From: Candidatus Aldehydirespiratoraceae bacterium
GTDB taxonomy: Bacteria > Actinomycetota > Acidimicrobiia > Acidimicrobiales > Aldehydirespiratoraceae
NCBI GenBank assembly: GCA_965243715.1
Contig: CBDEVU010000017.1
Span: 241,223 to 305,222 of the forward strand
DNA length: 64,000 nucleotides
Direction: 5' to 3'
Positions 1 through 64,000 of the stretch are shown one piece after another. Position numbers and translations under genes: made by a program. Every line of letters starts with the position of its first letter. The first letter of the stretch is position 1. A model generated the notes under the pieces. That model was not told the DNA's origin, searched no databases, and was given only the letters and a program-made list of their open reading frames with translations.

Positions 1-2
1 AC

Positions 3-332
3 AACGAGTACAAAGCACGAGCCGAGGTAGCTATCGAAGTCGGGTACGCGGAACTCGCAATTGCCTACCTCGCCGCCCGCACCAGTCAACTAAATAACGT
101 GGTCATGATGTCCCAAGCTATAACGGAACAGATCAGTGGTCTACGGCGCTCCCAGATCAACCGCACAGCACTCAGGGCTACGGTTGCTCCCGGTCGTAGT
201 TTCTGTTCGGACACAAGCACACTCATAAAACGATTACTCCCGAACGTCGCTGGTGACCTCCGGCAGGCTCTGCAAGACCTCGCAAAACGCTGTAAGTCAG
301 TCGATGAGGCGTTGCACTATATGGCACATTAA
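3..332 (+). CDS. hypothetical protein, C-terminal fragment (gene begins upstream of the window)
   Basis: Frame 3 is open from nt 3 to the TAA at 330-332 (NEYKARAEVAIEVGYAEL...DEALHYMAH). The stop overlaps the next ATG (TAATG). A+T-rich like the following gene. No domain recognised. Confidence 0.45.
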   Translation, partial: NEYKARAEVAIEVGYAELAIAYLAARTSQLNNVVMMSQAITEQISGLRRSQINRTALRATVAPGRSFCSDTSTLIKRLLPNVAGDLRQALQDLAKRCKSVDEALHYMAH

Positions 333-874
333 TGGAGGCATCCATGTTCAACCGCCCACTCTTACAGAAAATCCGAAGAATCACCAAAAAATTAGGTACA
401 TCCGTGAAAATGATTAACCGACCGCGCTTGCGTCAAATCCAAAACGATATCAATAAACTAGGTAACCTGTTAAATAGGATCGACGCGGCTCTCGTAATTC
501 GCGACCCAGGGAACGCTCGGTCCGCTGACGCCTACGACGGACTTCGTAAGATGATTGTCGCGGGCGGTAAAGGGCGCCGAGATCATCTTCATAACCTAGT
601 GGACCTCGCTCAAGCCCTCGAACGGGGTGCTACGCTAGAGACTATCCGAGAACGAACCGAAGAGTGGTGTGATAAAGCGGGTATTATACGCCACGAGTCG
701 CCTGAACCCGCTGACTACTTTATAATTGTCGAAGGTGAAGGCTCAGTGATCGAAGTTGTCACGCCCGCATGGATAGACAAAGACACTTCAACATTGATTC
801 GCAAGGGCACGACTCGTCGAGTTCCCAATCCTGATCCCAACACTGATTCGACTGAAGTCGAGGAGGAAACATGA
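332..874 (+). CDS. hypothetical protein with a basic helical N-terminus and a small beta-rich C-terminus; speculative GrpE-like exchange factor
   Basis: 180-aa ORF. Its ATG overlaps the upstream stop, and its TGA overlaps the ATG of the first Hsp70 gene (ATGA at 871-874). The C-terminal GSVIEVVTPAWIDKDTSTLIRKG loosely resembles the GrpE C-terminal motif (G.V..V.QKGY....R.IR.A.V). Very A+T-rich: 44 of 120 nt are G+C at 361-480, counted by hand. Confidence 0.6.
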   Translation: MEASMFNRPLLQKIRRITKKLGTSVKMINRPRLRQIQNDINKLGNLLNRIDAALVIRDPGNARSADAYDGLRKMIVAGGKGRRDHLHNLVDLAQALERGATLETIRERTEEWCDKAGIIRHESPEPADYFIIVEGEGSVIEVVTPAWIDKDTSTLIRKGTTRRVPNPDPNTDSTEVEEET

Positions 875-2583
875 CAAGCATTGGTATCGATTTCGGTACA
901 ACAAACTCGGTAGTGGCCAAATGGTCATCCGAAGGAGCAGAGGCTCTGGCAATCGACGACCCTCTCAACGAATGGACAACCCTCGGCTTCGATAAAGTAA
1001 TGCCATCGGTCTTCGCGAAATCGCCGGAGGGTGAAGCCCTTTTCGGTTGGGCGGCCAAAGGATGCAGCACCGGTCGGTTCGAGGCGGTGAAACGACTATT
1101 CGCGACCCAACAGGACTCGATAGTTGATGACTATGGCGATACGTTCGCGGTCGAAGAAGTAGCCACCATGCTATTTGCCGAACTCAAAGCCGCTACCGTT
1201 CGTCAAGGCGTCGCCGCTACTCAAGCGGTCGTCACCGTTCCGGCTAACTCGCGTGGCCTCGCTCGGCACCGTACAAAAATCTGCGCGAGTATGGCTGGAT
1301 TCCAGGTACTAGCCCTCATCAACGAACCAACCGCGGCGGCGATGGCGTATGCGGCAAAAAACCCCGGTGATCAACAGATCCTAGTGTTCGACTGGGGCGG
1401 TGGCACACTCGATGTCACCATCCTTCAGTCTGTTTCCGGTGTCTTCATGGAGCAGGCCTCCATGGGCCTTCCCACCACAGGAGGTCTGGACTTTGACTCA
1501 AGGCTCCGCAAACTCATCTTGAAAACCGTTCCAGATCGGAGCTTCTGGACTAATAATGACCTCCGCCAGTTCGACCTTGACGTCGAACTAGCTAAAATCA
1601 ATTTATCCGAACGAGATTCCACGATAGTCCAGTTACCGGGTGGCGATAACCGAAAGATCACTCGCGGAATGTTTGAGGATAGCATCGACGGTTTGATCAA
1701 GAAGGCGAGGCATCCAATCGAGCAATGCTTGAGAGATGTCGGCGCGGATTCCGGTTCGATCGACTCGGTTATCATGGTCGGAGGAACCACCAAAATTCCG
1801 GCCATACGAAAGTTCGTTAGAGATTTGTTAAACTTGGATCCACAAGACGGCGTTGATCCCATGACGGCGGTGGGTGAAGGCGCCGCGATTGCTGCAGCAA
1901 TCCTAACCGGCGAACTCGAGGACAACGACTTCTACGTTGCTACCGAACACGCCCTCGGAACTATTGCCACCTCCGGCCATAACCGGCTACCAGAGTTCAG
2001 CGTTCTGATACCACGGAACCACAAACTACCGGCAGAGAAGACTAACACTTACGGACCTTCACGCCCTGAGCAGGAAGTTGTAATCATACCTGTCATCGAA
2101 GGGGACCCCGAAAAAGGCATTAACCATCCCGACAACGTGATCCTAAAAGAGTGGGAGTTACCATTACCTGGTCAACCAGGAGACCCGGACCGATCTCTCG
2201 AGGTCACCTACAATTACGACGTAAATGGAATCCTAGATGTTAAAGTCGTCGATGTCGCAAGCGGCGGAATCATGTTGGAGGACGATGTTTCCTATGGCAT
2301 CTCCACTGACAAACGTGAAATGATACGGATTTCTCGGCAGGCTCAGAACATCGTCGGCGAAGGACGTGTGCCCGATAAGAGAGCCACTCCAACGATTACT
2401 GATCCCAAGTCGGTTCTTCTACTTCAGCAGGCCCACGTAAAGGTCATCCCGTTTCTCGACGGAGACGAAGCGGATGAGATCCGAGAAGCGGCCCACCAGC
2501 TAGAAAATGCCACAGAAAAGGAAACCGACGGGGCACAGAGCCACTTGGAGACCTTACTCTCAGCCTACACATACCTATTCTGA
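871..2583 (+). CDS. non-canonical Hsp70-family ATPase (HscC-like), paralogue A
   Basis: Hsp70 nucleotide-binding motifs are intact: GIDFGTTNS (phosphate 1), NEPTAAAMAY, DWGGGTLDV (phosphate 2), VGGTTKIP (adenosine). A beta substrate-binding-domain-like segment (EVTYNYDVNGILDVKVVD) is followed by a short helical tail. No canonical DnaK C-terminus. Confidence 0.9.
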   Translation: MTSIGIDFGTTNSVVAKWSSEGAEALAIDDPLNEWTTLGFDKVMPSVFAKSPEGEALFGWAAKGCSTGRFEAVKRLFATQQDSIVDDYGDTFAVEEVATMLFAELKAATVRQGVAATQAVVTVPANSRGLARHRTKICASMAGFQVLALINEPTAAAMAYAAKNPGDQQILVFDWGGGTLDVTILQSVSGVFMEQASMGLPTTGGLDFDSRLRKLILKTVPDRSFWTNNDLRQFDLDVELAKINLSERDSTIVQLPGGDNRKITRGMFEDSIDGLIKKARHPIEQCLRDVGADSGSIDSVIMVGGTTKIPAIRKFVRDLLNLDPQDGVDPMTAVGEGAAIAAAILTGELEDNDFYVATEHALGTIATSGHNRLPEFSVLIPRNHKLPAEKTNTYGPSRPEQEVVIIPVIEGDPEKGINHPDNVILKEWELPLPGQPGDPDRSLEVTYNYDVNGILDVKVVDVASGGIMLEDDVSYGISTDKREMIRISRQAQNIVGEGRVPDKRATPTITDPKSVLLLQQAHVKVIPFLDGDEADEIREAAHQLENATEKETDGAQSHLETLLSAYTYLF

Positions 2584-2610
2584 TATGGCCGTAGTAGTCG
2601 AGGAGAAAAT

Positions 2611-4323
2611 ATGACAAGCATTGGTATCGACTTCGGCACAACGAACTCGGTAGTGGCCACTTGGTCACCCAAAGGGGCCGAGGCGCTGGCAATCGACGAC
2701 CCTCTCAACGAATGGGCCACCCTCGGATTCGATCGCGTCATGCCTTCGGTTTTCGCGAGATCGCCGGATGGTAAGGCCCTTTTCGGTTGGGCGGCCAAAG
2801 GCTGCAACTACAGTCGATTCGAGGCAGTGAAACGACTTTTTGCGACCCAACAGGACTCAATCATCGACGACTCGGGCAATACATTTTCGGTCGAAGAAGT
2901 GGCCACCATGCTGTTTGCTGAACTCAAGGCCGCTACCGCTCGTCAGGGAGTCGACGCTACTAAGGCGGTCGTCACCATTCCGGCGAATTCACACGGCCTC
3001 GCTAGGTATAGAACGAAACTCTGCGCGGGTATGGCTGGTTTAGATGTGCAGGCCCTTATCAATGAACCAACCGCGGCCGCTATGGCGTATGCATCGAAAA
3101 AGCCCGGTGATCAACAACTCCTAGTGTTCGACTGGGGCGGCGGCACGCTCGACGTCACTATTCTTCGGACTGTTTCAGGCGTCTTTCTAGAGCAGGCCTC
3201 CATGGGTCTTCCCACCAAGGGAGGCCTGGACTTTGATTCGAGACTGCGCGAAGTCATCTTGAAAACCGTGCCCGATCGAAGCTTCTGGACGAACGTTGAC
3301 CGGTGGCAGTTCGATCTCGACGTTGAACTGGCGAAGATCAATTTGTCCGAACGCAAGTTTACTATAGTTCAGCTACCGGGTGGAGATAATCGAAAAATCG
3401 CCCGGGAAATGTTCGAGGATAGTATCGAGACTTTGATCAGTGAAGCGAGGCATCCCATCGAGCAGTGTTTGAGCGATGTCGGCGCGGGATTCGGTTCGAT
3501 TGACTCCGTGGTCATGGTTGGGGGCACTTCGAAGATTCCGGCGGTACGACGGTTCGTTACGGAGTTGCTACAACTAGAGCCAGAAGTCGACGTTGATCCC
3601 ATGACGGCGGTCGGTGAAGGCGCAGCTATCGCCGCGGCAATCCTCAGCGGCGATCTTAAGAACAACAAGTTCGCTGTCTCTACTGAGCATGCGCTCGGGA
3701 CTATTGCTGTCTCCCAGCAAAGCCAGACACCGGAGTTCAGCGTTCTGATACCGAGGAACCACAGACTGCCAGCTAAGGAGACCGAAACATATTCACCGGT
3801 CCACGCTGAGCAGAAGGCTGTAGTTATCGACGTCATCGAAGGGGATCCCGAAAAAGGCGTTGATCACCCCGACAACATAATCTTGAAAGAGTGGACGGTA
3901 CCACTGCCCGGTCAACCAGGAGATCCGGACCGATCTTTCGAGGTCACCTACAATTACGACCTAGATGGAATCCTGCATGTACTCGTTACCGATTCCGCGA
4001 CCGATGTTATTATGCTGGAAGATGTCGTTTCCTACCGCATCGCCAATAACAAATTTGAACTGGTTCGGATTGCTCGGAGGGCGAATAGGGTCGTCGCCGA
4101 CCGCGAAATGCCCGACAACGTCTCCACCTCAACAACAACTGATCCCGAGTCGGTACTTCTACTTCAGCGAGCTAAAGTTAAAGTCATCCCGTTTCTCGAC
4201 GGAGACGAAGCGAGGGAGATCCGAGAAGCAGTCCGCCGGTTAGAAAATGCCGCCGACAGTGACCGCCACGAGGCAATGACCCGGTTGGAAACCTTGCTCG
4301 CGCCCTACATCTTTCTCTTCTGA
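2611..4323 (+). CDS. non-canonical Hsp70-family ATPase (HscC-like), paralogue B
   Basis: Same motifs as paralogue A (GIDFGTTNS, DWGGGTLDV, VGGTSKIP) and the same length. By eye about three quarters of residues are identical to A, with most divergence in the last ~110 residues. Confidence 0.9.
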   Translation: MTSIGIDFGTTNSVVATWSPKGAEALAIDDPLNEWATLGFDRVMPSVFARSPDGKALFGWAAKGCNYSRFEAVKRLFATQQDSIIDDSGNTFSVEEVATMLFAELKAATARQGVDATKAVVTIPANSHGLARYRTKLCAGMAGLDVQALINEPTAAAMAYASKKPGDQQLLVFDWGGGTLDVTILRTVSGVFLEQASMGLPTKGGLDFDSRLREVILKTVPDRSFWTNVDRWQFDLDVELAKINLSERKFTIVQLPGGDNRKIAREMFEDSIETLISEARHPIEQCLSDVGAGFGSIDSVVMVGGTSKIPAVRRFVTELLQLEPEVDVDPMTAVGEGAAIAAAILSGDLKNNKFAVSTEHALGTIAVSQQSQTPEFSVLIPRNHRLPAKETETYSPVHAEQKAVVIDVIEGDPEKGVDHPDNIILKEWTVPLPGQPGDPDRSFEVTYNYDLDGILHVLVTDSATDVIMLEDVVSYRIANNKFELVRIARRANRVVADREMPDNVSTSTTTDPESVLLLQRAKVKVIPFLDGDEAREIREAVRRLENAADSDRHEAMTRLETLLAPYIFLF

Positions 4324-4324
4324 C

Positions 4325-4723
4325 ATGATTGAACGTCGCAATCCTTATCTGATTCTTGGCCTCGACTTCGCCGCGAGTCCCAAAGAGGCATCGATCGCCT
4401 TTGCTAAGACGACTAAACGGATTCGTCGCGGTAATACGCCGTTCACGATGGAGGACGTGACGTGGGCGTTACACCAAATCGAACAAGCGTCCACGGACCC
4501 ACTTATTAACCTCAACGTCTACCGGGTGCCCGCCGACCCGACCGTATTTAGAGCGCCAACCGCGCTCGGTGCAGTAACCGGGCCCCCCATGAACCTCGAT
4601 CGTCAGTCCCCCACCGACCCAACGGTACTCACCCAACTACGGGCGAAAGCTCTCACCGACGAGCTATCTGGCCCGCTTCTCGCTCAGGCTCTGGGGCCCT
4701 TTGTCGATGCGCCAGAACCCTAA
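4325..4723 (+). CDS. J-domain-like protein lacking the HPD motif
   Basis: The ATG lies 1 nt after the paralogue B stop. The N-terminus NPYLILGLDFAASPKEASIAFAKTTKRIRRGNTPFTMEDVTWALHQIEQ matches the J-domain pattern (xxYxxLGL...A....I..A...) through helices I-III, but has RRGNTP where HPD is expected. The C-terminal half is Pro-rich and low-complexity. Confidence 0.55.
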   Translation: MIERRNPYLILGLDFAASPKEASIAFAKTTKRIRRGNTPFTMEDVTWALHQIEQASTDPLINLNVYRVPADPTVFRAPTALGAVTGPPMNLDRQSPTDPTVLTQLRAKALTDELSGPLLAQALGPFVDAPEP

Positions 4724-4780
4724 ACTGCTGCGAACTTCTGAGTCGTGCATGTCCTACTCATCGCGGCGGCCATAAAACGT

Positions 4781-6067
4781 TCAGGCCAGCAGCGCACGGC
4801 ATTGCTTGCTCCGCTCAGTGACGAGCGCCACAAGTCGGGCCGGTAACTCGTTTGAGGTTTCGCTAATAACGCATTCGCGGGCCGCTTGGTCGATGGCTTC
4901 CGGCGTGCGTTCGGCCAAGTCGCTTACCCTTGCCAGAAGCCGGTCTCGGTCGAGTTTGAGTTCGTCGGCGGCGTGCTCCCACGCGCGACGGCGATCAATG
5001 CGACGGAGCTTGTAGTCGTCACCGATTTTCATAGCCATCTTTACCTTGAACCCGTTGGTGTCGTCGTAGGGGAGAATCGAAGCAATGTCGTACAGGGGAG
5101 CCAAACGGATCTGAGTCCCCGCCAACAAAAAACTGTAGTTCTTCGCGTGGGCGTCGGTTCCCGCAATTATCCAGTTGAAGGCGAGAGCGTCAACGAACCG
5201 CCAAACATCGGTCTCGGCGTCGGAGCCACGGACTGTCGATCGGATGAGTTCCACGATCTGGCGGGTACTCGGCCCGCCATCAGCTTGATACTTGCGGACG
5301 GGAGACACCGACATCGCCTGACATAGATCCTCTTGGTGGACACGGCTCAACCCTTGGTCACCGGCGATGCGATCGAAGCGTTCAACGACGATGACGCTCT
5401 CGTCTTCGAATGTCTCAATTCTCGTCCTTGCTGCGGGAAGGCCCAGAACTCGCGCCGTGGCAAGGCACAAATGCTCATTGAGATCTTGACCCTCGAATCC
5501 CGAAATCGCCGGTTTGAGAATGTGAGTGGTGGGAACCGTTCCCGTCGGTGCGCCCCAACGACCGTCGGCGTAGTGCAGTGCGGTCTTGGCTTGGGCTCCA
5601 CCGAGGCTGAACTGGCCGGTGAACCCGGGACCGAGCCAACTGGTCGAATCGGTTCGCAGGGTCCGCAGACGTAACGCGATATCGGACTCGGTGAGCCACG
5701 TAATCTCCCCGATTCGGTTGAGGAGATTGTCGACCTCGTCGGCGGCGCAAAACTGCACTGCACCAGCGCAGTCATAGCCGACCTGAGTTCCGAGCAGCGG
5801 AAAGGGAGACGCGACCGAGACCCCAAACTCGCGACCCCACCTACTGAGAACGTCGGCGTTGTCGGGCAGCAACCCCCACAGCCACGGGGTAAGGCGAGCG
5901 TCGCTGTACCCTTCTTGTGTTGGAGGCATCGAAACCGACAACGCCGTCGCCGCCGGATCGTCCCGGTAGCCTTGATCATAGCGGATACCCAGAGCACCAC
6001 TTGCTAACCGTTGCACGGTTCCGATCGACTGGCCGTCCAAAATGACGCTCAACTCGTCCGACGCCAT
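4781..6067 (-). CDS. hipA: type II toxin HipA-family Ser/Thr kinase
   Basis: 428 aa. HipA N-terminal coupling-domain-like start (LSVILDGQSIGTVQRL...) and a kinase catalytic loop TDAHAKNYSFLL (D-x-H-x-K-N). The start overlaps the stop of the upstream HTH gene. Confidence 0.9.
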   Translation of the reverse strand: MASDELSVILDGQSIGTVQRLASGALGIRYDQGYRDDPAATALSVSMPPTQEGYSDARLTPWLWGLLPDNADVLSRWGREFGVSVASPFPLLGTQVGYDCAGAVQFCAADEVDNLLNRIGEITWLTESDIALRLRTLRTDSTSWLGPGFTGQFSLGGAQAKTALHYADGRWGAPTGTVPTTHILKPAISGFEGQDLNEHLCLATARVLGLPAARTRIETFEDESVIVVERFDRIAGDQGLSRVHQEDLCQAMSVSPVRKYQADGGPSTRQIVELIRSTVRGSDAETDVWRFVDALAFNWIIAGTDAHAKNYSFLLAGTQIRLAPLYDIASILPYDDTNGFKVKMAMKIGDDYKLRRIDRRRAWEHAADELKLDRDRLLARVSDLAERTPEAIDQAARECVISETSNELPARLVALVTERSKQCRALLA

Positions 6068-6333
6068 TAGGACCTCTCACCCAGGATCTGACCAAGGTCG
6101 ATACGCCCTACGGCGAGGTCCGGATGAGGAACGAAGATCACCTCGAGATCGAGAGCGCTCACCACCAACAAGGCACGGCCTAGTTCGACGGTGCGTTTAC
6201 CGTTCTCGAGTTCGGACAGCCAGGATCGCCCTACTCCTGCCAGCGCGGCCAGTTCAACCTGGGACAGTCCTCGCTCTTTGCGGGCTTGGCGAACCGCCGC
6301 CCCGAACTCTTTGCTAGTCTGAATTGGCCTCAT
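6067..6333 (-). CDS. hipB: XRE-family HTH antitoxin (HipB-like)
   Basis: 88 aa with a Cro/C1-type HTH (FGAAVRQARKERGLSQVELAALAGVGRSWLSELENGKR). Lies directly upstream of hipA and overlaps it. Confidence 0.85.
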   Translation of the reverse strand: MRPIQTSKEFGAAVRQARKERGLSQVELAALAGVGRSWLSELENGKRTVELGRALLVVSALDLEVIFVPHPDLAVGRIDLGQILGERS

Positions 6334-6371
6334 CGCCTTCTCTTTAACCTAAGCTATGTCTCCGTACGAGG

Positions 6372-6386
6372 ACAATATATCATTGT
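6372..6386. promoter_or_regulatory. candidate operator palindrome in the hipB/gntR divergent intergenic region
   Basis: ACAAT-ATATC-ATTGT is a perfect 5-bp inverted repeat. GGACAAT recurs at 6397-6403. Located 39 nt upstream of the hipB start. Confidence 0.3.
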
Positions 6387-6474
6387 TGCCGTTCGGGGAC
6401 AATGATTCCGAGAACGTAGAAGCCAATCAAGCCCCTCGACTCCGGTTGGTATTACGTAGTAAGGTGGAACGGCC

Positions 6475-7212
6475 TTGCTGAATCTTCAATCAATCGACCA
6501 CAAAGCATCCCAGTCACCCGCTCTACAGGCGTACCGCATCATGGAGCGAGCGGTTAGTCGCGGCACGCTTCTCACTGGGAGCAGACTTCCGCTCGAACAG
6601 GACCTGTCCGATCAGCTCGGTATTAGCCGTTCTACCCTCGACCGGGTCCTCAAGGCCTTATCCGATTCCGACCTGATCAAGCCCATCCCACAGCAGGGTT
6701 GGTACGTGACCAACGGACCCATCAATGACCCTCCGAACGCTCTGGTGAACTTCACCGAGAGGGCCAAGATGCGCGGGCTTCACGCCGGTGCCAAAGTACT
6801 CCTCCACACGATTCGGCCGATCACCCTTCACGAACAGGACGAACTACACGCTGCACCCGGCGCGCTGATTCTCGAGTTGAAACGTCTCCGCACGCTCGAC
6901 AACACACCTGTGTGCATCGACCACAGTGTGGTGATGATCGACCGAGTCCCCGGCATCGAAACGGAGAACTTCACCGACGGTTCCCTCTACACTTCGCTCT
7001 CTAATGCAGGAATGAGGCCCGCGCGATCGGATTATGAGCTAACCGCCGATGGGGCGAATTACGAAACTGCCCGGTTGTTGGAGATCAGCGTTGGTTCACC
7101 CGTGCTAGTGGGCCGCGAATTGTCTTACTCGAGTGACGGCGATCGATTGCTGCTTGGCCAGGTAATTTACCGAACCGATGCCTATACCTTCCGCGCCACA
7201 ATCCACGGCTAA
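6475..7212 (+). CDS. GntR/HutC-family transcriptional regulator (wHTH plus UTRA-like effector domain)
   Basis: LPLEQDLSDQLGISRSTLDRVLKALSDSDLI is a GntR-type HTH. The ~150-aa C-terminal domain is typical of the HutC subfamily. The start codon is TTG. Confidence 0.8.
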   Translation: MLNLQSIDHKASQSPALQAYRIMERAVSRGTLLTGSRLPLEQDLSDQLGISRSTLDRVLKALSDSDLIKPIPQQGWYVTNGPINDPPNALVNFTERAKMRGLHAGAKVLLHTIRPITLHEQDELHAAPGALILELKRLRTLDNTPVCIDHSVVMIDRVPGIETENFTDGSLYTSLSNAGMRPARSDYELTADGANYETARLLEISVGSPVLVGRELSYSSDGDRLLLGQVIYRTDAYTFRATIHG

Positions 7213-7280
7213 TCACTGCTCTGCATTATTGCGCGGGCAAGGCCTAGACTGGTTTGTTCCCCTGCTTGGAAGTTGACGCC

Positions 7281-8969
7281 ATGACCGCCCCTGCAACCCC
7301 TTTAGGCTTTGGCGGACTCGGCCTACGAGACGAACTAGTTCAGACCACCACCGACCTCGGCTATGAAGAGCCGACACCAATCCAGCGCGAAGCAATTCCG
7401 CCTATGCTGACCGGCCGAGATCTTCTTGGTCAGGCCGCCACCGGTACGGGCAAGACGGCAGCTTTCGCCCTGCCGGTTCTCAACGCCATCGAGCCGGGGG
7501 CGGAGGCCGTCCCGACCGTGCTAGTGGTAGTGCCAACCCGCGAACTAGCGGTGCAGGTCAGCGAGGCGCTATTCAAATACGGTTCCCGCCAACGCATCAA
7601 AGTCGTGCCGATTTATGGCGGCCAGCCGATTCATCGCCAACTGCAGGCTCTACGCCGCGGGGTCCATGTGGTTGTGGCCACCCCCGGCCGGGCTATCGAT
7701 CACATTCGTCGGGGCTCGCTCGAACTCAACAAAATCCGCACCGTTATTCTTGATGAAGCGGACGAGATGCTCGATATGGGTTTCACTGAGGACATCGAAA
7801 CCATCCTTGACAGCACCCCGAAGGATCGACAAACCGTACTCTTTTCGGCCACCATTCCGGCCCGCATCGAAGCCATTGCGAGGAAGTACCAAACCGATCC
7901 GATTCGGATCAAGATTGCTGCGGGCGAGGCCGCGGCCACTAAGGCGCTTATTCGCCAGACTGCCTACGTCGTTACCCGCTACCACAAGTCCTCGGCTCTC
8001 GGTCGCGTGCTCGATATGGAAGGACCAACCGCCGCTCTAGTGTTTTGTCGCACGCGCGGCGAAGTGGATGAACTCACCGCCACTATGAACGGGCGCGGCT
8101 ACCGGGCAGAGGCACTCCACGGCGGCATGGATCAACCCCAACGCGACCGAGTGATGGGTCGCCTTCGTGATGGCACCGCGGAACTTCTCGTCGCGACCGA
8201 CGTCGCGGCCCGCGGGCTCGATGTTGACACCTTGACCCACGTCGTGAACTACGATGTCCCCAACGCCCCAGATAGCTATGTTCACCGCATTGGTCGGGTC
8301 GGCCGAGCTGGCCGCGAAGGCGTGGCCATCACCCTGGTCGAACCGAAGCAACGTCGCCTGCTCCAAAACATCGAACGTCTAACTAAGCAGACCATCGCTA
8401 TCGAAAAGGTACCCACCGTTGGCGACCTACGCGACAAGCAGATCGAAACAACCGTGGACGCCATTCGCGAGGCCATGACGGCCGACGATCTCGAGAACTA
8501 CTCCACTGTTCTGCGCGGACTGTCTGACGATGGCCGCGATCGCACCATCGCCCTCGCCGCGATCAAGCTCTTCCATCAGGCGCGGGGTGCCACCACCGAC
8601 GAGGTCGAAATCCCCGATGCTTCCGAACGCATGCTGCGCGACGATCGGCCCAACAAGAACAAAAAGTTCCCCAAGGACAAAAAGTTCCCGAAGGGCGCCA
8701 AGGGCAAGCAACAGGTCGGCAACGTCGGTCCCGGCACCGGCCTTATCTTCGTTGCGTTGGGGCGCAAGGCGGGCCTGCGACCCGGTGATCTTGTCGGTTG
8801 CATCGCTAATGAGACCAATCTCACCGGCCGGGAGATCGGACCGATCCGAATCACCGACAACTACTCGGTAGTTGGCGTTCCTGAACAAACCGTCAACGCA
8901 ACGATTACCGCTATCAACGCATCAAGCATCCGCGGCAAGCCAGCCCGGGCCCGCAAATATGTCGCCTGA
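7281..8969 (+). CDS. deaD: DEAD-box ATP-dependent RNA helicase with a C-terminal DbpA-type RNA-binding domain
   Basis: Q-motif PTPIQ, Walker A AATGTGKT, DEADEML, SAT, HRIGRVGRAG. I chose the ATG at 7281 (MTAPATPLGF) rather than the track start at 7254. Confidence 0.9.
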   Translation: MTAPATPLGFGGLGLRDELVQTTTDLGYEEPTPIQREAIPPMLTGRDLLGQAATGTGKTAAFALPVLNAIEPGAEAVPTVLVVVPTRELAVQVSEALFKYGSRQRIKVVPIYGGQPIHRQLQALRRGVHVVVATPGRAIDHIRRGSLELNKIRTVILDEADEMLDMGFTEDIETILDSTPKDRQTVLFSATIPARIEAIARKYQTDPIRIKIAAGEAAATKALIRQTAYVVTRYHKSSALGRVLDMEGPTAALVFCRTRGEVDELTATMNGRGYRAEALHGGMDQPQRDRVMGRLRDGTAELLVATDVAARGLDVDTLTHVVNYDVPNAPDSYVHRIGRVGRAGREGVAITLVEPKQRRLLQNIERLTKQTIAIEKVPTVGDLRDKQIETTVDAIREAMTADDLENYSTVLRGLSDDGRDRTIALAAIKLFHQARGATTDEVEIPDASERMLRDDRPNKNKKFPKDKKFPKGAKGKQQVGNVGPGTGLIFVALGRKAGLRPGDLVGCIANETNLTGREIGPIRITDNYSVVGVPEQTVNATITAINASSIRGKPARARKYVA

Positions 8970-9852
8970 CCTTTCGCCGATCGAGCGCTTTGCCGCGGGG
9001 GCGACAATTGCCGACCTGCCCCTCGACGACATGATGGCGGCCTTTCACCGCGACGGAGCGTTCATCGCCGAAGGACTCTTCGCCCCTGACGTCATCGACC
9101 AGATGCTTGCCGACGCTGACCGTAAAGCAACCGAGGTCGAACCTGGTTCGGCCACGCAGGGATTTGGCGAGGAAGGCAAACTTTTTGCGGGCCAAAACAC
9201 CATCCGTTTCTCCAGTTTGGGCAAAATCTCGGCGGCCTATTTTAAGATGCTCGACAACGAGCGTTACGCGGCATTGGCCGACGCTGTTCTCGTCGATTGT
9301 CCTGGCAAGTACTGGGTCAATACCGGCCAGGTCATGTACATCGGTCCCGGCGAACCCGCCCAGGTACTGCACCGCGACGCCAGCAACTGGTGGGAGTACG
9401 TCAAAGTCACGTGGCCGAACGGGCCGGAGATCACCGTGAGCGCCATGATCGGCCTTGTTGCAACAACGGAAGAACTCGGCGCGACCCGTGTTGTCCCTGG
9501 AAGCCACCGCTGGACTGACCTCGAACGGTTCACTCAACTACCGTCAGTCCCCGCTGAACTCGGTCCCGGCGACGCTTTAATCTACTCGGGCTATGTCCTT
9601 CACGGCGGCGGTGAAAACCGGACAACCGACCAGTGGCGCAAAGCAATGCACCTTAGCTTTGTGGCCGGTTGGCTCACCCCTGAAGAGTCCTGCGCCATCG
9701 ACTTTACCCACGCGGAACTCCAGGTTCAGTCGCCGAGGGTTCAGCGCCTCCTCGGGCACCGCTCTTACAACCCGAGTCCGTCTCCTGGTGGCGGTTTGTG
9801 GCTGCGAAACGTCAGCGCTATCGAAGAAGCACCCCATATCAGGATGGTTTGA
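8959..9852 (+). CDS. phytanoyl-CoA dioxygenase (PhyH) family Fe(II)/2-oxoglutarate oxygenase
   Basis: PhyH-like N-terminus (FHRDGAFIAEGLF) and an HRD iron-ligand motif (VLHRDASNW) with a distal His (YVLHGGGEN). The ATG at 8959 overlaps the deaD end by 11 nt, so the track start at 8872 lies inside deaD. Confidence 0.75.
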   Translation: MSPDLSPIERFAAGATIADLPLDDMMAAFHRDGAFIAEGLFAPDVIDQMLADADRKATEVEPGSATQGFGEEGKLFAGQNTIRFSSLGKISAAYFKMLDNERYAALADAVLVDCPGKYWVNTGQVMYIGPGEPAQVLHRDASNWWEYVKVTWPNGPEITVSAMIGLVATTEELGATRVVPGSHRWTDLERFTQLPSVPAELGPGDALIYSGYVLHGGGENRTTDQWRKAMHLSFVAGWLTPEESCAIDFTHAELQVQSPRVQRLLGHRSYNPSPSPGGGLWLRNVSAIEEAPHIRMV

Positions 9853-9875
9853 TCGCCAACCGCTAACGTCCACCG

Positions 9876-10874
9876 ATGGCTGCTATTCCTTCGCCCGTCT
9901 CCCCCACCGTCGACTACGACGCTTCAGGGATCCAGAACGGTTTCCTACAACTCCCTCACAGCCACGACACTTCGGCCTACGGCGCGGTCATGATTCCCGT
10001 TTCGGTCATCGCCAACGGAGAGGGCCCCACGGTGCTGCTCACCGGCGGCAACCACGGCGACGAATACCAAGGACCACTCGCCCTCATCCGTTTGATCGCA
10101 ACGCTCGACCTCGATCTTGTGGCGGGCCGCATCATCATTATCCCCACCATGAACCAGCCCGCCTTCGCCGCGGCAACTCGAACCTCCCCGATCGACGGCG
10201 GTAACCTTAACCGAGCGTTCCCCGGTCGTCCTAACGGCACGGTCACCGAGAAAATCGCCGACTACATGGCACGCGAACTGCTACCCCTCGCCGATGTGGT
10301 CATGGACATTCACGACGGCGGAAAGACCCTTGAGTTCGTGCCGATGGCGTGTATCCACCCTCTAGGTGACCAAGTCGCTGAGGACCGCAGTTGGCAGTAC
10401 GCGCTAGCCTTCGCCGCCCCATACACCTGCAAACTCGTCGAAATCGACACCATTGGCATGTGGGACACGCTGGTAGAGGAGAGCGGCAAGACCTTCATCA
10501 CCACCGAATTAGGCGGCACCGGAACCACACGCCCCGACTGGGCGGAGATTGGCCTGCGCGGGGTCAAAAATGTGCTGCGCCATGCCGGTGTCCTCACCGA
10601 TCCCCACGAGCCATCACCGTCGCAAATCCTCGACATTCCCCTCGACGGGGCCTACCTAACTAGCCACCACGACGGCCTAGTGGAGTGGCTGGTTACCCTC
10701 GGCGACCCGATCCGGGCCGGACAAATCATCGCCAAGGTGCATGATCTTGTCCACATCGGCACCGAACCAACCAACTACCGCGCCACGATCGACGGCATTC
10801 TGGCGATGCGCCACTTCCCGGGTCTCATCAAACTAGGGGACTGCCTGGGCATGCAGGGCACCATCGTCGGGTGA
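9876..10874 (+). CDS. succinylglutamate desuccinylase/aspartoacylase (AstE/AspA, M14-like) family deacylase
   Basis: TVLLTGGNHGDEYQGPLALIRL and the zinc-ligand context are typical of this family (includes DoeB-type deacetylases). Confidence 0.75.
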   Translation: MAAIPSPVSPTVDYDASGIQNGFLQLPHSHDTSAYGAVMIPVSVIANGEGPTVLLTGGNHGDEYQGPLALIRLIATLDLDLVAGRIIIIPTMNQPAFAAATRTSPIDGGNLNRAFPGRPNGTVTEKIADYMARELLPLADVVMDIHDGGKTLEFVPMACIHPLGDQVAEDRSWQYALAFAAPYTCKLVEIDTIGMWDTLVEESGKTFITTELGGTGTTRPDWAEIGLRGVKNVLRHAGVLTDPHEPSPSQILDIPLDGAYLTSHHDGLVEWLVTLGDPIRAGQIIAKVHDLVHIGTEPTNYRATIDGILAMRHFPGLIKLGDCLGMQGTIVG

Positions 10875-10957
10875 GCAAACCCCCAACGGGGAGCGTGCTC
10901 GATTCGAGCCTGGGGTGACACCCTTACCAGGGGTCCGCAAGCTAGTTTTGACAAAAT

Positions 10958-12238
10958 ATGTCGACCCTTCGATTGCTCAGCGCGGTGCTTATAAGCACCC
11001 TACTCATCTCGCCCGCACTGATACCGGACCCGGTTACCGCTTCGCCCGTTCTAAACGCCGTAGCGGCCACCAATCTCACGCCCGACGAGATGCTCGCCAC
11101 CTTTGACAATGCCAACCTGCCTGGTCTGGCCGCCGTGGGCGATCCACCATCGATCACCGGAAACGCCGACCTCGATGCCCGCATCCGAGACCTTGGTGAG
11201 GCGCGTGGCTACCAACGTCGCCCTGAACCCTCGGGGGAGTTAACCCTCGTCGACGGCTACCGACTCCAACCCGATGCCGGCCACGCGTGGGAGTCTTTAC
11301 AAGCCGCGGCGGCCAACGCAGGCCACAGCATCACCTTGACCTCGGCCTATCGCAGTGCCAACACCCAAAAATACATACTGCGGAGGAACCTCACCGGAAC
11401 CAACGACGAGGCAATCAAAGCGGTACTCACCACAGTGGCGGTTCCCGGCTACTCCAAGCACCACACCGGCTACGCCATCGACATAAAATCAGGCTCCGCG
11501 GTTCTCCACCAGTTCGCTAACTCCGCTGCTTATGCTTGGCTGGCGGCCGACAACTGGGCCAATGCTAAAGCCCACGGCTGGCTCCCCAGCTACCCCGACG
11601 GAACAACCGCCGCGGGACCGAATCCCGAACCGTGGGAGTTCGTTTGGGTGGGCGTCACCAACATCATCTGCGGTGATTTCACGGCCACCGCCGAGACCCC
11701 TTTCTGCGACACAACCGATTCATCTTTCGCCAGCGATATCCGCTGGCTGTCCGATGAGGGAATAACCAACGGATGTGGGCCGATCCGCTTCTGCACGACC
11801 AACAATGTCACCCGTGGCGAGGTCGCGGCCTTCTTGTACCGACTGTTCGATAAGCCAGCCAGCGACTCGGTCATCCCCTTCGCCGATGTCGCCGACAATA
11901 CCTTCTTCACCGAACCAGTTCGCTGGATGATCGGCGAGGTCACAACGACCGGAACAAGCCCGACGACGTTCTCTCCTTACGACCAACTCACCCGAGCCCA
12001 ATTCGTCACCTTCTTGTGGCGAGCCGCGGGCCGTCCTTTTGTCGAGTCTGAACTCGCCTTCACCGACGTCGACCCCAACAGCTATGCCGTTCATGCGATT
12101 CGCTGGGCCAGCGAAGTTCAGATCACGACCGGAACAAGCCCCACGACGTTCTCGCCTGACGCCACCACTACTCGCGGCCAAGTCGCCGCGTTCTTGTCGC
12201 GGTTCAACGTCGCAGCATCCGTTCGGCATACCAGTTAG
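10958..12238 (+). CDS. secreted M15B (VanY-type) D-alanyl-D-alanine carboxypeptidase with three C-terminal SLH-like repeats
   Basis: Signal-like N-terminus. VanY motifs SAYRS...Q and PGYSKHHTGYAIDI. Three F.DV...-IRW-...TTGTSPTTFSP...TR.Q.A.FL.R repeats. A ~180-nt periodicity is visible at DNA level (gaccggaacaagccc at about 11948 and 12128). Confidence 0.8.
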   Translation: MSTLRLLSAVLISTLLISPALIPDPVTASPVLNAVAATNLTPDEMLATFDNANLPGLAAVGDPPSITGNADLDARIRDLGEARGYQRRPEPSGELTLVDGYRLQPDAGHAWESLQAAAANAGHSITLTSAYRSANTQKYILRRNLTGTNDEAIKAVLTTVAVPGYSKHHTGYAIDIKSGSAVLHQFANSAAYAWLAADNWANAKAHGWLPSYPDGTTAAGPNPEPWEFVWVGVTNIICGDFTATAETPFCDTTDSSFASDIRWLSDEGITNGCGPIRFCTTNNVTRGEVAAFLYRLFDKPASDSVIPFADVADNTFFTEPVRWMIGEVTTTGTSPTTFSPYDQLTRAQFVTFLWRAAGRPFVESELAFTDVDPNSYAVHAIRWASEVQITTGTSPTTFSPDATTTRGQVAAFLSRFNVAASVRHTS

Positions 12239-12557
12239 CGAAACTAGCAACCGCTGGCTCGAGATAGCTGAACGGTCCAGGTAGATGGCGGCTCGTTCTG
12301 CGAAACCATCGGAATCGATAGTTTGGGGCGGGAAACAAACCGCCTGAACACACCGAGTGCGGTGCGGTCCATCGGGGTAGACCTCATATAGCCACATGGC
12401 GGCTCGTCCGGTTGAAAACTTCGGCAAACGCCTTCCAGTTGCAGTCCACCGTGAACTCACGGCGACGCACGGTGACTAGGTCCGCCACAGGCCACGACAG
12501 TGTTCGAGATCGGCGGCTACCTCAGCCGGAAGCAACGAAGGGTTCACAGAAGAGAGC

Positions 12558-14675
12558 CTATTCGTTACGGACACTACGGAACCGCCGTAGGCGCAGGCTG
12601 TTAGTGACCACAAAGAGCGAAGAAACGCCCATTGCGGCGGCGGCAATCATTGGGTTCAGTACCCCGGCGGCCGCCAGTGGGATCGCCGCAGCGTTATAGG
12701 CGAAGGCCCAGAACAAGTTGCCCTTGATGGTGGCCAGAGTCCGTCGCGACAAGGCAATCGAGTCGACCACCGCCCGCAGATCACCGCTCACAATGGTGAG
12801 GTCCGAGGCCTCGATCGCCACGTCGGTCCCCGTACCGAGGGCAATGCCTAGATCGGCAGTAGCCAGGGCAGGGGCGTCGTTGATGCCGTCGCCCACCATG
12901 GCGACCCGTTGACCACCGGCCTGGAGTTGGGCCACTACTTGCGCCTTGCGTTGCGGAAACACATCGGCGATGACCCGATCTATACCGACAGTATCGGCTA
13001 CCATCTTGGCGGTTTGTTCGTTGTCGCCGGTAAGCAGGACCGTCTGCAAGCCGCTTTGGTGGAACAATTCGATGGCTTCTTTCGAGGTCGATTTGATCTC
13101 GTCACCGACCACAAAAACCGCTTCGGCCTGCTCACCGCGTCCGGCAGCCACGACCGTGTGTCCGTCGAGGCGGGCACGGTCGACGACAGTCGCTAACCGG
13201 TCATGTAGATCACTAAACATTGACGGTCGCCCCACCCGAACGGCTCGCCCGGCCACCACGCCGGTAACGCCCCAGCCCGCCTGATTTTCGAATGAGTCAA
13301 CCTGTCGGTGGTCGGTGACCGCGGTCGCGACCGCCGCGGCAATCGGATGTTCGGAACGAGATTCCAGCGAGGCGGCGTCGGCGACTAGGTCAGGATCGTC
13401 CCCCGTCACGTCGATGAGGGTCATCTCGCCGGTGGTGATGGTACCGGTCTTGTCGAGCACCACGATCTCGACCAGGCGGGTGTCTTCTAGGACTTCACCG
13501 CCTTTAATAATGACCCCTAGCTCCGCGCCTCTGCCGGTGCCAACCATGATGCCCAGCGGCGTGGCGAGGCCTAGGGCGCACGGGCAGGCGATTATCAAAA
13601 CGGCCACGGCCGCTGTGAACGCGGTACTCGCCGGGGCGCCCGCGATGAGCCACGCGGCCAGAGTCAATACCGCAATACCAATCGCCATCGGCACGAACAC
13701 ACCTGCCACCCGATCGGCGAGGCGCTGGACTTCAGCTCGACTCCCCTGTGCTTGGTCAACCAACCGAATAATCTGAGCCAGTGCCGTGTCTGCACCGACT
13801 CGGCTTGCCTCGACCGTGAGCGACCCGTTGGTGTTGATCGTTGCTCCCACCACCTCATCGCCGGGACCGACATCAACGGGTACCGGTTCACCGGTCACCA
13901 TTGCCATGTCAACCGCGCTGCGGCCAGCGACCACGACCCCATCGGTGGCGACCCGCTCGCCTGGCGCAACAACGAAACGCTGGCCCACCGCCAGATCGGC
14001 CACGGCAATCGTTGTACCGTCAACTAGGGTGGCCGCGGCCGCGCCCAGATCGGCTAGGGCCCGCAGAGCATCGCCCGAACGACGCTTCGCGGCAGCTTCC
14101 AACCACTTCCCCAAGAGGATCAAGGTAACGATCATGGCCGCGGTCTCGAAATAGACATGCTCGGCGAGGCCGCCGACCAGCACCACCATCGACCACAGCC
14201 AAGCGGCACCCGCGCCGAGCGAAACGAGGGTGTCCATCGTCGCCGTTCGATGACGCAGGTTGGCCACCGCACCGCGGTGAAACACCGAACCGGACCAAAA
14301 TACTACCGGCGTAGCAAGCGCGCCAAGAACCCAGCCATCGCCGGAAAAAGACAGTGCCGACACCATAGAAATGACCATGATCGGAATCGTTAAAGCCAGC
14401 GCTGTCCCGAAACGCTGACGGAGATCCGCGGTACGGGCTTCCTCGGCTGCTTCGAGTCGATCAGCATCGGTGACCTGATAGCCGAGTCCGGTCACGATCG
14501 CCGCGAAACGTTGGTCGGTGACCGAATCCTCATGGCGGATCGTGGCCCGCGCCGTGGCGAAGTTCACGTTGGCATCCACCACCCCGTCGATATCTGCGAG
14601 GGCACTTTGGATACCCGACGCGCACCCGCCGCACGTCATGCCACTAATAGTGATGTCCGTCACCTGCAGGTTCAT
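12558..14675 (-). CDS. copA: copper-translocating P1B-type ATPase
   Basis: N-terminal HMA domain GMTCGGCA, transmembrane CPC motif (IIACPCALGLATP), DKTGTIT phosphorylation site, GDGINDAP hinge. Confidence 0.9.
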   Translation of the reverse strand: MNLQVTDITISGMTCGGCASGIQSALADIDGVVDANVNFATARATIRHEDSVTDQRFAAIVTGLGYQVTDADRLEAAEEARTADLRQRFGTALALTIPIMVISMVSALSFSGDGWVLGALATPVVFWSGSVFHRGAVANLRHRTATMDTLVSLGAGAAWLWSMVVLVGGLAEHVYFETAAMIVTLILLGKWLEAAAKRRSGDALRALADLGAAAATLVDGTTIAVADLAVGQRFVVAPGERVATDGVVVAGRSAVDMAMVTGEPVPVDVGPGDEVVGATINTNGSLTVEASRVGADTALAQIIRLVDQAQGSRAEVQRLADRVAGVFVPMAIGIAVLTLAAWLIAGAPASTAFTAAVAVLIIACPCALGLATPLGIMVGTGRGAELGVIIKGGEVLEDTRLVEIVVLDKTGTITTGEMTLIDVTGDDPDLVADAASLESRSEHPIAAAVATAVTDHRQVDSFENQAGWGVTGVVAGRAVRVGRPSMFSDLHDRLATVVDRARLDGHTVVAAGRGEQAEAVFVVGDEIKSTSKEAIELFHQSGLQTVLLTGDNEQTAKMVADTVGIDRVIADVFPQRKAQVVAQLQAGGQRVAMVGDGINDAPALATADLGIALGTGTDVAIEASDLTIVSGDLRAVVDSIALSRRTLATIKGNLFWAFAYNAAAIPLAAAGVLNPMIAAAAMGVSSLFVVTNSLRLRRFRSVRNE

Positions 14676-14697
14676 GGCTCTAGCGTAGTCTGATGTA

Positions 14698-16293
14698 GTG
14701 GCTACAAATATTGCCGCCCTTCACTTCGACAATCGTTTTACCGAGGAGTTACCCGGAGATCCGGTCAGTCTGAACCGGCCTCGTCAGGTACACGGGGCCG
14801 CTTTTAGTCGCGTTCAGCCCACCCCGACCCGAGAACCAAAACTGCTCGCTCACTCCCCCGAAGTCCTCGATTTGTTGGACCTGCCTTCTGATGTCGCCAC
14901 CGGAGAAGAGTTCGTCCGAATCTTCTCCGGCAACGCCACGCTCGCTTCGATGGACCCTCACGCTGCGTGCTACGGCGGCCACCAATTTGGCCACTGGGCG
15001 GGGCAACTGGGCGACGGACGGGCTATCACCCTCGGTGAAATCGTTACCGCTAGCGGCACCCGTCACATGCTCCAACTCAAAGGGGCGGGTCCGACCCCGT
15101 ACTCGCGTACCGCCGACGGTCTAGCCGTACTGCGATCATCGGTCCGCGAATTTCTCTGCAGCGAAGCCATGCACCACCTTGGCGTACCCACCACCAGAGC
15201 ACTGAGCTTGGCCACCACCGGCGAATCCGTCCGGCGCGACATGTTCTACGACGGCCACCCCCAAGACGAACCCGGCGCGGTCGTGTGCCGGGTCGCGCCG
15301 TCGTTTATTCGCTTCGGCAGTTTCGAGATCTTCACCTCGCGCGACGACACCGACACCCTCCGCACTCTCGTCGATCACACCATCGCGACCCACTTTCCCG
15401 AGTTCGATGAACCCGGCCGCGAGACGTACCTAGCATGGTTTCGCGAGGTGGCGCGTCGCACGGCGGAGATGATCGTACACTGGCAACGAGTAGGTTTCGT
15501 TCACGGCGTGATGAACACCGACAACATGTCGATCCACGGACTCACCATCGATTACGGCCCTTACGGCTGGCTCGAGGACTACGACCCCGGCTGGACCCCC
15601 AACACCACCGACCGACAATTCAAGCGCTACCGTTTCGGCGCCCAACCCCATATCGGCCAGTGGAACCTGACCCAACTCGCCAACGCCATCTACCCGCTCA
15701 TTGGCGAAGCAGAACCACTCCAAGCGGCACTCAACACTTACGGCGAGGAGTTCAATCGGCGCTGGCTCGAGATGATGGGGGCCAAGTTGGGACTGCCTGA
15801 AGTCGACCCCGAACGCGACCGGGGTCTGGTCAGCGATCTGCTTGAGATACTTCCCATGGTGGAGACCGACATGACCCTCTTCTTTCGAGGCCTAGCCAAC
15901 GTCGACACCGCAGCTAACCACCCGACCGACGACGACCTGCTCGCTCCCCTCCTCGACGCCTACTACGACCCCAGCCAACTAATTGGTGACCCGCGCGCGG
16001 CTACTCTGGCGTGGTTGCACGACTACTGCGCCCGACTTCGTGCCCTCGGCTACCGCGACGACCTCCGCAAGGCCGCCATGGACGCAGTAAACCCGAAATA
16101 CGTGCTGCGCAACTATCTCGCCCAACTCGCCATCGACGAAGCCCAGCAAGGCAACCCAGGCGAGATCCGCGCCCTGTTCGACGTACTGCGCCACCCCTAC
16201 GACGAACAACCCGCCCAACAACGGTTCGCAGAGAAGCGCCCCGACTGGGCACGCACCCGCCCCGGCTGCTCCATGCTGTCGTGCTCGTCCTAG
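14698..16293 (+). CDS. selO: protein adenylyltransferase SelO (YdiU/UPF0061)
   Basis: Family-typical blocks (YGGHQFG.WAGQLGDGRA, LKGAG.TPYSR, HGVMNTDNMSI.GLTIDYGP). Ends ...SCSS, with Cys where the eukaryotic enzyme has Sec. The start codon is GTG. Confidence 0.9.
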   Translation: MATNIAALHFDNRFTEELPGDPVSLNRPRQVHGAAFSRVQPTPTREPKLLAHSPEVLDLLDLPSDVATGEEFVRIFSGNATLASMDPHAACYGGHQFGHWAGQLGDGRAITLGEIVTASGTRHMLQLKGAGPTPYSRTADGLAVLRSSVREFLCSEAMHHLGVPTTRALSLATTGESVRRDMFYDGHPQDEPGAVVCRVAPSFIRFGSFEIFTSRDDTDTLRTLVDHTIATHFPEFDEPGRETYLAWFREVARRTAEMIVHWQRVGFVHGVMNTDNMSIHGLTIDYGPYGWLEDYDPGWTPNTTDRQFKRYRFGAQPHIGQWNLTQLANAIYPLIGEAEPLQAALNTYGEEFNRRWLEMMGAKLGLPEVDPERDRGLVSDLLEILPMVETDMTLFFRGLANVDTAANHPTDDDLLAPLLDAYYDPSQLIGDPRAATLAWLHDYCARLRALGYRDDLRKAAMDAVNPKYVLRNYLAQLAIDEAQQGNPGEIRALFDVLRHPYDEQPAQQRFAEKRPDWARTRPGCSMLSCSS

Positions 16294-16313
16294 CTCGTCC
16301 CCGGGGCTAGGGG

Positions 16314-16862
16314 CTAGAGCTTGGTGATGGTGTCGCCGCGGCGGATGGTGCCGGTAGTGACCACTCGGGCGTTGACGCCCCGCAAGTGCAGCGTTTTGCC
16401 GAGTTCGGAGTTCACAAACCGGTGGGCATCGAGGCCGAAACGCCGAATGAACTTCGCACAGCCGGTGTGGGGTTGATCGGTGATCTCGATGACCGCCTCG
16501 CCGATCGCCAACTTTGTCCACGCCGGTAGATTGGCCTCGCTGAGATCAAAATCAACAATTAGCTGATCGCCAGCAAGGGCCCAGCGTTGCGGACTTTGAG
16601 CGACTTGGGCGAGGATTCGAGCGTTCATAATGTTGAGTTGCATATCTCGATGTGGTCCGCCGTCCTCGGTGCGCGACGAGGGTCGCTGGTTCCAATTGTC
16701 GCCCGCCAGCCCCTCCTGTGGGTTGAGTTCTGCGGTCTCCAGCACCACCCGCACCTCGTTCTCGGGCCGTTGCACGATCAAAGCCAGCGTGCCGTTATCG
16801 GCCGGTGAGGCTCGGACCTCATCGAGGCCCGCTTCGAGTTGTTCGGTAGTCAGATGCTCCAT
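16314..16862 (-). CDS. MOSC domain-containing protein
   Basis: The C-terminal HTGCAKFIRRFG ... LRGVNARVVTTGTIRRGD is typical of MOSC beta-barrel proteins. I chose the ATG at 16862 (MEHLTTEQ). Confidence 0.75.
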   Translation of the reverse strand: MEHLTTEQLEAGLDEVRASPADNGTLALIVQRPENEVRVVLETAELNPQEGLAGDNWNQRPSSRTEDGGPHRDMQLNIMNARILAQVAQSPQRWALAGDQLIVDFDLSEANLPAWTKLAIGEAVIEITDQPHTGCAKFIRRFGLDAHRFVNSELGKTLHLRGVNARVVTTGTIRRGDTITKL

Positions 16863-17107
16863 AGCCCCAGTCTTACCCGAATAGGGCCGCGAGTGGTTGG
16901 GTTCGTCGTGACCGCAACGCCCGCTGGTATGAGGTGGGAGCCGTTGCAACACCGGCTAGTATCGAAAAACCCTACTCGCCTAACCAACGTCGTTGGAATC
17001 TACATCTGTGCAGCCATAACGCATCGGCCGCACCTTTACCTAACGTTTGACTACGGCTTCCGGGTGCCGCTAAACCGCGGACAATCCCGTATGGAGGGAA
17101 CAAGCTA

Positions 17108-18376
17108 ATGAAACAGCTACGCAAGTTCGTATTCGTGTTTGTCACACTCTCGGCGCTGTCGCTCATTGCGGCCGCCTGCGGAGAGAGCGTTGATTCGGCC
17201 GCTACCGACGCCGACTTCATCGTCGTGGACGAGGGTGAGCAAATCCAAATCCGTTCGCTAAACGCCATCACCGGCGATATTTCGTTCCTCGGTATCCCAA
17301 ACCAGCGCGGCGTCGAAGCCGCTGTAGCCGACTACGGCAACATCCAAGGCTTCGAAGTCACCAGCGGGGCCGGTCTCGATGATCTTTGCTCCGCTGATGG
17401 TGGCCAGGCGGCCGCTCAAACCATCGTGGCCGACGAGCAAATCGTCGGGGTCATTGGGCCCTCGTGTTCGGGCGCGGCCACCGCCGCGGCTCCGCTCATT
17501 TCCCAGGCGGGAATCGTCATGATCTCCCCTTCGAACACGTCTCCGGCTCTCACCTCAGACCTCAAGGGCACACCAGGGGAGAACTACAACGAGGGCTACT
17601 ACCGCACCGCGCCCAACGACCTCCACCAAGGTAACGCTGTAGCGAGGTTCGTGTTCGAAGAACTCGGACTCAAGAGCGCGGCGGCGGTTCACGACGGCGA
17701 CCCTTACACCCAGGGGGTGGCCCGGGCCTTCGCCGATGCCTTCGAGTTGCTCGGGGGAACGCTCACCGGCTTCACCGCGGTTAACAAAGAAGACACCGAC
17801 ATGGTGCCGGTCCTCACTGAGATGGCCGCCGGTAGCCCCGACGCTCTGTTCTTCCCGATCTTTCAGCCCGCGGGCGACTTCATAGCCGACCAAGCCCATG
17901 GCGTGGCCGGTCTCGAGAACACCCAACTTCTCGCCGGTGCCGCCCTTTTGGTCGACGGCTTCCTTGAGTTGACCCAGTCCGAGGGAATCTACCTCGCCGG
18001 TCCTGACTCCCGCTTCGGCGACAACGTTAACCAATCCACCGGCACAAGCGCGGCCGACCTCCTCGCGACCTACGAAGCCGACTACGGTGAACCCCCCTCG
18101 GCTGCATACTTGGGTCATTCTTACGACGCGGCCGCCTTGCTGCTCGACGCCATCAACGCCTCGTCTACCGTCAACGAGGCGGGCCAACTCGTGATTGAAA
18201 AGGCAGCGGTTCGCACCTTCTTGACGGGAATCAGGGACTACGACGGGATCATCGGCACGATCAACTGTGACGAATTCGGTGACTGTGGTTCGCAGAGGCT
18301 CACCATCATCAGTCACCAGAACGCGGAAGACATCGAAGCTTCCAAGGTCAACGTCGTCTTCGACTACGCCCCGTAA
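17108..18376 (+). CDS. ABC transporter substrate-binding lipoprotein (branched-chain amino acid/LivJ-like family)
   Basis: Lipobox LIAAAC after a signal peptide. Type I periplasmic-binding fold blocks. No adjacent permease or ATPase genes. Confidence 0.8.
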   Translation: MKQLRKFVFVFVTLSALSLIAAACGESVDSAATDADFIVVDEGEQIQIRSLNAITGDISFLGIPNQRGVEAAVADYGNIQGFEVTSGAGLDDLCSADGGQAAAQTIVADEQIVGVIGPSCSGAATAAAPLISQAGIVMISPSNTSPALTSDLKGTPGENYNEGYYRTAPNDLHQGNAVARFVFEELGLKSAAAVHDGDPYTQGVARAFADAFELLGGTLTGFTAVNKEDTDMVPVLTEMAAGSPDALFFPIFQPAGDFIADQAHGVAGLENTQLLAGAALLVDGFLELTQSEGIYLAGPDSRFGDNVNQSTGTSAADLLATYEADYGEPPSAAYLGHSYDAAALLLDAINASSTVNEAGQLVIEKAAVRTFLTGIRDYDGIIGTINCDEFGDCGSQRLTIISHQNAEDIEASKVNVVFDYAP

Positions 18377-18383
18377 AGGAGTC

Positions 18384-19043
18384 TTACCTCTTAGCGGGGG
18401 ACCGAACGGTGAACAAGACCACGTTCGACATTTGATCCGGATCGGTCAAGTCCGATGCTTCGTACACGGGAACGGGCCGAATTTCATACGGCGTGATCTT
18501 GGCGCTGCCGACCGCAGTGTCGAACCAACGGGCGAAGCCCCGAGCATCCCAGTGCCCGGCATTGATCCCAATGACACATTGACTTCCGGGCCTCGCAACT
18601 CGGACAAGTTCGGCGATGGGTTCCGCTGCCAGATGACCGTGAGTGAACGCTCCGGCCGAGATGATCGCCGCGTAAGCGTTGTCGGCCACGTCCATGCTAA
18701 CGGTGAGGTCGGCGGTGAAGAGGTCTCGATAAATACCCTTAGCGCGGGCCTGGCCCAACATCTCCGGTGAGATGTCGACACCGTCAATGTCAGTGACGCC
18801 CAACCGATCAAGTTCAACACCGACAATGCCGGTGCCGCACCCAACATCAAGAACGGGCCCCGTGGGCTGTCCGCCTTCGATGAGGAGTCTGGCCACGTGT
18901 TGGTGATACACGTACCCCGACGCGGCAACGAACGTTTCCTCATAGGTTTCTGCCCAACTTGCGTACAGTTCGCGATTGTCGTCGGGGCTCTTGAGGGAAT
19001 AAGCCTTCTCGAGGTTCGGGTCTTGGTTGCCGGGGCCGCTCAC
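18384..19043 (-). CDS. class I SAM-dependent methyltransferase
   Basis: Motif I VLDVGCGTGIVG and a downstream acidic loop DIDGVDIS. Confidence 0.8.
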   Translation of the reverse strand: MSGPGNQDPNLEKAYSLKSPDDNRELYASWAETYEETFVAASGYVYHQHVARLLIEGGQPTGPVLDVGCGTGIVGVELDRLGVTDIDGVDISPEMLGQARAKGIYRDLFTADLTVSMDVADNAYAAIISAGAFTHGHLAAEPIAELVRVARPGSQCVIGINAGHWDARGFARWFDTAVGSAKITPYEIRPVPVYEASDLTDPDQMSNVVLFTVRSPAKR

Positions 19044-19115
19044 CGCTATGAACGTAGCTGCAGGGCGGTCGAGTCACCCGCATCACGCGTACGAGAACCT
19101 CGGCGGACCCTTCCG

Positions 19116-19643
19116 TTAATCGAGTGGGGCAGGTGGAGGGACGTCCGGACTCCTGCCCACAACTAGCCGAACCACGACGAGTCCCATCCCAACAACGGCC
19201 ATGCTGAAGACGAAATAACCGCACGAAGCCAGCGCATCGGCCGCGTTGGTAGATTTCTCATCGTCCAGTGCCCAAGCGATCGCGACGAGAGCACCGCCAC
19301 CCATCGCAAGGGAACTGAGGCCCGCAGTGACGACGCCAAAGCACACGCCAACCGTCACGGTGGGGGTCCGTAGATCGTCGCGCCACCGGAAGAACAAACG
19401 TGGAGCGCCAATCATGGAGAGGCCGTAGATAGTGCCGATCACGGTGATCAGATGGAAACTCGCCAGATAGTCCCAAATGTACGCCGACCCGTCGGGGGTT
19501 CGATCGTCCACAAAGAACGCGTTTGCGTAGATAGCGATCGAGGTAAGGAACATTCCCATGAGAACGAGCACCCCACCTGCTTCTAGCAACGGCCGCGCCC
19601 AGACGATCGGGGGTCGGTCAGTGCGCTCACTGCTCTGGTTCAT
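19116..19643 (-). CDS. hypothetical integral membrane protein
   Basis: 175 aa with 4-5 hydrophobic segments. No recognisable motif. Confidence 0.55.
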   Translation of the reverse strand: MNQSSERTDRPPIVWARPLLEAGGVLVLMGMFLTSIAIYANAFFVDDRTPDGSAYIWDYLASFHLITVIGTIYGLSMIGAPRLFFRWRDDLRTPTVTVGVCFGVVTAGLSSLAMGGGALVAIAWALDDEKSTNAADALASCGYFVFSMAVVGMGLVVVRLVVGRSPDVPPPAPLD

Positions 19644-19706
19644 ATCTCATACCCTTCGCTTGTTACAGCACTCATAGATAACACAACCCCACCCGGACAG
19701 CAAACC

Positions 19707-20957
19707 CTAGTTCTTCACCAGATCCCGGAAGGGTGTGTCTTTGCCGGGGCCGGGCTCGCGGGGCAGACCGAGTACCCGCTCGCCGATGATATTGCGCTGG
19801 ATCTCATCAGTACCGCCGTAGATAGACGGACCGGGAGAGAACAGGGTTATCTCGGCCACGACGCCCCCGGTCTGAGACTCATCGGCACCGGTGAGCATGC
19901 CGTCGGCGCCGATGATGTCGTTCCCTAACTTGCGGAACCCACGGAACAAATCGCTCATGATGAGCTTGCCGATGTTGGGTTCGGCTCCGGTTCGTTGACC
20001 GGGATCCTTGGCTCGGATGCCCGACATACGGTTGACTTCGATGAGACTATAAAGCTTGGCAAACTCCTGACGCAGGACTAGATCTTCGTTACGACCTGAC
20101 TTGACGGCTACCTCCACGAGGCGATGCCAGAGCCGGATGCCAAGCGGAGGAAGTCCGGCTTCGCTACCGACTCGGTTGATGAACTCCGACACTGCGTGGG
20201 GTCGAACGCTTTTTATGCCCGATCCGGCCGCGCTGGCAGGCGTCTTGCCCGACGAACCAAGCGAAGCTCGCTCCACCATGAGGGTCGTGTTGGCCGCCGC
20301 CCAACCCTGGTTCAGCCCCCCAATGATGTCGGCGTCTCGGACCCGGGCCTCATCAATGAACACTTCGTTGAACATGGCCTTGCCGGTCATCTCAACTAAC
20401 GGTCGCACTGTGACCCCCTGCTGACGCATGTCGAAGGCGAACCAGGTAATGCCGCGGTGTTTCGGGGCGTCGGGATCGGTGCGGGCAATGAGCATTCCCA
20501 TGTCCGCGATCTGGCCGCCGGAGGTCCACACCTTCTGGCCGGTAATGACCCACTCGTCGCCGTCCTTTTCGGCCTTGGTACTCAAACCCGCGAGGTCAGA
20601 TCCGGCGCCCGGTTCAGAAAAGAGCTGACACCAGCCAATCGAGCCGTCCAAGATCGGCGGGATGAGCCGGTCAATCTGCTCTTGGCTCCCGTGGGTGGCG
20701 ATCGTTGGCGCGGCGAGCATCCGACCAAGCCCGCTCGGCGGTCCCATTACATTGCGGTCGGCCATGATCGCCATCACCGTTGCGGCGTGCGATCGACTCC
20801 AACCCTTGCCGTAGGCCTTCTCGGCGAGGATTGGATGGGCATACCCGGACGATCCAAGTCGATCCCACCAATCGCCGACGTTGAGGTTCTCATCCCAGTT
20901 TTCGTCGAGCCACGCTTCAACCGCGCCTCGAACTTCTTCGACACTCATCTCCGACAT
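19707..20957 (-). CDS. acyl-CoA dehydrogenase family protein
   Basis: ACAD middle and C-terminal blocks (WCQLFSEPGAGSDLAG, ITGQKVWTSGG, IYGGTDEIQRNIIGERVLGLP). Start chosen at the ATG at 20957. Confidence 0.85.
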   Translation of the reverse strand: MSEMSVEEVRGAVEAWLDENWDENLNVGDWWDRLGSSGYAHPILAEKAYGKGWSRSHAATVMAIMADRNVMGPPSGLGRMLAAPTIATHGSQEQIDRLIPPILDGSIGWCQLFSEPGAGSDLAGLSTKAEKDGDEWVITGQKVWTSGGQIADMGMLIARTDPDAPKHRGITWFAFDMRQQGVTVRPLVEMTGKAMFNEVFIDEARVRDADIIGGLNQGWAAANTTLMVERASLGSSGKTPASAAGSGIKSVRPHAVSEFINRVGSEAGLPPLGIRLWHRLVEVAVKSGRNEDLVLRQEFAKLYSLIEVNRMSGIRAKDPGQRTGAEPNIGKLIMSDLFRGFRKLGNDIIGADGMLTGADESQTGGVVAEITLFSPGPSIYGGTDEIQRNIIGERVLGLPREPGPGKDTPFRDLVKN

Positions 20958-21007
20958 GTCCCCAATATTAGCAACCGTTCCCCTCAAGGTAAAATTCGCT
21001 GCGCCAG

Positions 21008-21460
21008 ATGAGCAGCGCGGTCCGAAAAGCGCTAGGTTTTCGTATCGTGCCTACTACCGCAGAACTTCAGGGCCGCCTCTTCAAACCAGGGACCAAGGTC
21101 CGGTTGGTTGATGACATCCCCGGCTACCGAGCGGGGACGCGGGGCAAGGTGGCGCTGGCCAACGGCATCACCTGGAAGCGCTACTGGGTTCGTTTCCCCG
21201 ACGGTTCGTCAACCGGATACGTGGGCCACGAGTCACTCGTCGGCGCCAAAGACTACGACACCTTCCTCGTCGCTCGCGAGCGCGAAGTTGTCGAAGCCGC
21301 CGCAGCCGCGGAAGCGGCGGCCGAAGCGGGCACGAATGCTCCGACGGCCGATTCCGGCGGTGCGCTGGCCGCGGAGAGCAACCCGATGGTAAATGGGATC
21401 GCCGTCCCGCAGCGACTACTCGATATGAGCGCCGCGGCCCGCATCCGCCTCGGCGCTTAG
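21008..21460 (+). CDS. hypothetical protein (Ala-rich C-terminal half)
   Basis: 150-aa ORF with bulk-genome codon bias, divergent from the ACAD gene. No domain recognised. Confidence 0.5.
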   Translation: MSSAVRKALGFRIVPTTAELQGRLFKPGTKVRLVDDIPGYRAGTRGKVALANGITWKRYWVRFPDGSSTGYVGHESLVGAKDYDTFLVAREREVVEAAAAAEAAAEAGTNAPTADSGGALAAESNPMVNGIAVPQRLLDMSAAARIRLGA

Positions 21461-21487
21461 CTCTCGACACCATCGACGCTTAGGTGA

Positions 21488-22327
21488 TCAGCGAATACGC
21501 GGGGTAATCCGTGTGCCCGCGGCGAACGCTTCTGCCCCGGCTTCTAGACCCGCTCGGTCGAAACCGGTCGTGAGCAACGCGGGCCCCACGGCGAGCGCAT
21601 TCTTGGGGCCCATATCGTTGGCGGCCCAGATGGCCCGCAGTGTGGCCTGAACCCCGACAGGGGGCTGCGACGCCACCGCAGTTGCGATCCAGTTGGCTCG
21701 CCCCGCAAGGTCATCGCTAGAGCACACTTCGCTCACCAACCCAACGCGTTGAGCGGTGCGGGCTGACATGCGCTCGTGGTTACCGAGCAGCGACATTCGC
21801 AGCACCTCGCCGAGCGGCATGTATTGCAGCATCTTGATTGGTTCGTATACGGCCGCCATGCCGTAGCTGACATGAGGGTCAAAAAAGGTGGCGTGTTCGG
21901 CGGCGATGATGATGTCGGCCTCGGCGAGCATGTAGAACGCGCCGCCGCACGCCATACCGTTCACCGCGCAAATCACCGGCTTCCACAAATCGCAGGACTT
22001 CGGCCCGAGATCGTCACCCGGGTCGTCGTACATGAAGTTATTCGACGTGCCGTAAAGGTTGTGGTTACCAGCCAGGTTGGTGAATTCGGTTTCGTTGCGG
22101 TCTAGGCCAACGCAGAACGACTCTTCCCCCGTCGCGGTGAGAACAATGGCGTACACGTCGTCGTTGGTCCGAAAAGCCCGCCAGGTAGCCTTCAGTTCCT
22201 CTTGCATGGCGGGGTTAAAGGCGTGGCGGACCTCGGGCCGATTCAGGGTCACCGTCGCCACATGGGTGTCGTGATCAATCTCGACAGTGATGGTGCAAAG
22301 ATCGCTCATGTGGTCCCAGTCTTTCAT
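21488..22327 (-). CDS. enoyl-CoA hydratase/isomerase (crotonase) family protein
   Basis: Crotonase fold blocks (VATVTLNRPEVRHAFN, VICAVNGMACGGAF). The true start may be the ATG at 22309. Confidence 0.85.
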   Translation of the reverse strand: MKDWDHMSDLCTITVEIDHDTHVATVTLNRPEVRHAFNPAMQEELKATWRAFRTNDDVYAIVLTATGEESFCVGLDRNETEFTNLAGNHNLYGTSNNFMYDDPGDDLGPKSCDLWKPVICAVNGMACGGAFYMLAEADIIIAAEHATFFDPHVSYGMAAVYEPIKMLQYMPLGEVLRMSLLGNHERMSARTAQRVGLVSEVCSSDDLAGRANWIATAVASQPPVGVQATLRAIWAANDMGPKNALAVGPALLTTGFDRAGLEAGAEAFAAGTRITPRIR

Positions 22328-22386
22328 GCCGCGTATCGGAGCCGGAGCTAGAAATCCCCGGCCGGTTAGGGGTACGGTAGTTTCCC

Positions 22387-23031
22387 GTGATCCAAACGTG
22401 CGGAGTTTGCGGCGGCTCCGGTGCCGGCAAGACCACGTTGACCCAGCACCTGCTCAAACATCTCGGGGCGGATCAAGTCTCGGTTCTGGCCTTCGACTCC
22501 TACTACCGCGATCAGGGGCACCTCTCCCCCGCCGACCGATCGCTGATCAACTACGACCATCCTGATTCCCTCGACCACGAACTTTTCGCCCGCCACGTTG
22601 AAGCACTACGCGCCGGTTACCGGATCCACGCTCCCGTCTACAACTTCGATACCCACACTCGATCTCGCGAACCCATCACCATCGAACCAACCGCAATCGT
22701 CATCGTGGAAGGCATTCTCCTGCTGAGCTTTCCAGCGATCGCCGAAAACCTCGACCTCGCCGTCTTCATCGACGTACCCGTTGAGGTTCGCCTCGCCCGC
22801 CGCATCAAGCGCGACTGCGCCGAACGGGGTCGCGACGAACAAGACGTACGCCGCCAATTCTCGGCCACTGTTGCCCCGATGCACGACCAGTTCGTCGAAC
22901 CGTATCGTCACCTAGCTGACCGCACTGTTGCCCTCGACGAGGATTATGACCCAGTCGCGGCTGAACTAGTGGGCCGACTTCGCGCCGCCCAACCACCCGC
23001 TTACCCCCGCCGGAAAGCCACGCCAAGGTAA
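22387..23031 (+). CDS. udk: uridine kinase
   Basis: P-loop GGSGAGKTT followed by YYRDQ, NYDHPDSLD and VEGILLL blocks typical of Udk. The start codon is GTG. Confidence 0.85.
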   Translation: MIQTCGVCGGSGAGKTTLTQHLLKHLGADQVSVLAFDSYYRDQGHLSPADRSLINYDHPDSLDHELFARHVEALRAGYRIHAPVYNFDTHTRSREPITIEPTAIVIVEGILLLSFPAIAENLDLAVFIDVPVEVRLARRIKRDCAERGRDEQDVRRQFSATVAPMHDQFVEPYRHLADRTVALDEDYDPVAAELVGRLRAAQPPAYPRRKATPR

Positions 23032-23035
23032 TCCT

Positions 23036-24205
23036 TCACGATGAGAACCGAGCGACCGTTTCGACATGGCTAGTACCGGGGAACATGTCAATGACTGTCC
23101 ATTCGTCCATGGTGAACCCGGCGGCGATCAGACGAGCGGCGTCTCGCCCGAACGCCGAAGGATCGCAACTGACCAGCACAAAAGTCTTCGGCTCAGCCCG
23201 ACAGAGCGCCTCGGCGCCCCGCTTGCCTAACCCTTTGCGGCCCGGATTGGCAATCACCGCAACGGCCCGTGAGGGTCGCCAGTTCTCGATGCTCGAGCAG
23301 ATCACCTTAACCTCGCGACCTTGCACGTTGACCCGAGCATCAGCCACCGCATCTCGGTTCCGTTCGATAGCTACGACCGGCCGATGGCGACCAACGGTGA
23401 CGGAGAACAATCCCACGCCAGAATAGGCATCAATGAGAAGGCCGGGTTCGGTCTTCGACAACATCCGTCCGACCTCGGCCACTAAGGCATCGGCGCCCGC
23501 TGGCCGGTTCTGGAAGAAAGAGTTGGCCGAGATTCGGACGCGCTGACCAACGATCTCTTCGTGAATCCACGCTCGCTTTCGCGCCGCTAGGTCAGCCTGG
23601 CCAACTACCAATACGTCGTCGGGAACCTCAACGCTCAGTGGCGCCCGATCGACAACCACGAGGCGCTCACCGGTGCGATTACCAACACGAATCGTGACAG
23701 TGTTGGCCCCCGGAAAACGACCCGCGACTAAAAGCTCCTCGGCGAGGGGATCAACAGCCACGCACGCTTCGGGGATCACCACGTCATGCGATGAGCGCCC
23801 ACGGTAACCTGCTCGCCCTGCCTTAACCGCGGCGCGAATGGTGGTACGCCCGTGGTCCTGGGTGAGCGATCGCATGGACGGGTCCGGAGCATCGAGACCA
23901 ACCCGGGCCAGTTGATCGATGGCCATCGAAGTCTTCATAGTGAGTTGGGCGTCAGGGTTAACATGCAGGAGGTCGCAGCCGCCGCAGCCGTTGACCTGAT
24001 GCTCGCAGGAGACGACAACTCGATGGCGGGACGGCTCTAGGATACGAACCACGCGGCCCCGCGACCAGCGACGGTCGACCTGTACGATCTCCACGATGAC
24101 GGACTCGCCGGGAAGGGCTCCTTCGACAAAAACAACTCGTCCATCTTCGCCGCGGGCGACGCCAGTACCGTCGCGAGCAGTGGCAGTCACTCGCAGTTCC
24201 ACCAT
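23036..24205 (-). CDS. TRAM-domain class I SAM-dependent RNA (uracil-5)-methyltransferase (RumA/TrmA family)
   Basis: N-terminal TRAM-like barrel (GTGVARGEDGRVVFVEGALPGE), a Cys cluster (CEHQVNGCGGCDL), a SAM motif DAYSGVGLF and a C-terminal catalytic Cys (LVSCDP). Confidence 0.8.
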   Translation of the reverse strand: MVELRVTATARDGTGVARGEDGRVVFVEGALPGESVIVEIVQVDRRWSRGRVVRILEPSRHRVVVSCEHQVNGCGGCDLLHVNPDAQLTMKTSMAIDQLARVGLDAPDPSMRSLTQDHGRTTIRAAVKAGRAGYRGRSSHDVVIPEACVAVDPLAEELLVAGRFPGANTVTIRVGNRTGERLVVVDRAPLSVEVPDDVLVVGQADLAARKRAWIHEEIVGQRVRISANSFFQNRPAGADALVAEVGRMLSKTEPGLLIDAYSGVGLFSVTVGRHRPVVAIERNRDAVADARVNVQGREVKVICSSIENWRPSRAVAVIANPGRKGLGKRGAEALCRAEPKTFVLVSCDPSAFGRDAARLIAAGFTMDEWTVIDMFPGTSHVETVARFSS

Positions 24206-24245
24206 TCAAACGGTATCACCGCTCGGCGCGATTAGTGTCGGGACG

Positions 24246-24917
24246 GTGTCGCGCCCCATCGAGATATCCCCGTCCGTTCTACCCGCCGACTTCGCTCGAC
24301 TCGGCGAGGAATGCCGCGAGTTGGCCGCGGCAGGCGCCGACCGTATCCATTGGGATGTCATGGACGGTGTGTTCGTGCCCAACCTCACGATCGGTCCCGC
24401 CATCGTCAAAAGCTGTCGATCCCACGTGGAGTTGCCCTTCGAAGCTCATCTCATGGTGGTCAACGCCGACGAGTTGGCCAAACTCTTTGTCGACGCGGGC
24501 TGCGAGACGGTCATGCTCCACGCGGAGGCGTGCCCTCACCTCCACCGTTCCCTAGCCAACCTGCGGGCGATCGGCGCCCGTTCAGGCGTGGTACTCAATC
24601 CCCATACCCCGGCCGGTGTCCTGGCTCATGTGCTTGACCAAACTGATCACATCTTGATTATGACCGTGAATCCCGGGTTCGGTGGCCAGAAATACATTCC
24701 GCTCACCGACAAAATTGCCGAAGTCAAAGCCATGGTCGACGCCGGTGGTCACGACATCGATATCGAGATAGATGGTGGTATCAGTGCCGACACGATCGGC
24801 GAATGCGCGGCGGCGGGAGCGAACGTTTTCGTCAGTGGATCGGCACTGTTTCGTTACGAGGACCGCGCCGCTGGGGTAGCCGAACTCAAAGCAATCGCCG
24901 AAGCGGCCCGAGGGTAA
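24246..24917 (+). CDS. rpe: ribulose-phosphate 3-epimerase
   Basis: ISPSVLPADFARLGEE, HWDVMDG.FVPN, MTVNPGFGGQ and DGGI blocks. A GTG start at 24246 gives a canonical N-terminus. The track start at 24096 overlaps the divergent methyltransferase gene. Confidence 0.85.
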   Translation: MSRPIEISPSVLPADFARLGEECRELAAAGADRIHWDVMDGVFVPNLTIGPAIVKSCRSHVELPFEAHLMVVNADELAKLFVDAGCETVMLHAEACPHLHRSLANLRAIGARSGVVLNPHTPAGVLAHVLDQTDHILIMTVNPGFGGQKYIPLTDKIAEVKAMVDAGGHDIDIEIDGGISADTIGECAAAGANVFVSGSALFRYEDRAAGVAELKAIAEAARG

Positions 24918-24924
24918 CGACGCT

Positions 24925-25554
24925 TTAGAGCATCTCTCCTCGTCGAACGATGACGTGATCGATGATGCCGTAAGCCTTGGCTTGTTCGGCGGTGAACCAG
25001 CGATCCCGATCGGAGTCGGCTTCGATCTGTTCGTAGGTCTGCCCGGTGTGTTGGGCGATGCGTTCTTGCAATAGGCGCTTGGTGTAGGCCATCTGCTCGG
25101 CCTGGATGGCAATGTCGGTGGCTTGGCCCTGCACACCACCGAGGGGTTGATGCATCATAATACGGGCATGGGGCAAGGCATAGCGCTTAGTTGGCGCCCC
25201 GGCGCACAGCAGGAACTGACCCATCGACGCGCCTAGGCCCATGCAGATGGTGCCCACCTCGGGTTCCACGAACTGCATCGTGTCGTAGATGGCCATACCC
25301 GCAGTGACCGAACCGCCAGGACTGTTGATGTACAGCCAGATCGGCTTTTCCTTGTCCTGACCTTCGAGGTAGAGGAGTTGCGCGGTGATGTAGTTGGCGA
25401 TCTCGTCGTTGACATCAGTACCGAGAACCACAATACGGTCCTGCAGTAGGCGATAGAAGATATCGGCCTGAGGATTACTGAGGGTTGAGGTATTCAATTG
25501 TGGGGTGCGGTGCAGCCGAGGCGTGTTCTGCGATTCCGAAGTCATATCTGTCAA
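24925..25554 (-). CDS. clpP: ATP-dependent Clp protease proteolytic subunit
   Basis: Catalytic Ser (CMGLGASMG), His (IMMHQPLGG) and Asp ([10 protein letters not shown]) blocks. Confidence 0.9.
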
Positions 25555-25606
25555 GGGTACCGTCCCGAGGCGCTACCCTTGCAGCAGAGTTGTTCTGCAA
25601 TCTCAC

Positions 25607-25690
25607 GCGGGCGTGGTGGAATTGGTAGACACGCCAGGTTTAGGTCCTGGTACCCGAAAGGGTGTGGGGGTTCAAGTCCCTCCGTCCGCA
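25607..25690 (+). tRNA. tRNA-Leu (anticodon TAG), class II with a long variable arm
   Basis: Hand-folded. Acceptor GCGGGCG/CGTCCGC (one G-U pair), anticodon stem CCAGG/CCTGG with loop TTTAGGT, T-arm GGGGG-TTCAAGT-CCCTC, discriminator A. No encoded CCA. Confidence 0.9.
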
Positions 25691-27169
25691 CTATTGACAG
25701 TTAGATCCCACTTCGGTCAAGGCGATCTGATAAGCCGCCGTACGCTGGCCGACCGTGACCACGAGCGAATCACCGTCCACGTCGACTCGGGCGCCGAGAC
25801 CACCGCTGATCTGCCACCCGCCCGGGCTCACTCCCTCGACGCGAAACGTGGTCGTGGTCTCGGGGTCTTCGGTGAGTGGGGCCACCTCAACGCAGAGCGT
25901 TTCCCCTTGCCATTCGGCTTGACGTAAGGCGATCCGCGGGAAATCCACTCCCGTTACCAGCGGACACGGAGCCAGCGGAGCCGCCGACAGTCGCTCCCAG
26001 CGCCCCAGTCCGCCTGCTTCTGCCGCGGCCAAAAAGGCATTGTATTGGCCCCGTGGATGGGGTTCGTTGAGCCCCATCCCCCACGTGAACTCGCCTCGGG
26101 CATGATCCCAGGTGGGTTCGAACGAGGACTCAATGGCAGCCTCCAACCGTGCCGCAAGATCAGCGCATCCCCACTCTCGAGCGAGGAGCAGAGAGGCCGC
26201 CGCGCCGCGGCTGGCGGGCAGGGGATGGCGAAGTTCACCGAGGTAACCGGCCGAGGCACACGAGGCGTCCCACAAACGCCGCGCGTCGTCGCTCTCTTGG
26301 GGCGCGGCGTAGAACGAGGTCACATTGGCCAGTGCGGCGGACTTGCGGTGATGTACGTCAAGAATTGGGTCGTAGTAGAGCGTCGTCATCGTCGGCGGTT
26401 CGTCTCGATCGAGATCGAGGTAGTGCTCTCGAGCGTACTTCCACCAAGGACCGAAGGCTTGTGCGTTGTAGTCAGTGCCGTGTCGATTGTCGTAAAGTCT
26501 CAGACCGAGACCTGCTCCGGCCAGTCAAAGCGGCCAGACCTTGGTGTTTTCTCAATGACAGCCCACCGGCGCGGCCAGCCACTGACGACACAACGACTCA
26601 GCGATCTCGCCGTGGGTCCAGGTGAACGTGTTGGCGCCATCGTTGATCACCGTGAACGGCTCGTTCCAACGATCATCACCCGCAATCATCGAACGAATAC
26701 CCAATAGCACTAAGAAGAAGCCCTTGTAAAAGAGCATCCCGTCGGCCGCGATAGGGTCAATTTGGCGACCCCACGGCTCAACACCGTTAGCGGTCCAGCC
26801 CGGCGCATCGTAATGGCCGAACAACTCGGGCGGAATCAACAACCGATAGAAGTCAGGATAGTTGGCTCGATCAGGGTCAGGTCCGAATTGGGTAAGCCAA
26901 TCAGCGGCCGACCACCATTGGGTGTGTCGTTGGATCAACTCGTCGAGAATGGCGACATAAGGCTCGGTCCAGGCGGGCGTCCGATGGGCCATAAGACCCA
27001 TCGCGTACGATGAATCCACTAGGTCGAAGCGGTGCCAACTGGCCATCGGAGGGTCGGAACGATCATCCCAGTGGGGATGGGGCCGACCGGTTCGCGACCA
27101 GTCGTCGGGCGTCCGGGCCTTACGGTCGAGATACCGAAGCCAACCAATAGAGCGGTCAGAAAGCGTCAT
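25691..27169 (-). CDS. linalool dehydratase/isomerase-like protein, one frame containing two in-frame TGA codons (candidate selenocysteines; alternatively a pseudogene)
   Basis: The track ORFs 26552..27169 and 25691..26389 are in the same frame. The only interruptions are TGA at 26552-26554 and at 26525-26527 (...PVGCH*ENTKVWPL*LAGAGLGLRLYDNRHGTDY...). The start ATG overlaps the stop of the upstream DMT gene (ATGA). Family assignment comes from my recalled Ldi sequence blocks (FYKG..., C-E-x7-C, HGTDY). Confidence 0.6.
26495..26513 (-). promoter_or_regulatory. SECIS-like hairpin downstream of the second in-frame UGA
   Basis: The mRNA folds as AGGUCUC[GGUCU]GAGACUU, a 7-bp stem. The loop occupies nt +22 to +26 counted from the U of UGA, placing G23/U24 as I recall for the E. 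coli fdhF SECIS. Confidence 0.45.
26516..26538 (-). promoter_or_regulatory. hairpin downstream of the first in-frame UGA (weaker SECIS candidate)
   Basis: UCUGGCC[GCUUUGACU]GGCCGGA, a 7-bp stem (one G-U) at +17 to +39 from the first UGA. The loop contains the second UGA. Confidence 0.3.
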
Positions 27170-28041
27170 GTCAAAACCGAGGTAGTGCTAGCTGGTGGGA
27201 CGCGGTTCATCGTGCCGTACAGCAGACCAATCAGCACCACCGCTCCCCCTATGAAGGTGCGGGCGAGCGGTTGATCACCGAACGCAATCCACGCCCACGT
27301 GGTTGCCGCGAAGGTCTCCACGGGAGTGAACAAGGCCACCTCGGCGGCGGGGGCATAGCGCGGGGCAGAGGTATGGCAGAGACGACCCGCTGGATTAAAA
27401 ACCAATCCCATTCCCGCGCACGCTAGGTACGCCTTGGCGCTATGTCCGAACGGGTCGGCGAACCCAACAGAGAAGAGGATCGTGGCCGCCGCGGCGATGG
27501 CTAAACCAACGTAACGACTCTGGTCTCGGTAATGGCGCCAGACGTTCATGTTGATCGAAAAGCACAACACCGCTCCCATAGCCAGCAAGTCACCAGTGAG
27601 GTTCGGCTCACCGACCGAGCCCAGCACCACGATGACTACCCCGATAACGGTGATGAAGATAGCCGTCCACACCCGTCGGCTGGTCCGTTCGCCGAAGAAC
27701 AACCGGCCAACGATGGCAGCCGCTATCGGTGCCGACGCCACGATCACCACGACGTTGGCGATATCGGTCCGGGTTACCGCGATGACAAAACAGAGTTGGC
27801 TAACCCCCGAGAGGACCCCCACCGTAAGCAATCCCCGAGGGGACCGGCGAAAGACTGTTAGTGGCTGCCCGCCCTCCAGCAGTCGCTGCAATCCAATTTG
27901 CACCGGCAGCGAGCCCACTGAAACGAGAAAAGCAACGGTCCAGCCATCGAGTTCGGACAATCGGATGAAGTAAGAGTCGGTAGAAACCAGCAACATTCCC
28001 AGCGCCGCCAGCCCCCAACCTCGGTGCCGTCCCACCATCAT
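27166..28041 (-). CDS. DMT-superfamily (EamA-like) transporter
   Basis: 291 aa with about 10 hydrophobic helices in a two-EamA-repeat organisation. Overlaps the rdgB stop (ATGA-type coupling). Confidence 0.8.
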   Translation of the reverse strand: MMVGRHRGWGLAALGMLLVSTDSYFIRLSELDGWTVAFLVSVGSLPVQIGLQRLLEGGQPLTVFRRSPRGLLTVGVLSGVSQLCFVIAVTRTDIANVVVIVASAPIAAAIVGRLFFGERTSRRVWTAIFITVIGVVIVVLGSVGEPNLTGDLLAMGAVLCFSINMNVWRHYRDQSRYVGLAIAAAATILFSVGFADPFGHSAKAYLACAGMGLVFNPAGRLCHTSAPRYAPAAEVALFTPVETFAATTWAWIAFGDQPLARTFIGGAVVLIGLLYGTMNRVPPASTTSVLT

Positions 28042-28640
28042 GTTCGTTCGTGCAGGGCGGCAGCGAGGGCCCGAAAGGCTCGGCCGCGGTGGCTGATCTC
28101 GTGCTTTTCGTCGCCCATTTCGGCAAAACTGCGGCCATCGGCCTCGGTGGGCACAAAGACGGGGTCATATCCAAAACCGCCGGTCCCCCTTGGTGCGGCG
28201 GCAATTGTTCCCTCCACCGAACCTTCCACCACCAGTTCGGATCCGTCGGGCCATGCAACCATCACCACCGTGCGAAAGCGAGCCGTGCGGTCGACGGAAT
28301 CGATTGCCGCGACCGCTTCGAGTTCGGCGAGGAGTTGGTCAACATTGTCCTGATAACTCGCCCCCAAGCCCGCGAAACGTGCCGAGTAAACGCCGGGCGC
28401 ACCGTTTAGGGCATCAACTTCGAGACCAGTGTCGTCACTAACCGCGGCCGCGTTCGCCGCCGCGCAAACGGCGCGGGCTTTCAACCGCGCGTTGCCTTCG
28501 AGGTCCGGCGCGTCTTCCACCACATCGGCTAGTCCTAGCGGTCGGGGCAGCAGATCCACGATGCCGTCTAGCACCACGGCAATCTCCGCTACCTTGTCGG
28601 GATTAGCGCTCCCGCAAACCAACCGGGGGAGCCGACTCAT
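28038..28640 (-). CDS. rdgB: non-canonical purine NTP pyrophosphatase (RdgB/HAM1 family)
   Basis: GSANPDKVAE, DDTGLEVDALNGAPGVYSAR and RGTGGFGYDPVF blocks. Confidence 0.9.
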   Translation of the reverse strand: MSRLPRLVCGSANPDKVAEIAVVLDGIVDLLPRPLGLADVVEDAPDLEGNARLKARAVCAAANAAAVSDDTGLEVDALNGAPGVYSARFAGLGASYQDNVDQLLAELEAVAAIDSVDRTARFRTVVMVAWPDGSELVVEGSVEGTIAAAPRGTGGFGYDPVFVPTEADGRSFAEMGDEKHEISHRGRAFRALAAALHERT

Positions 28641-29383
28641 GGACGGGCCACGCTCCGCGGGCTCGGTGCGGCGGCGAGTAGCGCCCGCTGAACGGCGATG
28701 ATCTCCGCGATGCCGCTCTCAGCTAGATCGAGCATCTGATTGAGTTGGGCCCGACTGAACGAGTTGGACTCGGCGGTCCCTTGAACCTCGATGAGTTGAC
28801 CCGCCCCGTCCATGACAACGTTGCAATCAACGTCGGCTGTGGAGTCCTCGGGGTACGGCAGGTCGAGGACCGCTTGACCGTCAACGATGCCTACCGAAAT
28901 CGCCGCGCATTCGGTGCTAAGCGGATGTGCCACGATCGCCCCTTCCTGCACTAGTCGGGTACACGCGTCATGCAGAGCAATATAGGCCCCACATATGGAG
29001 GCGGTCCGGGTGCCTCCATCGGCCTGCAAGACATCGCAATCGAGGCGAAGCGAGTGCTCGCCCAAAGCCGACATATCGGTCGCCGCGCGCAGCGAGCGGC
29101 CGATGAGTCGCTCGATCTCCTGGGTACGACCCTTGGCCCCGTTTCGTTCGCGCCGCACCCGTTCCGGCGATGACCCCGGCAACATCGAATACTCCGCGGT
29201 GACCCAGCCTTGACCCTGACCCTTCATCCATCGGGGGACGTCTCGTTCAGCCGAAGCGGTACAAAACACGCGGGTCTCGCCGAACGAAACCAACACCGAA
29301 CCCAAGGTCATCGAGGTGAAATCTCGAGTAAACGAAAAAGGACGAAGTTCGTGGGGCTGACGCCCGTCGTAGCGAGTGGCCAC
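28637..29383 (-). CDS. rph: ribonuclease PH
   Basis: RYDGRQPHELRP, GWVTAEYSMLP, CDVLQADGGTRTASI blocks. Confidence 0.9.
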   Translation of the reverse strand: MATRYDGRQPHELRPFSFTRDFTSMTLGSVLVSFGETRVFCTASAERDVPRWMKGQGQGWVTAEYSMLPGSSPERVRRERNGAKGRTQEIERLIGRSLRAATDMSALGEHSLRLDCDVLQADGGTRTASICGAYIALHDACTRLVQEGAIVAHPLSTECAAISVGIVDGQAVLDLPYPEDSTADVDCNVVMDGAGQLIEVQGTAESNSFSRAQLNQMLDLAESGIAEIIAVQRALLAAAPSPRSVARP

Positions 29384-29426
29384 ATGGTCTCCCAGAGTGG
29401 TGGAGCGAATAAGTCGGTGAGGCGAG

Positions 29427-30164
29427 TTAGACGGTAAAGACAGATCCCCGAAGGGCTACCTCAACTGGACCACCGTACGCCGTGGCGGCCTCCGTGCGGT
29501 GGGCTTCAGGGTCAGATCCTGGGACTAGATGGGTAACCACCAACCGACCAACGCCCGCGGCATGAGCGGCGAGACCCGCTTGGCGCGCCGACATATGGGG
29601 AATATCTCGGCCCTCAAGTTCGTGCAGGTGGCTCGCATCGCACATAGCTAGGTCGATATCGGGGCCTAGCGAACCAAGCGACCACGCCGGGCCGGTGTCC
29701 GACGTGTAGACGAAACTCCTATCGGCGGCGTCGACGCGTACGGCGAGGGTCTCAACCGGATGATCCGTACGAGAAAAACGCCACTTCTGGTCTCCGATGG
29801 TCACCTTCGCTGCGTGATCGATCGTCGACCAGGCGAACGGACTCGGATTCGCCGAGATCGTCACGGCATCGTTTAGGGCCGCTGTTTCCGCCGTTCCGTA
29901 GACCGGCAAAGCGTCTCGGGGCGAGAAGTAAGTAAACACATTGCGCATCACCGGAAGCTCCAGCCAATGGTCCGGATGACAGTGGGTGATGACGATGGCC
30001 GTGAGGTCCTGGAGGTTGATTGCTTGCTGGAGCGGACCTAGAGTTCCCGGCCCGCAGTCGAGCAGCACGACCGCCCCGCTGGTACGTACGAGATAGCCGG
30101 TACACGGGTTGTCTGGTCCCGCATAAGAACCCGACGATCCCAAGACGGTGATTTCTATACTCAC
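29427..30164 (-). CDS. MBL-fold metallo-hydrolase (position and fold match mycobacterial Rv1339-type phosphodiesterases)
   Basis: HCHPDH metal motif. The murI-MBL-rph-rdgB order is identical to M. tuberculosis Rv1338-Rv1341. Confidence 0.75.
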   Translation of the reverse strand: MSIEITVLGSSGSYAGPDNPCTGYLVRTSGAVVLLDCGPGTLGPLQQAINLQDLTAIVITHCHPDHWLELPVMRNVFTYFSPRDALPVYGTAETAALNDAVTISANPSPFAWSTIDHAAKVTIGDQKWRFSRTDHPVETLAVRVDAADRSFVYTSDTGPAWSLGSLGPDIDLAMCDASHLHELEGRDIPHMSARQAGLAAHAAGVGRLVVTHLVPGSDPEAHRTEAATAYGGPVEVALRGSVFTV

Positions 30165-31001
30165 CTAAGTCTCCCACGAATGAGCGGTGACCGAATCGAG
30201 TTCAGGACCCAGTAGCCGCCTCCCCAACCGAGCGAACGAGTTGATGTCGCCGCTCGACACAAACCGCGCCCGGCCCAGCCGATCGCCAACCGATGCGAGT
30301 TGGCCAGATTCCGCGAGTACGCGACTCAATGCAAACGCCGTCTCATCGGCCGATGAAACCAAGACCACATCGGGGCCCATCACATCGCCGATGGTACGCG
30401 CTAGGAACGGGTAATGAGTACATCCGAGCAACAATGTGTCGACTTTGGCCTCCTGCATCGGGGCCAATAATCGTTCGGCCAAGACGTGAACCTGATCAGA
30501 AGCGATCTCCCCCCGCTCGACGAACTCGACAAAGCCCGGGCAGGCAGCGCAGCTAAGTTCAACGTAGGGGGCATGGCGTGCCGTGGCCCGCTGATAAGCC
30601 CCACTGGCGATCGTGCCCACCGTGCCAATGACGCCTACCCGACCGGTGTTGGTTATCGAAAGCACCGATTGCAGGCCCGGTTCGAGCACGCCGATGACTG
30701 GAACAGCGACGCGGGCGGCTAGTTCGGCGAGCGCAACAGCTGTGGCCGTATTGCACGCCACCACCACCAGCTTCGGATTATAGGTCTCGATCATCCAGTC
30801 GGTGATCTGATGGGCAAAGGCTCGGACCTCGTGGTGGCCCCGCGAACCATAGGGATAACGCGCCGTGTCACCGAAGTAGACAACATCTTCGGCGGGCAGG
30901 AGGTCGATTACCGCCCGCGCCACGGTTAGTCCTCCAAACCCGGAGTCGAATATGGCGATAGGTCGATCAGTCGGACATGGCCCGTGTATCACCTCGGGCA
31001 T
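30165..31001 (-). CDS. murI: glutamate racemase
   Basis: IFDSGFGGLTV, VVACNTA and LGCTHYP catalytic-Cys blocks. Confidence 0.9.
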   Translation of the reverse strand: MPEVIHGPCPTDRPIAIFDSGFGGLTVARAVIDLLPAEDVVYFGDTARYPYGSRGHHEVRAFAHQITDWMIETYNPKLVVVACNTATAVALAELAARVAVPVIGVLEPGLQSVLSITNTGRVGVIGTVGTIASGAYQRATARHAPYVELSCAACPGFVEFVERGEIASDQVHVLAERLLAPMQEAKVDTLLLGCTHYPFLARTIGDVMGPDVVLVSSADETAFALSRVLAESGQLASVGDRLGRARFVSSGDINSFARLGRRLLGPELDSVTAHSWET

Positions 31002-31017
31002 CGCCGGGGAACCTAGA

Positions 31018-31179
31018 TCAGCGCTCTTCTTTGAAGATGACGTGCTGGCGAATCACCGGATCGTACTTCTTGATCTCGATGCGCTCGCGGGTATTGGCCT
31101 TGTTCTTTCTGGTCACGTACGTGTAGCCCGTGCCCGCGGTCGAACGCAGTTTGATGATGGGACGCTTATCGCTGGCCAT
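31018..31179 (-). CDS. rpmG: 50S ribosomal protein L33 (Cys-less form)
   Basis: Not in the ORF track (53 aa). Hand translation gives [53 protein letters not shown]. Lies directly downstream of rpmB. Confidence 0.85.
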
Positions 31180-31188
31180 GACGAATCC

Positions 31189-31425
31189 TCAAACCTTTTG
31201 GCCCGCGGCCCGCATATCGACCACTACCCGCTCGATGCCGCGTTTGTCGATGGTCTTGATGCCCTTGGTGCTAACGCTGAGGGTGATCCAACGACGCTCG
31301 CTATTGAGATAAAAACGCTTCTTTTGGACGTTGGGGTTCCAGCGTCGACTCGAGCGGCGGTGCGAGTGTGACACCTGCTTACCAAAATGGGGCTTCTTGC
31401 CGGTGACCTGGCAGATTTTCGACAT
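31189..31425 (-). CDS. rpmB: 50S ribosomal protein L28
   Basis: [38 protein letters not shown] is the canonical L28 N-terminus. Confidence 0.9.
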
Positions 31426-31524
31426 CGCGGAGACTCCTAGGCACTGGCAGTAAAACCAAACACGAACGAGTGAAAATCATAGCAACGTGATCTCAGGTCT
31501 CCACCCAATCGTTAGCCTCAAATT

Positions 31525-32601
31525 GTGAGCATGGCCGATCTCTTTGAGTCTGCGACCCCTTCCGGCGTCGACCGTGTCCTACTCGCCGCGCCGCGGGGAT
31601 TTTGTGCGGGCGTAGAGATGGCGATTAAGGCCCTCGCCTGGCTAGTTCGGGCCTTCGAGCCACCCGTCTACTGCTACCACGAAATCGTCCACAATCAACT
31701 CGTCGTTCAACGCTTCGAAGAGTTGGGCGTGATTTTCGTTGACGACATCGCCGAAGTCGAACCCGGTCGGCCGATCATGCTTTCGGCCCACGGCTCGGCG
31801 CCCGAAGTTGTCGAAGCGGCACGAGCACGCGGGGGTTATGTCATCGACGCGGTTTGTCCCCTAGTCACCAAAGTACACCACGAGGTCAAGACGCGTGCGG
31901 GCAAGGGATACCAAATCGTCTACGTCGGCCACGAAGGTCACGAAGAGGCCATCGGTACCATGGCCGTCGCCCCCCAAGCCATCCACCGGGTCGAAACACC
32001 CGATGATGTGGCCGCTCTCCCCCAGTTTGAAACACCCGTTGCAGTGCTCGCCCAGACAACGCTTTCACATCGCGAATGGTCCGGTGTGGTGGACGCCACT
32101 CGCGACCGTTTCCCAGACCTCTGGGAACCCGGCCGCTCCGACCTTTGCTTTGCCACCACCAACCGCCAATTGGCGCTGACGAAAATCGCGCCACGGTGCG
32201 ACGCCATGGTCGTCATTGGCTCCGCCAACTCGTCGAACACGAACGCCCTCGCCGGACTCGCTATAGAGGCGGGTTGCCCACGCGTGTTTCGCATCAACGG
32301 TCCCCACGAACTCCCCACCGACCTTCGCGGGGTGGTGGGTGTCACCGCGGGAGCATCGGCCCCCGAGGACCTAGTACGCGCGGTGATCGACCACCTCGAC
32401 CCGCGCCACGGGGTCGAGGAGGTTGCCGTCACCGAAGAAACCGAGTATTTCCCGCCGCCTCGGAACCTCCGCGAGTTGCTCGGAGCGATCGACGCGGCCG
32501 CCGCGTTGATGTTAGGTGGCACCGAGCGAGCCCCCCTCGACGACCGCACCATCGATGCCTCCGACGTCCTCGAATCCCTAACCGGCCCAGCCCCGCAGTG
32601 A
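31525..32601 (+). CDS. ispH: 4-hydroxy-3-methylbut-2-enyl diphosphate reductase
   Basis: APRGFCAGVEMAI, SAHG, the conserved Cys in CPLVTKVH and SSNTN blocks. The start is GTG at 31525 or ATG at 31531. Confidence 0.9.
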   Translation: MSMADLFESATPSGVDRVLLAAPRGFCAGVEMAIKALAWLVRAFEPPVYCYHEIVHNQLVVQRFEELGVIFVDDIAEVEPGRPIMLSAHGSAPEVVEAARARGGYVIDAVCPLVTKVHHEVKTRAGKGYQIVYVGHEGHEEAIGTMAVAPQAIHRVETPDDVAALPQFETPVAVLAQTTLSHREWSGVVDATRDRFPDLWEPGRSDLCFATTNRQLALTKIAPRCDAMVVIGSANSSNTNALAGLAIEAGCPRVFRINGPHELPTDLRGVVGVTAGASAPEDLVRAVIDHLDPRHGVEEVAVTEETEYFPPPRNLRELLGAIDAAAALMLGGTERAPLDDRTIDASDVLESLTGPAPQ

Positions 32602-33071
32602 GGCGCCCCCAACGACGCCCGCCCCTCATCGTCGGCTGGCGAGAATGGGTCCTAGTCAACGGGTTGAGTTGTCCCACTCCGCTCAAGGCTAAGATCGATA
32701 CGGGGGCCGCCACCTCGTCGCTGCATGCGCCGCTGCTCGAACACTTCCAACGCAACGCAGAACCCTGGGTTCGGTTCATGCTGCGCCCGCATCAGCGAAC
32801 CTCACACGACACCACCGTAGCCGAAGCCCCGCTCATCGACGAGCGCCGGATCCGTTCCTCCAATGGGCAAAGCGAGCTTCGCCCCGTAATTGAATCGTTG
32901 ATCACCATCGGCGATCGTCGCTGGAACGTGCAGTTCACCCTCACCCGCCGCGACACAATGGGATTTCGGATGCTGCTCGGACGCCGCGCTCTTCGTGGTC
33001 GAGCCATCGTCGACGTGAGCCGCTCCCACGCCACCGGACTGCCTTATTCCATAACTCCGCCGCCGAACTAG
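32598..33071 (+). CDS. retropepsin-like 'ATP-dependent zinc protease' family protein (DUF785/RimB-like)
   Basis: VGWREWV.L...G...LKAKIDTGAATSSLHA is the family signature. The GTG at 32598 overlaps the ispH stop (GTGA). The first two thirds of track ORF 32076..33071 is out-of-frame overlap with ispH. Confidence 0.6.
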   Translation: MRRPQRRPPLIVGWREWVLVNGLSCPTPLKAKIDTGAATSSLHAPLLEHFQRNAEPWVRFMLRPHQRTSHDTTVAEAPLIDERRIRSSNGQSELRPVIESLITIGDRRWNVQFTLTRRDTMGFRMLLGRRALRGRAIVDVSRSHATGLPYSITPPPN

Positions 33072-33799
33072 TCGCCGGTGTCGGGGGCAGGTTCATCGCC
33101 CGCGAGCACGCGGGCCTCGATATAGAGGTCGCTCAGATCCTGATACAGGCGATTGGTAAGGTCGCTCACTACCCGCCGCGCCACGCGACCCTCGCCGCGA
33201 GGCGGTGGGAAAATCGGATCTCCGATAACCGCCACGATACGAACGGGGCGGGGGATCTTGGCCCCCAGCGGAAGAGCACGGGAAATGCCGCCAATGCCGA
33301 CCGGGACGATGGGAATGCCCGATCGAATAGCAACGAACGACGGGCCATCGAGCACCAGGTCTCGCTTCAGTCGGGCTCCCGTTTGACGGGTCCCCTCCGG
33401 GAACATAACCAGCGGCTCGCCCAACCCCAACACGTCCTCGGCCGCTCGCAGAGCCGCTCGATCGGCGGTACCGCGTTCAACGGAGAAGCCGCCCATGATG
33501 CTCAAGAAGGTGCCGAGGGGCTTGAAGTTCCACAGGTTCGCCTTGCCCATGAAGCGAAGCCGACGGGAGGTGACCATGCCGATGATTGGCGCATCAAGAA
33601 ACGAACGGTGGACGCCAGACAAGATAAACGGGCCATCAGGTAGGTTCTCCTTGCCTTCCACCCGCAGGCGGAAAACGACCTTTATGGCGCTGAAAAATAG
33701 GGTCCACATCACTCGGTAGAGCACCCGACCGGCGAGAGACTGACGGCTTCGAGCTTCAGAATCTCCCGCTTGGGATCCGTATCGGTTGGCCCGTTTCAT
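33068..33799 (-). CDS. plsC: 1-acyl-sn-glycerol-3-phosphate acyltransferase family protein
   Basis: HRSFLD (H-x4-D) and FPEGTR acyltransferase motifs. The ATG overlaps the upstream stop (ATGA). Confidence 0.8.
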   Translation of the reverse strand: MKRANRYGSQAGDSEARSRQSLAGRVLYRVMWTLFFSAIKVVFRLRVEGKENLPDGPFILSGVHRSFLDAPIIGMVTSRRLRFMGKANLWNFKPLGTFLSIMGGFSVERGTADRAALRAAEDVLGLGEPLVMFPEGTRQTGARLKRDLVLDGPSFVAIRSGIPIVPVGIGGISRALPLGAKIPRPVRIVAVIGDPIFPPPRGEGRVARRVVSDLTNRLYQDLSDLYIEARVLAGDEPAPDTGD

Positions 33800-35721
33800 T
33801 TGTTCTCCGTTCGCGCTTGGAACCGGTCGACCAGCGATGCCACGACCTCGTCAATAGTAAGCCCGGTGGTGTCCACCAAAATCGCGTCGTTAGCTTCGGT
33901 CAGCGGATCAGCGGCTCGCGTCGAGTCGATTGTGTCACGGCGAGTTAGGTCCGCCGCAACGGTTGCTTCATCGAGCGACGGGTCTTCGCTCGCTCGGCGC
34001 CGGGCCCGCTCGCTCGGATCAGCGGTGAGGTACACCTTGAGCGCTGCGTTCGGGAACACAACCGTGCCGATGTCGCGTCCCTCCAAAACGCCTCCCCCTT
34101 GAACTTGGGCCCAGGCCCGTTGCCGGCGGACGAGTTCGCGGCGAACTTCTGGATTCGCGGCCACCACGCTAACCGCTCGATTGACCTCGGGACTGCGAAT
34201 AGCCGCCGTTGCGTCGACTCCATCGACCAAAACCTTCTCACGGCCAATGTCAATCTCAATCGCCTGGGCCGCGGCGGCCGCGGTCGGCCCATCGCTGGGA
34301 TCCTGGCCTGCCTGAAGAAGTACCCATGCCACCGAACGGTACATGGCCCCCGTGTCGAGATACTTCAGGCCAAGTTGCGCGGCGAGCACCCGCGCCACAC
34401 TGGACTTCCCCGAACCAGCGGGGCCGTCGATGGCGATCACCGACACGGCCGACGGTGTACGCAAGCCGTCCAAGACCGAGAAGAACCGCGGGAAGGTCTT
34501 GTTCACACACGACGGATTTTTGATCTCAATTCCGTCGACGACGAGACCAATCAAGGAAAATGCCATAGCCATACGATGATCGTCGTAGGTCTCAAAAACC
34601 GTACCGTGTGGCCGTCCCTGCGGGTCTACGACGAAGCCGTCGCCGGTTTCACGGGCCTCAACCCCACAACGGTTCAGTTCAGTAACAATTGCTGCGATGC
34701 GGTCGCTCTCCTTGGCCCGAATGAAGCCGATTCCAGAGACCCTGGTCGGCGTTGTCGCGAAGGCCGCGACCGCGGCCAAAGTCGGTGCGGTGTCGGAGAA
34801 AGCCGAGAGATCAACGCCAACTCCTCGAACGGCACGACCAGAGACCTCAACCCAATCGTCGCCCCACCCCACCGCGCAACCCATGGCCTCGAGCACGTCG
34901 ACGAAGGCCATGTCGCCTTGTAGCGAGGCCCGACCCAAGCCCTCGACGCGAACTCGGCCGCCAGTGATGGCCGCCGCGGCAAGAAAGTAGGAGGCGGCCG
35001 ATGCATCCGGTTCGATCTCGTAGTCGCAACCAACGTAGCCGCCACCCACCGACCAGGTATCGCCGGGATGTTCGTCGACTCTTGCGCCGAAAGAACGCAT
35101 AACGTTCGCCGTCATATCGATGTAGGGGCGCGAAACAGGCGCCGTTCCAAGGGTGATATCCAGCGCCGTCGCGCCTCCCGCCAACATCAGACCGGATATA
35201 AACTGACTCGATGTGTCGCCCGCCACGGTGACTTGGCCTTTGGTCATCGGCCCCGTGACCATGGCGGGGAGGTGGCCCTCGACGCCCAGTTCTTTAATCT
35301 CGACCCCCAGCGACCGTAGCGCGCCAAACTGGTCGCCCATCGGCCGGTCCCGGAGTTGCCGGTGGGCATCCACCACTACGGGCGCGGTTGCGTGGCTGGC
35401 CAGCGGCACCACGAAACGGGCCGTGGTGCCGGATTGGTTAGCGTTAAGCGTCTCGACGATTGGTTGCAGCGACGGACCCCGACCGTGGACCACGACCTCA
35501 TGGCGATCCTCGTCCAACTCGACTCTGACACCGAGAGCCCCGATAGCCTCGATCATTGCCTGAGTGTCGTCGGCGAATAGCACTTGGCGCAACGTGCTCT
35601 TACCCTCGGCCAGCGCAGCACAAGCCAGCGCACGGTTGGTGATGCTCTTGGAACCCGGCAGGGCCACCGTCGCGTCGAGAAGCAACGCCAGCGGCACTAT
35701 CTCGCGTGACTCCATAGTCAA
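33796..35721 (-). CDS. aroA: bifunctional 3-phosphoshikimate 1-carboxyvinyltransferase / cytidylate kinase (AroA-Cmk fusion)
   Basis: The N-terminal ~425 aa is EPSP synthase (LPGSKSITNRAL, ...NKTFPRFF). The C-terminal ~210 aa is Cmk (IAIDGPAGSGKSSVAR, LDTGAMYR, GRDIGTVV). One uninterrupted frame. Confidence 0.85.
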   Translation of the reverse strand: MTMESREIVPLALLLDATVALPGSKSITNRALACAALAEGKSTLRQVLFADDTQAMIEAIGALGVRVELDEDRHEVVVHGRGPSLQPIVETLNANQSGTTARFVVPLASHATAPVVVDAHRQLRDRPMGDQFGALRSLGVEIKELGVEGHLPAMVTGPMTKGQVTVAGDTSSQFISGLMLAGGATALDITLGTAPVSRPYIDMTANVMRSFGARVDEHPGDTWSVGGGYVGCDYEIEPDASAASYFLAAAAITGGRVRVEGLGRASLQGDMAFVDVLEAMGCAVGWGDDWVEVSGRAVRGVGVDLSAFSDTAPTLAAVAAFATTPTRVSGIGFIRAKESDRIAAIVTELNRCGVEARETGDGFVVDPQGRPHGTVFETYDDHRMAMAFSLIGLVVDGIEIKNPSCVNKTFPRFFSVLDGLRTPSAVSVIAIDGPAGSGKSSVARVLAAQLGLKYLDTGAMYRSVAWVLLQAGQDPSDGPTAAAAAQAIEIDIGREKVLVDGVDATAAIRSPEVNRAVSVVAANPEVRRELVRRQRAWAQVQGGGVLEGRDIGTVVFPNAALKVYLTADPSERARRRASEDPSLDEATVAADLTRRDTIDSTRAADPLTEANDAILVDTTGLTIDEVVASLVDRFQARTENK

Positions 35722-35731
35722 GATTCTATCG

Positions 35732-36808
35732 TCATGATTCCAAGGCCCGAAGCGAAGGCCGATAGCCGAGGGCCATGAGGCCGCCCTGAAGACGTTCGGC
35801 TCGGTCCGTTTCGATCAACAAGACTATGACCCCGCGCGGACCTTCGGCCGAGTGTGCTATCTCGAGATCGTAGATGTTGACATCCAACTCCGCGGCCAGG
35901 GAGGCCACCGCGGCAAGTTCGCCCTGGCGATCGAGGACGGGGACCCGCATCTCGCTCATCGCCGCGGGAATAGGTGCTGTGGTGGGCAGATTCCGCCGCG
36001 CCGTGCGGGCCGATTCGAGTTGCTGGACGAGCATCTCGTGATTGCTGGCCGCGACTACCTCGCGGACGACTTGGAGCCGATCAAGCAACTCATCGAGCAC
36101 CTCAACAATGGCTTCGCTGTTCTGCGTGCAAATATCGGGCCAAATCGTTGGTGATCCAGCAGCGATCCGCGTCATGTCACGAAAACCGCCCGCCGCCAAA
36201 CGAAGCAAGATGCGGTGCTCATCGGCGCGGGAATCGGCTAGTCGCATGAGGGTCGCGGCGGTGAGGTGAGGGACGTGGGAGACAATCGCGACGAGCATGT
36301 CGTGGCGATCAGGCGGCATCGCGATCACCTGGGCACCAGTGGCCGAAACGACCTCGCTGACCGACGCAAAGGCCGTGTCGTGGGTTGTCGGGGTCGGGGT
36401 AAGGACCCAGGTTGTCCCGCGGAAGAGATCGGCCGTGGCTCCCTCGAGGCCGTCTTGTTCGCTGCCCGCCATTGGATGACCACCCACGAACTGTGGGTTA
36501 TCGACGGCATTCACGATCGGGGCTTTGACGGAGCCCACATCGGTGACGACGGCGACGCCTCTGGCCAACAACTCGCGGGCTATCCCGGCCACGTCTCCGA
36601 CTGGTGTGGCCACCACCGCGAGGTCACACGGCGCAAGGTCGTCTAGCGCACACGAACCGTCGATGGCACCGACCTGGATCGCCGCGGCGAGGCGGTCGTC
36701 ATCGTGGTCAACACCGATCACTCGCCAACCATTAGCCCGCAGGGACAGTCCGACGGAACCTCCGATGAGGCCCACACCAACGATGGCTGCGGTTCGAGGT
36801 ACGGTCAC
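35732..36808 (-). CDS. tyrA: prephenate dehydrogenase with a C-terminal ACT domain
   Basis: Rossmann motif IVGVGLIGGS and HPMAGSE. The GTG at 36808 (VTVPRTAAIVG...) is preferred over the TTG at 36841, which lies inside the 34-bp duplication. Confidence 0.8.
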   Translation of the reverse strand: MTVPRTAAIVGVGLIGGSVGLSLRANGWRVIGVDHDDDRLAAAIQVGAIDGSCALDDLAPCDLAVVATPVGDVAGIARELLARGVAVVTDVGSVKAPIVNAVDNPQFVGGHPMAGSEQDGLEGATADLFRGTTWVLTPTPTTHDTAFASVSEVVSATGAQVIAMPPDRHDMLVAIVSHVPHLTAATLMRLADSRADEHRILLRLAAGGFRDMTRIAAGSPTIWPDICTQNSEAIVEVLDELLDRLQVVREVVAASNHEMLVQQLESARTARRNLPTTAPIPAAMSEMRVPVLDRQGELAAVASLAAELDVNIYDLEIAHSAEGPRGVIVLLIETDRAERLQGGLMALGYRPSLRALES

Positions 36809-36823
36809 GGCCCCCAAGTTTAC

Positions 36824-36891
36824 CGGCGCCAACCGGTTCAACTGGTCGCTTAGTTGTCGGCGCCAACCGGTTCAACTGGTCGCTTAGTTGT
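36824..36891. repeat. perfect 34-bp tandem duplication (2.2 copies)
   Basis: cggcgccaaccggttcaactggtcgcttagttgt occurs at 36824-36857 and again at 36858-36891, followed by a partial third unit cggcgac. Copy 2 contains the rluB stop codon. Confidence 0.95.
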
Positions 36892-37612
36892 CGGCGACGG
36901 CTAGTTCCAAGGATCGGACCTCGTCGCGGCTGAGGTTGCGCCAAGCCCCGGGCTTCAGCTGTCGATCAACGAGGGATCCAATGCGGGTCCGTACTAGTCG
37001 CTCGACCGGATGTCCCACAGCGTCGAACATGCGCCGGACCTGTCGGTTGCGTCCCTCATGGATGGTGAGTCGGATCAAACTAGGCTCCACCGCGCTCACG
37101 CGGGCACGCTCCGTTGGACCGTCATCTAGTTCGACCCCGTCACGCAGTTCGCGCAAAGCGGCGCGTGACGGAACGCCTTTGACCAGCGCGAGATACTCCT
37201 TCTCCACGCCAAAACTTGGGTGAGTGAGGCGCTGGGTCAACTGACCGTCGTTGGTGAGAATCAACAGGCCTTCGCTGTCTCGGTCGAGCCGCCCGACCGA
37301 AAAAACCCGCGGTTCGCTCGGCACCGACTGAATAACGGTTGGGCGGCCTTGGGGATCATCGGCGGTGGTGATGACCCCAGTCGGCTTGTTGAGCAGGTAG
37401 TAGACGAGACCGGGCTTGATTCCGATCGGCGCGCCGTCGACCGCCACGATCGACGTGTCGACATCCACCCGCCGGCCCAGTATCGCCACCTCGCCATCAA
37501 CGGTTACTCGGCCCGCCGCGATGATGTCGTCACACCCGCGCCGACTCCCGAACCCCAACCGTGCGAGAACCTTCTGCAGGCGCACACCTTCGTGGTGCGG
37601 GGCGTCGCTCAT
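36884..37612 (-). CDS. rluB: pseudouridine synthase, RsuA/RluB family (S4 domain plus catalytic domain)
   Basis: S4 domain RLQKVLARLGFGSRR and catalytic GRLDRDSEGLL. The ATG at 37612 overlaps the scpB stop (ATGA). Confidence 0.85.
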   Translation of the reverse strand: MSDAPHHEGVRLQKVLARLGFGSRRGCDDIIAAGRVTVDGEVAILGRRVDVDTSIVAVDGAPIGIKPGLVYYLLNKPTGVITTADDPQGRPTVIQSVPSEPRVFSVGRLDRDSEGLLILTNDGQLTQRLTHPSFGVEKEYLALVKGVPSRAALRELRDGVELDDGPTERARVSAVEPSLIRLTIHEGRNRQVRRMFDAVGHPVERLVRTRIGSLVDRQLKPGAWRNLSRDEVRSLELAVADN

Positions 37613-38199
37613 GACGTCGGCTCCGTATCGTCGTGGTCTGGAGTAACCCACAGGCTCCGCTCTAGTGCCTCGATCACCTCATTCGGGGGGAAGAACTCGC
37701 CTAGGGCGGGCAAGTCGTCGATCGAGTCGAGTCCGAGTCGTTCGAGAAGAGAGGTCGTGGTGCCGTAAAGAACGGCCTGGCCGGGACCAGGGTCGCGTGC
37801 GACCTCGTCGACGTAACCTCGCTGCTGAAGGGTGCGCATAACCCCATCGACGTTGACCCCGCGGATAGCCGCAATTTGGTTCCGCGACACCGGCTGTTTG
37901 TAGGCTACGACCGCCAATGTTTCTAGGGCTGCCGCGGATAGGCGGGCTGACTGACCGTCGAGCACGAAGCGTTCGACGTATGGCGCTTGGTCGATGGAGG
38001 TTTGGTAGCGATACCCGCCCGCGACCCGAGCCAAAATGAACCCCCGCCCGTCGGCGACGTACTCAGCGGCCAATGTGTCGCAGATGTCGATCACCTCGTC
38101 GGGCGCGGCACCGACGAGACGACCAAGCAGTTCAGGGGGTAGTGGATCTTCGGCCACCAACAAGATCGCTTCGAGCGCCGCCGCCACGTAATCAGCCAT
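37609..38199 (-). CDS. scpB: segregation and condensation protein B
   Basis: ALEAILLVAEDPL, LAVVAYKQPVSR..I..IRGV blocks. Follows scpA. Confidence 0.9.
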   Translation of the reverse strand: MADYVAAALEAILLVAEDPLPPELLGRLVGAAPDEVIDICDTLAAEYVADGRGFILARVAGGYRYQTSIDQAPYVERFVLDGQSARLSAAALETLAVVAYKQPVSRNQIAAIRGVNVDGVMRTLQQRGYVDEVARDPGPGQAVLYGTTTSLLERLGLDSIDDLPALGEFFPPNEVIEALERSLWVTPDHDDTEPTS

Positions 38200-38200
38200 C

Positions 38201-39019
38201 TCAGCCCTCGTAGAAATCGATCACGAGGTCGCTAGCAGTTACCTCGTCACCGCCGGTCCAGACCACCGTAATCTCGCCAAACGTCGACAGCTGCTGCAAG
38301 TCAACGAGTCCTTGTTTGAAAAGTTCGAGAACGGCCAAGAAACGCACGACTACCTCAATGCGATCAACGAGTTCGGCCGTGAGTTGCCGAAAAGTTACAG
38401 AACCAACGGTCGATAGCTCATCGAGCAACTCGTCCACCGCCTCGGCCACCGTGACCTTGATCGGCGTGATGTGGGAGAGGTCGACCCGAACCTCCGGTTG
38501 GGGAGCCGTGGCTCGAAGATAGGCTTGGCGAAGATCGTCGGGTGTCGTGTTCTTGAGCAAGTCAGGGGCGAGGCTCACGAAGCGTTCTTCAACCAGTCCC
38601 ACACGGCGAGGATACGAACGAGCCGCTTCGACCGACAGCTTCCGCAACATCGTCGCCGCGTCCTTGAACGTTTTGCACTCGACCAAGCGAGCGAGCAAAA
38701 GATCACGCTCTTCCCACCGGCCTAGTTCGTCGTCGAGGTCGATCTCGCCGTCTACGGGAAGGAGCCGGCGGGCCTTGAGTTCCACCAAAGTCGCGGCGAT
38801 CAGCAAGAACTCGGTGGCGACCTCGAGGTCAAGTCGGTCCAGCCATTCCAGTTCCGTGAGGTAGGCATCAACGATCTCTGACAGGTCGATATCGTACAAC
38901 TCGACCTGCTCGCGCAAGATGAGGTGCAACAAAAGATCAAACGGTCCGGCGAAAACCGGCGTATGCACCTCGTAGGCCACTGTGGTGACGATAGGCCGCG
39001 ATCGGCCGCGTGCAACCAA
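38201..39019 (-). CDS. scpA: segregation and condensation protein A
   Basis: FAGPFDLLLHLI....V...D....I...Y is the ScpA N-terminal signature. Confidence 0.85.
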   Translation of the reverse strand: MVARGRSRPIVTTVAYEVHTPVFAGPFDLLLHLILREQVELYDIDLSEIVDAYLTELEWLDRLDLEVATEFLLIAATLVELKARRLLPVDGEIDLDDELGRWEERDLLLARLVECKTFKDAATMLRKLSVEAARSYPRRVGLVEERFVSLAPDLLKNTTPDDLRQAYLRATAPQPEVRVDLSHITPIKVTVAEAVDELLDELSTVGSVTFRQLTAELVDRIEVVVRFLAVLELFKQGLVDLQQLSTFGEITVVWTGGDEVTASDLVIDFYEG

Positions 39020-39040
39020 ATGCCTCTACGCTGGCCGCCT

Positions 39041-40027
39041 ATGAGGCGCGTATTTTCCGGCATTCAACCAACAGGTGAACAACACCTCGGCAACCTCCTT
39101 GGCGCCACCCGAAACTGGGTGCGGATGCAGCACGAAACCGACGCCATCTTTTGTGTGGTTGATCTCCACGCTGTCACCGTGCCCCAGCCCCCGGGCGAAG
39201 TTCGGGAAGGGTCGTTGCGCTTGGCTCAGTTGCTGATGGCGGTCGGCCTTGACCCCGAAACATGCACGTTGTTCGTGCAGAGCCATGTCAAAGAACACGC
39301 CGAATGCGGCTGGCTGATGGCGTGTACGGTGGGTTACGGCGAACTCAGTCGCATGACCCAGTTCAAAGACAAAAGCGCACGTCACGATTTCATCTCGGCG
39401 GGACTCTTCACGTACCCGGCCCTGCAAACGGCTGACATTGTCTTGTACGACACCGACGATGTGCCCGTGGGCGACGATCAACGCCAGCACCTCGAAATCG
39501 CCCGCGATATTGCCGAACGGTTCAACCGTCGCTACGGCGACACCTTCGTCGTACCTTCCGCGGTCATCTCGCCACTTGGGGCGCGGGTCATGGACCTCCA
39601 GAGCCCCACGGACAAAATGTCAAAGTCACTCGCTTCACCGAAAGGAACTATTGGCCTGCTCGACGAACCAAAGGCCATCGAAAAAAAAATCAAGAGCGCT
39701 GTGACCGACAGCGACGGCGAGGTCCGGTTCGACCAAGCCACCAAGCCAGGCATCGCCAACCTGTTGTCGATTCTTGGCGCCGCGACCAACCGGGACCCAG
39801 CGCAACTCGCCGACACCTACGAGCAGTACGGGGCGCTGAAAGTAGACACAGCGGAAGCGGTCGTGGAACTCCTCCGCCCGATCCAGGAGCGCTTCCGCGA
39901 ACTTGAGGCCGACCCAGGCGAAACGACGCGTCTGCTACGAGTCGGGGCAGAGAAGGCCCGCTCGATCGCCTCCGTCACCATGGAGCGAGCCCGCCACAAT
40001 ATTGGGTTGCTCGAGTCCCAAGGCTAA
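39041..40027 (+). CDS. trpS: tryptophan--tRNA ligase
   Basis: FSGIQPTGEQHLGN (HIGH-like) and KMSKS. The ATG at 39041 avoids overlap with scpA. Confidence 0.9.
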   Translation: MRRVFSGIQPTGEQHLGNLLGATRNWVRMQHETDAIFCVVDLHAVTVPQPPGEVREGSLRLAQLLMAVGLDPETCTLFVQSHVKEHAECGWLMACTVGYGELSRMTQFKDKSARHDFISAGLFTYPALQTADIVLYDTDDVPVGDDQRQHLEIARDIAERFNRRYGDTFVVPSAVISPLGARVMDLQSPTDKMSKSLASPKGTIGLLDEPKAIEKKIKSAVTDSDGEVRFDQATKPGIANLLSILGAATNRDPAQLADTYEQYGALKVDTAEAVVELLRPIQERFRELEADPGETTRLLRVGAEKARSIASVTMERARHNIGLLESQG

Positions 40028-40545
40028 TCGTTATCGACCTCGTGCAGGACCGCCGCAGTGGCCGGATCGAGCGTCCATTCGGCGGTGGGACGATGATGCT
40101 CGGCGGCCCACGCCACCGTGAGCGGATCTGAACCGGCGCGTTCCAGCATCTCGGCACCAATCTCAGGATGGTGGAGGTAGCGCCCGATCTTGCCCCTAAA
40201 TCCTTTCGCTTGGCGCCATCGTTGGGCGGAGTCTCGTCCCAGTACTTTCGCGGCTAGGGTGGCCACCACTCGACCCACCGTTCCAAGATCGGCGTCTATC
40301 TTGCCCACGTCGTGGAGGAGGGCGGCGGCCCGCACCGGCATAGTCGAGTCACGGCCGAGGCGATGAGCTACTTCGCGGGCCACAGCCACCGAATGACGAC
40401 GATCCGGTCCGCTCATCTGCTCCCATAGGCCACACTCCGCTTCGTTGAGTTGGTCGCCGACCCATGAGCAGTCAGCGGGACTTGGTCCGCCACGCCGCAG
40501 CGACCCGAAGAAGCGGCGGATGAGGTGAGCGGTACCGCCCATCAA
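40024..40545 (-). CDS. HD-domain metal-dependent phosphohydrolase
   Basis: H...HD signature (RHSVAVA...ALLHDVGK). Confidence 0.7.
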   Translation of the reverse strand: MMGGTAHLIRRFFGSLRRGGPSPADCSWVGDQLNEAECGLWEQMSGPDRRHSVAVAREVAHRLGRDSTMPVRAAALLHDVGKIDADLGTVGRVVATLAAKVLGRDSAQRWRQAKGFRGKIGRYLHHPEIGAEMLERAGSDPLTVAWAAEHHRPTAEWTLDPATAAVLHEVDND

Positions 40546-41456
40546 AGCCCCACAGCCCGCGGATGGGCAGAACGGTAAACTTCCAGCATCCGCTCAACGC
40601 TCACCTTCGTGTAAATCTGCGTGGTCGATAGCGAGGCATGGCCGAGTAGTTCCTGCACCGTGCGGATGTCGGCGCCGTGGTCGAGCATGTGGGTCGCGCA
40701 CGAATGGCGCAAGACGTGCGGACTGAGTTCGTCGTACAAGCCAACCGCGGCTCCCCGGCCCGTGACTATCCCCCACGCGCCTTGTCGGCTCAGGCGACCG
40801 CCACGCTGGTTCAAAAAGACCGCCTCAGCATCGCCGCGGCGAGCCCACCGCGCCGGTTGCATGGCCCCCCGTCCGGCGGGCGCGAACCAACCGGTGAGAG
40901 CTCCCGCGGCCAGCCGACCAAGCGGAACGATGCGCTCCTTGGATCCTTTTCCCATGAGGCGCACCAGCCCGTCGTGCAGGTCAATGTCGCCGAGCGACAA
41001 GCCGACCAACTCCGAGATGCGGGCCCCAGTGCCATACAGCGTCTCGAGGATGGCCCGATCACGTCGCGAAACCATATCTGCCCCCGTTACCGAGTCAATC
41101 AGTGCAGCTACCTCGTCAACGGTCAGCGCCTTGGGCAACCCTTTGGGCACTCGGGGGATCTCGACATCGGCCGCAGGGTCGTCGCTACGAACCTCCTCGG
41201 CCGTGAGGAACCTGTGGGCTCCGCGTACCGCCACGAGGGTCCGCGTGATCGACGCCGGGGCCAGCCCTTGCCCTACCAGTACGTGAACGAACGCAATGAC
41301 ATCATCAGTAGAGGCCGTGATGGAGGTTCGGCCTCTGCGGTGGAGATGATCCTGGTACCGGCCGAGGTCGCGTCGGTAGGCAGCCAAGGTATTGCTCGCT
41401 CGACCCCGTTCGACCGCCAAGCAGGTCAAAAAGTCCTGCAGGTTTGCTTCGAGCAT
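40542..41456 (-). CDS. xerD: site-specific tyrosine recombinase XerD
   Basis: Catalytic R...H-x-x-R...Y (ARISEL, HVLRHSCATH, TQIYT). Conserved pyrG-nudix-xerD context. Confidence 0.85.
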   Translation of the reverse strand: MLEANLQDFLTCLAVERGRASNTLAAYRRDLGRYQDHLHRRGRTSITASTDDVIAFVHVLVGQGLAPASITRTLVAVRGAHRFLTAEEVRSDDPAADVEIPRVPKGLPKALTVDEVAALIDSVTGADMVSRRDRAILETLYGTGARISELVGLSLGDIDLHDGLVRLMGKGSKERIVPLGRLAAGALTGWFAPAGRGAMQPARWARRGDAEAVFLNQRGGRLSRQGAWGIVTGRGAAVGLYDELSPHVLRHSCATHMLDHGADIRTVQELLGHASLSTTQIYTKVSVERMLEVYRSAHPRAVGL

Positions 41457-41463
41457 GCCGGAC

Positions 41464-42027
41464 TCACCGGTCTAGCCGCCGCAGGGCGGTGTGGAGGCCA
41501 ACCATGGTCTTAGCGTCGGTGATTCGTCCGTCGCCAACCGCGGCCAGCGCCTCATCCAGGGGCCACCGTTCGATGGTCATATGGCGCTCCTCTGGTCCTT
41601 CGTGAGCGACGGACCGCACCCGCAGGTCCGTGGCCAGATAGATGTGTATGTACTCGTCGCAGAATCCCACCGAGCAGTGCATTCCGGTGAGAAACTCCAG
41701 CGAGGCTGGCTCAAGGCCTACCTCTTCGATTAGTTCGCGACGAGCAGTGGCGGCGGGCGGTTCGCCGTCGACATCGCGTTTGCCAGCCGGAATCTCCAGC
41801 ACCTCCGTATGGAGGGCGGCTCGATACTGGCGCACCAACACAATCTCGTCGTTGTCGATCGCCACTACCCCCACCGCTCCGGGATGACGGACAATGTCGC
41901 GGTTGACTCGGTGCCCTTCCGGCGTTTCGAACTCGCCCTCGACCACCCGGATGACGAAGCCGTCGTAGATTTCGCGCTCGTCGACGAACGTGAACCCAAA
42001 CGCCGAGGTTGAACCCTGGATGGTCAC
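41464..42027 (-). CDS. NUDIX hydrolase (ADP-ribose pyrophosphatase-like)
   Basis: Nudix box [23 protein letters not shown]. Confidence 0.8.
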
Positions 42028-43676
42028 GACTCGGCTCCCGAAAGAGGCCCGTCAATCGACGGCAGGTGTGGATTCCGTCCTTCGGCGCGCTGGCGCGACG
42101 CGGCAATGAACGACCGGAACAACGGAGCGGGTCGGTCAGGGCGACTCTTGAACTCTGGGTGTGCCTGCGTCCCCACCCAAAACGGGTGGTTCTTTAGTTC
42201 GATGAACTCGATTAGTCGGCCATCGGGCGACTGCCCCGACAGGTACAGTTCGCTGTCTTCGAACCGACTCCGATACTTCGGGTTGAACTCGTATCGGTGG
42301 CGATGTCTTTCCGAAACGACATCTTCGCCGTAGGCGGCGCGGACCTGCGAACCGGGCTGGAGGTGGGCGAGATAGGCCCCGAGTCGCATTGTGCCTCCCA
42401 TGTCGGTGACGTTGCGCTGACTGTCCATCAAGTCGATAACGGGATGGCTAGTTTGGGCGTCAAATTCGGTGCTATGAGCGCCCGCTAATCCGAGTTCGCT
42501 GCGGGCGTACTCGATGGTCATAACCTGCATGCCGAGGCAGAGCCCAAGGCACGGGATGTTGTTTTTTCGGGCGTAGCCCGCGGCGGCAATCTTGCCTTCG
42601 ATCCCCCGCTCGCCGAAACCGCCCGGGATGACGATTCCGTCGAGGTCACGAAAGCGACCGCTGGTTAACGAACTGGCGACCGCTTCGGCTTGGATCCACT
42701 CGATCTCGATTTTGACCCCGTGATAGATGCCCGCGTGGTTTAGTGATTCCACCACGCTGAGGTAGGCGTCGGGCAGGCTGACGTACTTGCCGATGAGGCC
42801 CACGCGAACCGGCGTAGTGGCACCCTGAACCCGTTCGACAAGTTCCCGCCAAGCGGTGAGATCCAGTGGACGATCGTCGAGATCAAGGATCTGGCAGACA
42901 AAGTCGTCAAGCCCTTCGTCGTGCAGAACCAGCGGAATCTCGTACAGGCTCGAGGCGTCGGCCGCGTTGACGACGCCTGCTACGGGAACGTCGCACAGGT
43001 TAGAGATCTTGCGCCGCAGGTCCGCAGTGATGGAATCATCGGAGCGACAAATTATGGCGTCAGGTTGGATACCTCGACTGCGTAGTTCGGTGACCGAGTG
43101 TTGCGTTGGCTTAGTCTTTTGCTCCCCCGACGGTCCGATAAAAGGCACTAAGGTTACGTGGACGTAGCAGACATTTTTTCGACCAACGTCGAGTCGGAAC
43201 TGACGGATCGCTTCGAGGAAGGGCAAAATCTCGATATCACCTACCGTGCCGCCGACTTCGGTGATGACAACATCGACATCGCGGCTTACTAGCCGGTTGA
43301 TGCGTCGTTTGATCTCGTCGGTGATGTGGGGAATCACTTGGACCGTTTTACCGAGATAATCGCCTCGTCGTTCGGCGGCTATAACCGATTGGTAGATCGA
43401 GCCGGTGGTGGCGTTGGAGTCGATCGTGAGGTTTTCGTCTATGAACCGTTCGTAGTGGCCTAGATCGAGGTCGGTCTCGCCGCCGTCGTCTGTTACGAAC
43501 ACTTCGCCGTGTTCGAAAGGGTTCATCGTTCCCGGATCGACGTTGAGGTAAGGGTCCAGTTTTTGCATGGTGACGCGCCATCCACGGGCTTTGAGTAGTC
43601 GCCCGAGCGAGGATCCCGAGAGGCCTTTGCCTAGACCGCTCACCACGCCGCCGGTTACGAAGATGTGCTTCGTCAT
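42024..43676 (-). CDS. pyrG: CTP synthase
   Basis: [16 protein letters not shown] and the glutaminase block GLCLGMQ. Confidence 0.95.
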
Positions 43677-45307
43677 CGAGACGACACGCTACCCAAAGCA
43701 CCCGCTCGGCGGGTCGCCGCGACGGCGATGAGTTCTTCGGCATGCTCTCGCGCCGTGTTCGATTCTGGCGAACCCGAAAGCATGCGAGACAGTTCAACCA
43801 CCCGCTCCGCGTCAGTCAGAGGCCGCGCCGTACTGACGGTCCGACCCGCCACGTCGGCCTTAGTAATAGCGACGTGTTGGTCGGCAAACGCCGCGACTTG
43901 GGCAAGGTGGGTAACCACAAGCACCTGATGGCTGGGCGCAAGGTCGGACAAACTCGCCCCCACGATATTGGCCACATCGCCGCCAATTCCAGCATCAACC
44001 TCATCGAAGACCAAGGTGGGGGGACCGGCGGTGAGCACGAGGCGCAAGGCCAGCATCGTGCGGGCGAGTTCACCCCCGGAGGCAACCTTGGTGAGCGACT
44101 GCGGGTCGTGCCCTATGTTGGCGGCCAGACGGATTTCGACATCGTCTCCGGCCTCACCGGCCACCGAGACCTCTAGGCGCGCACCTGCCATCGCCAGGCG
44201 ACCCAAATTGGCTTCGACCGCCGCCGCTAGGCGAGGAGCGGCCTCGGTGCGTGCGGCCAGAACCGCGGCCCGCTCCCGCGTGAGGTCGGCGAGAAGTTCA
44301 TCGCGACGCTGATCGAGGACGGCCGCGCCTGCTTCGAAGCTAACTAACTCTGCTAAGCGCTCCGCTGAGTCACGGCTAAAGTCCAGCACCTCGGCCAGAG
44401 TTTCGCCGTATTTGCGACGCAGTTCGCGCAGCATCGCTCGCCGTTCGCGCAACGCCTCGAGGGTGGCGGGATCCTCGTCAATCGACTCGGCCCGCGTTCT
44501 GGTTTCGGCCGCGAGGTCAGCCAGTTCGGCCGAGACACCGTGGAGGCGATTGACTAGATCGGCGAACGGGGACCGGTCCGCCAGCGCTGCCAAGGCCTCG
44601 CCCACGCCCGTCATGACTTGTCCCTCGGAGTCCAGTAGGGCCACCGCGGCCGAGGCGGCTTCTCGGTGGGAGCTAGCATCGGACAGCAAGCTTTCCTCGT
44701 CGTCGAGGCGGATATCCTCATCGGGGTCGGCAATATTGGCCGCGTCGATTTCGGCCAACTGATGGCGCAGAAGATCAATCTCGCGTGCTCGGGCTCGGTC
44801 GTCGCCGCCGAGTTCTGCCAACGCCACTTCGGTCGTACGAAGTTCGTCCGTCAAAGTGACAAGGGCGGAGGTGTCGATCTCCCCGAACTGATCTAGTGCG
44901 GCGCGTTGAACGGCCACTTTGAGTAGAGATTGGTGGGCATGTTGCCCGTGCAGGTCGACTAGGTCAACTCCTTGATCGGTGAGCGCCCCGACGGTGGCGA
45001 GGCGCCCATTGATGTACACCCGACTGCGCCCCGCACGCGGGATAACTCGGCGGACCACGATCTCGTCGTCGCCCATCACGAATCGCCCTTGAATCTCTGC
45101 CTCGTCGGCGCCGGGCCGGACCAGCGAGGCATCCGCCCGCCCGCCGGTGAGCAAATCGATAGCGCCCACGATCAGGGTCTTTCCCGCTCCCGTCTCGCCG
45201 GTTACCACGGTCATCCCCTCGTCGAGAAGCAACGAAAGTTCGTCGATAACCCCGAGGTCGCGAACCAGAAGTTCGCTCAGCATGGGATCGCTCGGGGCAA
45301 ACGACAA
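43673..45307 (-). CDS. recN: DNA repair protein RecN
   Basis: Walker A GETGAGKT, a long coiled-coil region, and the C-terminal signature/Walker B ([19 protein letters not shown]). Confidence 0.9.
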
Positions 45308-45325
45308 GGGCGAGATAGATCACGA

Positions 45326-46186
45326 TCAGCGGTCATTGAGTCCAAACTTGGCCTTCAATACTTGATGGAAGCGTCGGGGCCCGAAAGTGACCAGCCGAGC
45401 CGACTGGGCTGACGCGGTACACTCAATTACGGCACCATCGCCCACGAAGGCAATCCTACGGCCGTCCACTGACACTGTGGCGGGCCGATGACCGTCGACG
45501 GTGAAGCGAACTTGGGTGTGAGGCTCAAACACCATCGATCGGTCGAACAACATATGGGGCGACACCGGCGTAAGCAGGATCGCCCGGTGTGTCGGGGCAA
45601 TGATGGGTCCTCGCACCGAAAAAGCGTACGCCGTGGAGCCGGTAGGGGTCGACACAATCACGCCGTCGACCGCGTAGGTCGTGAAGAACTCATCGTCGAT
45701 CTCGGCCCGCAAGCGAATGGTGTTGACCTCCGCCGACCGCTCGATCGCGGCTTCGTTCATAGCCAGGAAATGCCTAACCGGCTCCCCATCGCAGGCGGTG
45801 ACGGCCACATCGAGCAGCATGCGCTCCTCAATGCTGAAGTCACCCGCAATGAAACGACTCACCGAGTGGACCGCCTGATCGGGGTGAACCTCGGTCAGAT
45901 AGCCGAGTTGGCCATGATCGACTCCGAGAATCGGTGTACCCGCCGAGCCCACTAGTTCAACGGCGCGCAAAATCGAGCCGTCCCCGCCCAAGGTGACGAC
46001 CAGATCGAGGCCTTCGACGAACGCCTCCCCATCGGTGAGGGTGACGCCATCGAGGTCGGCAAACTCCGCGTCGTTCGACGGTGCTCGCACCCTGTGGCCT
46101 TGTTGGCGGAGCCAGCCCGCGACCTCTCGTGCTTGCTGGCGGGCCGATTCACGGCCTAGGTGGATAATGAGACCGAGGGTGGCCAT
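45326..46186 (-). CDS. nadK: NAD kinase
   Basis: GGDG, NEA and TPTGSTAY motifs. The ATG at 46186 overlaps the tlyA stop by 1 nt (TAATG). Confidence 0.9.
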   Translation of the reverse strand: MATLGLIIHLGRESARQQAREVAGWLRQQGHRVRAPSNDAEFADLDGVTLTDGEAFVEGLDLVVTLGGDGSILRAVELVGSAGTPILGVDHGQLGYLTEVHPDQAVHSVSRFIAGDFSIEERMLLDVAVTACDGEPVRHFLAMNEAAIERSAEVNTIRLRAEIDDEFFTTYAVDGVIVSTPTGSTAYAFSVRGPIIAPTHRAILLTPVSPHMLFDRSMVFEPHTQVRFTVDGHRPATVSVDGRRIAFVGDGAVIECTASAQSARLVTFGPRRFHQVLKAKFGLNDR

Positions 46187-46998
46187 TACCGCCCCTCTCG
46201 CCACGTGGCCTCGGCGACGGCGTCGGCGCATCGGTCGGGCCATCGCTCGACGCCGGTCGTGGCGTAGCAAGCATGCATAAGGAACTCTACGTTGCCATCG
46301 CCGCCGGTTAGAGGAGACACCATGACCCCCATGATGGCCGCACCGACGCTCGAAAGGGCGTTTCCCACCCGCTCAAGGGTCGAGGCCCACACCGCCGGAT
46401 CGCGAATAATGCCGCGACCTTTGTCGGCCTCGGCCTTGTCTGCTTCGAACTGCGGCTTGACTAGCACCACCATCTCGCCATCGGCGGTAGTGAGTTCGGC
46501 GAGGTTCGCGGCCACGGTTCGCAGCGAAATGAAAGATAGGTCAGCCACGAGAAGCGAACCAGGTCCGCCCACGTCGGCCGCCGTAACGTGGCGGACGTTG
46601 GTTTGTTGGTAAACTTCAACCCGAGGGTCGGCTCGGATTCTTTCGTGGAGTTGGTTGCGGCCCACGTCGATCGCGATCACGCGTGCGGCACCTGCTTGCA
46701 GGCAGCAATCCGTAAAACCGCCCGTCGATGAGCCGACATCTACCACCGTGCGGCCCGCGGGGTTGACGGCGAACTCGGCGAGCGCGGCGGCGAGCTTTTC
46801 TCCCGCTCGGCTCACGAACCGCGGGCCGTCACCTAAGATCACTAGCGCTTCACCTGGATCAACTAGGCGGGATGCTTTGGCCGCTGGCGCGCCACTCACG
46901 GTGACTCGGCTGCCCTCGATCAGATCGTGGGCCCGGGCCAGACTAGACACGAGTTCTCGGCGAACCAGCTCATCATCGAGACGACGACGGGCAGCCAC
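46186..46998 (-). CDS. tlyA: TlyA-family rRNA (cytidine-2'-O)-methyltransferase
   Basis: S4-like N-terminus (RLDDELVRR) and the FtsJ-type SAM motif VVDVGSSTGGFTD. The GTG at 46998 overlaps the HAD stop by 1 nt. Confidence 0.85.
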   Translation of the reverse strand: MAARRRLDDELVRRELVSSLARAHDLIEGSRVTVSGAPAAKASRLVDPGEALVILGDGPRFVSRAGEKLAAALAEFAVNPAGRTVVDVGSSTGGFTDCCLQAGAARVIAIDVGRNQLHERIRADPRVEVYQQTNVRHVTAADVGGPGSLLVADLSFISLRTVAANLAELTTADGEMVVLVKPQFEADKAEADKGRGIIRDPAVWASTLERVGNALSSVGAAIMGVMVSPLTGGDGNVEFLMHACYATTGVERWPDRCADAVAEATWREGR

Positions 46999-47795
46999 TA
47001 CCGCAGCCCCAGACGTTGCCCGACGAGCGCCCGCAGATCCTCGGCCGTAACCGCAGGCGGCCCAACGAGGCACGGATCAGTCGCCCTCGTGACGCCGCTG
47101 AAGACCAGACCAAACTCGTATCCCAGGTACTCGGCGAACAAACCATCTGTCTCGGCTCGATCGCCCACCATGATCCCGTCCGCGCCGAGTCGCTCTCTGG
47201 TGAGGTCGCCAATCGCGCGATGGGGTTTGCCCGCCACCTCTGGAGTGACGCCAGTGGCGGTAGCTATCGAGGCAACGATGGCTCCATTGCCGGGGAGCAG
47301 ACCGTCGGCGGCGGGAAACGTGGTGTCGGTGTTCGTGGCGATGAACCGCGCCCCCGCTAGGACGGCGTTCATCGCCGTGGTCATCATCGAGTAGTCGAAA
47401 TCGCTGGTCATGCCTACCGTGACCGTATCGATTAAGCCAGTTTCAACTCGGCCCGTAGCTACACAGGTCGTATCAAGGACCGTGGCACCGCGCCCCTCGA
47501 GGGCGCTACGCAAACCCTCAGAGCCGATCATCAAAACACGCTCGCCGGGTTCGATCATCGTTGCCGCGGCCATCGCCGAGGTGATGACCTCGGATTCGGC
47601 GTCGGGGATGCCGTGAGCGGCTAACTTGGCCGCCACCTGGGCGGGAGTGCGCTGCGCTGAGTTGGTAACAAACGCGATAGGGACCGCCTCGGCCCGCAGT
47701 CGGGCCACGGCCTCGGGCGCGCCGGGCACGGTCTTTGATCCCCGCCAGATCACGCCGTCAAGGTCGATCGCCCAACTGGTCAGGTTACGTCCCAC
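46998..47795 (-). CDS. HAD-IIA family hydrolase
   Basis: DLDGVIWRG motif I, FVTNS motif II, and the C-terminal GD..ETD. Confidence 0.8.
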   Translation of the reverse strand: MGRNLTSWAIDLDGVIWRGSKTVPGAPEAVARLRAEAVPIAFVTNSAQRTPAQVAAKLAAHGIPDAESEVITSAMAAATMIEPGERVLMIGSEGLRSALEGRGATVLDTTCVATGRVETGLIDTVTVGMTSDFDYSMMTTAMNAVLAGARFIATNTDTTFPAADGLLPGNGAIVASIATATGVTPEVAGKPHRAIGDLTRERLGADGIMVGDRAETDGLFAEYLGYEFGLVFSGVTRATDPCLVGPPAVTAEDLRALVGQRLGLR

Positions 47796-48808
47796 GTCGG
47801 CAGGCTACGCAACAAGGCGTGCAGATCGCCCGGTCCGATGGTCTCGTGGGCGGCCACTAGTTGACCGTGCGCCGATTCACCGTATTCCGGCCGCCCGACG
47901 TCGCGGAAAACACCGATCGGGGTTGGTGAACTACGATCGTCGGCGAGCCGGCTGATCGCAAACGCGACCGACGGATCGGGGGCCGCTTCGTCGTGTACGT
48001 GAAGCGCATCAACTCCCACTTCGGCAATGTCAACGATCAGGGCCACGCCATCGTTGATCAAAATGCCGCGCTCGTTATTGACCCCGAACCGAACCGGTTG
48101 ACCGTGCTGGAGTTTGATCAGCATCGCCTGGCGGGAATCCTTTTTCGTGATGGCACTGAACGCACCGTCGTTGAAGACGTTGCAGTTCTGGAACACCTCA
48201 ACAATCGCTGATCCTTGATGGTCATGGGCCCGCCGAAACATTTCCTGCATGTGTTGGCGATCCATGTCGTGGCTGCGGGCCACAAAAGTGGCCTCGGCCC
48301 CGAGGGCGAGCGAGATCGGGTTGAACGGCTCATCGATTGAGCCCATAGGGGTCGACTTGGTGACCTTGCCCACTTCGCTTGTGGGCGAATATTGACCCTT
48401 CGTGAGGCCGTAAATCTGGTTGTTGACTAGCAAGATAGTGAGGTTGATATTTCGACGCAGAGCATGGATCAAGTGGTTTCCGCCAATCGACAGCATGTCT
48501 CCGTCGCCTCCCACAACCCACACGTCGAGATCGGGGCGAGCCATCGCCAAACCGGTCGCGATGGCGGGGGCGCGCCCGTGGATGGAATGCATTCCGTAGG
48601 TGTTCATGTAGTACGGGAACCGAGCCGCGCAGCCAATGCCCGACACAAACACGGTGTCTTCGCGGCGAACGTCGAACTCCGGCATGAGCAACTGCATTGC
48701 GGTAAGTATCGAGTAGTCGCCACAACCAGGGCACCACCGCACTTCTTGATCGCTGACCCAATCCTTTTTGGTAGTAGCGGGATTCGTCGTCGATAGCGGG
48801 GCATTCAT
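47780..48808 (-). CDS. korB: 2-oxoacid:ferredoxin oxidoreductase, beta subunit
   Basis: WCPGCGDY and the TPP-binding GGDGD block. Confidence 0.85.
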   Translation of the reverse strand: MNAPLSTTNPATTKKDWVSDQEVRWCPGCGDYSILTAMQLLMPEFDVRREDTVFVSGIGCAARFPYYMNTYGMHSIHGRAPAIATGLAMARPDLDVWVVGGDGDMLSIGGNHLIHALRRNINLTILLVNNQIYGLTKGQYSPTSEVGKVTKSTPMGSIDEPFNPISLALGAEATFVARSHDMDRQHMQEMFRRAHDHQGSAIVEVFQNCNVFNDGAFSAITKKDSRQAMLIKLQHGQPVRFGVNNERGILINDGVALIVDIAEVGVDALHVHDEAAPDPSVAFAISRLADDRSSPTPIGVFRDVGRPEYGESAHGQLVAAHETIGPGDLHALLRSLPTWDVT

Positions 48809-50672
48809 GAGGTGACCTCCGTGATGCGTTGGACAAGCTCAGCCGCGGTAAAGGGCTGCCCCGAAACCTTAGAAATCACCCTGGCATCGACAAGGAACTC
48901 GGCTCGCAGAAGTTTCGAAAGTTGTCCGAGGTTCAATTCCGGGACGATCACGTTGTCGAAATCGGCCAGAATGTCGCCTAGGTTGGGGGCAAACGGGTGG
49001 AGATGGGTGAGGTGTACGTGGGCGATCTTCTCGCCGCGGCGCCGCATCCGGCCCACCGCTCCGGTGATTGCTCCCCAAGTCGATCCCCAACCAACGACGA
49101 TGGTGGCAGCGTCACGGTCGCCAGAAATCTCCAGCGGTGGGAGTTTCTCGGCGATCTTCTGGATCCGTTCCGCGCGCAGGTGAACCATCGCCTCGTGATT
49201 GTCGGGCGCGTACGAAATATGGCCGGTGCCGTCTTCTTTTTCGATGCCGCCAATGCGATGCATGAGAGTCGCGGTGCCGGGGATCGCCCAGGGGCGCACC
49301 ATGTCGTCGTTGCGTATATAGGGCCAATAGACCTCACGACCTTCGTCGTCGAGTCCGTTGGTTTCGGTCGCGAAGGTTGGATTTATGGAGGGTAACGTTG
49401 CTATTTCCGGCAGCCGCCACGGCTCGGTGCCGTTGGCTAGATAACCATCGCTCAACAGCAAGACCGGCGTGGTGTATTCGACGGCAATACGCACGGCCTC
49501 CAAGGCAGCGTCGAAACAACCTGAGGGCGAACGGGCGGCCACCACCGGCAGCGGCGCCTCGCCATGACGCCCATACATCGCCATCATGAGGTCGGCGGCT
49601 TCGGTCTTGGTTGGCAATCCCGTCGATGGACCCCCGCGTTGGATGTCGATAACCACCAACGGCAACTCGAGGCTCACCGCGAGTCCTAGGGTTTCACTCT
49701 TGAGAGCGAGACCAGGGCCGCTGGTAGTGGTGACACCGATGTGCCCGCCGTAACTGGCACCCAATGCCGACCCGATCGCGGCAATCTCATCTTCGGCTTG
49801 AAACGTGCGGACCCCGAAGTTCTTGTGTTTCGACAACTCGTGGAGGATGTCGGTGGCGGGCGTGATCGGATACGAGCCCAAGAAAAGCGGTAGTCCCGCT
49901 TGCTGGGACGCCGCGATCAGGCCCCACGACAGAGCGGTACTTCCGTTGATGTTGGTGTAGGTGCCCGCGGGGAGTTTGGCCGGTCGCACGGTGAGACGGC
50001 AGGCGGAAAGCTCAGCCGTCTCGCCGAAGGCATTCCCCGCCTTGTAGGCCGCCTCGTTCGCCGCGATAATCTGCTCTTGGCCCTTGAACTTTTCGCGGAT
50101 CCAGATCATGGTCGGGGCTGCGGGCCGTGAATAGAGCCAAGACACTAGGCCGAGGGCGAAGAAGTTCTTCGACCGTTCGGCGTGGCGCGGCTTCACCCCG
50201 AGTTCCTTGCATGCTTGCTTGGTTAGGGTGGTCATCGGCGCGGTAATAACCGTGTAACCGGCCAGTGACCCGTCTTCCAGCGGGTTGAGTTGGTAGCCTG
50301 CCTTAGCGAGGTTGCGGGCACTGAACGCGTCGGCGTTGGCGATGATGGTGCCACCGGACTCGAGTTTGGGTAGGTCGGCCTTCATCGCGGCCGGGTTCAT
50401 GGCCACCAACACATTCGGCGCGTCGCCTGGTGTGGTGATGTCGTGGTCCGAGATGTGGATTTGGAAGGCAGAGACGCCCGCTAGAGTTCCCGCGGGCGCC
50501 CGAATCTCAGCGGGGAACTCGGGAGTGTGGCCAAATCGTTGCCGAACAAGGCGCTCGCCGACGTGAAGCGATCGCCCGTTAGCTGCATCCCGTCGCCGGA
50601 ATCACCCGCGAAGCGGATGATGATCCTCTCCACCTCGCGAATGTTCATTGAAAGATCGGTGGTCTTGGTCAC
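48805..50672 (-). pseudogene. korA: 2-oxoacid:acceptor oxidoreductase alpha subunit, reading frame broken by an apparent 1-nt deletion near 50520
   Basis: The N-terminal 50 codons (VTKTTDLSMNIREVERIIIRFAGDSGDGMQLTGDRFTSASALFGNDLATLP) are in one frame. The expected continuation EFPAEIRAPAGTLAGVSAFQIHISDHDITTPGDAPNVLVAMNPAA... is in the -1 frame and joins track ORF 48805..50412. An AAGGGG RBS lies 6 nt before the GTG at 50672. Confidence 0.7.
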
Positions 50673-50747
50673 CTGCTGCCCCTTAGTTCCTAGCGGTGGT
50701 AGGTACCGGTAACGCGACCATAGGCCCCGCGCCGGTAGTAGGAGCAA

Positions 50748-51113
50748 TTACCCCGCCGAAGAAAACCCATCGCCCGCCTTCTCAGTCGCCTCAAGCAACG
50801 CGCCTGCCACCGCTCGCCTCGCCTTGGTCGAACCCGGCTTAGTGACTAGGGCGGCCGCCACTTCAGTACGGCTTTGGGTGCCGCCGCCGGTGCGAAAGAA
50901 GCGACGCTGGACGGTGCCGACCACTACGACCTGATCCCCAAAATCGACCCGTGGTGCCCGACTCGGCCTGAGCCACGAAACCGGCACGCTTTGTCGAGGC
51001 CCGTCGCCCGCCGCGTCGGTGGTGACCTCGTACTGAATCAGTTCATCGCCGGACGGCAATGTGCGACTCCGAGGTGTACTCGAAAGCGAGCCTTCCAAGA
51101 TGACAATATTCAT
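50748..51113 (-). CDS. short OB-fold, SSB-like protein
   Basis: MNIVILEGSLSSTPRSRTLPSGDE...VVVVGTVQRRFF resembles the single-stranded-DNA-binding OB core but has no acidic tail. Start chosen at the ATG at 51113. Confidence 0.5.
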   Translation of the reverse strand: MNIVILEGSLSSTPRSRTLPSGDELIQYEVTTDAAGDGPRQSVPVSWLRPSRAPRVDFGDQVVVVGTVQRRFFRTGGGTQSRTEVAAALVTKPGSTKARRAVAGALLEATEKAGDGFSSAG

Positions 51114-51236
51114 AACGTCTCCTAGCGAAAATAGCCCCTGCCCGAGCACCCTGAGATAGGGACCAAGACACTGGGCAGACCGAGGGGAAGTCGATGAGGT
51201 AACCATACGACCGAGTTGTGACAGCCCGAGCGTGAC

Positions 51237-52154
51237 TCAGCCCAAGGCCTTCACTCTGGCTTCAACATCAGCTAGGTCGGGGTCGTGGCGGGCCACCCAC
51301 TTGAACAGCTCTCGAGCTCGGGGCGCCCGACCGGCGCGGTCGTAGAGATCGGCGAGGGCGTAAGCACGGCGGAGGTGATGGCTTTGCGGTTTTTTGGGAG
51401 TAGGTCGGTTCTGTTCCAGCACCCGAATCGCTGCCGTGAGATCGCCTTGATCAGCTTTCGCACCAGCCACAACAATACGTCCCTCCGCCACCAACTCCGC
51501 ACTGGGTGAAGCCTTACCCAACTCAGCCCAGATCTCGTCAACGTCGCTCCAGCGCTGCAGCCCACGGTACGCATCGGCGAGCACTGGGTGCTGTTCGGTG
51601 GACCCGCTCAGCGCCCGGAACCTTTCGAGGTGGTAGACAGCTTTCTTCCACTGTCCGAGACGGTAGTGGACCAAACCCATGAGTTCACGGCCTTCGGGGA
51701 GTTCCGGCGCCTCCCTTACGATGGGAGCAAGTGCGTCATAGGCATCTCGGAAACGCTCGGCAGCGAAAGCCTTGCTCGCCGCCTTGAGCCGGCCATGGAG
51801 CGACTTCGCCCGGACGTCGCCGACCAATTTCGTTAGCGTGACCGCGGGATCCTTGACCGGATGAGGGCGAGCGGGAAGGGGCCGACGATCATCGGTTCGC
51901 CGGGATCGAGAGCGGTTTACTGCCTTCGCCGCGGTGCGTTCGAGATCTTCGGCACGGGGAAGCGGGCGCTTCGGAGGCGGACGCGGCGGGCGTTCGTCAC
52001 CTCGATCGGAGCCCGCTGAGTGGCGCTCTGGGCGCTGAGCCACCATTTCGGGATCGTCGTAATCCATGTTGCCCGCACCACGACGAGCGATTCGACCCCA
52101 ACTGGCTGGGCCCGCCAGGTCACGATCAGGCCGCCGCTCTCTATCAGTAGGCAT
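51237..52154 (-). CDS. tetratricopeptide-repeat protein with a basic, disordered N-terminus
   Basis: The C-terminal ~200 aa shows TPR-like helical repeats (A..AY..L..W, A...L). The ATG at 52154 is preferred because the track start at 52199 overlaps the 5S terminator hairpin. Confidence 0.6.
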   Translation of the reverse strand: MPTDRERRPDRDLAGPASWGRIARRGAGNMDYDDPEMVAQRPERHSAGSDRGDERPPRPPPKRPLPRAEDLERTAAKAVNRSRSRRTDDRRPLPARPHPVKDPAVTLTKLVGDVRAKSLHGRLKAASKAFAAERFRDAYDALAPIVREAPELPEGRELMGLVHYRLGQWKKAVYHLERFRALSGSTEQHPVLADAYRGLQRWSDVDEIWAELGKASPSAELVAEGRIVVAGAKADQGDLTAAIRVLEQNRPTPKKPQSHHLRRAYALADLYDRAGRAPRARELFKWVARHDPDLADVEARVKALG

Positions 52155-52192
52155 AGCAAGCAATCCTAGCGCCCGGCGGTGTCGGCGGCACG

Positions 52193-52233
52193 GGCGCAAA
52201 ACGCACTCGGACCCCGCTTCCGCGAGGCCCGAG
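52193..52233 (-). terminator. candidate intrinsic terminator of the rRNA operon
   Basis: On the minus strand, CUCGGGCCUCGC-GGAA-GCGGGGUCCGAG forms an imperfect GC-rich hairpin followed by UGCGUUUUGCGC. It lies about 10 nt downstream of the 5S 3' end. Confidence 0.45.
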
Positions 52234-52243
52234 TTGGAGAAAT

Positions 52244-52360
<117 letters not shown>

Positions 52361-52523
52361 TATGTTGTCGTCGCAGCCTCCTAGCTGCCCACCCTCAACC
52401 GAGGGGACAAAAGAACATGTGCACCGTGATGCGGTGCGAAGGATAGCCGAGGTCAGACCCCAGACCGCTCCTTCAGAACTCCATAGCGAACACGAACACC
52501 CAGATCAATTGATCAGAATGTAA

Positions 52524-55605
<3,082 letters not shown>

Positions 55606-55928
55606 TCTACATTAAAATTAAAATATCAAAGCAGTTGTCCGAAGACATCTGCTTAGATGCTCGTGCTCGCTATGCAATTCTCAAGAAGCTAAAGACAACA
55701 ATGCGCCCGACCAATGGCCGAGCGCAGCGGTTGCCAGAAGAAACGGATAGACCGCTCCCTCAAAGCGGAAGAGACGAACACCAATCATTGCGCTCCGAGT
55801 AGTGCGCCTTCGCGTTAAAGAAGGAGCCTCGTGAGGGCAAGGACTGATCATCCAAAACCGTAACGAGTGCCTAACTGGGAATCTCTCGAGTCGCCGACTC
55901 ATACGAGTCAGAACCATCGAGAGAGACT

Positions 55929-57452
<1,524 letters not shown>

Positions 57453-57846
57453 GATCTCCAGACCAGCCGAAGCTGTTCTGCAAATCGATGTATCGGTATC
57501 TCCCATCACGCTGACCGAGGTCTTTGTGATCGCGGGGAGACACCAACGTACTGAGAGCCGGCCACCGCTGGCTAGCAGTGACCATTTTGGTTTTGCTTCA
57601 TCATCGCAAGATGAATCGGCATGGCTCGCCGAGGCCGTTGAGGGTCCTCGACATATTTGAATTGACAGATAACGCCAATACGTCGCGAAACGTACTGCGC
57701 TACCCGCACTCGCTTTTGCGTCCGTCTCTTCCGTTTTCAAGGAGCAATCGGCACCGAAATGCCGGGCACTCGATCCGCAAGCGGAAAGTTGGTGCCAGTT
57801 GCCCGCTCCGACGAGGCCAAGAGGCCGCGGCTAGGAGCGAACTGCT

Positions 57847-57875
57847 ACAGTATCGGGACTATCTGGCCTGTGCAA
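57847..57875 (-). promoter_or_regulatory. candidate rRNA operon promoter
   Basis: The minus strand reads TTGCAC-N17-TACTGT (-35 at 57875-57870, -10 at 57852-57847), about 395 nt upstream of the mature 16S 5' end. Confidence 0.3.
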
Positions 57876-57933
57876 CCTGATAGGGCGATTTCTTTTGGAT
57901 CTTCACCATATTTCTCTGCGGCGGACGCCGCGG

Positions 57934-59226
57934 TTAGGGACCTAGCACCGCAAGGTGGCGTTGTTTCTTACCCCGCTGCACGAGGACGAACCGACCATCG
58001 ACTGGATCGACGGGCGCTGTCGTTGCCTCGAGTTTGTTACCGTTGATCCGAATGCCGCCCTGAACGATGGTGCGACGGGCATCGCTACGAGACGAACACA
58101 CCCGTGTAGCCACCAACAAATCCACCGCCGGTTCGTCCGTGGTGAGGACAGTCGCGGCGATTTCCGTCTCCGGAACTATCCCCCGCAAGGCCTCTAGGCT
58201 CTCGCCAGCTAGCCCCAACTCTCCCCGCGCGAGTCCGCCAAAAAGGACTGCCGCTGCCAGCGTGGCCCGCCGGACTTCGGCGCTACCGTGGATGAGTTCG
58301 GTTACCGAGTCCGCTAACGCTCGCTGAGCGATCCGCTCCTCTGGGGCCTGACGATGCCTCTCCATAAGGTCGGCGACGTCAGCTACCGAAAGCAACGTGA
58401 ACTGGAGCATGTTGCGCTCCACATCGCGGTCGTCGGTGCGCAGGAAGTATTGATGGAACTCGTAAGGAAGGGTGCGTTTCGCGCTTAGCCAGACCGCTCC
58501 ATCGGCCGTCTTACCGAACTTGGTCCCATCGGCGCGGGTGACTAGAGGAACGGTAAGGGCATAAGCGGTCGCCTGTGAACGCCGCCGTACCATGTCAATG
58601 CCAGCTGTGATGTTGCCCCACTGGTCGCTGCCCCCGATTTGCATCTCGCAACCCCAGTCGCGATGCAAGGCAAAGAAGTCGTTGGCCTGCAACAACATGT
58701 AGGAGAACTCGGTGTAGCTAATGCCGTGTTCGCCGTCGAGTCGACTCTTGATCGATTCTTTACCGAGCATCGTGTTCACCGTGACGTGCTTGCCGACGTC
58801 GCGGAGAAACTCCAGCACGGTGACGGGGCTAAGCCAGTCGCGGTTGTCGGCGAGTAGCGCCACCCCGCCGATGTCGAGCAGTTTCGCCAACTGCTGCTTG
58901 ATAGCAGCCAGGTTTCGGTCGAGTGTGGCGGCGTCGAGAAGGTTGCGTTCGTCGGAACGCCCCGAGGGATCGCCCACCATTCCGGTGGCTCCGCCCGCGA
59001 GGGCAATAGGTCGGTGGCCAAAGTCTTGGAAGCGGCGCAAGACTAGGAGCGGTACTAAGTTGCCGACATGGAGGCTGTCGGCCGTCGGGTCAAATCCGCA
59101 GTACACGGTGACCGGCCCGGCATCGAGTCGGCGACGAAGCGCTGGCTCGTCGGTGGTGTCTTGGATCAACCCGCGAGCGTGCAGATCGTCAAGGATGGCG
59201 GCGCCGCGGCGGACTCCGGTGCTCAT
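57934..59226 (-). CDS. tyrS: tyrosine--tRNA ligase
   Basis: YCGFDPTADSLHVGNL (HIGH), KFGKT (KMSKS-like) and a C-terminal S4 domain. The ATG at 59226 (MSTGVRRGAAILDDLHARGL) is preferred. The 63-codon extension in the track overlaps the divergent PBP gene. Confidence 0.9.
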   Translation of the reverse strand: MSTGVRRGAAILDDLHARGLIQDTTDEPALRRRLDAGPVTVYCGFDPTADSLHVGNLVPLLVLRRFQDFGHRPIALAGGATGMVGDPSGRSDERNLLDAATLDRNLAAIKQQLAKLLDIGGVALLADNRDWLSPVTVLEFLRDVGKHVTVNTMLGKESIKSRLDGEHGISYTEFSYMLLQANDFFALHRDWGCEMQIGGSDQWGNITAGIDMVRRRSQATAYALTVPLVTRADGTKFGKTADGAVWLSAKRTLPYEFHQYFLRTDDRDVERNMLQFTLLSVADVADLMERHRQAPEERIAQRALADSVTELIHGSAEVRRATLAAAVLFGGLARGELGLAGESLEALRGIVPETEIAATVLTTDEPAVDLLVATRVCSSRSDARRTIVQGGIRINGNKLEATTAPVDPVDGRFVLVQRGKKQRHLAVLGP

Positions 59227-59287
59227 GGCGCCAACGATATGCGGGTATGCGCTAGTTCGCTGTCGATTTACGGCAGAATAAGCAACC

Positions 59288-61693
59288 ATGCGCTGCCCTC
59301 GTCGTTTCCTCCTTGCCGCGCTAGCCGTCAGCGTGGTGACGACATCATGCTCGGTCGAGACTAAAGATTTCGACACCCTCTTCGGAGAGGACTTCACGGT
59401 TGACACACTCGACACGGCTCAATCGTCACGCATCTGGGATCGCCACGGAACCCTCATTACCGAACTTCGGGCCGAACAGAACCGCACCGATATAGAGTTC
59501 GATGAGATCCCCGACCTTGTGTATAACGCCGTAGTCGCCATCGAAGACGAGCGCTTCTGGGACCACGCGGGCGTCGACCTCAAGGCCATCTTGCGAGCGG
59601 CGCGGTCCAACGTCAGCGCGGGCGGGATCTCCCAGGGTGGCTCGACTATCACCCAACAGTACGTGGGCAACGTCTTTCTCGACCGGTCCGAGCAAACCGG
59701 AAGCCGCAAGATCGAAGAAATTTTCATGGCCCGCCGGTTCGAGCAGCGCTACAACAAGTCGTTCATCCTCGGAAAGTACCTCAACTGGGTCTATTTCGGC
59801 AACGGCGCTTACGGTGTGGAAGCCGCGGCACGCACCTACTTCGGCTCACCCGCTTGCTCCCAGCAAAAACTCGCCACCGACGTCGACGACCGAGAATGTC
59901 TCAAGGTCAACGAACTCACCATCGTCCAGGCCGCCACGCTTGCGGGCCTCATCCAAGCACCGGGTCGGTATAACCCGCACAAAAACTACGACGCGGCCCG
60001 CGATCGTCGCGACGTTGTGCTGTTGCGGATGTTCGCCAACGGCTACATCACCCAAGAAGAGTACGACGGGGCCCTCCTCGAACCTATCGTCCTCGTCGAC
60101 GACATTCCGATCCTCGAGGAGCAGTACCCAGCCGCCCACTTCGTCGAAGACGTCAAGCAGTGGTTCCTAGATAATCCTGAGTTCGCTGCCACTCGTGACG
60201 AACGAGTCACGCTTCTTTTCGAGGGCGGTCTCGACATCCACACCACCATCGATCTCAAATTGCAGGCCGAGGCCGAAGCCCACATCGACGAGGTCCTCCC
60301 GCAAACGGCGTCCAACGGAACACCGAATCCTGACGCCGCCGCAGTCATCATGGGAACCACCGCGGGCGACGACGGCCACATCTTGGCCATGGTCGGGGGA
60401 CGTGACTTCTTTGGCGGCGACAACGACGCTAAGTTCAACCTCGCTAGCGGATCCGGACGACAAGCCGGGTCATCGATGAAGCCGATCGGGCTAGCCGCCG
60501 CCCTTCAGATCGGCATCCCGATTACTAAGGTCTACGACGCCAGCAGTCCGCTAGAGATCGACAACAGAGCCGTCTGCGGTCCGATATGGAAAGTCCGCGG
60601 CGGCGTAGACGGCCCCAGCACCTTGGCAGACGCGACCAAATGGTCACGCAACACGGTGTTTGCCCAACTCATGGTCGAACTCGGTCCGCCGCGGTACATA
60701 GAGATGGCTGAAGCCCTAGGCATTGGTAAGGATCGGATCCAACCCGTCTGTGCCGCCATCCTTGGAACCGAGAACGTCAACATGGTCGAAATGGCCACGG
60801 TGTACGCCACCTTTGCCCGCGGCGGCGTACGGGTCGACCCAGTGTTGGTCACCAACATCACCCAACTCGATGGCACCAACCTCTACCAGCACGCACCGGA
60901 GTCCGTCATCGTGCTCACCAAGACAGTCAACAATCAACTCACTTGGGCGCTGAGCCAGGTGATGTCGGGCACCGGTCGGCGCGCCGCGCTTGACAACCGA
61001 AAAGCGGCGGGCAAAACCGGCACTGCGCAGAACAACGCTGATGCCACGTTCATGGGTTTCACGCCCCAGCGAGCGACCGCTGTTTGGGTGGGCTATCCCG
61101 ACGAACAGCTCCCCATGCGAACCCAGTTCCAAGGGGGCAAAGTCCAAGGTGGAACCTTCCCCGCAATCATTTGGAATAGACTCATGACCGCGGCCCATGT
61201 CGGAATCGAACCAACGGAGTTTCCGACCCCTCCCCCGTCGTCGACCACTACCACCCTCCCCGAGATACCAGAGGAAGCTGAAGTGCCGAACCTGGTCGGT
61301 CTTGAACTTACCGAGGAATTGATTACTCAGTTCAACGAGATGTTCTGGCTCATCGAGCAGGTTGAAGTAGAGACACTCAACCATCAGGCGGGGCAGGTCT
61401 TCAATCAGGTGCCGTTGGCGGGCCTGATCGTCCCCGGCGGCACTACCATCACGGTGGAGATCGCCATCGAACAGGTGACCTCGGCGGTACCAACGGTAAT
61501 CGGCTTGACCGAAGCCGAAGCCAAACAGGTAATCGCCGCGGCCGGTTTTGGCGTTGCCGTCGACCGAAGGGTGAATCCGGCCGCGAGCGACAATCCCCAC
61601 CCGCCGGGTATCGTCTGGGCCCAAATCCCGCAACCGTCCGCGCCAGGCGCGGGGATCAATACGGTCACCATCTCAGTCAACCCCATCCCCTGA
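59288..61693 (+). CDS. class A penicillin-binding protein (glycosyltransferase plus transpeptidase) with two C-terminal PASTA-like repeats
   Basis: GT51 motifs (EDERFWDH, GGSTITQQY, RKIEE), transpeptidase motifs SSMKP and KTGT, and C-terminal VPNLVGL...G.V..Q.P..G repeats. Confidence 0.9.
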   Translation: MRCPRRFLLAALAVSVVTTSCSVETKDFDTLFGEDFTVDTLDTAQSSRIWDRHGTLITELRAEQNRTDIEFDEIPDLVYNAVVAIEDERFWDHAGVDLKAILRAARSNVSAGGISQGGSTITQQYVGNVFLDRSEQTGSRKIEEIFMARRFEQRYNKSFILGKYLNWVYFGNGAYGVEAAARTYFGSPACSQQKLATDVDDRECLKVNELTIVQAATLAGLIQAPGRYNPHKNYDAARDRRDVVLLRMFANGYITQEEYDGALLEPIVLVDDIPILEEQYPAAHFVEDVKQWFLDNPEFAATRDERVTLLFEGGLDIHTTIDLKLQAEAEAHIDEVLPQTASNGTPNPDAAAVIMGTTAGDDGHILAMVGGRDFFGGDNDAKFNLASGSGRQAGSSMKPIGLAAALQIGIPITKVYDASSPLEIDNRAVCGPIWKVRGGVDGPSTLADATKWSRNTVFAQLMVELGPPRYIEMAEALGIGKDRIQPVCAAILGTENVNMVEMATVYATFARGGVRVDPVLVTNITQLDGTNLYQHAPESVIVLTKTVNNQLTWALSQVMSGTGRRAALDNRKAAGKTGTAQNNADATFMGFTPQRATAVWVGYPDEQLPMRTQFQGGKVQGGTFPAIIWNRLMTAAHVGIEPTEFPTPPPSSTTTTLPEIPEEAEVPNLVGLELTEELITQFNEMFWLIEQVEVETLNHQAGQVFNQVPLAGLIVPGGTTITVEIAIEQVTSAVPTVIGLTEAEAKQVIAAAGFGVAVDRRVNPAASDNPHPPGIVWAQIPQPSAPGAGINTVTISVNPIP

Positions 61694-61709
61694 TTTCTGA
61701 GGTCGACAA

Positions 61710-62288
61710 GTGAGCGAAACCAAACCCATCGAGGACGGCTGTGAGCCCGCCCCGCCCTACTGGACCTTCGGCCGGGTCGGGCTAGGGTTGGTGGTGATCG
61801 CGTTCGTGGCCTTCTGGGGCTGGATCTACCTCTTCGCCCCGCGCGAGAACCCCGACCGTTTCAGCACCACCGCCTACGCCAGCGCAGCCGAACCCATCTG
61901 TGCCTTGGCTCAGGCCGACATCGACGCTTTGCCGAGCGGTCGGCGCACACCAACCCCGGCAGAGCGGGCCATAACGGTGCGTCAAGGTACCGAGATCACG
62001 TCCCAGATGATCAACGATCTCAAAGCCCTCGCCCTCGTCCCCGGCCTCGTCCAAGACCCCAAGGACGCCACCACCCTGCGCCGGTGGTTCGAGGATTGGG
62101 AAGACGGCTACCTCGTTGATCGCTGGGCGCACGTCGAGAAGCTCGAAAACGCAACCGCCGACACCGACGACCGAGACCTCGCCTTCATTGTGCAGGAGCG
62201 GGTCTCGGGTGGTTTCTACACCCGGCGCATTGACGGCCTAGCCAATGTGAACGACATGGAGTCGTGCCACGTGCCCGGCGACATCTAA
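61710..62288 (+). CDS. hypothetical membrane-anchored protein
   Basis: 192 aa with one N-terminal transmembrane helix (GLGLVVIAFVAFWGWIYLF). The start codon is GTG. Lies 16 nt after the PBP gene. Confidence 0.55.
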   Translation: MSETKPIEDGCEPAPPYWTFGRVGLGLVVIAFVAFWGWIYLFAPRENPDRFSTTAYASAAEPICALAQADIDALPSGRRTPTPAERAITVRQGTEITSQMINDLKALALVPGLVQDPKDATTLRRWFEDWEDGYLVDRWAHVEKLENATADTDDRDLAFIVQERVSGGFYTRRIDGLANVNDMESCHVPGDI

Positions 62289-62292
62289 GCCG

Positions 62293-62337
62293 GCCAGCAC
62301 TGTTTAGGCCAGCACTGTTTAAGCCAGTACTGTTTAG
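62293..62337. repeat. 15-bp tandem repeat, three copies
   Basis: The units are gccagcactgtttag, gccagcactgtttaa and gccagtactgtttag. They fill the convergent intergenic gap, and the third unit carries the stop codon of the minus-strand NUDIX gene. Confidence 0.85.
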
Positions 62338-62978
62338 GCCCGGCTAAGCGAACGCGCTAGCGCCAAGCCGTTAGCGGCCAACCGCTGTAGGCCTAAATCG
62401 GCGCCTAGGGCATCGAGTTCGGCTGGGTGAACCCAACGGTTGGCCTCCGACTCGTGGTTGGTGTCAACGTCGGCTCCGGCGGGGGCGAGGACGACGAAAC
62501 GAACGTCGTAGTGGAGATGGGCGTCTTCGTCGCCAGGGCACACTTCGTGAATGTCAAGGTCAACGGCCACCGGCCAAACTTTGAGTCCGACGATGCCGGT
62601 CTCTTCTGTGGCCTCCCGCAGGGCCACAGCGGCCAAATTGGCGTCGCCATCGGCGTGCCCACCCGGCTGGACCCAGATCTGGAGTTTGCTGTGGAACAGC
62701 ACCAGGGTGCGTTGGAGATCCGCATGCACGACTAGGGCCGATCCGGTGAAATGACCGGGTCGCTCATCTCGCTGAAGCGGCCGGGGGCGAGTATCAAGCA
62801 ACTCCCGCATACGGCGACGCTCGTTAGCTAGCGCCGGATCGGTGAGCGGTTCGATCGCGGCCCAAGCCCGAGCGATATCGACGGAGCCCGCCAGAAGCGG
62901 CGAATCAGCGGTTAAAAAGCCCACCGAGCGGAGGCCCTCAACCGTCAAGGCAGGCCCGGAACCGAACGAGTTGATCAA
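62334..62978 (-). CDS. NUDIX hydrolase
   Basis: Nudix box GGHADGDANLAAVALREATEETG. The true start is probably downstream of 62978, because the first ~13 codons overlap argH. Confidence 0.75.
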   Translation of the reverse strand: MINSFGSGPALTVEGLRSVGFLTADSPLLAGSVDIARAWAAIEPLTDPALANERRRMRELLDTRPRPLQRDERPGHFTGSALVVHADLQRTLVLFHSKLQIWVQPGGHADGDANLAAVALREATEETGIVGLKVWPVAVDLDIHEVCPGDEDAHLHYDVRFVVLAPAGADVDTNHESEANRWVHPAELDALGADLGLQRLAANGLALARSLSRA

Positions 62979-64000
62979 CGACCGCGGCCGGTGAGCCGCC
63001 GCCCCGCGAGGTACGCCGGGTTACGGAGACACCGGGCGCAAGCAGGGCCGCGGCGGGGTCGCCGAGCGCCGGATGGGAAGCCACGAGATCGACCAGTGCC
63101 CCCTCACCGGCGAGCGACCTACGGACCAGTTCCGCCACGATGCCGTGCCCGTCACGAAAGGGCACACCGTGGGCAACCAAGTATTCCGCCAGATCGGTCG
63201 CCGCGGCATAGGGCGTATTGGCCTGGGCGGCCATCACATCGGTGCGGTATACGGTAGTGCTGACCATGCCGTCGAGGGCCAGCAGGGTGAGTCGCACGGT
63301 ATCGACCGCGTCGAACAGGGGCTCTTTGTCCTCTTGGAGATCTTTGTTGTAGGTCAGCGGAAGGGCCTTGAGCGTAGCCAGCAAGCCGGTGAGATGCCCG
63401 ATCAGACGCCCCGCTTTGGCTCGGGCCAGTTCGGCAATGTCGGGATTCTTCTTCTGTGGCATCATCGACGAACCGGTGGAGAAACTGTCGTCGAGTTGCA
63501 CGAAACCGAACTCGGTGGACGACCAAAGCCACATTTCCTCACCGATGCGGCTGAGATGCACGCCGAGCAGAGCCAAACAAAACAGCGTCTCGGCGACGAA
63601 GTCGCGGTCGCTGACCGCATCGAGGCTGTTGTCAAACACTCGATCGAACTCGAGGTAGCCCGCGGTGATGGTGGGGTCGATGGGCAGCGATGATCCGGCC
63701 AAAGCCCCCGCGCCTAGGGGCGAGACGTTGGTACGGGCGCGGGCCTGGTGGAGTCGCTCAACGTCGCGAGCTAGCGCCCAACCGTGGGCCAAAAGGTGAT
63801 GGGCTAACGCCACTGGCTGCGCCTGTTGGAGATGGGTATAGCCCGGCAGGTATGCTTCGCCCGCCGCTTCGGCCTGCGTCAGCAGGGTGTGCTGGAGACG
63901 GCCAACTAGATCGATGATCTCGTCGAGTGCCGAGCGGGTCCACAACCGGACATCGGTGGCCACCTGATCGTTGCGGCTACGACCGGTGTGCATTTTGGCG
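62938..64000 (-). CDS. argH: argininosuccinate lyase, C-terminal ~350 aa (5' end beyond the window)
   Basis: Fumarate-lyase signature GSSMMPQKKNPD and the HTGRSRNDQVATD block. The frame is open to the window edge. Confidence 0.9.
   Translation of the reverse strand, partial: AKMHTGRSRNDQVATDVRLWTRSALDEIIDLVGRLQHTLLTQAEAAGEAYLPGYTHLQQAQPVALAHHLLAHGWALARDVERLHQARARTNVSPLGAGALAGSSLPIDPTITAGYLEFDRVFDNSLDAVSDRDFVAETLFCLALLGVHLSRIGEEMWLWSSTEFGFVQLDDSFSTGSSMMPQKKNPDIAELARAKAGRLIGHLTGLLATLKALPLTYNKDLQEDKEPLFDAVDTVRLTLLALDGMVSTTVYRTDVMAAQANTPYAAATDLAEYLVAHGVPFRDGHGIVAELVRRSLAGEGALVDLVASHPALGDPAAALLAPGVSVTRRTSRGGGSPAAVVDQLVRFRACLDG

Follow-up and report, generated by a model that had tools for sequence, protein, structure and literature searches.

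A four-component Hsp70 cassette with a predicted HPD-less J-like partner at a low-GC locus of a Candidatus Aldehydirespiratoraceae bacterium

The first 4,723 nucleotides of the DNA analysed here (64,000 nucleotides from a Candidatus Aldehydirespiratoraceae bacterium, hereafter the window) are, as judged by sequence comparison, the 3' part of a conserved four-gene cassette encoding a large protein called BIG, a GrpE-like protein, a divergent Hsp70 and a J-like protein devoid of the HPD motif. On the basis of sequences and predicted structures, the locus is probably the 3' end of a dedicated Hsp70 machine which has four components and moves horizontally, and its function would most likely lie in conflict or stress sensing and not in general proteostasis.

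Organisation of the locus

A previous sequence-only reading of this DNA had described five successive plus-strand ORFs, which were all confirmed by ORF calling. The first is partial (1-332, 109 codons plus stop, in a frame open from base 3) and corresponds to the 3' end of the BIG gene; it is followed by the gene of the GrpE-like protein of 180 aa (332-874), those of two Hsp70s of 570 aa each, termed Hsp70 A (871-2583) and Hsp70 B (2611-4323), and the gene of the J-like protein of 132 aa (4325-4723). The junctions were verified as well: the BIG stop and the GrpE-like start overlap as TAATG at 330-334, the GrpE-like stop and the Hsp70 A start overlap as ATGA at 871-874, a 27-nt spacer (2584-2610) separates the Hsp70 genes and a single nucleotide (4324) lies between Hsp70 B and the J-like gene. 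Sequence comparison and blastn self-similarity confirmed a duplicated ribosome-binding region in the spacer, the motif GTCGAGGAG[G/A]AAA[C/T]ATGACAAGCATTGGT being found ahead of both Hsp70 starts. The duplicated unit begins about 15 nt 5' of each Hsp70 ATG, and the equivalent stretches 856-2587 and 2596-4251 are around 79% alike by blastn.

As anticipated from a first gene running off the window, the system is larger than what is visible, BIG being mostly encoded upstream. The whole gene was found at 6847-9462 of L001, a sister-strain contig which is 98.9% identical to the window, and encodes a protein of about 871 aa. Its N-terminus is a zinc ribbon (CxxCG..CxSCG) and the remainder an all-helical, TPR-like body; only weak TPR and weak zinc-ribbon matches were obtained in Pfam, and no model for the protein was found in Pfam or NCBIfam. 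The "two small helical proteins" described earlier for this operon were both misjudged, the first being the C-terminus of BIG and the 180-aa protein having a C-terminal beta domain. Just upstream of BIG, contig L001 encodes a membrane protein of 434 aa in which two Ig-like repeats were seen (weak Ig match, E 2e-4); the other loci searched, from the genome scan and from contigs, yielded no homologue of it.

The two Hsp70s

Both Hsp70s match the Pfam HSP70 profile (PF00012) almost from end to end (E 4e-69 for A and 4e-68 for B), the match of Hsp70 A covering residues 4-562 of 570 and profile positions 2-586 of 599, and both consist of an NBD, an SBD-beta and a shortened helical lid, which in Hsp70 A ends in the conserved Y-x-Y-L-F. 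Their description as non-canonical Hsp70s with intact ATPase motifs was borne out, the equivalents of DnaK D8, K70, E171, D194, T199 and D201 being all kept in the family alignment. In DnaK, it is Arg167 that the HPD motif of the J domain contacts. The equivalent residue is Ala in Hsp70 A and either Ala or Thr in every aligned Hsp70 of the family, a replacement which matches the loss of HPD in the J-like partner. The linker of Hsp70 A reads DFYVATEHALG, the hydrophobic VLLL of DnaK being replaced by DFYV.

Hsp70 B is a paralogue of Hsp70 A, with 75% amino acid identity. The dN/dS values between them (0.14 in the NBD, 0.26 in the SBD-beta and 0.61 in the lid) indicate purifying selection on both copies, Hsp70 B diverging fastest in the lid. 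In comparison with contig L001, Hsp70 A displays only 4.7 differences/kb and the flanking genes 2-8/kb, while Hsp70 B stands out by its variation between strains, with 48.5 differences/kb and an indel of 15 nt. The tandem Hsp70 pair, taken earlier as the core of the system, was not upheld as such: about 110 related loci have a single Hsp70, and none of the other loci, whether from genomes, contigs or metagenomes, had a second family Hsp70 next to the first. Judging from these loci, the duplication is confined to this strain lineage and is not a family feature, and the second copy would be a recent paralogue diverging in its client-facing lid.

The predicted co-chaperones

The AlphaFold2 model of the 180-aa protein (pLDDT 88), for which a role of exchange factor had been suggested, displays long helices at 30-57 and 62-97, a helix at 102-115 and a beta domain at 118-164, and has the GrpE topology of a long N-terminal helix, a helical bundle and a C-terminal beta domain. 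When this model was compared with the PDB by Foldseek, the top seven structures were all GrpE (best E 1.5e-3), with a probability of 0.99 for 9a81 and 3a6m. At the sequence level, no match to Pfam GrpE (PF01025) was obtained for 23 members of the family at E<=10, no GrpE was found by PDB profile search, and the hhalign alignment with E. coli GrpE was colinear and not significant. The family comprises 332 representative clusters at E<=1e-3, a TM-like C-terminus was seen in 16 of 150 representatives, and the gene is always immediately upstream of a family Hsp70. From its predicted fold, the protein is presumed to be a dedicated nucleotide-exchange factor; GrpE factors are dimers which speed up the release of ADP from their Hsp70. 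Exchange activity is not assured, since the loop at DnaK residues 290-295, the GrpE signature according to Mayer (2021), is deleted in the family Hsp70s.

The J-like protein was modelled by AlphaFold2 with a pLDDT of 81.6 (above 89 for residues 1-60) and helices at 7-11, 19-34, 42-57 and 61-65; it begins with a J-type domain of four helices, which is followed by an invariant YRVPADP and a C-terminal amphipathic helix. Most of the top 50 Foldseek matches of the model were J domains, found weakly (best E 0.079, probability 0.95); Pfam DnaJ (PF00226) gave no match at E<=1, hhalign with E. coli J domains was weak (probability 4.9%), and the PDB profile search reached DnaJ only at E 0.84. The model points with moderate confidence to a J fold of four helices, in which helix II is basic, being rich in Arg and Lys. 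J-domain proteins carry an invariant His-Pro-Asp between helices II and III. In the family alignments this position is RR.RR or RK in all clades, in agreement with the HPD-less J-like partner proposed earlier.

Distribution of the cassette

In a census of 80 metagenomic loci for which the GrpE-like gene was the only seed, presence being counted where the contig reached, an Hsp70 gene directly followed the GrpE-like gene in 56/56 loci, BIG was present in all 43 loci with enough upstream sequence, and the J-like domain was present in the 21 of 21 loci where the contig allowed. Gene fusions were also observed between the J-like domain and BIG (at least 17 loci) and between BIG and the GrpE-like protein (locus P0153), linking the parts of the cassette to one another. 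The full quartet is also found in genome loci of the Actinomycetota Lentzea, Streptomyces and Streptosporangium. Loci of Planctomycetota and of an Alcaligenaceae MAG yielded just the Hsp70 and the J-like domain, beside TPR-rich upstream proteins. The quartet of Streptosporangium has no adjacent GTPases. That of the Streptomyces relatives is followed by two GTPases, and an NYN RNase replaces the lid of their Hsp70; only the Streptomyces loci have GTPases, none being found among the called genes of contig L001 or close relatives. Fusions of the J-like domain to RDD (membrane) or PG_binding_1 domains occur among the relatives. Within the window-type cassette, no enzymatic effector (toxin, nuclease) was recognised with Pfam and PADLOC.

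Composition, neighbourhood and mobility

The G+C counts made by hand on this DNA were exact (44/120 at 361-480, 56/120 at 1501-1620 and 82/120 at 7441-7560 in deaD). The GC content of 1-4723 is 53.8%, compared to 61.0% in the rest of the window, and is the lowest of 593 same-size sliding windows, the sole other low-GC stretch (52.2-57.5 kb) being an rRNA operon. The locus can therefore be called A+T-rich relative to its host but not in absolute terms, its GC content being still above 50%. GC3 is low as well and the distribution across phyla is patchy, which confirms the cassette as compositionally atypical and sporadic; from these two features, the cassette appears to be horizontally mobile.

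The adjoining hipBA module was confirmed (HipA_C, E 4e-53, with an HTH_3 match), and in this lineage the cassette is flanked by hipBA, a type I RM system and a Macro-domain gene. Cassettes of close relatives are flanked by BREX, type I RM, CcdA/PemK, NERD and integrase genes, several close loci lying within RM/BREX/TA islands, and vWA/PP2C/kinase-like genes recur beside about a third of the loci. Among the neighbours of 22 additional metagenomic loci, few matched PADLOC defence models and some to many were housekeeping genes. The search of phages and viral contigs returned nothing, and that of plasmids matches at the DnaK level only. With PADLOC-DB v2, none of the five window-encoded products (BIG being represented by its last 109 codons) passed as a known defence protein, the single match being a weak one of Hsp70 B to PDC-M61B (E 8.6e-4). 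Thus, of the earlier proposal of an acquired accessory or conflict-type system, the accessory part is backed by atypical composition and patchy spread, but the conflict part is guilt by association, RM, BREX or TA genes standing beside several loci and housekeeping genes beside others; a defence role of the cassette is suggestive only.

Comparison with known Hsp70 systems

The cassette follows the three-part logic of DnaK-DnaJ-GrpE (Hsp70 ATPase, J-type activator and GrpE-type exchange factor), with conserved catalytic residues. It differs by Hsp70s which are about 31% identical to DnaK and carry the R167, linker and GrpE-signature loop changes described above, by a J-like protein without HPD, by BIG as a fourth obligatory partner and by an accessory, apparently mobile distribution. 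CnuD of the type III CoCoNuT systems (PMC11090510) also has an Hsp70 NBD/SBD unit in predicted defence operons often located by type I RM or BREX, and the RNA-targeting effector theme of these systems is met here in one clade, through the NYN RNase fusion. However, the McrB/McrC (DUF2357) genes of CoCoNuT are absent from the cassette, and CnuD has degenerate Walker-like motifs and neither GrpE-like nor J-like partners, whereas the ATPase residues of the window Hsp70s are intact.

The resemblance to HscC noted previously goes no further than length and indels. HscC proteins have 550-580 aa, a deletion at DnaK 76-101 which is also present in many non-proteobacterial DnaKs, a 4-8-aa L1,2 insertion, a shortened helix B and no GrpE-signature loop (Mayer 2021, PMC8215388); the window Hsp70s have 570 aa, and the family alignment displays a deletion of 22-24 aa at DnaK 76-101, an insertion of 5 aa in loop L1,2 of the SBD-beta, shortening of the lid and loss of the 290-295 loop. 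Were they HscC orthologues, the locus would be a local form of E. coli hscC-djlB-djlC, a membrane-associated system of Cd2+/UV tolerance which likewise has dedicated J proteins encoded alongside, a sporadic distribution and TPR-like Sel1 proteins (ybeQ-ybeR-djlB-ybeT-ybeU-djlC-hscC). Identity to E. coli HscC (30.8%) is however not above that to DnaK (31.6%) or HscA (30.9%), and in a rough NJ tree, built with one HscC reference and no bootstrap, the family forms a separate long-branched clade with E. coli HscC elsewhere, together with DnaK and HscA. Moreover, the tail-anchored DjlB and DjlC keep the HP(E) motif whereas the J-like protein has neither HPD nor HPE, a GrpE-like gene is obligatory upstream in the cassette whereas HscC is believed to work without GrpE (PMC8215388), and the hscC locus has no BIG homologue, no similarity being found between BIG and YbeQ. 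Orthology with HscC is very unlikely.

In the retrieved passages of Kaur, Burroughs, Iyer and Aravind (2020, eLife; PMC7159879), the conflict systems with GAP1-N2 and double GTPases (DO-GTPases) include HSP70 with GrpE and DnaJ/TPR as one theme, which occurs in Actinobacteria and Planctomycetes and has some components linked to the membrane or cell wall. As far as these passages describe it, the cassette corresponds to this accessory theme, with an Hsp70, a GrpE-type factor and a DnaJ-type or TPR protein in one operon; its parts are homologous to those of the Streptomyces loci in which the Hsp70 and GrpE-like genes precede two GTPases, and the vWA/PP2C/kinase-like neighbours recall the third theme given there. 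Because the Streptomyces relatives have paired GTPases and an NYN RNase in place of the lid, the family can be linked to these GTPase-centred systems. On the other hand, no DO-GTPase, GAP1 or conserved FNIII protein was noted in the window cassette and most of about 100 relatives, and the cassette partner is the zinc-ribbon/TPR-like BIG; HPD loss, Arg167 loss and an NYN-RNase fusion were not found in the retrieved passages (keyword matches, section 29). The theme and the Streptomyces arrangement would also fit a degenerate remnant of a GAP1-N2 system which has lost GTPases, GAP1 and FNIII and is no longer one unit, a reading which is very unlikely: quartets usually come without GTPases, as in Streptosporangium, and their parts were always found together in dozens of independent loci across phyla; moreover, none of the genes is disrupted, their coupling is tight and purifying selection acts on them. 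A specialised chaperone outside conflict, which would fold, assemble or regulate BIG or a membrane/cell-wall complex in envelope or stress physiology, by analogy with HscA/HscB for Fe-S clusters and HscC/DjlB/DjlC at the membrane, is a tenable though rather unlikely alternative. It would agree with the lack of a recognised toxin or nuclease in the window-type cassette, the RDD and PG_binding_1 fusions, the TM-like C-termini of some GrpE-like proteins and the many housekeeping neighbours in metagenomes, and HscA and HscC are dedicated bacterial Hsp70s with their own partners and not necessarily defence proteins (PMC8215388). Sporadic cross-phylum spread and atypical composition nevertheless favour an accessory status, the cassette recurs beside RM, BREX, TA and integrase genes, and one clade fuses its Hsp70 to an NYN RNase beside GTPases of predicted conflict systems.

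A putative mechanism

As a dedicated machine of conflict or stress sensing, the cassette would work as a conformational switch, driven by ATP and directed at a single dedicated partner. The J-like domain would dock on the Hsp70 NBD via its basic helix II, through an interface which may have co-evolved away from the canonical one, with HPD lost in the partner and Arg167 in the Hsp70, and which would insulate the pair from host DnaK/DnaJ. The J-like protein would present BIG, or something bound to BIG, to the substrate-binding domain, possibly with the help of the invariant YRVPADP, and the GrpE-like protein would reset the Hsp70 cycle. EEVD tails dock on TPR co-chaperones; by analogy, the TPR-like part of BIG may be a docking site for the conserved Y-x-Y-L-F at the C-terminus of the Hsp70.

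A more specific proposal, unlikely and put forward tentatively, is that of a stand-alone Hsp70-driven immune or abortive-infection switch, in which BIG would sense an invader protein, the insulated Hsp70/J-like/GrpE-like cycle would activate an effector (BIG here, the fused NYN RNase in Streptomyces) and the second, fast-diverging Hsp70 would widen the target range. If true, this would be a bacterial defence system powered by a private Hsp70 cycle dispensing with the otherwise universal HPD-Arg167 contact. Taken together, the locus belongs to a conserved, previously uncharacterised cassette, related to the Hsp70 modules of predicted bacterial conflict systems.

Conservation of the four-gene unit

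In the best-supported reading, the cassette (positions 1-4723, + strand) runs a private Hsp70 cycle that serves a single partner, BIG, a protein of about 871 aa whose last 109 codons occupy positions 1-332. In phmmer and HMM searches, BIG, the 180-aa GrpE-like protein (332-874), the divergent Hsp70 and the 132-aa J-like protein (4325-4723) were found to travel together. Co-occurrence was surveyed in 85 loci obtained by a genome scan and contig look-ups and, independently, in 80 metagenomic loci seeded on the 180-aa protein alone. Where enough sequence was available, a family Hsp70 lay downstream of the GrpE-like gene in 56 of 56 loci and BIG lay upstream of it in 43 of 43, and a J-like module was present at all 21 loci with both flanks available. 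The only exception seen among related loci was L005 (5330-9719), located beside BREX, where BIG is followed directly by the Hsp70 and no GrpE-like gene was detected. The commonest gene order is BIG, J-like, GrpE-like, Hsp70, the J-last order of the window being in the minority. Fusions of J-like domain and BIG are frequent across loci, the domain being joined to a shortened BIG in L004 (5618-7252) and L092 (5960-7327) for example, and a single representative protein of 1142 aa (P0153) fuses BIG to the GrpE-like module. The GrpE-like protein falls into 332 representative clusters, and its C-terminus is transmembrane-like in L004, L007 and 16 of 150 representatives. Neither Pfam nor NCBIfam includes a model for BIG, the GrpE-like or the J-like protein, the latter two were also without match in PADLOC, and no paper on the stand-alone cassette was found in a literature search.

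The sequence-only reading had placed a tandem Hsp70 pair at the core of the system. No other locus surveyed carries an adjacent second family Hsp70, and the sole other locus with two, L169, has its second copy 5.6 kb off; among the loci surveyed, the duplication that gave the pair is thus confined to this strain lineage, and the claim is not supported.

Layout, composition and upstream extension

All five ORFs of the + strand, and the junctions between them, were found exactly where that reading had put them: a TAATG overlap of BIG stop and GrpE-like start (330-334), an ATGA overlap of GrpE-like stop and Hsp70 A start (871-874), a 27-nt spacer repeating the ribosome-binding region of the Hsp70 A gene (2584-2610), and a 1-nt gap between Hsp70 B and the J-like gene (4324), all on the + strand. 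No internal promoter or terminator signals above chance were found in the cassette. The three hand-counted G+C values were likewise reproduced exactly. The description of the region as A+T-rich holds relative to the rest of the window but not in absolute terms, GC being 53.8% in 1-4723 against 61.0% in the remainder, the lowest value among 593 sliding windows of that length. The second low-GC stretch (52.2-57.5 kb) was considered as another island and ruled out, as it is accounted for by a complete rRNA operon (5S, 23S and 16S; 52242-57452, minus strand); consequently, the cassette is the sole low-GC protein-coding block in the window. The adjoining hipBA module was also found as described, hipA (428 aa) and hipB (88 aa) converging on the cassette end from the minus strand (4781-6333), and this toxin-antitoxin pair is not kept at other loci. 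No tRNA or integrase marks a right island edge within the window, its single tRNA-Leu gene lying far from the cassette (25607-25691).

The system had been expected to extend beyond the window, and this was borne out by upstream extension through L001, a 2.8-Mb metagenomic contig of a sister strain 98.9% identical to the window, in which the truncated first ORF reads as the 3' end of a full 871-aa BIG gene. A zinc ribbon lies in the N-terminal part of BIG, and the body of the protein is all-helical with weak TPR matches. Its profile returned only TPR and zinc-ribbon noise from PDB sequences, and no similarity was seen to YbeQ, the Sel1 protein of the hscC locus. Upstream of BIG, L001 1-6747 holds type I restriction-modification genes (hsdR/S/M), a 318-aa Macro-domain protein, a 224-aa protein and a 434-aa membrane protein with two Ig-like repeats of about 150 aa separated by a poly-Thr linker, none of which is kept beside the cassette elsewhere.

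Predicted folds of the GrpE-like and J-like proteins

A word-indexed homologue search with the 180-aa protein returned 2 proteins only, more being found by exhaustive HMM search, and the resulting 72-sequence alignment was used for modelling. In the confident model (pLDDT 88), a pair of long helices and a short one precede a C-terminal beta domain; the seven best Foldseek matches of this model in the PDB are all GrpE. GrpE was not found when the family profile was searched against PDB sequences, and hhalign comparison with E. coli GrpE was not significant. The predicted fold thus gives good support for a GrpE-like protein, in line with the exchange factor role tentatively proposed from the sequence alone.

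The 132-aa protein models as a four-helix J-type domain, and its top 50 Foldseek matches are mostly J domains with weak E-values. J domains were reached by its profile among PDB sequences only at E ~1, and hhalign against four E. coli J domains was not significant. Alignment of the J-like clades with E. coli DnaJ, DjlB, DjlC and HscB places a basic RR.RR stretch at the HPD position in every clade. The earlier description as an HPD-less J-like protein therefore agrees with model fold, Foldseek matches and alignment, and support for the assignment as J-like is moderate on this modelling. C-terminal to the domain stands an invariant YRVPADP segment, for which a role in the cycle may be supposed.

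Residues and affinities of the Hsp70s

Hsp70 A (871-2583) and Hsp70 B (2611-4323), each of 570 aa and 75% identical to one another, are covered almost end to end by their matches to Pfam HSP70. In an alignment of the family with E. coli DnaK, HscA and HscC, the catalytic positions are kept, and every member aligned has Ala or Thr in place of DnaK Arg167. In the DnaK-DnaJ complex, this arginine pairs with the HPD aspartate. Its absence here parallels the missing HPD of the partner, which suggests a re-wired and insulated interface between Hsp70 and J-like protein. DFYV stands in for the hydrophobic VLLL linker of DnaK, the C-terminal end is a conserved Y-x-Y-L-F that may have a role of its own, and the GrpE-signature loop, so named by Mayer 2021 (PMC8215388), is deleted. 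The likeness to HscC put forward earlier stands for several indels, which resemble those of HscC (PMC8215388), but not for overall affinity, since HscC is no closer in identity than DnaK and the whole family forms its own long branch in a rough NJ tree of 75 Hsp70s. The closest named relative of the window Hsp70 comes from an Acidimicrobiales MAG.

Between copies A and B, dN/dS is 0.14 in the NBD, 0.26 in SBD-beta and 0.61 in the lid, values that indicate purifying selection on both copies, weakest in the lid. Comparison of the two strain assemblies gives 48.5 differences/kb for Hsp70 B (window 2611-4323, L001 11741-13468), which also has a 15-nt indel (window 4119) and 26 amino-acid replacements. 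The figures are 4.7/kb for Hsp70 A and 0-8/kb for flanking genes, so that Hsp70 B is about ten times more divergent than its neighbours in assemblies that are 98.9% identical. This divergence could reflect allelic replacement, recombination or assembly mosaic; its high synonymous component argues for replacement or mosaic and not for positive selection. Gene conversion from A as the source of these strain differences gains no support from the sites: at 62 of 68 one of the two alleles equals A, but about 79% would be expected to by chance given the A-B divergence.

Relatives, neighbours and function

Homologues in Streptomyces and Streptosporangium retain the quartet, which in Streptomyces is followed by two GTPases, a gene pair seen in L009. 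Where the Hsp70 lid would be, members of this clade carry a Zc3h12a-like NYN RNase domain (L009, about 8570-9115; also L023, L013, L010, L012, L014 and L036). Pfam PF11977 scores 29-33 bits in L009, L023 and L013 (threshold 23) and 16 bits, below threshold, in L011; in L010, L012, L014 and L036 the domain was judged from shared C-terminal sequence motifs. Kaur et al. (PMC7159879) predict an HSP70+GrpE+DnaJ/TPR theme of GAP1-N2 double-GTPase conflict systems, to which the Streptomyces GTPases and the NYN RNase clade tie the family. Most cassettes, that of the window included, have no GTPase.

The best-supported reading also takes the cassette to be mobile. No family members were found in phage and viral-contig searches, and a plasmid search gave matches at the DnaK level only. 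Participation in a conflict or stress-sensing system is probable. Regarding the defence neighbourhood, close relatives do adjoin BREX, type I RM, CcdA/PemK, NERD, helicases and an integrase, but 22 further metagenomic loci have mixed neighbours, some of them housekeeping genes, with few PADLOC matches. The main rival is a chaperone system dedicated to BIG or to an envelope complex and taking no part in conflict. Genes for vWA, PP2C and kinase-like proteins recur beside the cassette (L008 8873-12931, L129 14744-19103, L165 1516-4517, L169 1808-4726 and others). Of 29 loci, 10 have the cluster that takes in the vWA and kinase-like genes and 6 have that of PP2C; the genes resemble the TerY-P-type signalling triad.

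Taken together, a private cycle dedicated to BIG would be an Hsp70 cycle seemingly running without the HPD-Arg167 contact, which is treated as universal, and with a predicted GrpE-fold partner despite loss of the canonical GrpE-binding loop. The cassette thus offers a test case for the insulation of orthogonal Hsp70 systems from DnaK/DnaJ, in a compact and widespread four-gene unit open to direct cloning and challenge, and an entry point to the Hsp70 branch of GTPase-centred systems predicted in 2020, including its RNase-fused clade.
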